The position numbers were made by a program, and so were the translations under genes. DNA of 64,000 bases from Octopus vulgaris (Eukaryota). How positions within the stretch are numbered: the stretch's first letter is position 1; each line of letters starts with the position of its first letter. The stretch spans positions 151,156,001-151,220,000 of the forward strand of contig OX597814.1 in NCBI GenBank assembly GCA_951406725.2, written 5' to 3'. The notes below the pieces were generated by a model. It was not told where the DNA came from and searched no databases. It saw only the letters and a program-made list of their open reading frames with translations. Below, piece after piece: positions 1 through 64,000 of the stretch.

Positions 1-934
1 TCTTTTAACGTGTGAATGCCTTTCACTTTTAGTTAAACATTCTATCTAGTTATCTATCGCATTCCATTTGGTTAGATATTTAGCCCTTTCTGTGTAGCAA
101 AAAGGCAAGACATTCTGCCTTAGTGGAAGTGCCACAACAGTTATCTAAATTTTAAACTGATATTTTCACCCATATATATCCATTGAGATGAGTTTACTGG
201 AACTAACTGGGGGATACAATCTACACCAGGGTGAATACATCACAAACCATCATGCCAGCCGCAAAAAAAGCACTGCTGTTTTTCCAATCAGTTAAAAAAA
301 ATCTCCACTTAGATCCAAAATTTACACAGTGCACATAACATTTTCACTTTGATGCACAATCACGACTGGTAAACCTTAAATCGAACACATTGACCATATC
401 ACCACACCTTCACTAGCTCACTAAGACATCCAACCTACGTAATTTTGGCTCTAACAGAAACATCAAAGATTTTTCTATATTGAATTTCTTTAAATTTGAT
501 AATTACTGCTATGACATGCAACATACGTTAAAGTATGGCAGAGTTCTGACCCTTTTCTGACAAATGACACATTCACTCTCAAGTGACGTTTTTCTCACAA
601 AATCTCGTGCAGCTGACAGCCTATTTTGAAGTATACATACAGATAGAATTGATGATGCAAGAGTAAAAGAGAACCGCTTCAACTACGCTTAGCCAAATAA
701 CTTTGTCCAAATATAAGATTGTTTATCACCAATAAGTTACTATACATGAAATATTCATAACTTTCAATTGCATTAAGCACTATAAATTGCTGAACCAATC
801 AGTGGTATATTGTGTGTGCGCGCGCGCGAGTGCCCTGCTTAATATATATACTTATATATATTCATGTGTGTATCATATGCATATATGTATGAATGTATGA
901 GAATATCATACATGCCTATACGAATAGCTAGATC

Positions 935-1233
935 AGATACCTTTTACCCGATTTCAATCAAATTTTCAACATGGTAAAGTGGAAGCGGATTTGTAATTTA
1001 AACGCGGAAATCTAATTTTTTATAAATGGCAGAGAGAGATCGAAAGAGAAAGATAAAGAGTAAGAGAAAGCGAGGGAGAATCCGAGAGAAAGGATGAGTA
1101 AGAGAGTGGGAAAGTGAGAGAGAAAGGAGAGAGAAACAAAGAGAGAGAATGTGGCGATAAGAAACAGAAAGGAAGCAACAGAAAGTAACAACCACACACT
1201 CTTCCGCGCGTAGAGCGGGTCACCTTCAGCTAG
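935..1233 (+). mobile_element. Non-autonomous Helitron, 3' portion
   Basis: Ends in a GC hairpin ccgc-gcgtaga-gcgg (1204-1218) then CTAG|T (1230-1234). Internal motif ccgatttcaatcaaattttcaacatgg resembles the Helitron at 14100-14827. 5' end not resolved. Confidence 0.55.
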
Positions 1234-1299
1234 TATATATATATAAACCGAATAAACCGAAAAAAAAAGAAGAAACCGAAAAAATCAATACCCTAAAAT

Positions 1300-3333
1300 A
1301 CCACCATCATCATCACCTCCAATCGAGAACATTAACAACTTTGGAATCAAGGAAGCAACAACTGCAGGACAGTATGAGAACCCTCATAACCGACCAAAGA
1401 GCTGCAGATGAAGCCTGGGCTATTAAAAACATCAAGAATAATCCTAAAGTCTTTTACTCCTTTGCAAAAACACATAGGACCACAGTCTCCTCTATCGGCC
1501 CAGTGGCTGACGGAAACGGCATCCTTCACAGTGATGCCGGAGATATAGCTGAGATCCTGCAAAGTCAATACAGCTCTGTCTTCATTAACCCTTATTTAGT
1601 TGACTCAAGCAATTTTGCTTGTGAATCCTCAACATGTCCTTTCCGACATAAACTTCGACGCCACTGATATCCTAGCAGCAATAAAAGAAATCAAATCTGA
1701 CTCAGCAGTGGGTCCGAACTGGTTCCCTGATAGAGTGTTAAAGGAATGTAGACAGCAACTTGCAGCTCCTCTTGCAAATCTCTGGAAGAAATCACTGGAT
1801 GCCGGTTTTACCCCTCAAAACTTTCTCTCCCATTCAGTCGTTCCTATCTTTAAAAAGGGGAATAAATCGCTCCCTGTAAACTACTGTCCAATCTCACTCA
1901 CCTCACATATCATCAAAGTATTTGAGAAAGTGTTGAGATCAAGAATAACAGCCTTCCTAGAACAAAATCATCTCCTAAATTGCAACCAGCATGGCTTTCG
2001 TGGTAGGAGGGACTGTCTAACACAGCTCTTCCACCACTTTGATGACATCTTAAATGCACTAAGTGAGGGCTCCAACATCGATGTCATATACCTTGATTTC
2101 AGCAAGGCCTTTGATAGAGTCAACCACAATATACTGTTCAAAAAACTATCCAACGCCGGAGTCGGTGGAAAGCTACTTCAATGGATTGGATATTTCCTAA
2201 CAAACAGGACCCAGCATGTTGAGGTTGATGGCATCCTCTCAGGACCAGCAAAAGTCATCAGCGGAGTCTCGCCGGGTACTGTGCTGGGTCCACTTCTTTT
2301 TATTGTCTATATCGATGACATTGCAGATTCCAATGAACATAGCACCATAAAAATATTTGCAGATGATTCTAAGCTCAAGAAAGTCATTAAGGGAGCATAT
2401 GATCGAACAATGTTTCAATCAGACCTATGCACAGTAACCCAGTGGGCACAAAAAAACAATATGCAGTTGAACGAAGAAAAATTTGAGCTCATACACTTTA
2501 GAAGTGAGAGAACACTCAAACAACCAAACACGCTACCGTCGGGAGACCTACTTGAACCGTCGAATAATATCGGGGACTTAGGTGTAACTGACGACAGCAA
2601 CCTTAGTTGGAGTGTGCACATCAACAAAAAAGTCGATTTTGCCCGCAGAATGTGCTCATGGATCCTCAGAACTTCCTAAATCTAGGGATCATGAAACCAT
2701 CGTCCTTCTCTTCTCCACATTCGTTAGGCCCCACCTCGAATACTGCTGCCCATTGTGGTCTCCCTACAAAAAATAAGCCATAATGAGGATCGAACCGCCA
2801 CAAAGATCAATCACAAAAATATAAATGGCATGATGGCACTTGATTATTGGGCTCGACTTAAACAGCTGAAGCCCTCTTCTCTGCAATGCCGCCGTGAGCG
2901 ATACATTATTTGCACCATGTGGAAAATATTCCACCAATATTATCCAAATGATATTGGCATTATGTTTACAATTCACCCAAGACTAAGCCCCCGTGCAATG
3001 CGTCCCCTACAAAGGTCGAGATCACATCGCATAAGAACATTGCGACACAATTTCTTCACTGCAAATAGTCCTGTACTTTTCAATGTTATCTCAAAAGAAA
3101 TTAAAGTAGAAAAAGACCTCACAACTTTCAAACGGTGCCTGGACAAATTCCTCCAGGAAATATCGGATAAACCACCTACACCTGTATACGTTTCAACCAA
3201 CAACAACTCTCTGTTCGAGTGGTCTATGGTGTTTCGAAATAATTAACTAAAAGACTTATCCATGTGGTGCTATTGAGTTAGTCATGGCCTGGGCTGAAAA
3301 TAGCCGAAACCAATCTAAGTTATCTAAGTTATC
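1300..3333 (+). mobile_element. 5'-truncated, frameshifted CR1-clade LINE (RT ORF2 remnants)
   Basis: ORFs 1341-1667, 1600-2679 and 2755-3246 carry NQHGF, YLDFSKAFDRV, GTVLGPLLF and FADD; RPHLEYCCPLWSP lies in another frame. Tail is (atctaagtt)n at 3313-3333. Confidence 0.93.
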
Positions 3334-3339
3334 ATATTT

Positions 3340-3714
3340 ACAATATATATATATATATAAAGTATGTGGTCGAGCTAGTTGACAGGTGATCTAAACGATT
3401 AGATACGCAAGGGAAGTGCTGTAACGGATTACTAGGGCTCAAAGATTATAGCAGAGAGGGTTGTTATGGAGCCATTGCAAATTTCCGATGCAGTGGATAT
3501 ATAATTGTTAAGGGAAGGCAAACATCTCAAGACATATGCATTATTATTATTGGAAAAAATTCAAAGTCTTACAGCTGTTTCTGGGATATCTCCCTGTATA
3601 GGATATTCCGTCATCAGAGACAAATAGGGAAAAATAGGGAAAATGATAATAGTATATATTAATGGAATGAAATGACGACATAGAGGAAGGAGTAAAGGAA
3701 TAAGGAGATGAAGA

Positions 3715-3758
<44 letters not shown>

Positions 3759-4910
3759 ATAAACGTTCATAGTTCAACTTAACGATGTTTGAGAAACTAA
3801 TGCGTAAGCCCTTAGATGCAATCCTGCGTAAATTCATGTGGGTTAAAATCCTGATATTGTAAATATCCAGAGAAAAATGACGCGAACACATCAGCGTTCA
3901 ATAACAGAATGGTAGTGGGGGTGGCTATTAGGTGGTAACAGGAAAGAAATGTGAATAAATAGAGAGAGGGGTGGATAGAGTTTGAGGATGGGGTGAAGTT
4001 AAAGATTGGCTTTAGGATAAAGTAAGGTATATAACCATATAGTGTCTAAGAATATTGTGTACAGGGGTAGTCGAGAAGAGAGAATGAAGAGGTAGAGGAA
4101 GTTGGCGTAAAAAAATTAAACAAATTAGAGCAAAATGAAAGGAATTTAAAGAGAGTAGTAGGTGTCGGTGGTAGTCTTCTGGTCCATCGGTGTTGGGGCG
4201 GAAATGTAGTAGTAAATGCTTGCATCTGTTCTGGCTAAGGTCAGTGGCTGTAGAGTTGGCGAGCTGGCAGACACGTTAGCGCGCCGGGTGAAATGCTTAG
4301 CGGTATTTCGTCTGTCGTTACGTTCTGAGTTCAAATTCCGCCGAGGTCAACTTTGCCTTTCATCCTTTCGGGGTCGATAAATAAAGTACCAGTTTCGCAC
4401 TGGGGGCGATATAATCAACTCAATCCCTTCGTCTGTCCTTGTTTGTCCCCTCTATGTTTAGCCCCTTGTGGGCAGTAAAGAAATATATTTTTAGCAATGG
4501 GTTTATGGTTATGTAGGTAGTCGAGAATGGAGGAGTTGGTTGAATGCTAAATTAGTTATGAGTGGGATTTAGAATTAGATATTAGGTGATTTATTGGGTT
4601 ATGGTTTTAAAATAAATTAAGGATAAATTAAAGAATTAATATTTATCTCATAAATTGACGAGGTAAGGTAGATAGAAAAGATATAAGAGGTAGATATAAG
4701 AGAGATAGAAGAGATATAGAGGGGTGTGTGTTAATGATCATAGGAGTTTGTATGTGGGTGCTATTCGTGGGGATGAACTTACATTTAGATTTATGAAAGA
4801 ATTTAAAAGTTCGGAAGAATTTGTGCTTACATGTAGTGAAGGTTTCGTTGAGTTCATTAAGCAATTGTGGTGCGTTATGGGTTAAAATTTTGAGAGCCTC
4901 TTTTAAGAAG
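3340..4910 (-). mobile_element. Probable highly decayed LINE fragments, interrupted by (GA)n and a SINE
   Basis: Strong strand compositional skew; minus-strand reading gives broken ORF-like pieces (e.g. LLKEALKILTHNAPQLLNELNETF). No diagnostic motif. Confidence 0.25.
4256..4483 (+). mobile_element. tRNA-derived SINE, family X (head ggcgagctggcagaaacgttagc)
   Basis: A/B-box-like head (gagttcaaattcc) and central ctttgcctttcatcctttcggggtcgat. Many near-identical copies in the window. Confidence 0.85.
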
Positions 4911-4944
4911 AGTCCACAAATAGAGTGTTGGGAACCACTGTATT

Positions 4945-5145
4945 ATAGGTACAAGGCCTGAAATTTTAATGGGAGGGAGCTAGTTGATAGCATCGACCCT
5001 AGTGAGTAACTTACTTATTTTATCAACCCTGAAATGATGAAAGGCTATGTCGACCTCGGCGGAATTTGAACTCAGAACGTAATGACAGACGAAATGCTGC
5101 TGAGCATTTTACCGGCGTACTAACGATTCTGCCAACTCGCCACCT
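4945..5145 (-). mobile_element. SINE family X, diverged
   Basis: Reverse complement of the family X head and body (gtcgacctcggcggaatttgaactcagaacgt). Confidence 0.75.
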
Positions 5146-6654
5146 TAATGATGATAATAAAAATAACTGTTTCAAATTTGGGGCACAAAGTCATAATTTT
5201 AAGAGGGTACAGGCGATTTCATCAAATTTAGTTGACGAGTCACATTTTTATCTCAGCTCGGAATCATCAAATGCAGATTCGATCGCGATGTAGTTTGAAT
5301 TTAAAATTGGCCGTAACTATATACACCAAAGCATTGCTAGGCTTTGCAAATTATGTTTAAAATGCTAACTCAAGAAATCTAATTCATGTGACAATTTCAT
5401 TTCTGTTTAATGAGTCTGTGAATGAATGGTAGGCCCATCTGAATGAGTTTATTGTCTATTTCTTAATGCTGGTCAAACTATCCAATTAAAAGATTGCGTG
5501 CCGATGACTTCCTGAATATTCAACGTGGCGATTAACTTTTTGATTCTACTCTATAGAATATCTTCTGTGGTAATTAAGATATAATAATGCACAATTGTCA
5601 GCAGAAATACGTATTAAATCGATGAAGTTTTCAACACGGAATTCGACATTAAATGATGAGAGAAAATATAACAACTAAATTTAAGTTGATTGATTAAAAT
5701 CTTACTTGAACGATGATGGGGAATGAGAAGCCTGCCAACTACTTCCCTAAGGTTGTCACGTCGTGAACTCAATAGTAATGTAAACAGTTATTGATAATCA
5801 TATTTCATCATCAAATTTGCTTTCTTTCCCTACTCAATAATCAGCAATATAGCTTCCGTAGTACCGGATCTGATAGAGACTTGCTTTCCTATGTAACTTA
5901 CCACTTATCCCGCAAGTTTACTGACAGTATCAAGTGCAGTGTTGTTGAACATCAACAAATATTCTGGCCAGTCATAGCATAAAACTGAACACCATTTCTC
6001 ATTTCTTGAATTAAAAGCTTTCTGCCCGGCCGAAGCAAAATCTACCGGTGTGTTTTCCTCTGATCTAAATTTTACACTCCGGTGGACTCTAAGCTTCGGA
6101 GATGTCTGTTACACGTTTCTTTTACGTATTAACGATTTATTTGCTTTCGATTTTAACAATATACAGATATCAATAATCAATGATTGTTGATATCTCATGG
6201 AAAATTCACATAAGCCAAAACACTGTCTCAAATGCTAATCTTGTTTTTAGGATCAGGTAATACGTACTTCAATACTAGCGAGTTGCTAAAACCATTCAAA
6301 CTTTCAGCAAGACGCTTATGTAGATTATAACTATATTTATTGGACAGTAACCCTGTTACACGGACAAACATACACATAGTTCTTTAACTACAACCAACAG
6401 GAAACCATTGGAGTAAAAACTCAAAATATGCTACAAAACAGATGAACAAATGCTACGGCAATGCCTCTGAGCCACTGATCTAGCTAGTGGCATAAACTTT
6501 CTATTCAGACACATCTGAAACGTAACGGCATCATCCCGTTACTCCTATTGAGTCATGGATCTTAAACCATTTACCCAATTCTTCTTGCAATAAGAGGGGG
6601 CTGTGTCAAAAATTTCTTCCATGTCCATATTTAGCATTCAGAAACAAGTCTTCG

Positions 6655-6664
6655 TATATATATA

Positions 6665-6725
<61 letters not shown>

Positions 6726-6780
6726 ATACATATATATATATATATATACATATATAGGTATACATATATATATAAATATA
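6655..6780. repeat. (TA)n/(TG)n microsatellite
   Basis: Direct reading. Confidence 0.95.
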
Positions 6781-6784
6781 TGGA

Positions 6785-7167
6785 TGGAAGCACTCCGTCG
6801 GTTACGACGACGAGGGTTCCGGTTGATCCGATCAACGGAACAGCCTGCTCGTGAAATTAACGTGTAAGTGGCTGAGCATTCCACAGACACGTGTACCCTT
6901 AACGTAGTTCTCGGGGATATTCAGCGTGACACAGAGAGTGACAAGGCCGGCCCTTTGAAATACAGGTACAACAGAAACAGGAAGTAAGAGTGAGAGAAAG
7001 TTGTGGTGAAAGAGTACAGCAGGGATCACCACCATCCCCTGCCGGAGCATCGTGGAGCTTTAGGTGTTTTCGCTCAATAAACACTCACAACGCCCGGTCT
7101 GGGAATCGAAACCGCGATCCTACGACCGCGAGTCCGCTGCCCTAACCACTGGGCCATTGCGCCTCCA
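6785..7167 (-). mobile_element. tRNA(Arg)-like SINE, family Y (OR-like)
   Basis: Head tggaggcgcaatggcccagtggttagggcagcggactcgcggtc...ggtttcgattccc with a TCG anticodon-like loop. Head shared with 30052, 45296, 48932 and 50068. Confidence 0.85.
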
Positions 7168-7312
7168 CATAAATATATATATACATATATACATACGTAT
7201 ATATACATATATATGTATATATATATATACGTATATATATATATATAAATATACATATATATATATATACACATATATATATACATACATATGTATACAT
7301 GCATATGTATAC

Positions 7313-7383
<71 letters not shown>

Positions 7384-7444
7384 GATACATATATATACAT
7401 ATATATATATACATATATACATACAGTATATATATATATATATA
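7168..7444. repeat. Degenerate (TA)n microsatellite
   Basis: Direct reading. Confidence 0.95.
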
Positions 7445-10010
7445 CTGGCTCACAAATACTCTGAAGTTAGGCAAATGCTCTACATCAGATAGAGCAGCGG
7501 AACTGCTCTTTAATCTAATAGATGAATACTTCCTGACTCAGCTAGTGCTCGAACCAACGAGACAGAATAAAACGATCTTGGATCTGGTATTGACCAATCA
7601 CTCTAGCTTTGTTCACAGTATTTCAGTTGAAAAAACTCTCCTCTCAGACCACGACATGGTACTCTGCAATTTTAATTCCCGACATATAAAAACCAAACCA
7701 GCCAATCCCACTCCATGGCACTCATTTGACAACATAAACTTCCATAAAGCGGACTGGGGAGCAATCAGAAAGGATCTGTCTTTCATCGACTGGTCTTTTA
7801 CTCTCAATTCCACCCATATTGAGACCGCATGGCAGCACTTTGACAACATTGTCACCTATACATGCTCTAAACACGCTCCCACGAAATCTACTAACACAAA
7901 CAGAAACCGGCTCCCTAAAAAGAAAAAAACACTCATCAGGTGCATCAAAAGACTCAACCAAAAAAATCAACCAATTAAAATATTCCCACATACAACATTC
8001 ACATTCAACAACAATGAAAAGGCTAGAGCTGGAAAAACTTCATCTGCAGACCGACATGAAAACCTCCATTGAAAATCAAAGAGCTGTGGAGGAACAGTGG
8101 GTAATCAAAAACATCAAACAGAACCCAAAAGTGTTCTATTCTTATGCAAATAAGCATAGAACCACTGTCTCACCTATTGGGCCATTGATTGATGATAACG
8201 GCATTCCCTAAGACGATGCTAAAGAAATGGCAGAAATACTGCAGAAACAATACTGCTCTGTCTTTAGTGTTCCCACTGATATTAACGTAAGAGAAGCGAA
8301 CGAAGTTGACTCCCAACATAAAATCTCAGACATAACCTTCACTGCCACTGACATCGTAGCAGCAATAAATGAGATCAAATACTACTCTGCTGTAGGTCCT
8401 GACAGAATCCCCGCTAGTCTCCTGAAGGAATGTAGACACCAATTTGCAGTCCCTCTGACCAACCTCTGGAGAAATTCGTTAGACGCAGGTTATATACCGA
8501 AACAGTTTCTATCCCAGTCAGTCATCCCGGTTTTCAAACAGGGAAACAGATCCCTCGCAGTCAACTATCGCCCAATCTCACTCACCTCCCACATCATTAA
8601 AGTGTTTGAAAGAGTGTTAAGATCAAGGATAGCTGACTTCCTGGAGACCCACAAACTCCTAAATGCAAATCAGCATGGCTTTCGCTGTGGCAGGGTCTGT
8701 CTAACACAGCTCTTACACCACATTGAAGATGTACTCAAAGCCTTGGGAACAGGTTCGAACTCTGATATCATATATCTTGACTTCAGTAAAGCGTTCGACA
8801 GGGTAGACCATAATATCCTACTCTCAAAATTGGCAAATGTTGGAATCCGTGGAAAAGTTCTACACTGGATTAAGTATTTCCTGGCGAATAGAACACACCA
8901 TGTTGTAGTTGATGGAGTCCACTCAAGCCCAGCAAAAGTCACCAGCGGTGTCCCCCAGGGGACTGTCTTGGGTCCGCTACTTTTCATAATTTACATAAAC
9001 AACCTTTCCAGTGTCGTACATTACTGCAAAGTGAAAATATTTGCTGATGACACTAAACTCCAGCAAATCGTGAATGAAGAAGCAGACCGAACTCAACTCC
9101 AGTCTGATCTATATGCTGTGAGTCAATGGGCAGACAGAAACAAAATGCAACTGAACGAGGGAAAATTTGAGCTGATGCATTTTGGAAGAAATTCCTCACT
9201 AAAACAGCCATACTCTCTTCCTTCAGGGGAACCGCTCACAGCCTCTAACAGTATCAGAGACCTGGGTGTAATTGTTGATGACGATCTCAGTTGGAGTGCA
9301 CACATCAACAAGAAGGTCGATATAGCTCGTAAGATGAGTTCCTGGATCTTAAGAACTTTCCGGTCCAGAGAACAAGGTGTCATCATACCACTTTTCTCCT
9401 CCTTTGTACGGCCACACCTTGAATACTGCTGCCCACTATGGTCTCCCCATACAAGACAAAACATCTCGAGGATTGAATCACCCCAGAGGGCACTCACTAA
9501 ACGAATTGAAGGCATGGCTGCTCTCGATTATTGGGATCGACTTAAAGCCTTCAAACTCTACTCTCTCCAGCGTCGCCGTGAGCGGTACATCATTTGTACG
9601 ATGTGGAGAATATACCGCCAACTTTGCCCAAACGACCAGAACGTTAGCTTCAAGGTTCATCTAAGACTGGGACCACGGGCCATACGTCCCCTGCCCAATT
9701 CAAGATCACAGCATACATGTACACTGCAACATAATTTCTTTTCCTCAACAGGCCCTGCCCTATTTAACATTGTCCCGAAAGTGATCAAAGAGGAAAAGGA
9801 TCCCATCAACTTTAAACGGAGTCTGGATAGATTCCTTCAAGGAATACCAGATAAGCACCCATAATTAGATACAACTCACCCAACAAAATCTCACTACTTG
9901 AATGGACCATAAACAAAACTTGACTTAAGCAGGATTCAAATAATCCTATCAGGTGGTGCTATTAAGTTAGACATGGCCTGGACCAATCTTTGGTCGAAAC
10001 ATATCTAAGT
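7445..10010 (+). mobile_element. 5'-truncated CR1-clade LINE (end of APE domain plus RT), inserted in (TA)n
   Basis: APE C-terminal motifs [15 protein letters not shown] and LSDH; RT ORF 8227-9864; frameshifts upstream. 3' end atatctaagt matches the copy at 1300-3333. Confidence 0.95.
8227..9864 (+). CDS. LINE ORF2 reverse transcriptase domain (545 aa uninterrupted, part of a truncated element)
   Basis: NYRPISLTS, NQHGFR, YLDFSKAFDRVDH, GVPQGTVLGPLLF, FADD, RDLGV, RPHLEYCCPLWSPH. Confidence 0.85.
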   Translation: MAEILQKQYCSVFSVPTDINVREANEVDSQHKISDITFTATDIVAAINEIKYYSAVGPDRIPASLLKECRHQFAVPLTNLWRNSLDAGYIPKQFLSQSVIPVFKQGNRSLAVNYRPISLTSHIIKVFERVLRSRIADFLETHKLLNANQHGFRCGRVCLTQLLHHIEDVLKALGTGSNSDIIYLDFSKAFDRVDHNILLSKLANVGIRGKVLHWIKYFLANRTHHVVVDGVHSSPAKVTSGVPQGTVLGPLLFIIYINNLSSVVHYCKVKIFADDTKLQQIVNEEADRTQLQSDLYAVSQWADRNKMQLNEGKFELMHFGRNSSLKQPYSLPSGEPLTASNSIRDLGVIVDDDLSWSAHINKKVDIARKMSSWILRTFRSREQGVIIPLFSSFVRPHLEYCCPLWSPHTRQNISRIESPQRALTKRIEGMAALDYWDRLKAFKLYSLQRRRERYIICTMWRIYRQLCPNDQNVSFKVHLRLGPRAIRPLPNSRSQHTCTLQHNFFSSTGPALFNIVPKVIKEEKDPINFKRSLDRFLQGIPDKHP

Positions 10011-10074
10011 TTTTTATACATACATGTATATACACATATATATATATGTACATACATATAGATATATACATATA

Positions 10075-10291
10075 CTCTTTTACTCTTTTACTTGTTTCAG
10101 TCATTTGACTGCGGCCATGCTGGAGCACCGCCTTTAATACGACGGGCTTCTTTCAGTTTCCGTCTACCAAATCCACTCACAAGGCTTTGGTTGGCCCGAG
10201 GCTATAGTAGAAGACACTTGCCCAAGGTGCCACGCAGTGGGACTGAACCCGGAACCATGTGGCTGGTAAGCAAGCTACTTACGACACAGCC
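10075..10291 (-). mobile_element. SINE family W (head ggctgtgtggtaagaagcttgcttccc)
   Basis: Reverse complement of ggttccgggttcagtcccactgcgtggcaccttgggcaagtgtcttctactatagcctcggg; tail gactgaaacaagtaaaagagta. Confidence 0.8.
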
Positions 10292-10345
10292 ACACATATA
10301 CATATATGCATATACATATATATACATATATATACATATATATAC

Positions 10346-10412
<67 letters not shown>

Positions 10413-10419
10413 TATATAT

Positions 10420-10752
10420 AGGGTAAAGACCCCCTTCGGTCATGAATGACCATGGGATTGCACCTAGAAAGTTACCCTCCTAGACACAAGTCCGGGCAAG
10501 GTTGTTTATGGAAGACCAGCAGTCGCCCATGCATACCAGCCTCCCCTCTCCACGCCACCAGTGTTATCCAAGGGAAAGACAAACGTCGATACAGCTTGGC
10601 ACCAGTGACGTCGCAACTCATTTCTACAGCTGAGTGAACTGGAGCAACGTGAAATAAAGTGCCTTGCTCAAGAACTCAACACGCAGCCCGGTCCGGGATT
10701 CGAGCTCACAACCTCACGATCGTAATCTCGACGCTCTAACCACTGAGCCATG
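10420..10752 (-). mobile_element. tRNA-derived SINE, family Z
   Basis: Head ggctcagtggttagagcgtcgag...gagctcgaatccc. Homologous to 30598-30935 and 45835-46180. Confidence 0.82.
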
Positions 10753-10753
10753 C

Positions 10754-11503
<750 letters not shown>

Positions 11504-11562
11504 AAAAAATGAAGTTCGAAAATGCTGCTATATTATACAAATTTTTAATTTTCATATATACA

Positions 11563-11604
11563 TTATAACATGTTTCGGTTCTTGAAATGAACCTTATCAA
11601 AAAA
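11563..11604 (-). ncRNA. Minimal type I hammerhead motif, U3-A8 variant (family E)
   Basis: Minus strand: TTGATAA-ggttc-atttcaa-gaacc-GAAAC-at-GTT. Stem III is the palindrome acatgt; stem I weak. Confidence 0.55.
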
Positions 11605-11964
11605 AGTTATATATAAAAAAAGATAGTTCATGCTATCAAATATAAAAAATTCATTTATAATACACGATAGAGTCAGACATCAAAAAGTTCATATATAGTG
11701 TGAAGTGAGTTCGTTCATGCTATATGTTTAAAGTGTCTGATGCAGTGGTTCATAGTGGTGATATGCATTCAATATAAAAAATAGATCAAAGTGGTGATAT
11801 GCAGTCAATATAAAAAATTGATGTTCCTGAAAGAGCGAGGAATTCATTTTAGATTTTACCTTTGAGCAACTGTGATGACTTATGGTCGGTGTTCGCTGGA
11901 TGATTCTGGCATACCTTGTGAATTGTTCGGGTTTATAACACCTGTTAGGTGGTCAGTCCAGCGT

Positions 11965-12905
11965 AACGTGACGTCATCAACGTTTTGACCAATCGTTTCG
12001 TTAGGTGGCTTAGTCAAGCAGAACGTGACGTCATCAACGTTTTGACCAATCGTTTCGTTAGGTGGCTTAGTCAAGTAGAACGGGACGTCATCAATATTCT
12101 GACCAATCGCGACCTATAGCTGTATTAGAACTGCCTCTTGTGTGTATCCTGTTTTGACCAATCGTTTCGTTAGGTGGCTTAGTCAAGCAGAACGTGACGT
12201 CATCAATGTTTTGACCAATCGTTTCGTTAGGTGGCTTAGTCAAGTAGAACGGGACGTCATCAACATTCTGACCAATCGCGACCTATAGCTGTATTAGAAC
12301 TGCCTCTTGTGTGTATCCTGTTTTGACCAATCGTTTCGTTAGGTGGCTTAGTCAAGCAGAACGTGACGTCATCAACGTTTTGACCAATCGTTTCGTTAGG
12401 TGGCTTAGTCAAGTAGAACGGGACGTCATCAACATTCTGACCAATCGCGACCTATAGCTGTATTAGAACTGCCTCTTGTGTGTATCCTGTTTTGACCAAT
12501 CGTTTCGTTAGGTGGCTTAGTCAAGCAGAACGTGACGTCATCAACGTTTTGACCAATCGTTTCGTTAGGTGGCTTAGTCAAGTAGAACGGGACGTCATCA
12601 ACATTCTGACCAATCGCGACCTATAGCTGTATTAGAACTGCCTCTTGTGTGTATCCTGTGTTGACCAATCGTTTCTTTAGGTGGCTTAGTCAAGCAGAAC
12701 GGGACGTCATCAAAATTCTGACCAATCACGACCTATAGCTGTATTAGATCTGCCCCTTGTCTGTATCCTGTTGGGTGACTAGTCAAGCAGAAAGGGACGT
12801 CATCAATATTCTGACTAGTCCCGGCCTCTAGTTGTATTAGATCTGCCCCTTGTCTGTATCCTGTCCAGTCTAGCAGAACTAGACGTCATTAACGTGTTGA
12901 CCAAT
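11965..12905. repeat. Tandem array: 57-bp unit and 112-bp variant forming a 169-bp higher-order repeat
   Basis: Unit starts at 11965, 12022, 12079, 12191, 12248, 12360, 12417, 12529, 12586 and 12698. Units contain (T/G)GACGTCA and GACCAATC. Confidence 0.93.
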
Positions 12906-13098
12906 CAGAATCGGGTCTGACCCTTAGCTGTATCGTATGTGGCCAGTCCATCAGGGTTAGATTTGTTCGAAGAGATCTTTTTTATAAATTTTTTTCCTTT
13001 TTTTTCCTAAGGCATATTTCCGTCAGTGTGAGTGACTGTTTAAGGTAGCGGCCGTGGTGGAATTTTGCTTCTCCTTTTCGGAGGACCTATCTTTTGTT

Positions 13099-13630
13099 TT
13101 AATATTCCTGGCCCAGGGTGTTTAAACTTGGTCTAAATTTTTTTATGAAATACAGTTCTTTATTTTGGCGTTGCGTGAAGGTTGCGTTGTCACTGAATTT
13201 ATAGAGCGGATAAGTTGTAAATTTCGGATTTACATTTCCAGCACATCTATCTATGTGTCCGCTGACCGGTATTTTCCGGTAATCAGGGTTTCTAATTTGT
13301 GATTTATGCACCGCCATCCTGTTACGTAAGCTATTTTTTGTATGGCCTATATACTGCCTATTGCAGCCTGCGCATGTTATGACGTAAATTAAGTTTTCTG
13401 ATGCGCAGGTGAAGTTTGCTCTAATGGTGAACTGGTGGCCTTGTTCCAGTATAAATTCTGATCCTTCTATCAAGATGACACAGATTCCGCAGTTGGGCCT
13501 TCCACATTTTCTAACTGCTGGTTTTGTGGTTGATGTTGAGTGCAGTTTAGCTTGGGTTAAAATCCTTTTCAAGGATTTTGGTTGCCGTTTACTTTTAATG
13601 ATGGTGTGTGTTTCGAGGATCCGGTTCATC
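13099..13630 (-). CDS. GIY-YIG endonuclease of a Penelope-like element (C-terminal fragment)
   Basis: RQPKSLKRILT linker, CGRPNCGIC, FTCASENLIYVITCAGCNRQYIGHT...LRNRMAVH, ELYFIKKFRPSLN. Confidence 0.88.
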
Positions 13631-13726
13631 ATATACACATATGAGAGAGAATCCACTTTAGTGGATTCTCTCTTATATGTGTATTAATAATATTTACTGA
13701 ATCTCAGTTTTTTCACCCTCATTTTG

Positions 13727-13729
<3 letters not shown>

Positions 13730-13790
<61 letters not shown>

Positions 13791-13829
13791 GTAGGTATGT
13801 ATGTATATATATATATATATATATATATG

Positions 13830-13887
<58 letters not shown>

Positions 13888-13900
13888 TACATATATATAT
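13730..13900. repeat. (TA)n, (TG)n and (GATA)n microsatellites
   Basis: Direct reading. Confidence 0.95.
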
Positions 13901-14050
13901 TGTTTCATTCTTTTTTTACTTGTTTCGTGCACATCGACCCAGGACTTATTCTTTGCAAGACTAGTACTTATTCTATCGGTCTCTGTTGCCGAACGGAGAC
14001 GCAAACACACCAGCATCGGTTGTCAAGCGATGTTGAGGGACAAACACAAA
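13900..14050 (-). mobile_element. SINE family W, 3' fragment
   Basis: catcgacccaggacttattctttg...cggttgtcaagcgatgttgagggacaaacac, as in 57740-58095. Confidence 0.6.
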
Positions 14051-14099
14051 CACATACACACACATGTATACATACATAATACATATATATATATATATA

Positions 14100-14827
14100 C
14101 TAGCATTAAAGACCCGTCGTTGCCGGGTCATAGTGCTAGTGCATGTATATATGTGTATATATATGTGTACTTATTACATGTACATCTATATATATACATC
14201 TACACATAAAAGGCAAAATACAAAGTTATATCTTGATATCGCTAGTGATAACAATACTCAAAATATATTACAGACTGGAATTGTTAGCTCTTCTTTTTTC
14301 TCTATATTGTATACTTTATAAACAATAGTCTTTTCTTTAATTTAATTTTTTATTATCCATCTGGACTATTCTATTTCTGCACGCTAATTTTATTTTTAAT
14401 TTATTCCCATTCATGTGAAACCACTTATTCAAGTTCAAATCATTGATGCGATTTTATACCAATTGCTATTTTAACTTTTGTTATGTTACGATTATATTAT
14501 ACTTTAGTTTGATTTTAATTATTACTTACTACATATAATTCAATTGTTATTATTATTTTTATTGTTAAAGTGAAAGCATCTAACATAAAATAGAGAAATA
14601 TTTTTGTTTCACTTTTAACACGAAATACTGAAATAGTGGAGAAGATATGATATTGCTATGGGCTCGCTCTAGGCAAGAAGTTGAACATTTTTTGCCGATG
14701 ACACTCCCCGGACCCTAAGTAAGCCATGTGTAAAATTTGAATGAAATTGGTTGTGTAGTTCTCAAGTTTTAGGGAAACACACAGACAGACAGACACACAC
14801 ACATTCTCAGTTTTATATATATAAAGA
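14100..14827 (-). mobile_element. Complete non-autonomous Helitron
   Basis: Minus strand begins A|TCTTTATATATATAAAA, then (gtct)n/(gt)n and ccaatttcattcaaatttt. Ends with hairpin gacccg-gcaacga-cgggtc and CTAG|T. Inserted in AT with no TSD. Confidence 0.85.
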
Positions 14828-14834
14828 TATATAT

Positions 14835-15483
14835 CAACAATTGAGGGTAAAATTAATTAATCAATTTCACCAAGTGTTCAGTATGTAAAAGGACCATTTA
14901 AGGCGAATTCAAAATATTACATTATATAATTAGGGCTTAGTAAAATAAATTACTTTGCCACATACTGAACTTAATAGAAATAGCAGCCAAAAAAATTTTT
15001 TTAGCCATTTCTACTACTTAAAGAAAATTTCTCTCAGATAATGTTTACTCAAGATAACTCACGAAGGTATGGGGGTAAATACAGAAAAATATCACATGTA
15101 CAAAGATCGTTTGAGAACGTCAACGTTTCTAGATTAGCCAAATAAAATCAGCATTTCTTTCGTCAGCTCAAAATTTCTTAATTTGGATTTGGAAACACTA
15201 AAAAGAAAGAACTTTACCTCTCGGCGAACTTATCACCTCAGATGAACCAGCTCAAACTGCCAGTGCTAACAAATTCAAAATGCGCAAGTGTAGATTCCTT
15301 CACTCCTCTTCCACCCACGTGGTCTATCTAGCAAACATTATATTTTAACCGCGAGAACCGAGGCAGTATGACAGAGAGAAATGAATTGTAGTAGAAATGG
15401 CTAAAAATTTTTTTGGCTGCTATTTCTATTAAGTTCAGTATGTGGCAAAGTAATTTATTTTACTAAGCCCTAATTATATAATA
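14835..15483 (-). mobile_element. Non-coding hammerhead-containing element, family A, with partial inverted duplication
   Basis: 14921-15018 is inverted at 15388-15483. Homologous, in permuted order, to 25838-26513. HHR at 15110-15172. Confidence 0.75.
15110..15172 (-). ncRNA. Minimal type I hammerhead motif (family A)
   Basis: tttgag-CTGACGA-a-aga...tct-a-GAAAC-gttgac-GTT-ctcaaa. Stem I tttgag/ctcaaa is perfect. Confidence 0.7.
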
Positions 15484-15486
15484 TAA

Positions 15487-15487
<1 letters not shown>

Positions 15488-15555
<68 letters not shown>

Positions 15556-15691
15556 TATATACATATATACATAAATATATATATACATATATATATACAT
15601 ATATATATAAATATATATATACATATATATATACATATATACATAAATATATATATATATATACATATATATATACATATATACATAAATA

Positions 15692-15723
<32 letters not shown>

Positions 15724-15758
15724 CATATATACATAAATATATATATATATATATATAC

Positions 15759-15829
<71 letters not shown>

Positions 15830-15860
15830 CAATTATGTGTGTGTGCATATACATATATAT
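15488..15860. repeat. (TA)n-rich microsatellite
   Basis: Direct reading. Confidence 0.95.
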
Positions 15861-16205
15861 ACGTCACATATTTTGGGAATTTCTTATACCTGTTAAAATG
15901 TCTGTTTGATGAGCACTGTTTTTCATATCCTCCCAATATAAGATTGATGCATTGCTGAACATTATTCATCATGTTGGATGTATTTTGAACGCATCAAAAC
16001 ATATGGCGATGATATGAAGACATAAATAGTCTAATAACATCGTGAGCGTTTCTCTCCATTTTCAATTTTTCCTATGTTCTAAATACGTCTTGATTCTGCT
16101 CGGAATTAAATTCTACACAAATGTGACCATTGAATCTCAAAGACACTTAAGCAACATTTAGCTACCTTGTAATTATTCCCTCGGATCTTTACTATAAATT
16201 GAAGA

Positions 16206-16248
<43 letters not shown>

Positions 16249-18522
16249 CAACGAATACGGTGAACAAACGAAACCCATTGAGTATGTGCGATCGATAAAG
16301 TTTACAACGCTAGCGCTGTTTATAATTCGTTATTGAATATATATACTGTTACTATTATCAACACCAGCAGCAGTCGAAGTTTCTTAATTTGTAAATCTAA
16401 GTTTCACATTTATTCAAATGATTAAATTTGGGAAGAAGCATCACAATATGCAGGCAAAAATATTCGAAAGTAAGTCGAAATATGATTACTTAACAATATA
16501 TGGAGATTTGATTAGCTGCCTATAAAATGTTTTTGAAATGCACCTTACAGTCATCTGTTCAATTCTCATGCGCAGAATAGTTAGATTTGTGTTTAACACT
16601 ACCTATACCTAGAATTTTATCTAAGAAATTTATTATGCTGAGATTTATATCTTCTGTAATGTTTAAATTTGCCTCATTGATTATATTAAAAACTCTTCTT
16701 ATACCATCTATATTTTACAAAATAATTAGCCATCCATATTTTACAAAATAATTAGTCGATTGTCAATGTAAATACCAAATTCTAAAGAACCAAATTTCCT
16801 CTGAAGTGAGTTTAAAATGAATAGTTTTACTCATTTATAAAATTCAGCGATATTGTACGATCCCATAGTTATATCAGACAATTCCTCTCCACAACGTTTA
16901 ACCTAAAAAGAATTATTGTAGAAGAATGAGGATCTCCTCGCATGCATAACATGCGAATCCATAATTGGATTCCAATCTGAATAAATTACGTTATTCTGTG
17001 CTTAACAACTGAGCAGATGAAACGGCAATTTTCTAGCAATTATAGCAACTAATCAAATATCGACGTTCTGTTCACTAATCTACTTCGATTATATACGGCT
17101 ATATCTCTAATATACTGTCACGCTTCATGACAAGTTTAAAAGTTCGAATAATCGGTGATAATGGCAATTGTAAAGATATCAATAATGGTTTCGGAATTGT
17201 ATATAGAGAGTTGAGTTCAATAGAGGTTCCCACATGGTATTTAAAATCTACAGATGATACATAATTTGGTGCATTGGGCAACAAGTCTATAATTAAAAGC
17301 CTACGAGCAAGGATTTAAGAAATCATAATAAAAATATCATGCTAGACAGGAATCGGCTGTAGAATGTGATCAGTCGTTAATAGAGCAATGTTACATTTTT
17401 CTCGATAAGAATGGAGTTGATGGAGAACTGTGAATGTTGAATTTAGAAATTGTGAGAAACAGAAGTACAGTACTTTCCAATAAGTACAGTTGTTTTTCTT
17501 GTTGCTGTTGTTTTGCTATAAGCCAGCCGTGCTCTAGCAGGTTCGCTGTCAAAGGTGTTCCAACCGTGACCATGCCGTAATTTTTCAAACCGAGGAATCC
17601 AGTTTATCAAACGTTTTATTACCGTTTGAAGATTGACGGGCATATGATTTGAGAGAAATTTAGCTATTATTTTGAGCAAATTGAATGACTGTGGTGCAAT
17701 TCCCTCATTAGCGTGTTCCGACAAGTGATACTGACAAAAGTAAAATATTTGTATCAAATAAATGTAATGTAATCAATGGATTCCCTAATTACTTCGTACC
17801 GAGGAGGCACAACCATGTTGAAACAGCTATTACGAATACAGTGCATTAAATGTCTTAAAACGAATCGTTCAAATAGTCATCACCAATTAGAATTCTCATC
17901 AACAACAAGTGATAACAGGCTTGGAAGCATTAAGCTATCAAAAGAATTATTATATTCTTCATTACTTGACAGAAATATTTGACAACGCTTTAATGCCAAT
18001 CAATTATGATATTATATATAGCAAAATCTCGTAATTGGCTGAATATGGCAGACGTTCTGGAAATATAGAAAGCATCATAAATGCCAGACTCGAATCCTGA
18101 ATTGATGAGTATGAAATTAATACATGCAAGTTCTTAAATGCACATATAATCATGTATCCACATAAATGCACACGGAGATAAAATGCACACACAGTCATGT
18201 ATCCACATAAACATTTACTATAACACGCTGTCACACGCGCACACACACACACATATCCAAGCATACATGACGATGTTCTCACGCCATAATCTTGTCATGA
18301 AACCACTGAATGAGGTGTGATAATATGTTGCAGCTGACTTTGAAATATTGAACTATTGGTTACTACAAGGTTTGTTGGAAACTTGGCTCCCAATAAGCTA
18401 TAATTATTGTATTACCCAATAGTTTTATTACAGATTCCGAGTTCAAATCACACCGAATGCAAATTTGCCTTTCATTTTTCTATGACTGATAAAGTAAATC
18501 ATCCATATTATATTCCAGTCTA

Positions 18523-18725
18523 CGAGGGGTGCTGAAAAGTTATTGGCCTTAGGAGTGTCGCGAAAGGCCTTATTGGAGGCCCAACCTTCCGAGTTCTTTT
18601 ACAGGGCTTAGCGAAACTGAAGGACCGCAGCAATCAAGTGTATGAATCTGAAAGAGGAATATATTGAATAAAATCCTCCTGTACTTTCTTTTACCAAAAT
18701 CCAAGAACTTTTCAGCACCCCTTAG
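18523..18725. mobile_element. Mariner-derived MITE
   Basis: TA|cgaggggtgctgaaaagtt ... aacttttcagcacccct-tag|TA terminal inverted repeats. Confidence 0.8.
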
Positions 18726-19569
18726 TATATATAAGCTCTCAAGAGATTTCTGGCCTGTTGTTTATGTTAGAAATGATTTACTTTAAAAAGGAAGAAAGAT
18801 TTTCTCCAATTTTTCTAGCTATTTCCTAAAATACTTTGTTTTGTTGCTGTTATTGTGGTTTAATTAGTGGCCTAAAATCAAACGGCTTGTGTAACAGAAG
18901 ATTGAACCTTTTAATATTTGTGCTAAAGAAATGAGATGTAATGTTCATAACAGCATATACACTAAGTGATATCATTTCGATTAGGAACTAAAGTTGCTTC
19001 ACCATGTCGCCTCCAACTGCAGAAAAAGGTTACCTCTTACTCAACATTAACTGAATGTTAACCAGAACATATGTACTGTTATCGTTGTTTAAATACTGCG
19101 TAACTCAAGTCCACTTCATTTTCTCTAGACACTAGAGTCCTGTTTCCGTGAAATTTAACTGCTATTTCTAACACGTCTAAAGGCCACCAGCAGGCTATTC
19201 TGTTGACTCAAGGACATTTAATTAATATTACATGTTACCGGTGAACACAGCTTTGGAAATAACAGATAATGGACAATTAACCAAGATATCGACGTTTCGT
19301 ATCACATATATTGCAATTTGTCCATAAATAACACCTATATTTAATTTCCAAATGATGCGATCCCTATGTGAAAATTTGTAAATGAATATACACAATGCTT
19401 CACTGTCGGCAGCGGTAGCACTATAAAATTTACAAGAGTGTTTTTCAGCTGAGTGTAAATCTTTTGTGACATTGGCACAAATAACCTATTTGGTCCAGAC
19501 ACTCCTCGATGTGGTCCAGACACTCCTCGATGGCTGACTAACCATAAAAAGACATGGTTTTATCGTTTA

Positions 19570-21330
<1,761 letters not shown>

Positions 21331-21331
21331 G

Positions 21332-21580
21332 TGGAGGCGCGTGGCTTAGTTGTTAGAGTGTCAGCATCATGATCGTAAGATTGTGGTTTCGATTCCTGGA
21401 CCGGGCGACGCGTTGTGTTCTTGAGCAAAACACTTCATTCCATGTTGCTCCAGTCCACTCAGCTGGCAAAAAGGAGTAACGCTGCGATGGACTGGTGTCC
21501 CGTCCAGCTGGGAAACACATACGCCATTGAAACCGGGAAACCGGGCCCATTAGCCTGGCTGGGCTTTAAAAGGGCGCATT
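21332..21580 (+). mobile_element. tRNA-derived SINE with Z-like head and a tail shared with family Y copies
   Basis: tggcttagttgttagagtgtcagc...ggtttcgattcctggaccggg; tail gcgatggactggtgtcccgtccag...gaaaccgggaaaccgggccc. Confidence 0.8.
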
Positions 21581-21584
21581 TATT

Positions 21585-21667
<83 letters not shown>

Positions 21668-23693
21668 AATCTGTATAAATCTTGTTTTGTTTAGACTTTT
21701 GTATATATTCTTCGCGATTAAAGATGTTAGAGTTATATTTGTGTTGTATTAACTATAGATGAAATGTAGATTTAAACAGATTTCCCTCGTAATTGAAAAA
21801 GAGTGGCGACAGTTAGCGAAATGAAATGATAAATGCATTATATATTTACTGTGAGTAACTGATGTTTGTAAATGTGTAGAAATCCAATTATTCGGGAATT
21901 ATGGTATTGATTTCATTTTATGAGATTAGAAGAGAACTAAGCAAGTGTTCCTGTTCAGATTAAGTATGGCAATTGTTTATCGTTTAGAGCAGAGATTTTG
22001 CTATACATGTGTAAGTTCTATTAATAGTGTTGGAGATTACTTTATGCTATTTCCGAATGAGGATACGCGAATATAGTTTGTGCTTCCTACGCTGAAACAT
22101 GAAAATGTTTCTGTGTTCTATATGCAGCTTTGCATCAAATATTCATTATATGCTCAGATTGCACGCAGCATAACTCTAAAAGAAAAAAAATCTACTACAT
22201 TTATTTGCAATATATTTTTCGTCATGGAAATGTTAATGGTTGCGGCGACATAGAAATATGAATTGTTGTTGTTGTTGTTGTTGTTATATATAATCGCAGT
22301 AGATAATATTTTTTGCCGTTGGATAATATAAGACGAACCGAAACTTAATAAAAGAGGAAACGTTTACATTTGAAAATTCTTTGGTCAGATCTAACATGGG
22401 ACTAAATAGCTACTACAACAGCTTCAACAATGACGATGACGTGTTACAAGTCTGTAGCTGGAGCAGAAGACACTTGCCCAAGGTGAATCGCAATGAGACT
22501 AAACCCGAAACTTTATACAGACATATTAGCTGTGTGTCTTTAAACGTGCTTGTATATCTCAGCTTGGCAACAAATGTGTATCTCTCAGCTTGGCAACAAA
22601 TGTGTATCTCTCAGCTTGACAACCAATGTGTTTGTATCGCTCAGTTTTATGTCCCTGTAACTTATTGTTTCGGCAAAAAATGACTAAATCTATACCATAC
22701 TTAAAATAAGAACTATAAGAACTTAAAATAAGGACTATACTTAGAATAAGAACTATACCATACTTAAAATAAGGTCGAGTTGATCGACCTAAACTCATCA
22801 AGATGGTAGGCCTGTATGGCCGTATTTCAATGACTAAAAGACTTTGTAGAAATAATATCCAAATCTGTCTCAAACCATAATCTACTGCATTAAATGAGAA
22901 ATGAATGCGTTTGATAATGTATTCCTGCATATTCTAGCACGATGAGATGCTCACAGATGAAATGTTTTTGATTATAAATCTGACCTATGTTGTTGTTGAT
23001 GTCTTTTACCATAGACCTGCTCAATATGACCTGACATAGAGATAAACAGCTCGATCAGATATGACACAGGGATAAGTCATCCATCAACCAATACACACAA
23101 GCATACATACATACATACATGCGTATAAGAAGTTGGAAGAGATGTAGGGGTTAGAGAAATGAGAGATGGGTTACTGTTAAAATGAAGCATTGTGAAACAC
23201 GTGGAAAATCCGTAGTTTACATAAAGGCGATAGCAATGCAGATAGAACATTAATATATAAAATGCCAATAAGAAACATATTGAAACGTTACTTTAGAAAT
23301 ATTCAATTAACTTTGATATTTCGAGTTAAAAACTCCTTCACCAAGATTTTAAGGAACAAAAGAGAGATATATAAATTACGTTCCTTTCTGTTGACATGTC
23401 AAATCCTTAAATGGGTTATTTAAATTACCATGCATGTAAATATGTAGAAATTTGAGATGAGGATTGTATTCCATAGAAGTATTTATATGTGAATGTGTGT
23501 TGTGTACGAAATAGATATAAGTATATTTCATAAAAATTCACGGTAGATAATATTTTTTGCCTATTTCTAGTGAATTCTTCAAAAATTCTTTTACGCATGA
23601 AATATTTTATTATTATGAGAAATATTTTCCTCAGCATTGATGTGTGTGTGTGTGTACTTCTATAATATATATATATACAATATATATATATAT

Positions 23694-23746
<53 letters not shown>

Positions 23747-23981
23747 ACGTAAATATACATATATAAGATATAAGATATATACATATATAAGATATTACAT
23801 GCATATTACGTTTATACATATATATGCATATATCTATATAAGCTTTACATTTGTATCCATATAAGCACATACACACACACACACACTCATACAAAATCAT
23901 GTATACACACATACATACGAATATATGTATATTTATGTATGGGTATCTGTGAATGAATTTATATATGTAATATAATATATG

Positions 23982-24013
<32 letters not shown>

Positions 24014-25189
24014 TGTATGTATGTATGTATTCATAATTTGCTATGTGCTTGGAGACTTAAGAAACTTCCCACTTATTTCTTTCTATTGTGTTCGTTAGGA
24101 GCATATACAATAAAGCCTGAAAACTAAACAGCTGTATGCACGATCCAAGCTTTGAGAATCTATTATTATTCAACATATATGATCCAACCTCTCAAAACAA
24201 TGTTGAAATTACATTTTAATCAGATTTATGATACGAAAAATTCAATATGTAACATCATGAACAGAAAATAATAATGGCTGAAATTAGAAAGCGTGTTCAG
24301 AGAATTTTACTGTACGTGACATTGCTGTTGTTTATTATTCTTTTAGAAATAAGATGCCATATATACAAATTCTAATTATGTTCGATATTTTATACAAGAG
24401 ATCCTTAGATCTTTCCTCCGTTTCTCAAAGTACCAGAGAAAATAATCGAAGCAGTTTTTTTTTTTAATATTTAACTGTATATCTTATTGATATACCACGA
24501 CTTATATTCATTCTTTTTCTCCAATTATTCATATCATTAAAAGGTCTAAAGAAGAGTATGAGTCAAAAAGATATTCCAATATTTTCAGCATCTAACAATA
24601 ATCTGAGGTTCATGACAATTTGCTGTTAGATATTTTTCCTTGGACATTTCTCGCTAACCTTTCTCTAACACAGAGACCAATAAGGAAGAACAGATATTTA
24701 CAACAGATTTATTTCCAAGGAGATAATTTTCCATCGCAGCAGTAATTGATCTCTTGTGATGATGTTTTCCTCGAGAAATTATATTCTAACGTAAAACCTA
24801 TAACAAACAAGATCTAAACTCTAGAGGCATGGGATTCATTGGACCGAGACTATTATCTAATGTAATATTTTTCCTCAATACCTTTCGATCAAAATTCAAA
24901 GTAGAAAACAATCGAGAAACTAAAACAACCTAAAGCAAATATGTATAAAGACTAATGTTGGTTAAAGACCTAAATATTTATTTCTATAAAAGAATATAGA
25001 TTGATATTCGTGGTGTTTCTCCTTGCCATCTTAAGATGATTTTTTATATTCTTTAGTGTGGGTTTTTCGTTTGTTTTTTAGGAAAATGAAAATAGAACCG
25101 GAGACCTGAAGAAAACCGGAATGCTAATCCATGGAAATATGCCATAGCTAAACTTAGCTAAGCATTTTGTCAGGCATAAAATGAGAGAT

Positions 25190-25832
<643 letters not shown>

Positions 25833-25837
25833 TATAA

Positions 25838-26513
25838 AAGTATTAATTTATAAAAATATGGTAAAGTAAAAAAATTCACTTTACCACACACCGAACTTTT
25901 CAGAAATAGCAGCCAAAAATTTGGCTATTTCTTCAACTGCAAGTAAAAGTCTCCAGACAATGCATACTCAGAAAATAACTCACATAGGTATAAGGGAAAA
26001 ACAATGAAAGATCACATCCATATAAGATACCCGAGGACAGCCTGTTTCTGGATTCGTGGGTTAAACGCCACTTTTCCTTCATCAGCTCAGAGATTTCTTC
26101 TGATTTAGATTTGAAAATACTAAGAGTCAAACATACCCGTCCGATATCTGTAACATCGGACAAACCATGCCAGACAACCAGTACTAGCGAATCCAAAAAT
26201 ACAAATGAGATCTATTATTCTCCCTGTCCACCCACGTGAGTCATAGAGTAGTACATTCCTACAGAGGCAAAAACTGTAGTTCAAATTCTTGGAGAGAAAG
26301 CATTATATTGTCAGTAAAAAAGGGTGGAATTAATTAATTGTTAATCAATTCGACCAAGCAGTATTCGGTATGTAAAAAGACCATTTACGGTATATTTGAA
26401 GTATTAATTTATAAAAATATGGTAAAGTAAAAAAATTCACTTTACCACACACCGAACTTTTCAGAAATAGCAGCCAAAAATTTGGCTATTTCTTCAACTG
26501 CAAGTAAAAGTCT
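25838..26513 (-). mobile_element. Non-coding hammerhead-containing element, family A (561-bp unit plus 115-bp terminal direct repeat)
   Basis: 25838-25952 appears identical to 26399-26513. HHR at 26030-26091. Flanked by (TA)n on both sides. Confidence 0.85.
26030..26091 (-). ncRNA. Minimal type I hammerhead ribozyme (family A)
   Basis: tctgag-CTGATGA-a-gga-aaa-gtgg...ccac-gaa-tcc-a-GAAAC-aggct-GTC-ctcggg. All core nucleotides present; GUC cleavage site. Confidence 0.8.
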
Positions 26514-26588
26514 GACAATATGTATATATATATGTATATATATATATGTATATATATATGTATATATATATATATGTATATATATATG

Positions 26589-26693
<105 letters not shown>

Positions 26694-26744
26694 CACACAG
26701 AAACAGAGAGGGAAAATATTATTTTTCATTTTTTTCTTTTTTTA

Positions 26745-27100
26745 GCTGACAGAATCGTTAGAGCATGGGACAAAAATGCTCAGCGATATTTCTTTACGTT
26801 CTGAACTCAAATATCACCGGGTCAACTTTGTAAGTGGAGAGATAGCAGAATCGTTAGTGCGCCGGATAGGGTGCTTGGTAGCCTTTCTTCCGAATCTTTA
26901 TGCGCTGAGTTCAAGTTCCCCTGAAGTCGACTTTGTCATACATCTTTTCGAAGTTAATAACTACTGGGGTCAATGTAATCGATTTACCCATCTTCTTCCA
27001 GAATTTCAGGCCTCGTGCCAAAATATGAAGCTATTAAGGCGGAGAGGAGACAAATTCGTTAGCACGTCGGACAAAATGCTTTATTGGCATTTCGGCTAAT
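26745..27100 (+). mobile_element. Cluster of degraded family X SINE heads
   Basis: Three successive gcagaatcgttag/tgagttcaa-like heads. Confidence 0.55.
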
Positions 27101-27179
27101 TACATTTCATTATGTATGTGTGTATAATATATACAAACGTGACTATGTACATAAATTAAGTCCAGAGAACACTAAGGGA

Positions 27180-27760
27180 GAATTTCTGGAATGTTTTTAA
27201 AATCTTCATTGTACCACTAATCGCTCAGTTTGTTTTGTTCCTTCTTGGAAACCCTCAGAGATTCTAGGCTTTTATAATAATATATTCTTACATAAACCAA
27301 TGCAGCTATAATAACCGGTACAAATGACAAGCCCGGATTAAAGAGTTGTAAGTTCCTCATTAACTTGCCAATAATGTTCTTGTTCAACCATCTTACAAAA
27401 CATTCTCATCCAGTTAGTAACTAGCCGCTACAAGTCATAATTTTGCTTCCTGTTCTATAGAACAATATCAGGTCTTTTACGTTTGCACCTGACTCCGGTC
27501 TTTATTGAAATGTTCTGCCAGTGTTCTGTGTTTTTAAATGCGTGTTTACATTCTAGTTTTGCTATGTGTTTGGTATAACTATCAGGGCAATCCTTCGAGC
27601 GTATAGCATTGTAAAAGTTATTAGCAACGATGCCATTTTTTATTGGAAGGTAGTACATAGTGAGAGCTACTGATGGTGTAGGTTGTATCTACTACTCTAA
27701 AACAACAAACATTTGCTATCATAACGTGAAGATTAAGGAACTTTATCTCTCTTATTGATC
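27180..27760 (-). mobile_element. Decayed RLE-type (R4/Dong-like) non-LTR retrotransposon fragment
   Basis: Minus-strand YYLPIKNGIVANNFYNAIR...W.NISIKTGVRCKRKRPDIVL resembles the RHD...RPD restriction-like endonuclease region. Confidence 0.55.
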
Positions 27761-28070
27761 AGGTATTTAGTAGTTTTCCTCCTATTCCTGAATAGTGAAG
27801 GCGTTTCATGTATTGAGAAGTAATGTATATATCAGAGGTTGAAGACAGAAAGTGACTACTTTCCTATCAGTGTAGTTGGTATTCTGTTGCTTGCGAGATG
27901 CGTAGTCATACATAAATTTTGATGTAGTCATGCATAATTTGGTATGATGGGTGTTCTCCAAGTTTCACTTTAAGTAAGTTTTTATACCCACGTTACGTAC
28001 AGCTAACATAGCTCTTAGTAACTCCTTTTAAAAATCACAAAGCTCACGTATTTAAGCATTGTTTTATGTA

Positions 28071-28901
28071 TGGGATGGTATAAAAAATTTCCCGGACTAG
28101 TTCTGTAGCGAGCCAACAGATGGCAGCACACGGTTGCGTACGCAGAGAGAGCTAGCAGTGACCTTCATGAGGCAGTGTGCCGAGCGACTCGCTGTGTTTA
28201 CTTTGCAAATTGTGAAATTTGTGTTTTTGTGTTCACGTGTATGCTGTAGTCTGTGTGGTTTTGTCCTGGACAGGAAGCTGGAACAACGAGCTAACGGGAA
28301 ACTTTGCGTTAACCTTGAGAAGTCCGCTACAGAGAAATTGAGCATACTTCGGCAACCTTTCGGTGACGAGGCAATGGGCCGTACGCAATGTTTTCAGTGG
28401 CGCAGGCGCTTCAAAAGCGGAAGAACATCCCTGGGAGACGACGAGCGATCTGAAAGACCTCCCACGAGCGTCACTCCCAGAAATGTAGTATTGTGCATCA
28501 GGAATTCGTCTCCCAGGGTTAGACTGTCATTTTGAGAGTTCTGTTGTGACATTTGGAAGCGTGTGGGGTAGGACATTCAGCGAAAGCGACCGGATCTGTG
28601 AAGCACAAAGAATTGGATTCTTCACGACGACAGTGTACCCTGTCACTAAGTTCTCCTCACTCGTGAGTTTCTCACCAAAAGCAACATGATATCACTTCTG
28701 TATCCACCAGATTTAGCTCCTACGAACTTCAATCTCTTCTCGACGCACTTACGGAAAACGAATTCCAGGCCGGATTCCAAAAGTGGAAGGAATGCTGGAA
28801 CCGGTGAATTGCTGAATGAGATGATGTCAAAACTTAGATAAATGTTTTTATTTTTTTATCATTAAACATAACTAGTCCTGAAACTTTTTTATACCACTTC
28901 G
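28071..28901 (+). mobile_element. Internally deleted mariner transposon
   Basis: TIRs tggtataaaaaa..tcc.ggactagtt flanked by TA. HTH region LEQRANGKLCVNLEKSATE...FQWRRRFKSGRTSLGDDERS; later WILHDDSVPCH and PPDLAP remnants. Confidence 0.88.
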
Positions 28902-30051
28902 TACATGAATATAGTACGTAAATATACTAAGTATATGATCATTGTACGTACGTAAATAGGTACGTTGGTATGTGTTTGTTTATTTGTCTGTAGTTACATC
29001 ACCTGTTACATTTATGCATATATGTTGTATGTACACACGAACGTATAGCTATTAGTATGTGTGCGTGCATTTATTCTATTCGTTGATTTATATAGGGAAG
29101 TTTATCTAAAATTGTTTTGATAGGCAACTGAACTGTATATAAGTGTTTCTACTGTGCTTTCTGACACAGGTAGGAACTAATAATTCAAGATAATGGAAAA
29201 TTGTATTGATGAATCAGCCTTCTCACTAGATACACGGTAATTGTGCTTCTGTAACGCACCTACTTCAGCAAGATATACAAAGCTAATTAGTTTCAGTAAT
29301 CTATGCATACATACTTAGATGTGTGTGTGTGTGTGTGTGCGTGTGCGTGTGTCTGTGTGCGTGCGTGTTTGTGTTTTAAATGTTCACGCCTGCACCTATA
29401 CAAACAATTTGTACTTTTAAATAGTGATTCTCTCATCGTCAACTCAGCAATTATAAAGAAATATATGATATATTGGGTATTAATATTACCAAAATAAGTT
29501 CTCAGTTGTCTTCTGTATTTTCTAGATTAAAATAATGTCAGTCATTTAGCTACTGTTCTCTTTTTTCTTTTCCACTGCTTAAATATTTCCAGTTCAATTC
29601 TGACTTTGACTACACTAAATATGTTTGCACTACTTAACTATTACTTTCTGTGCTGGAGTTGCCTCTGAGTAGTTTTTTTATGAACTATTGGAAATTGAGT
29701 TAGTCGCACCAGAGACTCCACAAAATACAATTGCGTGGATGCCTCTCTCAAACATCTGCTCGAAACCTTATCGAATCCGCCATCTAGGTATTCGCGATAA
29801 TTAGCGAGGAAGCATCTACCAGGTCATTTAACTTCTGAAAAATATCAGCAAAATCTCGCCGCCCAAATCAGGTATATACTAGCCAAGGTAGTCTCCAATG
29901 AAAACAAACGAGATTGTCACAGATAGAACGTCTTTAGTTATAGTTCTCAATTGAGACAAACCAGTGACTCAACAACAGCAACATCATATGTCTGAAAATC
30001 GAGTTGGAGATTCAGTTTTCATTTAATTTGATATTGCTAATGCCCATAAAA

Positions 30052-30348
30052 GTGGTGGCACATGGCCTAGTGGTTAGAGCAGCGGACGCGCGGACGAGGA
30101 ATCTTGGACTGGGCGATGTGTGTGTTTATGAGCGAAACACCTAAAACCTCCACGCGGCTCCGGCAGAAGGTAATGGCGAACTTCTGCTGACGTTTTCGCC
30201 ACAACTTTCTCTCACTATTTCCTCCTGCATCTAGCAGCTTACCTGCGACGGACCGGCGTCCTCTCCAGGTGAGGAACCTATACGCTAATGGAACCGGTAA
30301 ACCACCAGCCCTTGTGAGTCAGGCATGGCTCGAGAAGGAACTAACAAC
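30052..30348 (+). mobile_element. SINE family Y with 13-bp TSD
   Basis: TSD aatgcccataaaa at 30039-30051 and 30349-30361. Confidence 0.88.
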
Positions 30349-30597
30349 AATGCCCATAAAAAAGAAACTAGCGACCTCACATTATTTTCACTCTCCCGAG
30401 AGAGTATAACAGAACAATGTTTCAATCCCTGAGTGAATTCAGTCCATTTCACTTATGCCTTCATTTAATTCCTTTGAAAAGGAGAGCATGATCGACTTAA
30501 TTTACCTTATCTTAATCTATGTAGTAACTAGCAAATGAGTTAATCAGTATTTCCTCTTAGTTGGTAAATCTGAGTGTATGCCTGAATGTGTAGGGGG

Positions 30598-30935
30598 TGA
30601 AGGTTCATGGCTCAGTGGTTAGAGTGTCGAGCTCACAATCGTGAGGTAATGAGTTCGATTCCTGGACCAGGCTGTGTGCTATGTTCTTGAGCAAGACACT
30701 TTTACGTTGCTCCAGTTCACTCAGCTGAAGAAACGAGTTGTAATATCACTAGTGCCAAGCTGTATCGGCCTTTGCCTTTCCTTTGGACAACATCGGTAGC
30801 GTGGAGAGGGGAGTCTGGTCTGCATGGACAACTGCTGGTCTTCCATAAACAACCTTGCCCGGTCTTGTGCCTCGGAGAGTAACTTTCTAGGTGCGATCCA
30901 TGGTCATTCATGACCTAAGGGGGTCTTTACCCTTT
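30598..30935 (+). mobile_element. SINE family Z
   Basis: tggctcagtggttagagtgtcgag...gagttcgattcctggacc; tail tttaccctttacc. Confidence 0.82.
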
Positions 30936-30943
30936 ACCTTTTA

Positions 30944-30989
<46 letters not shown>

Positions 30990-31028
30990 ATACACGCACA
31001 CATACTCACGTGTGTGAGTGTGTGTGTA

Positions 31029-31815
31029 TTGGGTTGTCAAAAAAGTTCGTTCGATTTTTTCATTGAAAATAAGACACATGTTTTGAACACAATGCGATTT
31101 ATTCAATCAATGATATAATTACCGTTTCGTTCCAGTACCTTGTCTTCTAGACAGACAGATCCATTATTCCCTGCTCCAAAAATGTCGTGTTTGTACTAGT
31201 TAAAGACTCTTCGAGGTGAATATTTTACATCCTCTTCAGAATTGAGGGTCTGTCATCCAATAAATTTTGAAGAGTCCGAAACAGGTGGAAAGCTGAAGGT
31301 GCAAAGTTTGGTGAATATGGAGGGTGTGGCCAAATTCCCCAACGAAACCCTAGTAAGTTCTACCGTGTCTACAAAGAAGCGTACGTTCTGGCATTGTCGT
31401 GATGAAAGGCAATTCTCTTACGATTAGCAAGTGCCGGATGCTTCTGGCGAGTCGCTGCATTTAATTTGTTCAGTTAGTCACAGTGCACATCTGAATTTTT
31501 GGTGCTGTCCGTGGGAAGAAGCTCGTAAAAGATAACACCCTTCCAATCCCACCAAATTGAAAGCATAACCTTCTTCGAGTGAAATCTGACTTTGGAGGTT
31601 TGGTTTCGGCGGTTTGCCGCGTTCCTCCAATGATTACGTTTCACAATGATTACGCTTCACATTGTTATAGACGATTTTTCGTCCCCTGTCACCATTCTCT
31701 TAAGAAAAAAATCGTTTCTTGCATGTTTCTGAAATGAATTCAACATGGTTAGCCACATTCAAGTGATGTGTGACCCAAATATCGGGCCTACTGACATAAT
31801 CAAGTCGATGTAGAT
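31029..31815 (-). mobile_element. Decayed mariner (DD34D-type) transposon, 3' part
   Basis: TA|ttgggttgtcaaaaaagttcg TIR-like end; minus-strand MVTGDEK and FHHDNART. Truncated by the element at 31816. Confidence 0.8.
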
Positions 31816-32740
31816 GCATAAATAATTCAATGCAGTAGTTAACGCCGGTTTGAGAACATATTAATTTACAATTAAAATCAAAAGGAGGGTGAAAAAATTG
31901 GATATTAATTAATAACCAGTGAGATTCGTCATAAAATATAATTTGTCGAACTGCACGCCAGATATTAACACGAGGTCAAAAATACGAGGAGATGATCTGT
32001 AGATTAATTGTGTAAGTAAAATTGCATAAGTTATTAACAGTGAAACAATTGTATGGGGTTAATCTATATTTTTGCTATTTTTCATCTGTCCTGCTCGCTT
32101 ACGTTCATAGTGTGCTAAATTTTTCTTGAGAACAATTCTTAGTGGTTGAGTCCCTTTGCGGATCTATATCTAGCGTAAGCGTCCACATAGTGGATTCTCT
32201 CTCATATTTGTGTATTAATATTTTCTGAATCTCAATTTTTTTATGCGCTAAACCACTGGTGTTAAATTGATGTTATTAAATTAATATCCAATTTTTTCAC
32301 CCTCATTTTGATTTTAATTCTAAATTGATATGTTCTCAAACCGGCGTTAACTACTGCAGTGAATTATTTATGCAGTATTTATTTCCGGGAATTTGGCACG
32401 CTAGAACGAGGGCATTTGAATATAACTGCGAATATAATAGGCCGAACTACTCGTATTTTTGACCTCGTGTTAATATCTGGCGTGCAGTTCGACAAATTAT
32501 ATTTTATGACAAATCTCACTGATGATCTGTAGATTAATTGTGTAAGTAAAATTGCATAAGTTATTAACAGTGAAACAACTGTATGGGGTTAATCTATATT
32601 TTTATTATTTTTCATTTGTCCTGCTCGCTTACGTTTATAGTGTGCTAAATTTTTCTTGAGAACAATTCTTAGTGGTTGAGACCCTTGCGGACCTATCTTT
32701 AGCGTAAGAGCGTCCACATAATGGATTCTCTCTCATATTT
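31816..32740 (+). mobile_element. Non-coding hammerhead-containing element, family B (~530-bp unit, direct repeat plus inverted 5' fragments)
   Basis: 31991-32208 repeats at 32521-32740. 31816-31915 and 31917-31988 are inverted copies of 32272-32373 and 32450-32521. HHR at 32513-32589. Confidence 0.82.
32513..32589 (+). ncRNA. Minimal type I hammerhead ribozyme (family B)
   Basis: atctca-CTGATGA-t-ctgt...acag-t-GAAAC-aact-GTA-tggggt. The 5'-truncated second copy at 31991-32059 has palindromic stem III acaattgt. Confidence 0.75.
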
Positions 32741-33695
32741 ATGTATATATACATATATATGTGTATGTGTGCATGTATATAGACATACGTCTGTGCATGT
32801 ATATGCATGTTTGTATGTCTATGCATGTTTGCATGTATAGGCCTTATTCAGTTATTATTTGAAGATTCTTTGCAAATAGAGTAAGAGCCAGTTTCTAACC
32901 TAAATCCAAGGTTCCTTCATTGGAATTTCAATAACATCAACAGGTTATTTTGGCATGTATGTATATGTGCAGTATTTGAAGTCAATGCATGTTCAGATTT
33001 GTATTTTTTTGTTTTATGCATGCATTCTCATGCATATAGTTGCATGTCTAGACATGTGCATATAAACTTCTGGAACATTTTCCAGATTTTTAGTCCCAGT
33101 GATTGCTTAGAAAAATGTAGTCTCGAATCAGTTTTCTCCTTTCTGATTTTGAGTAGCCTAATTTCTCAAGATTGGCATGTAGTTAAGATACTACAGCTAG
33201 AAAGAATGTTTACCTGTTGAGCTGTTGTTTTCGTTCTGTTCCTCGGTTGTGTTGTTGTTGATGTTGTTTCCAGCTATGTTGCTTGTAGTAACTCTCTGCA
33301 TGTTAAATTCAAGCTTCAGTCGAAAATCTCTACGATCTTGAATAAAAGGCTCCCTCAGTTAATTTATCTGAAGATTAACCAATTATTTTACAGGTCTGAT
33401 AGAGTGGCTTTAAAGCTGGAGATAGTATTCATCGTATTTTCAATACATAGTCGCCCACGCCAAATACGCGACTTGTCCCTTCGAGTGTGGTATGTATGTT
33501 GGAGTGTATGTGTGTGTTCATATCTGTGAGCATCGCTTAGAATATTTTTGCATACAGTTTAGCTTCACTGCCTTGTTTAACTCCTTGTTGCAGTTGGTTA
33601 CTGCTTATTTCTTTTATCTTAGCTGTTTGCTTATTAAACAGTACACAAATCTTATAAATGGTTGAGTCCATAAGTGATTTTATTCTACTTGACAG

Positions 33696-33779
33696 GTGCA
33701 ACAGGAAATATACCAAGGTTGGCAGCGTTATCAATTGTGGTATGGGGCGAGCAACCACGACATAAACGCGTTCACGTAG
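33696..33779 (+). CDS. Terminal coding exon A of a class B (secretin-family) GPCR: VQQEIYQGWQRYQLWYGASNHDINAFT*
   Basis: Acceptor ttttattctacttgacag|GTG. A phase-0 exon starting VQxEI..W matches class B helix 8 and the conserved NGE|VQ intron position. Confidence 0.62.
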   Translation: MQQEIYQGWQRYQLWYGASNHDINAFT

Positions 33780-33875
33780 AACAAAAATATCGACAGAGCT
33801 TGTACGTTGAACTTTGATCGTTCAGTGTCACATTAATGATAAAACAAAAAATATCCATGAAAAGGATCATCATCG

Positions 33876-33909
<34 letters not shown>

Positions 33910-35559
33910 TTTGAAATAACGAAGTTTGTCCCCTGTAATCGAAACATCTGTTGTGTTCGTTTTTGCTTTCTCTGGGACAGTAATAGAACTTAGATTTAAC
34001 GCTGTGAACGAATGAATTGCTCGTTAATTGAACTCTCTTCCTGCCGCTTAGAAAGAGATAAGAGTGAACTGTATGTCGTGTTTATTTCACTGCCGCCTCG
34101 TTTGTCTGTGACCAAAAGAGAGTGATTGTGCTCTTGGTGCGTTGTTGTTGCTGCTATTGTTCTTGTTCCTGCTTGGCTCCCTGATGTAGCAGTGCAATGA
34201 TCAAAGGCCTTCAAGCCGTAACCATTATCGGGAATTCTTTTTTCACGAATTGTGTACTCTTGATTATATTATCCACACACATTGGAGGATGTAATCTGGA
34301 GTACATTTATTCATTTATTTTTTGTAGATTTTTATTTCTTCATAAATCTTTTGTTTATTTCTATAGATCATACGGCGTAATTATCAGGTTTAAGTAAACC
34401 ATTAGACGAGTCGTTACAGCATCCGATAAATTGTCTTATGGTAACCAATCTGGATCTCTCCACTCAAAGTTCTAATCTCACCGGCTTCAACTTTGCCTTT
34501 CATTCGGGATCGATAAGTAAAGTACCAGTCTTGTATTTAGGTCGATTCTTCCCCTCCTCTCACTATTTCTGTCATTGCTTCAGTTTTTCTCATTCCAGAA
34601 GATATCGATTGTGATCAGAATTGTGGAGGGATGGGCACCACCAGGTCTAAAAATAAGGAAAACATACCATATGTCATGACTTCGCCCCTATGACTCCATC
34701 AAGGGGGTGAAGTTCTAAAGCAAAACAATACAAAGATTTGGTTGCCATTTCTAGAAGGCCTAGAGACCACGTGAAGGCACTGTTTCGCTGGCTCGGCCCT
34801 TAGTATGTATTTGAAGTGGGAATCAAGTGTTCTACACAATAGAAAATGTATTTACAACTCAGTAGACTTAGCCCATAAATGGTTAAATTTATCGAAAATT
34901 AGTAACAAATTGATTATTTGGTTCATGACCCCTTAACTGGTAAGGCTAACTGCAACCGTATGTCAATAGTAATTTTCAAGTTCGCTTTGCTTTTGTGTAT
35001 GTGTGTATGTGTATATATGTATGTATATGAATCACAGATATAATAGGAGAAAATGTGAACTTTTGTAGGTGGTGGAGTGCAATTGTGTGGATATGTATGT
35101 GTGCAAAGTACGTGTGAGTGTGAAATCTAGATAGGAGAAAATATCTGTTCATCATTAGCGCTATTATGTGTATAACTGTGTGCACATGTCTGTATGTATA
35201 TGTGTAAAAACTTAAACACCAAAAGGCTAGCGGGCTTACACTATTTTGCTTAATCCGTCTAAATTCTAAATACAAATCCCTTTATAGTCGATACTCTTTT
35301 TCTTCACACAACCCAAAATTGATAAAAACAGTTTAAAAATAAAGAGTTAAGGTCAAAGTGTCAATGGCATGAATTTGCATAATTAAGTTAAAGGGTAGTG
35401 TACCGATTGCCATACGCAAACAGTTCTTAATTGAAATTTATTTTTAGTTGGAGAAAGTGTCAAAAGCTCAGTGATAAATGTTAACGGACTCTCGAAGAAA
35501 GGGAAAATAATTTCAATAAAGTATTGTAAAAGTGTTTCAACCTATAATTCCGGTTTGCT

Positions 35560-36052
35560 GATACGCGGATAGGAAAGCCTTCTTTTTTCTGTCGAGTGCT
35601 TATATGCTCCTTTATTAGATTATTTTCCTTAGTCATTGCACGGTGATCGACATAAGCTTTAAGCATATATAAAAACACCATTATTATTATTTGCAGAATT
35701 GTAAATCACGGTGCCGTATAAGAAAAAAGCCATTCGCACCGAAAGCATATACGAAGTTTGTTTACATAAAAACAAATACGAACTAATATATAGTTCTTAA
35801 ATTTGAAAGAAAAGGCGAGGCTGATTCGCTGGTGTAAAGGTAATACACTTAGTCGCGTTAACAAAGGGATGTGGGTTCGCCTCCCACGCAGATAGGAAAG
35901 CCTTCTTACTTCTGTCGAGTGCTTATATGCTCCTTTATTAGACTATTTTCCTTAATCATTTCACAGTGTTCGTGATAAGCTTTGAGCTTACATAAAAATA
36001 CCATTATTATTACGATGCCGTAATAAAAAAAAAAACTATTCGCACCGAAAGT
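35560..36052. repeat. Diverged ~170-bp direct duplication with a tRNA-like head before the second copy
   Basis: acgc(g/a)gataggaaagccttct...ttcgcaccgaaag at ~35563-35745 and ~35886-36051. Confidence 0.7.
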
Positions 36053-37756
36053 AGGCAGGTAGATTGATTGTGAAAATAGACTTTGGGATTTCACCAACCA
36101 GGAAGAACATACGAATCGACTAAATGAATTTGCTTTAAAGGCATGATCAGGATTCAGTTACTTTCCTCTGGTTGCTTGATGCCAAATTTCTGCTATCTAG
36201 GTCTGAAACTGTGAAATTAGAGCATATATACACTCGTTTACTTTTATATGTCAATATGTAAACAGGATTGGGCTAAACTAGACCGTTTGACAAAGTAATT
36301 CAAATTTGGTCGTGCGCCATTAATTATGTGGCTTACCAATACAGCGTATTGGAGATACAATTCATTAGCAGATAAACAAACACATATTTAAGAAATATAT
36401 ATTTGGTCTCGCCGTAAAAATAGACCAGGTATTTTAATCGATGTTTATTTTGTTCCATAATGTGTTGCTTATCTACGTTCTCTCGGCAACTAGAGGGAAA
36501 ATAAGTAAATCGTGACGTTGCTTCTTCTCTATCTACATAGAGATATACTAACGTGTGTGTACGAGTGTACGTGTTTAAGTTTGGGGCGGGAGTTAGTTTT
36601 GACTAGAATTGCAAACTTCGTTTTTGACTAGATCTTCAAGTTTAATCAACCAGAAGTTGACTGAGCCGTCAGCCGAAGCTCACTGTCCCAGTCAAAACTA
36701 GTTGTATAATAAATTTTACTCCAATTTAGTATTGAGTCTCCTCGTCAGTAAATATTCTGTTGTTACTCTTTAAATTTCTTTAGAATAATAACCTCAAAAT
36801 TAATACACATGCACATACATATGTTGTACATGATAAAGCAAACGGTTTAGATTTTCGGTTGTAAAATAAACTTTAGACACAATCAATCATTCTACAAGTA
36901 AAAATCCAATATCAAAAAAAAAATCTTGCACAAAACCGTTTGCAAGAATCAAACCATGAATTTGTTGTAAACTAGTCGACTGTGTCATCCATTGCACCCA
37001 AAAGCTCCCAGCTCAGTTCGTCTGCTGAGATTAAAGCGTATAAAATGCTGTTGCGCAAACCAAATCAGAATCCTTGTTATTTTCGGAGCACTTAACTTTA
37101 GTCTGCAGAGAGATTATTTCACGTTTCGTTTCCTTAATCATTTAACATGCTTTTCGTAACTGAGATTCTCCGTGCTATTGCGATTGAAACAATAACAAGC
37201 ATACTAAATTCTAGTTGTAGAAGAAAAATAAGGTAAAAATTTTCCATTATAAAATAAACTTTAAATTAAATTTGACGCTTTACAAGCATAAATCCAGAGC
37301 AAGAAAAATACGTGGAGAATTTAAATTGTGGAAACTATGTTAAAATGAAAATATAAAACGTGAAAAATTAAATTATCTCTCCACAGCTTAGAGTTAAGTG
37401 CTATGAAAATACTGAGGATTCTCGTAAACAGACGAAATGGGTAAGTAACTTCTGTAACTGCACTTTATAAGCAATAATATGTGATTGCAGCTCTCTGAGA
37501 GTGCTTTGGTACAATGGTTAACACGGCTAAATGATTTACGACAGATTCGGAGATCGGTTCACGCGTGTGGGTCACCATTATATACCTGTGCATATTTATC
37601 CCCATGTCTTGAACACGCAATCGTATGATGATTTAAAATGTATTCCTTATACATATGTATGCATTATGTTCTGTGACTTTGTATTACATTGTATTTGTAT
37701 CTCTATACATATAAGGACGCATGTAATTATATGTGTAGAGAGAAAATTACATAAAG

Positions 37757-37809
37757 TTATATATATATATATATATATATATATGCCACGTTTGCTTTCT
37801 CACTATATG

Positions 37810-37851
<42 letters not shown>

Positions 37852-37873
37852 ACGTTTGCTTTCTCACTATATG

Positions 37874-37950
<77 letters not shown>

Positions 37951-38015
37951 CGTATATATCTATATATATACATACATACATACACACACACATATATGTG
38001 GTGCATGCATATATC

Positions 38016-38046
<31 letters not shown>

Positions 38047-38260
38047 TTACATATATATATATATATCTTTAGCTTTCTCTCTTGTTGATTTTCATATATA
38101 TACATATCTTTATATATATGTATATATCTTTATTTACATATATATATATATTTATACATATATATATATTTACATATATATATATGCATACATATATCTA
38201 TATATCTATATATACATATATATATATATATATATAAATATATACATATATATGTATATG

Positions 38261-38300
<40 letters not shown>

Positions 38301-38362
38301 TATCTTTATATATATATATTATACATACATATATATCTTTACATATATATATACATATGTAT

Positions 38363-38398
<36 letters not shown>
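37757..38398. repeat. (TA)n/(TG)n compound microsatellite with duplicated ccacgtttgctttctcactatatgtatgt spacer
   Basis: Direct reading. Confidence 0.93.
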
Positions 38399-38401
<3 letters not shown>

Positions 38402-39135
38402 CATTAATTTCTAAACCTTTCCTTTATCTTTTTTAATTGGATCTGATATTTGGACTTACATACAGAGAGATAGAGAGAAAGGAAGAGAAGGGAGACTCCT
38501 TGATATTTATATTAATATGAATAATTAATTTACATAAATGTAGCTGAACATGACATAAGTTAAAAGAAATATGCTTATGGTATTATGCAAAGGATGTTTT
38601 CTTAACATATATTCTTCATTGCACATTCAGTTCATGAACACTGTTATGTATTACCAGTGCCATGTATTTCAATATTGCCAACGTCATTTGTTTAGCTGTT
38701 GTCAATGTTATATATCTCAGCCCAGTGATAGATTGGCAGAATCATTAGTACGTTTCACAAAAGCATCAAGGTCTTTGCTCCAGCACTTTACGCACCCAAT
38801 TCAAACCCGGCCAAAATCAACTTTACCTTATATCTTTTCGTGTTTCATGAAATAAAGTACCTGTTAAGATGTGTGTGTGGAGAGGAGAGAGAGCGAGAGA
38901 AAATAAGTTTAAAAAGAACAATTCAAACTTTTTGAGAGATCCAAAAAGCGAGAAAAAATGATTTCTAATAAATTCATCATATTCATAAAAAAACAGCCAG
39001 AGCAAGTAATAAGAATATGAAAATAATAGTTGAAAAATACCGTTATAGGTATAAATATACCATAAACAAGTAATAAAAAATGGAGGAGAAAAAGATGTTG
39101 AATCAGAATTAGATTTAATACAAAATTGGATTCAA

Positions 39136-39233
39136 TACATACGCACGTTTCAAAAGACAATACAAATATGTAAAAAAAATTATAATCATAGTAATTATAA
39201 TTAAATTTATGCATTGTCATTCTCATCAGTGTA
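39136..39233 (-). ncRNA. Type I hammerhead with long stem II (family C, left arm)
   Basis: taca-CTGATGA-gaatgacaatgca...tgtattgtctttt-GAAAC-gtgc-GTA-tgta. Confidence 0.72.
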
Positions 39234-39352
39234 AGAAATTTTTGGAAGGACATCAAACGAGGTTTAATAAAATAAAATATTACCTCATCTGTATTCTCCC
39301 ATATCGTATCTTATCTTATTAAGCATTTTTTTATGTCCTTTCAAAAATTCCT

Positions 39353-39455
39353 CACACTGATGAGAATGACAATGCATGAATTTAATTATAATTATATAGT
39401 ATGATTATTATTTTTCCTTACATATTTGTATTGTCTTTTGAAATGTGCGTATGTA
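39353..39455 (+). ncRNA. Type I hammerhead with long stem II (family C, right arm)
   Basis: caca-CTGATGA-gaatgacaatgca...tgtattgtctttt-GAAAT-gtgc-GTA-tgta; GAAAC>GAAAT is a CpG-type change. Confidence 0.65.
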
Positions 39456-39571
39456 TTGAATCCAATTTTGTATTAAATCTAATTCTGATTCAACATCTTT
39501 TTCTCCTCCATTTTTTATTACTTGTTTATGGTATATTTATATCTATAACGATATTTTTCAACTATCATCAC

Positions 39572-39616
39572 ATGTATATATATATATATATATATATATC
39601 TTTACATATATATATC

Positions 39617-39668
<52 letters not shown>

Positions 39669-39681
39669 TTAATATATATAT

Positions 39682-39751
<70 letters not shown>
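39572..39751. repeat. (TA)n microsatellite
   Basis: Direct reading. Confidence 0.95.
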
Positions 39752-39754
<3 letters not shown>

Positions 39755-40444
39755 GTTAACACTTAAAGTACCAGATAGTTTTACTATCTTTCTAGGTAAT
39801 TGTGCAAATATTATAGAAAGTTAAAATGGATTTCATCTTTGAGAACTACAACAAAATTCATGAGAGAAAAAGTATGGAACCCAATGTGCTAACTTTTATA
39901 TGCTTCATGTAATAGTGAAGAGGAAATTGAAGTGGGTAAAAAATGATTGTTTGGTACGTTTAGTTTTAAGGACTAGAATCAATGGTATAAACTTACATCC
40001 TCCCGTCAAAATTGCTAGTCTGAGTTCAAACTGCGACTTAATACGAAATAATATTATATATCTAACTACTCTTAGTATGTTACTTACCATTATGATGGCT
40101 GAGTTGACGATTTTATTTTTCATTTGAATCAGTAGGTAATTCAACACTCTGTGATTCCAAATTTCAAAGGAAAATATGGCAGTGTAGTGACAGTGGTAAC
40201 ACGACTGACGGGAAATTGCAACTATGATTTCGATTCGAATCCTCGAATGTTTATTTCTATTCTATTATGTCCTCCTCTGATCAGATAGAAGTAATACATG
40301 CAACAAGAAATACCTTTAGGGCAACAATTGTGGGTTATCTGCTATTACTTAAATGCAATTACTCACTTACAGGACAATCAATAAGAGAAAAGCTTGGAAT
40401 ACTACAGATGATAAACTAAGTTTGCTTACGATTATAGGCACAAG

Positions 40445-40580
40445 AATGGCTGTGTGGTAAGAAGCTTGCTTCCCAACTACATGGTTCTGGGTTCAGTCCC
40501 ACTGCGTGGCACCTTCGGCAAGTGTCTTCAACTATAGCTTCGGGCTGACCAAAGCCTTGTGAGTGGATTTGGTAGACGAA

Positions 40581-40616
<36 letters not shown>

Positions 40617-40680
40617 GTAGTAGTAGTAGTAGTAACAGAAAAGAGGAATTTCGGTTGTCCTCACGTGGTGGATTGTAATG

Positions 40681-40711
<31 letters not shown>

Positions 40712-41086
40712 ATATAATATGATATATAATATAAATAATATATAAATATATGCATATATACATACATATATGTACATACCTACATATATATGTATATATA
40801 TATATATGTATGTATGTATATATGTATGTATGTGTGTGTATGTATGTATGTATGTATGTATGTATGTATGTATCTGTGTGTCTGTGTTTGTCCTTTCCCC
40901 CACCATCACTTGATAACCAATGTTGGTGTGCTTACGTCCCCGTAACTTAGCGCTTCTGCGAAAGAGACCGATAGAATAATTACTAGGTTTACAAAGAATA
41001 AGTCGTGGGGTGGATTGGTTCGACTATAGGCGGTTCTCCAGCATGGCTGCAGTCAAATGACTGAAACAAGTAAAAGAATAAAAGAA
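40445..41086 (+). mobile_element. SINE family W with internally expanded microsatellites
   Basis: Head at 40448-40585; tail tgtgtttgtcc...gcagtcaaatgactgaaacaagtaaaaga at 40875-41086. Confidence 0.75.
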
Positions 41087-41369
41087 CAAAATCATTGATA
41101 CTCCCTCAGATTGGTTTCGTCTGTTTTCCAATTGCTCTAAGTATAGCTATTACAATTTTGTTAACTAGAGAAGAGTAATAACAAATATTGGCTATTGGCG
41201 TAATCTTCAGTGAATATGCTGGAATTCTGAGGGATGTACATAAATGTTTGTAAATCAAAGTAGCTGGGAGTATGTTTTATACGTAATAAAAATTGATTAT
41301 CGTTTTTTTTTATATCTTAAAATTTACTTTTGGCTTTAATTTTTTTTTCTTTTTTCTTTTTACTTTCAG

Positions 41370-41648
41370 GTTCAAAACGAAATCTACAAAATGTGGCAAA
41401 GGTCACAGCTTAGCGAAATTCCTTGCTTTTATTGTCATTTCTCGTTCTGTAAACGTCATGAATGGAGGCGAAGCCGGAGTTACGATGCTGCTACTAGACC
41501 CTCCGACATAAGCACAGTTGTGTCAATGAGTGTGCTGCAGACACAAGACAAAGAGAGTCCAGTAGGTATGAACTGCATTGACAAACCGCTAAAGGACCTG
41601 GAATATCAGCCGATGATGAACACTACAGGGGTCATTGAAATTAGCTGA
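41370..41648 (+). CDS. Terminal coding exon B of a class B GPCR: VQNEIYKMWQRSQLSEIPCFYCHFSFC...GVIEIS* (92 aa)
   Basis: Strong acceptor (t)n-actttcag|GTT, helix-8 motif VQxEI..W.R, Ser/Thr-rich tail, AATAAA overlapping the stop. Confidence 0.72.
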   Translation, partial: VQNEIYKMWQRSQLSEIPCFYCHFSFCKRHEWRRSRSYDAATRPSDISTVVSMSVLQTQDKESPVGMNCIDKPLKDLEYQPMMNTTGVIEIS

Positions 41649-42119
41649 ATAAACTTACAGCATCAACTGCTCCGGATCTCTGTGTCAACATACCATTTAA
41701 AACAAGTACAATTACAACTACTACTATAAATATCATCAACAAAGTCATCAACAACAGCAGATACTACTACTACAACTACTACAACTATTACTACTACTAC
41801 TACTGCTACTACTACTACGACTAATGAAAGTTTAACAGCGGCAATATCAGCATTATATTAGACAAGAACAACCACAAAATCAGTAAAACCATTCGGGTAT
41901 GACTTCGACAGCAAAAATTATATGCTCGTCATTATATCAAAACAAAATCATCTACATTTGGGGTCGACTCTTGTAAGCTAAAAGATAAAAACGAAAAACT
42001 TACTTGGAGTGAGGCAAAATAATTTTTCTTACAAATTTGAGAAAAAATTATTTTGTGATATCTTATATTGTACAAAAATCAACAGCAACAACAACAACAA
42101 CAACAACAACAATAATAAT

Positions 42120-42600
42120 AATAAGGATTTCATTTATTTGCCACCAGGGTGAGGGGGAGAATACAAAGACAGTCACAAAGTGTTGGGGTTTACATATAAT
42201 GAAATGATAGAATAAGTAAATGACAAAAAAAAAGAGTAAGTATACTCGATATACAATGAAAAGGAAGGGAAATATATATAGATTACAAAGGTTATAAAAA
42301 AGTAGGAGATGATCGAGATGTAGTCCTCCTTACACAGGATGAACTCAGGGTAAATCGAGGAAACCCACTGTCCAAGATTTCTCTGAACACTAAGGACTAG
42401 TGCTCTCCCCAATTCCTTTTCTCCGACTGCAAGGTCTACACTTAGAGAGGTACCATCCACTCTTGCCATTTTCGCAACTTTTACCTACCTTTCAATAAAC
42501 TCACGCGATGGCTGCACTTCCCTCTCCACCCTCTATTATTTTTTTCAAGTGAAACTTGAAGAAGTCATTGAGACCTTTACCAAAGAGGAATGTATCAATA
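42120..42600 (-). mobile_element. 3' fragment of an L1/Tx1-like LINE
   Basis: Minus-strand FFKFHLKK...VEREVQPSREFIER.VKVAKMARVDGTSLSVDL; ends at (TTA)n/(TTG)n. Confidence 0.5.
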
Positions 42601-43761
42601 ATAATAATGGAAGATTGAGACCTGAAATTATAAATCATAACTTTAAAAATTGCTGAAATAAAGTAAGATTGATCATGGTTGAGTACTTACTGTAGATTTG
42701 GGTGAGGCTAGACACTCATCCCACCCACCCCCACACATACACACACAAAAAATCGCGCAATTGGGAACTACTGTTGTACAGTATCACCGAAAACTGCACA
42801 TAGATATTGAACGGAACACACAATCGTGATAAGAAAACACATTCCGGTCAGATATCAAAAAGGCCAATATGATCGTATAATAGGAATAGCAACACACTAC
42901 GCTCCGAAATCGACGGGAACAACATGATTGTGATAGCAGAATAAGTAACGACTATTAAGAAAAGTGTCTGCGTTATAAGGAATAGTTTCAAGCTAACATG
43001 GGTCTAACTTTGGGTCAATTTGAAGTCAAGTAACAAAATATTGTAAGCAAATACGAATCAAATGCAAACAGAATTGGTAACAAGAAAGTAATAGCAGCAA
43101 ACTACATAGCCAAAATTACAGCAGCGAGAACAACAATAACAATAATAACAGAAATAGCAGCAACAGCGCTTCATAACAACAATCAGAACTGCGTGTTACG
43201 CAGTGGGGAATAGAATTGGCAGCGCACCTGTCATAACTACACATGCCTCGCGGTATTTAGTTACGTTCTTATTTATTGAGCTCAAATCCAGCCGGAGTCA
43301 ACAATATTATCAAAGAACAACAAAAAGACAAAGAGAAAATTCTTAACAAAACCAAACCAACCACACAAATAAAGCCAAGAAAATTTCATTGAAAAATTTC
43401 TTCTGAAAAACACGCAAAATGTCACATACATGTTAAGTTGATTGTCTGTCATGTGGAAAAAAATGTCCTTTAAATATCTTTAATCGGTTATTTATCAAAT
43501 ATAATTTAAATTCTATTCAAACATTAAATAAACTATCAAAAAAGAAAAAAAACTGAAGAAATTCCATTATCATGAACGAGGAAAACAAATTGACTAAATA
43601 GCTCTAATATTTAGTTTTGAGAAATCTCTGAATCATTATTTCGTCTTTGTTATTTTAATTTTGTTATTCATTCATTTCTGTGTGAGTGTGTACTGATGAA
43701 TTATACTTTATTGTTAACGAAATGAAATAAACATGAAACCAGAATAACATAATGTTCGCCG

Positions 43762-43812
<51 letters not shown>

Positions 43813-43989
43813 TTTATTTGTGATTTAACAAGGTTACAATTTGTTTCAGGTTGAAAGAAATCTCAACAATTATCAAGCTTGCCACATGGGACGCTAGTGG
43901 CTTCCATCTTGGATGAAAACAACATGTGCATATATATATATATATATGTCATTGCTACATGTCTAATAAGCTGACCTGCTAACTTTTGT

Positions 43990-44788
43990 CATTCCAGTTT
44001 GAAGAGGACGGCTGTAACGACACTTTGAACATGGTTTACAAAATACTACTTATCACAGCTGACTAGTTTGCAGGAACTTCCGAAATGCTCCAGAACGTGT
44101 ATGGCTTTGATTTTTTTTCTTGGCACAAGAGTTTCAAGGACAGTAAAGAGGAGGTGAGAGACAGCGAGAGGTGTAGAAGGGATAGGGATGTCCGAACATC
44201 AGAGCTGGTTGAGAACATTGAAAGGAGTTAAAAACTCTAATTTTCTTTAAAGTAGGATCCTCTGATTTCAATGCACATGTGGTCAGCACTCTAGTCACTT
44301 CGTGAAGCCCCTCCCCATGATAGACCATTATGTGTCTATATAAACAATAAACATATAGTTCGGAGTTCGAGCGGCAACTGCACACAAAATTATTCATAAA
44401 GTTCTGAACATGCGCAAAATGTATGCAAAGTTTGTTCCCTGGCTGTTCAGTGGCGGGCATCCTAGTAACCAACTACTTGACAGAGACGGGCACCAAAACT
44501 GTCCCACTTTCTCCCCACTGTTCAGACCCTGTTCCCTGTGACCTTTGATTGTTCCCCAAACTGAAGGAGAACCTCAGAGGCAGTCGTTTTGAAGATGGAG
44601 TCTGTGACAATAGTCCTTGACACTTTCACTTTGGAAGACTACCATTGGGGACCTCACGAAGTGGACGGAGAGCTAGAGCATGTGCATTGAAGTCAGAAGA
44701 TCCTACTTTGAAGGAGATAAGAGTTTTGTACTTTGAAATTAATAAATGTCTCTTCTGGAAGAGTCAGAAAACTTTGAAATGCACCTCG
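43990..44788 (+). mobile_element. Decayed mariner transposon
   Basis: SPHCSDPVPCDL*LFPKLKENLRGSRFE (YSPDLAPCD-like); right TIR gaaaactttgaaatgcacctcg|TA. Confidence 0.72.
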
Positions 44789-45295
44789 TATTAGGCTTTC
44801 GATTTGCGTGTTTGCTTACGTTTATGCCACTTACTGGAAATTGCGACATAAGAGCCAAATATAAGATAAACGAAAGTTGTTACGTTGCTTTGTTATATGT
44901 ATAAGACTTAAATTTCATATAGCGATTGTTATCTTCCAGGTCCGATTAATTAAATTTATGTATTCTGCACGTATAGCAAACATAAGGATCCGAATTGATC
45001 TAAGTCTTTTGAGCAATACTGAGTAGAGAGAAACTGCGGAGAAACATATTGGATTAATGTGCATGTAATTCAAATGTGCAACTCGTCATGTATTATTTGT
45101 CAAGCCTATATTCGGTCCGGCAGTTACGATAAGGGTACACCTGACTGCGAAATACTTAGCAACATTTCTATTGAACAAGCACATATTTCACTTGATCCAA
45201 CAAATGAATGACCATTGTCAATGTCGACGTAGAATCTATTGTTTATGTGTGTGTGTAGGTGCAGGTGTGTGTGTTTATGTGTGTGTGTGTGTGTG

Positions 45296-45588
45296 TGGAG
45301 GCACATGGCCTAGTGGTTAGAGCAGCGGACTCGCGTTCGAGGGATCGCGGGTTCGAATCTCAGACCGGGCGATATATGTGTTTATGAGCGAAATACCTAA
45401 GCTCCACGCGGCTCCGGCATAAGGTAATGGCGAACTTCTGCTGACTCTTTCGCCACAACTTTCTCTCACTCTTTCCTCCTGCATCTTGCAACTCACCTGC
45501 GACGGACCGGTGTCACGTCTAGGTGGGGAACCTATACGCCAAGGAAACCGGCCCTTATAAGCCAGGCGTGGCTCGAGAAGGAACAAAC
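45296..45588 (+). mobile_element. SINE family Y
   Basis: tggcctagtggttagagcagcggactcgcg...gggttcgaatctc. Confidence 0.85.
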
Positions 45589-45834
45589 ACATATATATAT
45601 AATGAATATGATTATATAATATTCATATAGTAATATATACTCAATTTAAAGCGACTAAGCCTAAACAATTGACTTGAAATTATTTCCTCTTCTCAAGTGG
45701 AGCTAGTTTTAATTGCGAGCCATTCAGTAATTAAGGTACTTCTAGGGACGGGGATAATTTTTACAAATCAAGAATTTATGATGTATGGTATTTCATATAG
45801 TTGTATTTGTCTACATACATACATACATACACAG

Positions 45835-46180
45835 TTAAAGAGTAAAGCTCCCCTTCGGTCATAAATGACCATGAGATTGCACCTAGAAAGTTACCCCATC
45901 GAGGCACAAGTAAGGGCAAGGTTGTTTTTAGTGAAGACTAGCAGTCGCCCATGCATACCAGCTTCCCCTCTCCACACCAACGATGTTATCCAAGGGAAAG
46001 GCAAAGGCTGATAAAACTTGGGACCAGTGACGTCACAACTCATTTCTGCAGCTGAGTGAATTTGAACAAAGTGAAATAAAGTGTCTTGTTCAAGAACGCA
46101 ACAATCAACCCGGTCCGAGAATCGAACTCACTACCTCATGACTGTGAACCCGACGCTCTATCTACTGAGGCGTACGCTTT
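45835..46180 (-). mobile_element. SINE family Z
   Basis: Homologous to 10420-10752. Confidence 0.8.
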
Positions 46181-46181
46181 T

Positions 46182-46254
<73 letters not shown>

Positions 46255-47036
46255 TATTAAATTTTTGGGAAACGATATATAAAAACTTGAGCATTATTAA
46301 TTTTTAAAAGTTTGATGCTGACTGTGATTCGGGCATTGATGACGGCTTGTAAACTGAAACTTAAGAGTTTAATAGAGCAGCACCTATGGATATCAAATGC
46401 ATTAATATATCTCACCAGTTATTCTGGTAACGATATTTCGCCTATGTAGCAACACTTTTTCTACGGAGTTTGCGATGGTCTTGAAAACTCATCTATAAAG
46501 TTTTCGGCAGCTTTATAAACACCTGACGTTTTATCAACACGAATCTTTGAATATTTAATGCCATACGATTTCATAAATTTTTATAACCAGCTTCCAATAT
46601 TTTTTTTCTTTTTAGCGTTAATCAATCCATTAAGCTTGATATATTCACTCCAATGCTGACGAACCTCCTCTATCAACAGACGATCATTTATTTTTATTCT
46701 ATGTAATGTTTGTTTTGTTTTGTTTCTGGCTTTGGTATGTGCTTTTGTTGCTCTCTCTCCCTCTTCCTCTCTCTCTCTCTCTCTCTCTCTCAATCTCTCT
46801 CTCTCTACATTTTTTAAACTTCTGTTTTTATTACTTTCAACTAAGAGACTCAACAATTTATCTCTCTGCTTCTTTAAGTTATGTACGGCGATTGTTCGAA
46901 TGTCAAAACTCTTCAATCACATTTACACCGTCGTCGAGGTTCCTCCAACGATTCGACTGCTCGTACTAATGATAAATACAAACGCGTTCTTTCTCTTTCA
47001 TTATCTTTTCGCTATTACTCACGAAAATATCTGCAG

Positions 47037-47068
47037 GCTTTTTCGACACTTTCAACGCAAAATACGAG
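47037..47068 (+). CDS. Candidate exon (G)FFDTFNAKYE of a possible second class B GPCR
   Basis: Donor gag|gtaagt and possible acceptor ctgcag|. Joins in frame to 55896-55966. Confidence 0.3.
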
Positions 47069-47360
47069 GTAAGTAATGCACGCACCAATGAGTTGTTAAA
47101 ACAATTACTGTTAATAAACAGACTCCAACTTAACTGGGCCGTACAATTTTAGTCCACACCGGATAATGTTTTTTCCTAACAATAACAACTCGATGCAAGC
47201 TTAGCAACAGCTGTCAATATCCAGGAAACCCTCCGGGAAATTTCTAGAGTTTTCCATTTGCATTGCTTCTCTTACTCCAACAGTTACAAATTTTTCGGTA
47301 TTTCACATCAAGGATTATCAGATATGTGGCGTGTCTTTGTATGCGTATATAGAGATACAT

Positions 47361-47404
<44 letters not shown>

Positions 47405-47426
47405 GCATATATATGTGTGTGTATTC

Positions 47427-47470
<44 letters not shown>

Positions 47471-47523
47471 ATGTATGTATATGTATATATATATTTGTGT
47501 ATATATATATGTATATACATATA

Positions 47524-47568
<45 letters not shown>

Positions 47569-47577
47569 ATATACAAT

Positions 47578-47815
47578 ACTTTTAAGTAATGATTTGTGAT
47601 GATTAGAATTAATATTTATGTATTTAAGATATTCATTTGGTTTGTGAAATGAAGAGTAGGTTTCATTATCAAGGTCTAAGGTTCCATCTAAAAAATTTGC
47701 CTTAGAATAACTTTTTTCAAATGTAATAGATAACCCGAAATTTTTATAAAATTTATGTAATTCCTCTTTCATTTTCCCTATTTTTCTTTTAAATCTACCG
47801 TTATAGATAAGGAGT
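47578..47815 (-). mobile_element. Penelope-like RT fragment (distal palm/thumb)
   Basis: [57 protein letters not shown] matches the PLE 'NFLD...KP...Y..SNHP' pattern. Confidence 0.78.
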
Positions 47816-47896
47816 CTATAACAATTTTACAATTTTACTTCAAATTTTTTTTTTTAAAAACTATCATTCGATATATTATACAATATTCATATTTTA

Positions 47897-47988
47897 TATC
47901 TCTGAAGAGCAGAAGGGTTGTCTATAAATGCTTATCAATATAGGATTTCATTATAGGGACAACTCTTCTGCGAAACGATAGTAAGATG
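47897..47988 (+). ncRNA. Type I hammerhead with long stem II (family D)
   Basis: atct-CTGAAGA-gcagaagggttgtc...gacaactcttctgc-GAAAC-gata-GTA-agat; canonical G10.1-C11.1. Confidence 0.78.
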
Positions 47989-48174
47989 CTCAAATAATTA
48001 ATTCAAAATTTTTAAACTATCAAATTTATTTTATACATTATATTTATGTTTTTATATTTATTTATTTATATATATTTTTAATATAATAATTTCCTTCACA
48101 CGGGTATATCTTTATGGTGAGTTTGGATATTAATTTCCCTATATCAATAATAATAATATATTATTAAAAAAATA

Positions 48175-48239
<65 letters not shown>

Positions 48240-48265
48240 AGAGTAGATCGTATACGAGTGGGTAT

Positions 48266-48410
48266 ATATTTGTAAAAAAGAAGTTTGAAAACGCCACTAT
48301 ATTAGATAAATTTTAATTTTCCTATGAATTTTACATGTTTCGGTTCTTGAAAAAACGAACCTTATCAAAAATATTATAAAAAGTGCAAAGGAAAAGTTCA
48401 TAATCGTTTT
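48266..48410 (-). mobile_element. PLE terminal fragment with U3-A8 hammerhead (family E; HHR at 48328-48372)
   Basis: Homologous to 11499-11604. attt-TTGATAA-ggttc...gaacc-GAAAC-at-GTA-aaat. Confidence 0.65.
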
Positions 48411-48455
48411 TTACTGGTCTCAATACATACATACATACATATATATATATGTATG

Positions 48456-48522
<67 letters not shown>

Positions 48523-48584
48523 TCTTTTACTGTTTTACTTGTTTCAGCGATGCGGTCGTGGTCATGCTGGAGCATCGCCATGGT

Positions 48585-48826
48585 CTTTCTGACTTCCTCA
48601 GTCTGGGTGTTTCATATCACCACTCTTGTATGTACCTTTGTCCCAGCTGTTGGTACATTCGGTGTATAAGGGAGTTTGATTCCGCTTCCCTTGCTGCACC
48701 TTATGTCGGGCTGTTGGTTCATCCGGTATTGTGAAGAGGAGGATGTCTAGTTCCTTTTTGAAGATATCTACTTCCACCTTATGCAAATTTCTTAATTTTT
48801 GTGTCAGGGCATTGAAGAGCTGTGGG
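48585..48826 (-). mobile_element. CR1-clade LINE 3' fragment
   Basis: PQLFNALTQKLRNLHKVEVDIFKKELDILLFTIPDEPT parallels the C-termini of the two larger LINEs. Confidence 0.7.
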
Positions 48827-48931
48827 CATATGTATGTATGTATGGATATGTAAAGTATATATATACATATATACTTACATATGTACATGCATATATACAT
48901 ACATATATGTGTGTGTGTGTGTGTGTGTGCG

Positions 48932-49235
48932 TGGAGGTGCAATGGCCCAGTGGTTAGGGCAGCGGACTCGCGGTTGTAGGATCGCGGTTTCGATTCCTAG
49001 ACCGGGCGTTGTGAGTGTTTATTGAGCGAAAACACCTAAAGCTCCACGAGGCTCCGGCAGGGGGTGGTGGCGATCCCAGCTGTACTCTTTCGCTGCAACT
49101 TTCTCTCACTCTTTCTACAGTTGGCCTGCTCGCTTAGCCAGTGGGGTGTCGTCATTTGAAGGCTAAAAAACAATGCGAAGCGCATTGTGACCAGCGATGT
49201 GTAGAAACATCTGATGGTCTAGACGGTCACGTGAT

Positions 49236-49241
<6 letters not shown>
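48932..49241 (+). mobile_element. SINE with family Y head and a distinct tail ending (cacgtgat)n
   Basis: Head near-identical to 6785-7167; tail differs. Confidence 0.82.
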
Positions 49242-49275
<34 letters not shown>

Positions 49276-49300
49276 GCACGCGAATATACACTCGCGTGCA

Positions 49301-49342
<42 letters not shown>

Positions 49343-50057
49343 GTTTGTGAAGATATAAACCTACTCCAACAAAGTATATATAAAGTATATATGAACACGT
49401 ATGTTTGTATTCGTGCGGCTATCTGTGTATGTGCGTGCAATGCATTTAAACATTTAGATACTTGTTTATATTAAAAGTGGATAACCATTCAACAGTAGCT
49501 AAGGTTTTTTTGAACAAGTGTATTTCTCGTTCATTTGCTCTTTTCTCTTTCCAACTCTAGAGATGTCAACGTAGACGTTTACCTTAAATACATATGACAA
49601 AAGTGCTTAGGTTGATAGCAAAATGTCAGCAAAATATTTATTGCGTTTATGTTGAGAGCAAATCGAGTGCTTACGTTTGGTTTTGTTTTCGTTTTTATCA
49701 TCAATCTTTATCTCCATAAGCCTTTATTATTATTCTTCAGCTAATATTAAAGGAATGAGCGGTAAAATAAATGAATGAAAAAAAATACACTATACAGAAA
49801 CATAGACAGATGCCTACATGAAAGTAGCCTTTTGACATTTGAGTCATTAAAGTGTTTTATCGAGTTTCATCGTGGAAAATAAGTTCATCTAACCTTGAAC
49901 TGCAATTTGTGGATTGTAAGCTTCTTATAAAAAGACAGCTTCAGATTCTTGATATAGCTATGTTATAAAGAGGAAACCTGGTATGAGCAAATGATATCTC
50001 CATTATGTGTCACAGAACTGTGAAAGGTTAGCGTAGCGGTCACTCATGAGTTAGTAT

Positions 50058-50364
50058 GATTTGTTTGTTCCTTCTCGAGCCATGCCTGGCTCATAAGAGC
50101 CGGTTTCCCGGTTCCATTGGCGTATAGGTTCCCCACCTGGACGGGACACCGGTCCGTCGCAGGTGAGCTGCAAGATGCAGGAGGAAAGAGTGAGAGAAAG
50201 TTGTGGCGAAAGAGTCAGCAGAAGTTCGCCATTACCTTCTGCCCGAGCCGCGTGGAGCTTAGGTGCTTCGCTCATAAACACACACATCGCCCGGTCTGAG
50301 ATTCGAACCTGCGAACCCTCGACCGCGAGTCCGCTGCTCTAACCACTAGGCCATGAACCTCCAC
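50058..50364 (-). mobile_element. SINE family Y with TSD agttagtat
   Basis: TSD at 50049-50057 and 50365-50373. Confidence 0.85.
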
Positions 50365-50708
50365 AGTTAGTATAACTTGGTAACTTGCATCCCGCTTCTG
50401 CTATTTGTTTTCGGTACCTATGTAGTTTACGAGAAGACATTGGTACCGTGTTGGTCCTCCCGCCTTTGGTGCATCAGAACATTGAGTATACAATTGGAAG
50501 GAGAGAGAGCTGCACCAAAAGTCGGTTGGTACTTATATTCAGCTAAGTAAAGTGGCATGAAATGTTGTTTCTTGTTTAAGGACAAAACATAGAGAAAGGT
50601 CTATCTGTAGGCGAAAGGTCAAAGTGAGAATTTGCGCTTTGTCCACCGTGAAATCGATAAATAAGTACCAAACAATATTTTGGATTTTATACGATAGACT
50701 CTTTAATG

Positions 50709-53013
50709 CAGGGGTGTGCAACAGTTTACATTGGGGGAGGGAGCCACTTTCAAGCATTGGAACAAAAATTAGGGCTAGTCACCATCAAAAATATGTGATT
50801 CAATGGCAGCTAGTATACTGGGTCACGAATACATTGTGAATACATTTTTAAACAATAAAGACAAATAAAATTAAATTTAGTTTTATTAATGTGAGACTTG
50901 GTATTTTGTGTTTTCGCACAATTTATCAACGTCCGCTCTTACTGATGGGGTGGCAATTGGAAGCTGACCGGTCAGATGTTCATCTGTGAGCTGACTTCGG
51001 TATCTCTTTCTTGTAAATTTCATTCTTGAGAACTTCTCACAATATTTGCTCCCAAAAAGGGATGTCATTTTCCTAGCATATTGCTCCAAATTTGGATGCT
51101 TTCCACATACATAATTTTTGCAGAAAGTTACCAAGCCATTGCTATCATATGCGCTTTTCAAGTCCATATCAGACTGCAAATCTATTGGCTCCACTTAACA
51201 CCAATCAGGAATCTCCTCAGGTACCATGTCAAATGACTGAGAAAATAGCTTGAACTCAGTTTCACATTTCCTGAAATCAGCAAATTTGCTTGTAAATTCA
51301 GCACACAACTTGCCGACGTTTTCAGCATATTTGAAACAATCCGAATCTGGTATTTCTGCTTTTCTGACAGCTAAACTGGGAAAATGAGTGAGTGCTGTTC
51401 TACTCAGCTCAGACTGAAAAAGTTGTAGTTTCTTTTCAAAAGAACAAATGTGTTCAAATGTCTTGTTCACCAGCTGACTTTTACCTTGCAGTTTAACATT
51501 TAAATCTGAAAGATGTTGTGTGATGTCAGGAAAGCAGTGTCATTTAACCAGTCATCATCATTTAAATAAGCAGCATCTTGCTGCTTATTTATCATGAATG
51601 ATCCAATCTCCTTTCTTAGATTCCAAAATCTTTTCTGAGTAGCAGCTCTACTTAACCAACACACTGCAGAGAAGTGCACAACATCAGGATAACCCGAGTC
51701 AAGTTCTTCTGAGAAGGACTTAAATTGTCGATGATTTAGTCCTCGAGCACGAATGTAGTTCACACATTGAACAACACTTGTCATAACACCAGTAAAGTCA
51801 AGAACTTTTGTGCACAATCTTTCCTGTTGTATAATGCAGTGATTCACCACAATCTCTTGTGAACCGATGGTATCCAAAAATTTCTTAGTGAATCCATTGG
51901 TTCCACCTGTCATTGAGGGTTCCCCATCAATTGTCAGGCAACACAGTTTAGAAGGGTCAAGTTGAGACTTCTCCATCAACTTTAAGATTTGATCACTAAT
52001 GGCTTGTCCAGTGGTCGTTGAAGACATACTGGCCATGTCCAAAAATTCTTCACTTATTTCAAAATTGTCAGTAACTCCTCGTACAAACACAACCAATTGT
52101 ACAATGTCACATCTGTACTTTCATCAAGAGCCAAACTATATGCTGCACACTTATTTATCCTCTCCTTTAAAGTCTCTTCGATATTTTCTGCAAGTTGATT
52201 TATTCTTTGCGACACAGTAAAACGAGACAGACTGGTTTGCTGCAATAAATGTTTCTTTTCGAGACATGCAAAATCAGTAAATATGAACCCTCCATCACTG
52301 AAGGGTTTTTCCTTTTCTGCTATTGATTCATAAATTTTGAATTTAAGCTTTGTTACAAGCCAGAGTCTTTCTTATAATATGTAGATACTCCTTGTTGCTT
52401 TTTAATTAACTTGGTCATCTGTTGTAGTTTGTCCACTCGAGCTTGGCCTACTAATGTACCATATATGGTTGAATATTTCGTTGTATAATGATGTTTAATG
52501 TTGTATTCTTTCACTACGGCTATTGTAGTTTCGTAGATTACACATACAACACCTTTGTTGAGCTGAACAACCAAATATTTGTTGCTCCAGTGATTGTTGA
52601 ATATTTCCCCTCACCATCAATTTTCTGTTTTTTAGCAGCAGACATCTTTACCTGCATAAAATATGAAAAATATTAAAACGGTTTGAATTATCATAAAGGT
52701 GAAAGGGAAGGGATCAAAGAACCCTTCCCTTTCACCTCTATGAATTTGAATTGATGGTTTGTCTTCTAGCAACTACAAGAAATGAATAATAAATTCAAAA
52801 CAAAGTCTCTCTGTGTAGCACGCTTGAAAGTCAAAAATGCGCCGTTCTTGACATTTTGTAAGGTCGAATCGAAAACTGTAAAATTGGTCTTACGGCTACG
52901 AAAAAATCTAAAAACTAGCATACGAGATAAAAAAAATAATAAAACGGTTAGCAAGGACCACACTGACTGGCCTGGCGAGTTGTGGCCCGCGGGGCGTCTG
53001 TTGCACATCCCTA
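50709..53013 (-). mobile_element. Full-length hAT DNA transposon (Buster/Charlie/SPIN, GTF2IRD2-like), transposase pseudogenised
   Basis: TIRs caggggtgtgcaacag / ctgttgcacatcccta; perfect 8-bp TSD ctttaatg (50701-50708, 53014-53021). Broken ORF: MSAAKKQKIDGEG, KEYNIKHHY, YSLALDESTD, IDGEPSMTG, HCIIQQERLC, VCWLSR, FGSKYCEKFS. Confidence 0.93.
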
Positions 53014-54007
53014 CTTTAATGCTATATCCCAGCGTGGCCGTAGTTCAAATACTGGAATCAATAAAAGGATAGAAAAAAACACCTTTAATAATTATTGATA
53101 ATACACAAAGAATGAATGCAGGGCATGATATTTTTTCGCTGACGCAGACAAATACTAGCTTTATGGGAAAACAAAAATTAAATGCTACAGAATATAAAAC
53201 AGAAAAATATTCGTCTTTCACCAAAAAATAGCATTAACTCCTCCTTTTAACCCAACATCGACAGAATAATGGAATTTAGAACCTCTATAGCCTCGGGGCT
53301 GACAAAATAGAAAACATACATTTTAAAAAATCTGAAAGAAGCACTCTCATCGTCAAGGAGCTAAAACTATAACAACATTGTTAAACTCAAAACAATATAG
53401 GGAAAGTTGATTCAAAACTTCGACAAAAATTCAGATAAAGTAGCATAGTACGCACCCATCACTCTCCCATGCACACCCTCGAAAATTTTAGAAGGGCTCC
53501 TTGACACCACTAACCCCTGCAAACACACGTCGCCAAATCACAGACCCCCTACTCCCAGCCACCATTCTACTAAAAAACCTGATATAGAAAATAGATAACG
53601 ATTTCAACAGTAGCGAGAAAACACACACGCACACACCATTTTAACTACCATCGGCATCAGCATCAGGAAATTTTTCGAGTCCATCGCCCGTTATCTATTT
53701 ACGCGCAAAACACTTAAGACATCCTGAAGCGCAACATAAAACGTTAGTTAAAAAATTGTGTCGGGTCGTCAAACCTGCGTAGTGTTCAAACATCTGAAAA
53801 TTCCTGAACGTAGTACAACAAGGATGCATGTTCTGGACCATAATGTACCCTTCTTTTTAAGATAACAGAGCGTAGTTGGAGATTTGGCTGCTATTCCTTA
53901 CAGTTTGGACGACGGCATAAACCCTCGCATCTAAACTGTTTCCTTATTTGTGTAGTGCTGATGCTTTGATTTATTTGAAGAGAAACAGGCTGCTATGTGA
54001 TTATTAA

Positions 54008-54043
<36 letters not shown>

Positions 54044-54779
54044 TTTAGTCTCTGGGTTATACTTCTTTGTCACTCTATACCCATAAATCAGAAGGTGGAA
54101 ATGATCTTAGGGAAATCATCTTAAAACACTTCATTCATCAAAAAGAAAACCTCGACATGAGACTGGAAAAGGAAACTTGTGTCATCAAGCCACAGAACAA
54201 TAATTTTATCCAGTAAAATATTTACATCAAACTTGCATCTATACTTCTGGAATTGTAAAATCTCTATAGAATATAAATTTAAATTTCTGGTTATCGCCAT
54301 TGACAGGAAGCTATAATAAAGTTGAACAACAGTTTCAAGCGCTACCGAAAATTGCAAACAAATTGGAAATGAAAGGAACAACCACTACTTTCATAGTACG
54401 AATCCGAGGCATCTTTGAGTATAAACTTGTCTATTGAGATTCATACAGCATTCTTCGGTCAAATCAAACTAATCCAAAGGAAAGCACTCAAGATAATCAT
54501 AGTTGATAGATCTACAGCTTCTAAAAACACTTGCCATAAACAACACACATTACAGTAAATAGCTACAGCAACGTCACTTTATACACTACACAAAAGATAA
54601 AAATCCTTTAGAATTCAGACTGTCATCGCGCCATGAAAGTCGTTGTTGTTATTACTTAGCTTCAGGTCAATTTGCAAGATCAGGCATACGATCAAAAGCA
54701 TTCTTACCATCACCATATCGATTACGAAAGGGAAGAGGTCTCTCGCATGCCCTGCGACGAACCGGTATCGCGGAGTAAA

Positions 54780-55016
54780 TAGGGCGGCGAGCTGGCAGAA
54801 ACGTTAGCACGCCGGGAGAAATGCTTAGCGGTATTTCGTCTGCCGCTACGTTCTGAGTTCAAATTACACCGAGGTCGACTTTGCCTTTCATCCTTTCGGG
54901 GTCGATTAAATAAGTACCAGTTACGCACTGGAGTCGATATAATCGACTTAATACGTTTGTCTGTCCTTGTTTGTCCCTCTCTGTGTTTAGCCCCTTGTGG
55001 GTAGTAAAGAAATAGC
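54780..55016 (+). mobile_element. SINE family X with 14-bp TSD
   Basis: TSD tatcgcggagtaaa at 54766-54779 and 55017-55030. Confidence 0.9.
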
Positions 55017-55895
55017 TATCGCGGAGTAAACCGAGAATAATGGTTGTCATAAACAATGTAGTATTCCCGGTTGAAGCTAATGAAATTGGAAAGTCCATTA
55101 AAACAATGAATGCTCACTTGTCTCCAATTGCGCACCAATAGCTGTATTTGTGATGCGGATGTGACTCTCCCATCTGCAATCAATCATATTCTAGGAGCAG
55201 TGTATTCTAATCTCAGTCACTTATCCACCAAAGAAACCGGATTGAGCTCCGGCTTTATAAGTTCTAGGGCTCATGACACACCAATCTAGCTCTACATTCT
55301 CCAATGTGTCCTTCCCGTTTTAAATGATATAGAGAATGGTTTGATGGGGCTTTTGCAAATATTTTTAGCAGACCGAGCAAGCACGCGGCGGCTCTTCGAT
55401 CAATTTATTGCATTATGAAGTTCATCGTTAGATAAAGACCAATCTTTCCATGCTTTCATGTCTACACCCCCCCCCACTCTACATACTGGACCTTAATTTC
55501 CTGTTTCCTGTGATTAAGACAGAAAGAATTTTAAGATACTCAAACGAGAAACTTCAAGATACTTAACACATAAAGCGCGACAGGCCACGATCGTGGCCCA
55601 GATAGATGCATTTAATTTATGGGCATTTGTTGGGGTCACTCAAACGCTCCGATTCCCCCAGAATGACTTTTAAGATGATGTAAAACTTGCCACCATTATA
55701 TACTAAGAAGATATTTTAACTATCTTTTTTTTGTTTGTTTTTTATGTGGGCATGGTAGTCTCATTTTCATAAAATGTGCTCAGCAGTCCATGCTACATAA
55801 GTGCAAATCCCAGCGTTTTATGGGTTAAACAAAAATTCTCGTTCAAGGGATTATGAATTCCTTTAAAAAAAATCTCCTGTTACTTTTTCTTTCAG

Positions 55896-55966
55896 GTGTG
55901 TCGAGAACCAATGCTTGATCTACTGAACTTTCCCTTTGAGCTAAATTCAAGGTTTTGCACAGAGAG
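55896..55966 (+). CDS. Candidate exon VCREPMLDLLNFPFELNSRFCTE(R/S), resembling a class B GPCR extracellular domain
   Basis: Acceptor tactttttctttcag|, donor ag|gtatat. Only phase 0 is open. Two Cys spaced like C1 and C2 of the hormone-binding domain. Confidence 0.35.
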
Positions 55967-56177
55967 GTATATGTGATTGCACATAGAAGAATGTGCATGT
56001 GTTTTTCGTATGTGATGCGTCTGTATGTGTGTACGCACGTACGAGTATACATGTTTTTTTATGATTACTTAACCGCCACTTTGAGGATCATTAAATTAAC
56101 ACTAAATTTTTTTCCATGGTCTCATGGTGGATTTTTGTTCGTTTTTCTTTTTTTGTAACTCTGTTCTTTCTCTACAA

Positions 56178-56506
56178 CAATGGTTCTCAACCGAGGTCCA
56201 ATATAAAATTTTGTGGGTCCATGCAACAAAACAGAAAAATTAGGAATCCACAATCGTATTTTAAGGGCCCATCAAGAAATGTTGCATTTGGTGTATTGGT
56301 ATGTATTGCAAGAAACAGCTAGGTTTCTTCTCTAACATTTTTACCTAGTTCGGCCTACACAAGTTAATGAGTGAAAAATAAAATAGGAATTTTGAAAGAA
56401 GTTTCTATAAAACTAGTTTTGAAACACTGAATTGTTATGGGGGTCCATCAGAATAAAACAGTAATCAAAGAGGGCCGTAGATAAAACAAAAAGAAGTTGA
56501 GAACTC
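56178..56506. mobile_element. hAT (Charlie-type) MITE
   Basis: caatggttctcaacc ... gttgagaactc ends; 8-bp TSD ctctacaa (56170-56177, 56507-56514). Confidence 0.78.
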
Positions 56507-56829
56507 CTCTACAACATTTGTTCGTTGTTTTCGAAATTTGCCTTTTTTTCAGACGTGCGACGAATGCGTAAAAAGAAAAGAAAACAAATTTATTTGACAA
56601 CCTGATACATTTCGATCGCGAACCAACAAGGTAGCCTGCATGATCACTACCTGCAAGAAATAGGAGCTAAATTATATTCAAATCACTATATAATCTTGAA
56701 AAGTAAAGGATACGTTTAAGAATGTAGCAAGTGATTGCTGATAGTAAACTATTTAGTTGCTTTAACAATCCTACTGGAGTTTCTCTTGTACGTATACAAG
56801 TGTTTCAGCTTTAGAAGAAGACTGTATAT

Positions 56830-57246
56830 CTATTTCTTTATTACCCACAAGTGGCTAAACATAGAGGGGACAAATAAGGACAGATATAGGTATTAAGTCG
56901 ATTATATCGACCTCAGTGCGTAACTGGTACTTAATTTATCGACCCCGAAAGGATGAAAGGCAAAGTCGACCTCGGCGGAATTTGAACTCAGAACGTAACG
57001 GTAGACGAAATACGTATTTCTTTATTAACCACAAGGGGCTAAACATAGAGGGGACAAACAAAGACAGACATAGATATTAAGTCGATTATATCGACCTCAG
57101 TGCGTAACTGGTACTTATTTAATCGACCCCGAAAGGATGAAAGGCAAAGTCGACCTCGGCGGAATTTGAACTCACAACATAACGGCAGACGAAATACGGC
57201 TACGCATTTCGCCCAGCGTGCTAACGATTCTGCCAGCTCGCCGCCT
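56830..57246 (-). mobile_element. SINE family X with tandem-duplicated body
   Basis: Two consecutive ~185-bp body copies and one head. Confidence 0.85.
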
Positions 57247-57739
57247 AAGCCGAGAGAGAGTATATCATTAGCTGATTGATTGAGTGACTGAACGATTAAT
57301 CAAACAATCGATTGGTTAATTGGTTAAACTTTAACGAATTGACTTGTAATTTTAAAAAATGAAATAGAACGAGTACATATGTTAATTATTGGCATAAGGG
57401 ACCTCTCGAGATACCGTACAACCTGTTTCATCATATGAATTCCTATCAAGAATCTTACAGACTAAATGCAAAAACAAATTTACTTGTAAGTACACTTTCT
57501 ATAGTATAGCATGGCAGGGAGATTTTTTTTTCTTTTCAAGTCTGTTTTGTGCAACCCAAAAATCTTCAGTCTGTCACTGCTGACATGCATGTTATAGATT
57601 CGCCATCACGGCCCTAGATATACGCCTTTCACCAGAACAGACCTTGACTTAAATAACACCAACACCAACAACAATAGCGGCGTCTTTGAATCCCAGTTGT
57701 TATTGTTATTGTTTTACAACGAAGCCACTTTTCTGATTT

Positions 57740-58095
57740 ATTCTTTTACTTGTTTCGGTCATTTGACTTGGGCCATGCTTAATCACCAGCATTAGTCGAA
57801 TAACTCGACCCCGGGACTTATTCTTTGTAAGCCTCTTCCGCAGAACCGCTAAGTTACGGGGATGTAAACAAACCAAAATCGGTTGTCAAGCGATGTGAGG
57901 AGGGGGCAAACACAGACACACACAAATATATATACACAACGGGTTTCTTTCATTTTCCGTCTGCTAAATCCACTCACAAGGCTTTGGTCGGCCCGTGGCT
58001 ATAGTAGAAGACACTTGCCCAAAGTGCCACGCAGTGGGACAGAACCCAAAACCATGTGATTGAGAAGCAAGCTTCTTATCACACAGCCATGCTGC
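57740..58095 (-). mobile_element. SINE family W
   Basis: Full head, body and tail on the minus strand. Confidence 0.8.
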
Positions 58096-58199
58096 GCCTA
58101 TTTGAAAGAAATATTTTATTCTTTAAATTCTGTTTGAATTTCTGATGGGATGGTATCTTTTGGTGGGTGGTTGTTTGTGAGACTATTTCACTTAGCGGA

Positions 58200-58247
<48 letters not shown>

Positions 58248-58821
58248 ACTTCTTGTGTGCGGTTGTATTAAAACATCGCCTATACACAATTTTTTTACAG
58301 CTCCTTTTCTATCTTCTTATTGCTTAGCATTTGCACAAAAATATGGCAAATTTAGTAGGATCTAGCTGAATCTTGGTTAGCATCAAAAATGGCTAGTGTT
58401 TCTTCTTTCACTTAATTCTCAGTGTTTTTTTTTCTTTTTTTTTTTTTTTTTTGAGGTGGGGAGAAATTTCAGAGTGAAAAATAGCTTTCTATTTTTATTT
58501 TATTTTTAATATATTCTATACATAAATATAAAAATATAAATTTTGAATTTCCTATTTTTTATATATTTATAAAAATATATAAAATTATTTCAGAACTTAT
58601 GATAAACCTTGCAACGTTGGCTAAGCTGTGACAACTGTATAGCATTCTAGTATACGTTTTATTATATTTGTTCAAGCAGCTAAGTAAACCTTGTTTATGT
58701 GTGTCTAAATATATGTGTGTATATGTATGTATGTGTACATATAACAACATAGGTACAGGAGCCAACGAAGGAATATTTGTGTAGTTGTATGACTGCTAAC
58801 CCCCCCCCCCCTCCCATAACA

Positions 58822-59220
58822 AAGGCAGTGAGCTGACAGAATCGTTAGCACGCCGGGCGAAATGCGTAGCCGTATTTCGTCTGCCATTATGTTCTGAGTT
58901 TAAATTCCGCCGTGGTCGATTTTGCCTTTCATCCTTTCGGGGTCGATTAAATAAGTACCAGTTACGCACTGGGGTCGATATAATCGACTTAATCCATGTG
59001 TTTGTCCTCTCTATGTTTAGCCCCTTGTGGGTAGTAAAGAAATAGGTATTTCGTCTGCCTCTACGTTCTGAGTTCAAATTCCGCCGTGGTCGATTTTGCC
59101 TTTAATCCTTTCGGGGTCGATAAATAAAGTACCAGTTACGCACTGGGGCCGATGTAATCGACTTAATCCCTTTCTCTGTCCTTGCTTGTCCCTTCTATGT
59201 TTAGCCAATAACAGAAATAA
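58822..59220 (+). mobile_element. SINE family X with tandem-duplicated body
   Basis: Body repeats after gtaaagaaataggtatttcgtctgcc. Confidence 0.85.
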
Positions 59221-60028
59221 GTAACTGCTAAATCTCCCTCAAATTTGAATCTACTGTCTTAAATAGAAAGGGACACCTTGCAAAATGTAGTCATTGATGT
59301 ACGAAAAGATAGCAACGTCCCTGCAGAAATGTCTTTCATCATAGGTCTACTCGATAATGATACGCCTTGAGTAAACAAGAACAACTGGCAAGCCTGTGGG
59401 TAAGATTCTGCGTGATTACTCGACAAGGTATATTTACCTAGGGTGAAAGGAAAATGGTCACCGCTAGAATGCCTTCTACTAATGGTCTGCTTACTTAAGG
59501 CTGACCTCGATTAAACAAGATCAAATAAGACATAAAAATATATGTGTGTGTGTGTTATGGAAACAACTAATACTAAAAGACAGAAGACAACAAAAGGGAC
59601 AAGTTTTTACAAATGATATAATGCCTAAAAGGTAATTTTGGACGCAGGTCCTTCACCAGACGAAACATAGAAGAAACACAAAGGACAGCGGATGAGACAA
59701 AGGAACTGGAGGAAGAAAGCGGGCGAGGAGGTTAGAAACCAAATGAGAATGCGGTTCTATGGGGGAGTTAAGAAGGGGAAAGGGCGGTGGCGTGTGCAAA
59801 TATATAGGATTGTCGAAGTACTGAGATGGTCGTAGATGGAGGTCTGTGTACGTGGATTTTTTTAGGTTATGTGTGAAGACGTACGTGTGGGAATGTAGTG
59901 GCGTAGAATAGCCATGATGGAGTTGGTTGGCATGTAAGTCTACTCGTAGTGTGCAAGGAAAACGTGGAAGTGTAGATGAGGCAGCGGGTGTGAGTGTGGC
60001 GTGAAACGGAAGATAAGTGGAATGTAGA

Positions 60029-60261
60029 AAGCGGCGAGCTGGCAGAAACGTTAGCACGTTGGGCAAAATGCGTAGCCGTATTTCGTCTGTCGTTACGTTC
60101 TGAGTTCAAATTCCGCTGAGGTCGACTTTGCCTTTCATCCTTTTGGGGTCGATTAAATAAGTACCAGATACGCACTGGGGTCGATATAATCGACTTAATC
60201 CGTTTGTCTGTCCTTGTTTGTCCCCTCTGTGTTTAGCCCCTTGTGGGTAGTAAAGAAATAA
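60029..60261 (+). mobile_element. SINE family X
   Basis: Near-consensus copy. Confidence 0.87.
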
Positions 60262-60505
60262 GAAGGTCTGTGCGTGCCCTTGAGATAATATCTAAGGAAT
60301 AATTTAATATATAAGTCCTTGATCAAAACATCTAATAATGTCCATTAAGACTTAGGAGCTACTGCTCCTAATTAAAGCTCAGCTTACAATAGCATATTCT
60401 TTCTTTTAATGAAAACGAAATCAGTATTTCAAACCGTGTACAAACTTTTTAAATATATGATATATAAAAGGGAAATTTTAAAAACGACAACATGTCAAGA
60501 GTATA

Positions 60506-60586
60506 CAGTAATCCCTCGTCATATCGCTGTTCACCTATCGCGAGTTTTTTTGGAATGTAACACCCGCGATAGTCGAGGGATTACAG
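60506..60586. mobile_element. 81-bp Tigger/pogo-like MITE
   Basis: TA|cagtaatccctcgtcatatcgc ... gcgatagtcgagggattacag|TA. Confidence 0.75.
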
Positions 60587-60764
60587 TACTTTATATGTAT
60601 GTGTGTGCGTATTTTGTATGCATTCATGTGTGTATACACACCTCAGCCGAAATTGCTAGGATGATCCGGTTCTTGACAGACGATAGAAGGCTTCGAATGT
60701 CCCGTTCGTGTTTTTTGTATCGTCTTCTAAATGTTTTACGTTCTTGTCCCAGTTTGTATTTTTC

Positions 60765-60833
<69 letters not shown>

Positions 60834-60846
60834 GATGCCGTTATAT

Positions 60847-60893
<47 letters not shown>

Positions 60894-61046
60894 TGTGTGT
60901 GTGTGAGTGAGTGTGATATTGAGTGAGCGAAAGATTAAAGAAAGACTAGAGGAAAAGAAAACTGAGTATGGCGTGACATACTGACAACGTTTCTGTAACT
61001 CATGCTAACATTCCCATTCTTCAGCTATTCTATTATAAAATACCCT

Positions 61047-61120
<74 letters not shown>

Positions 61121-61796
61121 CTTTCTTGACTCGGCATTATTTCACAGCAAAGTGTCTTGGGATCCAGGATGTTTTGATGCATTATTTTGGGTCGCATTAG
61201 GATCTGCCCTGTCAAATAATTTGGTTAAAGATTCCTTGAGAAATGGCATCATTGCTTCAAGAGAAACAAACATGATTCTTCGAAATATAAACGCATACAC
61301 AAATACACATCACACACACACACAACATATCTTCTACGCTTGATAGTTGTCATAAACAATCCAATATTCCTGGTTGAGGCTAATGAAATTGGAAAGTCCA
61401 TTAAAACAATGAATGCTCACTCAACTCCACTTATATACCCATAGTTGTATCTATGGTGCGAATGTGTCATTTCCATCTGCTATCAATCAGATTCAAAACT
61501 AATTCCTCGAAGCCCCGTATGTCTTAATAAGGTAGGCGTGTAATCGCTAAGTATAACTACACATCCATGAACAATGGAATTAAAATCGTTAATAAAAGCT
61601 TGACATCTGTTTAAAATCATAAAGACTGAATAGCAGTGTTTGAAGACGTTAGGTTGAAGTTCATTATATATCCAATTATTATGTAATTAAGTGGATGATA
61701 CAATATTTAATGTGGTTGACTGAAAATAATTTTTAATCAACTGAAATTATGATTTTGAAAAATTCAATAGCTACCAGTGCTAACAAGAATTACTCT

Positions 61797-62118
61797 CAAA
61801 AGTGGTAAGGGAAAAAATTCATGAAATTTCAGTTCATCAAAATATAGAGATATGCAAGCGTGTTATGATGTATCTGATCTGTGGTCGCTATAGTTACAAC
61901 TGCGAACATGTTTCTCTCTTATTACATCTCCATGATTAAGCAAAGTCAACACAAAAATGCCAAACCCGAAAAATATTAAGGGAAACTACCAAACCCGAAA
62001 GTGGCAAGGGAAAAAATTCATGTAATTCCCATTTATCAAAACTTAGAGATATGCAAACGTTTGATGATGTGTCTGATCTATGGTCGCTATAGTTACAACT
62101 GTGAGCGGGTTTCGCTTT
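61797..62118. repeat. Diverged ~120-bp direct repeat, ~200-bp period
   Basis: aaagtgg(t/c)aagggaaaaaattcatg...ggtcgctatagttacaactg at ~61798 and ~61998. Confidence 0.75.
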
Positions 62119-63049
62119 TATCAGGTATAACCCATAGCTATATATAGGACAAATCAGACTCACTCATCGTCACTACAACTCTGTTTAATTTTTGTCTAAT
62201 TGTAATGTAAAGGTTAACTCCCTTACCCCTATTGGGATTAGTTTCCATACTGCTCGTGGCTTTTTTTTATTTTTCAGTTATAATTTTACTTGATTAATAA
62301 GTAATTTCAGGTCAGTACATTAAATATAGTAGCCTACATTTAAGTATATATTTTTTGTGCAGAAGGCATTGTTGGGAAATTTTCCAGTGATACGATGCAG
62401 TACTTAAAAGACAGCTTCGACTAATCTTATACTTCTATGTCAATCCTTCCGTTTAATATAGATGCTATCATTGTCAAAGTTGATGTAAAAATTACCAATA
62501 GTTTTCAATTCTTGTGCTCACAGTACCAAACGTTTCGACAACAGCTGGGACCACCTCAACCTCTTCCATTGCACACAAATGTTTTATTTCCTATGCCAGT
62601 AATTCTTATCTTTCAGTCTTCTTCAATTCTTTGTCACAAACCACATTGTCAGCTGGACAAGCAACATCTTAAATCAAACTCTATTTATTGACATGGCTAA
62701 TCACCACTATATCTGGTTTGCAGTGTTCAATTTCATGTTCACATTATAGCATAAAGTCCCATAAAACCATGGCGGAATCATTTTCTGTGATTCCTTCAGG
62801 CTTGTGCACATACCACAGGCTAATACTATATTTTCCACCTAATCCCAATGGACGATTTTCGCTTCGTTGTCATGGCATCACTTGTATTCTTTCTGTCAAA
62901 CTTTGGGCACTGGCTGGGGACATGCCATATAGTTTCTCTTTTTTCTCCGCATATCCTACACTTTTCTGTTATACTTGAGCTGTCAATCTTGTGCTTAACA
63001 AAATTTGTCTCCGGGGCTTGCTCCTGTACTATACAAATTAAAGCTTCTG

Positions 63050-63069
63050 GTTATTATTATTATTATTAT

Positions 63070-63122
<53 letters not shown>

Positions 63123-63132
63123 TCATTATTAT
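63050..63132. repeat. (TTA)n/(GTA)n microsatellite
   Basis: Direct reading; adjoins the 3' end of the R4/Dong-like element. Confidence 0.95.
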
Positions 63133-63134
63133 TC

Positions 63135-64000
63135 ATATACACTCAACAGATTAGACTGTAGGAAAAGAAAAGAATCCTAACATCGGGCTACAAGAAGTTG
63201 CCTTAGATGTCAAGAACCCTCCTATCGGGTTACAGTAACCTTAGATGCCAAGAACCCTCCTAAGTATCCTAGCTGTCCCTAATAACATTGTTTTCTGCTG
63301 CTGTACTAAACTAGATTTTATGCCTATTTCCTCTATCCATCTGTTCAAATTTTTAGGGATAGTTCCCAATGCACCTATAAATATTGGGATACATTTTACA
63401 CGCACTTTCCATTGTGTCTGTAATTCAATAATTAAGTCCTGGTACTTTGCCATTTTTTCTATACTTCTGATATTAATTTTTTCGTCATTTAGGACTGTAA
63501 AGTCAATTATCTATTCTCTTTATCTACTACTACTACTACTACTACTACAATTGATCAGGCTTTCTAGCTTCTATTACTCTGTCAGTCTGAAAATGAAAGT
63601 CCCACAACATCTTGTACTTCTTACTTTCTAGTACTTTACTAGGTTCATGTTCATACCATTTATCAGTATGTTCAAATCCTAGCTCTGTCAAGACCATACT
63701 TGTTGCAAAGCGTCCAATGAACAATCCTTGCTATATTGTCGTGGCGTCTCTTATATTCCTTCTGGGCTAGTGGCGTACATTGGCTGGTAATATGCCATAC
63801 GGTTTCACCATTTTGTCCACAGATTCTGCACTTACCACTTTTTGATGTGTTGTCTACTCTATATTTTATGTAGTTTGTTCTTAGTGCTTGCTCTTGGGCA
63901 GCACAGCTTAGAGCCTCCGTTTCCGGTTTTAAATTACTTTTAGTCATCCACAACCATCTTTTTTCTCTGTCTATCTTATCTTCAACATCCCTATGAAATT
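63135..64000 (-). mobile_element. R4/Dong-clade RLE non-LTR retrotransposon, 3' part (continues beyond window)
   Basis: ETEALSCAAQEQALRT, CCHC finger CRICGQNGETVWHITSQC, YKRRHD, KYQDL...IPIFIGALGTIP; frameshifted. Next to a (TAA)n-type repeat. Confidence 0.9.

Follow-up and report, generated by a model that had tools for sequence, protein, structure and literature searches.

Our analysis indicates that a class B1 G protein-coupled receptor (GPCR) gene of Octopus probably contains a switch between two C-terminal tails, in which a duplicated helix-8 exon (exon A) would act as a stop-containing cassette upstream of exon B, the final exon. The window, i.e. the whole stretch of 64,000 nucleotides that was analysed, appears on the evidence available to represent the 3′ end of a single PTH-receptor-like ('cluster B') gene, in which we identified the following features.

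33674..33695 (+), acceptor of exon A, with a moderate pyrimidine tract (13/20) and CAG
33696..33801 (+), exon A, a 106-nt duplicated helix-8 exon and putative cassette, based on one 164-nt contig and homology to exon B
33802..33807 (+), donor of exon A, GTACGT, the sole one of 16 GT sites that reproduces the length and end of the contig
33802..41369 (+), intron between A and B, 7.6 kb, no coding exon found, containing TA microsatellites as well as an inverted repeat of 160 bp
41348..41369 (+), acceptor of exon B, strong, with 19/20 pyrimidines and CAG
41370..41648 (+), coding part of exon B, the annotated last exon with helix 8 and tail, matching CAI9716131.1 at 92/92 amino acids

The initial annotation had placed the start of exon B at 41370 and had assigned to it 92 amino acids with a Cys cluster and many Ser/Thr residues. 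This was confirmed, with the start directly after a CAG. In an Octopus gene of the secretin/PTH-receptor-like type (XP_052825549.1, XP_014768670.1, CAI9716131.1, XP_036360837.1), this exon is annotated as the last one. It is read for 92 codons to a TGA at 41646-41648 and shares 91/92 amino acids with the O. bimaculoides proteins XP_014768670.1 and XP_052825549.1, and a direct junction from the TM7 exon to B is present in the annotated proteins P0001-P0003 (P0003 being CAI9716131.1). Among the proteins found, its Cys cluster is confined to four Octopus proteins. The product of the gene carries the Pfam domains PF00002 (7tm_2) and PF02793 (hormone receptor domain) above cut-off in P0002 and P0047; these domains are encoded outside the window and are linked to it through exon B (91-92/92 amino acids), and neither exon taken singly gave a Pfam match. 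No TM exons were found anywhere in the window by a motif scan, by tblastn with 123 homologues or by HMM searches of 3,662 stop-to-stop segments, and the upstream intron should therefore exceed 33.6 kb. The lack of TM exons between A and B that had been noted before was thus upheld by tblastn and HMM but had to be widened to the entire window. The view of one class B1 GPCR gene is supported.

The best solved relative of the receptor in a PDB ranking was PTH1R (E 2.5e-81; calcitonin receptor E 1.2e-57). A quick, not fully searched tree of 55 chosen rows, with no calcitonin, CRH or PDF receptors among them, placed it with molluscan receptors including the Lymnaea 'Cluster B receptor 2', in a clade of 13 rows (SH-aLRT 88). 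Ranking and tree are consistent with a PTHR-like or cluster B placement, without making it rigorous; of the candidate subfamilies of the initial annotation, the PTH-like one is favoured over calcitonin, CRH and PDF receptors on the evidence available. Peptides of the iPTH/PXXXamide type are described to activate PTHR-like receptors of Tribolium (PMC7224569, section 7). The other molluscan orthologues retrieved have a single helix-8 start per protein and a median tail of 123 amino acids (n=118); a doubled helix-8 start occurs in a Batillaria model.

Exon A encodes a second helix-8 start. Its 27 codons from 33696, directly after a CAG, end with a TAG at 33777-33779, and another 22 nt lead to the donor, giving a length of 3n+1 with an in-frame stop; start, reading frame and stop had been proposed correctly. 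A and B are identical at 10/14 helix-8 residues and 26/42 nt, and the next best match to the first 14 residues of B reached 6/14 in three places among ~127,900 frame positions on both strands. A profile of 75 distinct non-self receptor tails scored B with 29.3, A with 18.7 and the next site with 7.3 bits. A class B1 helix 8 begins with NxEV and has Trp 8.58; both exons supply V1, E4 and W9, and W9 is present in 184/206 other tails. Moreover, both have Tyr at tail position 6, as compared to only one of 206 distinct other tails; that sole other tail (P0294) does not resemble helix 8. This homology and the shared derived residue show a duplication of the helix-8 exon, with two homologous exons in tandem (10/14 amino acids, Tyr6) and no TM exon between them. 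The earlier suggestion of duplicated helix-8 exons at the conserved phase-0 position agrees with this, given the identity and the profile scores far above background.

Synonymous sites between A and B are saturated (pS 1.10) at a pN of 0.24. When 16 changes were placed at random, at least 10/14 identities without a stop were obtained in 1e-5 of trials; under a more lenient null with eight random changes on the branch of A only, protein conservation was not significant (P=0.072). A is an old duplicate of the helix-8 exon within the octopus lineage of this gene. With respect to the ancestral copy, 24 chosen relatives favoured A in 10 and B in 13 cases over residues 1-14, and A in 15 and B in 8 cases over residues 15-21, and the sister protein P0005 is closer to A (46 vs 41; 8 vs -15), which is suggestive of A being the ancestral copy. 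A repeat linking the flanks of A to those of B was not found. The region 33000-33200 consists of a dispersed repeat (many contigs, 90-95% alike).

With regard to use in transcripts, B is found in annotated proteins and A in one contig with splice-like ends. This contig of run X20 (164 nt, depth 97.9) matches window positions 33694-33803 with its positions 27-136, with a single mismatch in 110 positions (G>A at 33768), and has 26 letters at one end and 28 at the other that are unlike the genome. It leaves the genome at the GT donor 33802, and its other edge lies at the acceptor AG; the match start at 33694 fits an upstream exon whose last two letters are AG, from the GAG codon for the Glu of N-S-E. 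The geometry of 28+106+30 is exactly what a cassette exon of 106 nt would give if it were spliced to a further exon, B being the simplest choice. We simulated different splicing models in de Bruijn graphs with k=31 (the value given for Logan contigs) and compared them with the length and end points of the contig. A mixture of transcripts including and skipping A gave exactly 164 nt, 33694-33803 and positions 27-136; inclusion only gave 701 nt and genomic DNA 905 nt. The remaining 15 GT sites all failed to fit the contig, and of eight k values only 31 did. For the branch on the left, the upstream exon must also lead into a second path that starts with GT, and such a path is supplied by B. The same numbers would, however, arise if the branches were unspliced introns, or if A were joined to a different exon starting with GT (36201) into which its own intron also runs. 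The contig comes from one run, X20, which is not registered as RNA and whose organism differs slightly (0.67 of the words of exon B), so that inclusion of A in the organism of the window itself is predicted from it. At least half of these words were present in 20 of the 24 sequencing runs listed, none of those 20 being on record as RNA. Runs checked for contigs were 4/24, over 33000-33862 (863 nt), and the flanking exons are assigned putatively, by contig geometry. X3, X9 and X14 had no contig on exon A, and X20 had none in the bins flanking it, which was not used as evidence; a tissue- or species-specific inclusion of A would be compatible with missing contigs in other runs.

The simulations also bear on the claim of the initial annotation that A and B are alternative last exons, which was not supported. 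If A were a last exon, contigs of 238 or 414 nt extending to 33905 would be predicted, and a cassette mixed with an unspliced donor would give 136 nt, whereas the contig departs at the donor 33802 with 28 unlike letters. Donor use, which an alternative last exon would lack, is indicated by this contig from one run, and AATAAA or ATTAAA does not occur after exon A before 35338, ~1.56 kb past the stop. That A is a true last exon which has a 3′ UTR and poly(A) site to itself, alone or beside cassette use and at least in the organism of the window, appears improbable to us, even though contigs lose rare variants, the four runs covered 863 nt, and duplicated exons usually yield homologous C-termini through alternative poly(A) (77 human C-terminal cases; PMC8373072). 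The donor GTACGT has 6/9 matches to the U1 consensus. An internal donor in A (GTATGG, ~33740) is ruled out by the contig, which is unbroken to 33803. The acceptor of exon B is the best of 12 YAG|GT sites between the donor of A and B; of the two acceptors, both initially called good, that of B deserves this description (19/20 pyrimidines) but that of A is just moderate (13/20).

It is even less probable that a second receptor gene in tandem left A behind as its orphan or relic last exon, or that A is a pseudo-exon without use, with a coincidental contig geometry caused e.g. by divergence at both edges. Other molluscs do have tandem copies of the receptor family (one cluster contains several Dreissena gene ids), and the exons upstream are not within the window, the overhangs of the contig being assigned indirectly. 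However, both contig edges lie precisely at AG and GT, and their overhangs are as long as predicted for k=31, no TM exons lie between A and B that could make B a separate gene, and the left-hand branch requires a second GT-starting path from the same upstream exon, as B gives.

In the tail switch that we favour, skipping of A would join the TM7 exon to B and yield the tail of 92 amino acids with 4 Cys and 16 Ser/Thr. Inclusion would produce the order TM7 exon, A and B, with translation stopping after 27 amino acids (0 Cys, 2 Ser/Thr), helix 8 intact from V8.50 to W8.58 (numbering after PMC10166269) and the coding part of B turned into 3′ UTR. The difference in tail length, Cys and Ser/Thr content is as initially proposed, and the roles in palmitoylation and GRK/arrestin binding suggested with it are putative. 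By analogy, folding and G protein coupling should be preserved in the short receptor, and it should show weaker desensitisation or internalisation because its tail has nearly no Ser/Thr and no Cys. In mammals, a stop within 50 nt of the last junction escapes decay (PMC12668114). Provided that A joins B and B is last, the distance from stop to junction is 22 nt, below 50-55 nt, and the A-including mRNA should therefore escape decay by this mammalian rule, assuming no intron after B and that nonsense-mediated decay (NMD) in molluscs does not differ.

Alternatively, A might be a poison exon that is spliced in, with the transcript being degraded or the short receptor non-functional and inclusion merely tuning the amount of the long-tailed form. 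Invertebrate NMD can work independently of exon junctions, A is 3n+1 long with a stop in frame, the lenient neutrality null gave no significance, and exon-A motifs and tail were found in 0/327 proteins retrieved by protein searches. We nevertheless consider this unlikely, since there would be no reason for a poison exon to retain helix-8 residues, which were kept despite saturated synonymous sites, the stop lies only 22 nt before the junction, and the contig has a depth of 97.9 with 1/110 positions different from the window.

The proposed octopus tail switch would be a new instance of a known way to switch GPCR tails, and no principle is overturned, as splicing that yields different C-tails is well known and so is duplication of C-terminal exons. 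The natural pair, with helix 8 kept and either a Cys/Ser/Thr-rich tail or a bare one, would allow a ready test of what the tail does in a protostome PTH-like receptor that has been little studied, and offer a clean case for whether cephalopod NMD obeys the exon-junction rule. The gene models examined need correction, since exon A is in none (4/4 members of one protein cluster and 1/1 of the other). Literature searches on isoforms of the octopus gene found no paper, and splicing or isoforms are not mentioned in the Tribolium and tick PTHR papers.

In mGluR1a/1b, a short exon with a stop, placed ahead of the last exon, replaces the long tail by a short one; this cassette is not known to be a copy of the final exon. 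Human MYL6, which is listed among tandem exon duplications, works through a cassette that carries a stop ahead of a retained last exon, and the mechanism is thus probably not unprecedented. mGluR1, for which C-terminal variants are described (PMC6287019), is a class C receptor, in contrast to the class B1 octopus receptor. C-terminal substitutions by tandem exon duplication likewise give two homologous exons for alternative C-termini of one protein but are ascribed to alternative poly(A) (PMC8373072), whereas the octopus geometry points to a stop-bearing cassette before a retained last exon. The Aplysia tachykinin-related peptide receptor isoforms A/B belong to a molluscan GPCR whose splicing provides two C-tails with different phosphorylation-dependent desensitisation, and may by analogy serve as a functional model, as may be said of the long and truncated forms of NK1R grouped with it; the Aplysia receptor is a class A receptor, and no duplicated helix-8 exon is described in the excerpt of PMC11365428. 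A broader scenario, possible but doubtful, would be that a duplicated terminal exon acquired a donor 22 nt past the stop that it carries and turned into a tissue-regulated, decay-proof switch to a poorly desensitising receptor, with helix-8 exon duplication perhaps repeated in molluscan cluster B receptors (Batillaria) and the conserved pre-helix-8 intron being a recurrent tail-swap site in class B1 GPCRs. According to PMC10166269, which also treats the roles of helix 8, class B1 tails govern phosphorylation, arrestin recruitment and trafficking. Tails of ~30 amino acids are known in other class B1 proteins, e.g. zebrafish GHRHR2.

Exon A and exon B, two related exons encoding helix 8 and the C-tail, are parts of a single class B1 GPCR gene of Octopus, of the PTH-receptor-like type. 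Exon B forms the C-terminal end of the O. bimaculoides 'secretin receptor-like' proteins XP_014768670.1 and XP_052825549.1 (91/92 residues) and is identical to the end of the Octopus protein CAI9716131.1 (92/92 residues). In these annotated proteins the TM7 motif (...N-S-E) abuts exon B directly. No TM exon was found in the whole window, and therefore the intron before exon A must exceed 33.6 kb and no second gene body lies between A and B, which agrees with the initial annotation of a single class B GPCR gene. The full-length Octopus proteins contain 7tm_2 and HRM domains, and the subfamily check proposed at that stage points to a PTH-receptor-like protein, with PTH1R as the closest solved structure (E 2.5e-81; calcitonin receptor 1.2e-57). 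In a quick tree of 55 hand-chosen rows, with tails stripped and without calcitonin, CRH and PDF receptors, the Octopus pair grouped with the Logan protein P0005 (SH-aLRT 100), and a 13-row molluscan clade (88) held the pair together with Lymnaea 'Cluster B receptor 2'. The available text of PMC11551080 presents cluster B receptors as protostome kin of PTH, glucagon and PACAP receptors with expression in the snail CNS, and iPTH/PXXXamide, a peptide originally known from cuttlefish, activates insect cluster B members (PMC7224569, available part).

Exon A: start 33696 after CAG, stop TAG 33777-33779, plus strand, 27 codons
Exon B: start 41370 after CAG, stop TGA, plus strand, 92 codons

Over their first 14 residues the two exons share 10 identities (26/42 nucleotides), while the next best match to these residues among about 127,900 scanned frame positions was 6/14. 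A tail profile made from 75 distinct non-self receptor tails scored 29.3 bits for B and 18.7 for A, compared with 7.3 for the third-ranked site. Judged on sequence, the similarity is beyond chance, and the proposed exon duplication is borne out. Both acceptors had been called good, which holds for B (19/20 pyrimidines), with A moderate (13/20); the exon A donor matches the U1 consensus at 6/9 positions. The predicted short and long tails differ as proposed, with 27 aa, no Cys and 2 Ser/Thr in the A form versus 92 aa, 4 Cys and 16 Ser/Thr in the B form.

Four of 24 listed runs were compared with window positions 33000-33862, and an exon A contig occurred only in X20, the other three being taken as neutral evidence. 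X20 derives from organism D, which is slightly diverged from the organism of the window; the kind of run is not on record, and 0.67 of exon B words were present. Its single contig over exon A (164 nt, depth 97.9) corresponds at record positions 27-136 to window 33694-33803 with one letter different; the match to the genome breaks off at the AG of the acceptor on one side and after the first two letters of the donor GTACGT (33802) on the other. At position 33768 (exon A codon 25) the window has G and the contig A (Ala to Thr), most simply read as a species or allele difference.

We modelled the assembly as unitigs at k=31, filling the upstream exon with random letters. Inclusion plus skipping of a 106-nt exon (33696-33801) gave exactly 164 nt, 33694-33803 and 27-136, the length being 28+106+30, as follows from a GT at the start of each of the two exons and of the donor and from an AG closing the upstream exon. 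Genomic DNA gave 905 nt, inclusion only 701, and a mixture of inclusion and partly unspliced donor 136; the 15 other GT sites, simulated as alternative donors, all failed to reproduce the geometry. Thus the sole transcript-like evidence, one organism-D contig, speaks for exon A as a cassette exon that carries a stop codon. The initial annotation had A and B as alternative last exons; a true last exon is improbable, since the simulation then predicts a unitig of 238 or 414 nt extending to 33905, against a 164-nt contig ending at 33803. Branches from unspliced introns would give identical contig numbers, as would splicing of A to a different exon beginning with GT (e.g. 36201) that is likewise entered from its intron. 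With the identity of the flanking exons taken from contig geometry, exon B is the simplest splice partner, because it has the best acceptor of 12 YAG/GT sites (19/20 pyrimidines) and accounts for both branches. That the geometry is a coincidence, or exon A a relic, seems very unlikely. Inclusion in the organism of the window itself is a prediction, though acceptor, frame and donor of exon A are all intact there.

We consider a protein-coding cassette switch probable. Skipping of exon A, with its weaker acceptor (13/20) and 6/9 donor, would yield the annotated 92-aa tail, and inclusion would yield the 27-aa tail and leave exon B untranslated. Helix 8 would be retained on inclusion, and with it V8.50 and the conserved Trp; the helix-8 Trp is required for CGRP receptor surface expression (PMC10166269, available part). 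Other class B1 proteins also have tails of about 30 aa. A poison or decaying exon is an unlikely reading: the stop lies 22 nt upstream of the 3' junction of A, a distance that would fall inside the NMD escape window of 50-55 nt (PMC12668114, available part) if octopus NMD follows that rule. Because signals for phosphorylation, arrestin and trafficking reside in class B1 tails, less desensitisation is predicted, by analogy, for the short form than for the long form; Aplysia tachykinin receptor isoforms, which differ in desensitisation, offer an analogue (PMC11365428, available part).

Tyr at tail position 6 is common to A and B and present in 1/206 distinct other tails, that single tail not resembling helix 8, which makes A and B sister copies duplicated in this gene's octopus lineage. 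Over 14 codons their divergence is pS 1.10 (synonymous sites saturated) and pN 0.24, and random placement of 16 changes left at least 10 identities without a stop in 1e-5 of trials. Exon A is likely under constraint, as far as 14 codons indicate, short of proof because 8 neutral changes on A's branch alone give P = 0.072. As to which copy is the older, the signals diverge: the sister protein P0005 is closer to A than to B, and 24 relatives divide A:B as 10:13 over residues 1-14 and as 15:8 over residues 15-21.

GPCR C-tail isoforms are already known in molluscs, and a stop cassette ahead of the last exon occurs in mGluR1b and MYL6. Homologous C-termini from duplicated exons, as in octopus A/B, are reported for 77 human cases, where the available text of PMC8373072 holds alternative poly(A) responsible, in contrast to the probable cassette here. 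The novelty is this instance, not duplicated C-termini, stop cassettes or C-tail isoforms as such. The exon A tail occurred in 0/327 fetched proteins, and a literature search without most subscription papers or any supplements found no publication on this octopus tail isoform.

Of two Batillaria attramentaria models of a cluster B paralogue, P0132 has two helix-8 starts 19 residues apart and P0129 has one; the doubling may stem from another helix-8 exon duplication, independent of this one, whose copies gene prediction fused. The Dreissena polymorpha P0023 cluster contains annotated 'isoforms' with two homologous tail versions, but these proteins diverge at numerous sites in the N-terminal and TM parts as well and carry several gene ids, so that tandem genes or alleles are likelier than alternative exons. 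Octopus sinensis XP_036360837.1 (P0047), from the same gene, stops matching inside TM7 and continues into an unrelated tail, neither A nor B, likely a mis-annotation.

Repeats and mobile-element matches in the window:

1600-2676, plus strand, LINE-like RVT_1 reverse-transcriptase ORF in the long intron that precedes exon A
8212-9861, plus strand, LINE-like RVT_1 reverse-transcriptase ORF in the same intron
13102-13683, minus strand, GIY-YIG endonuclease domain match, suggestive of a Penelope-like element fragment
28101-28532, plus strand, weak Mos1-type HTH match under the Pfam cut-off, possible mariner remnant
35563-35689 and 35886-36012, 127-nt direct repeat in the A-B intron, 89% identical, 323 nt apart
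39023-39182 and 39409-39568, 160-bp inverted repeat in the A-B intron, 96% complementary, 226 nt apart

The inverted repeat at 39023-39568 is a MITE-like hairpin and a potential A-to-I editing substrate.
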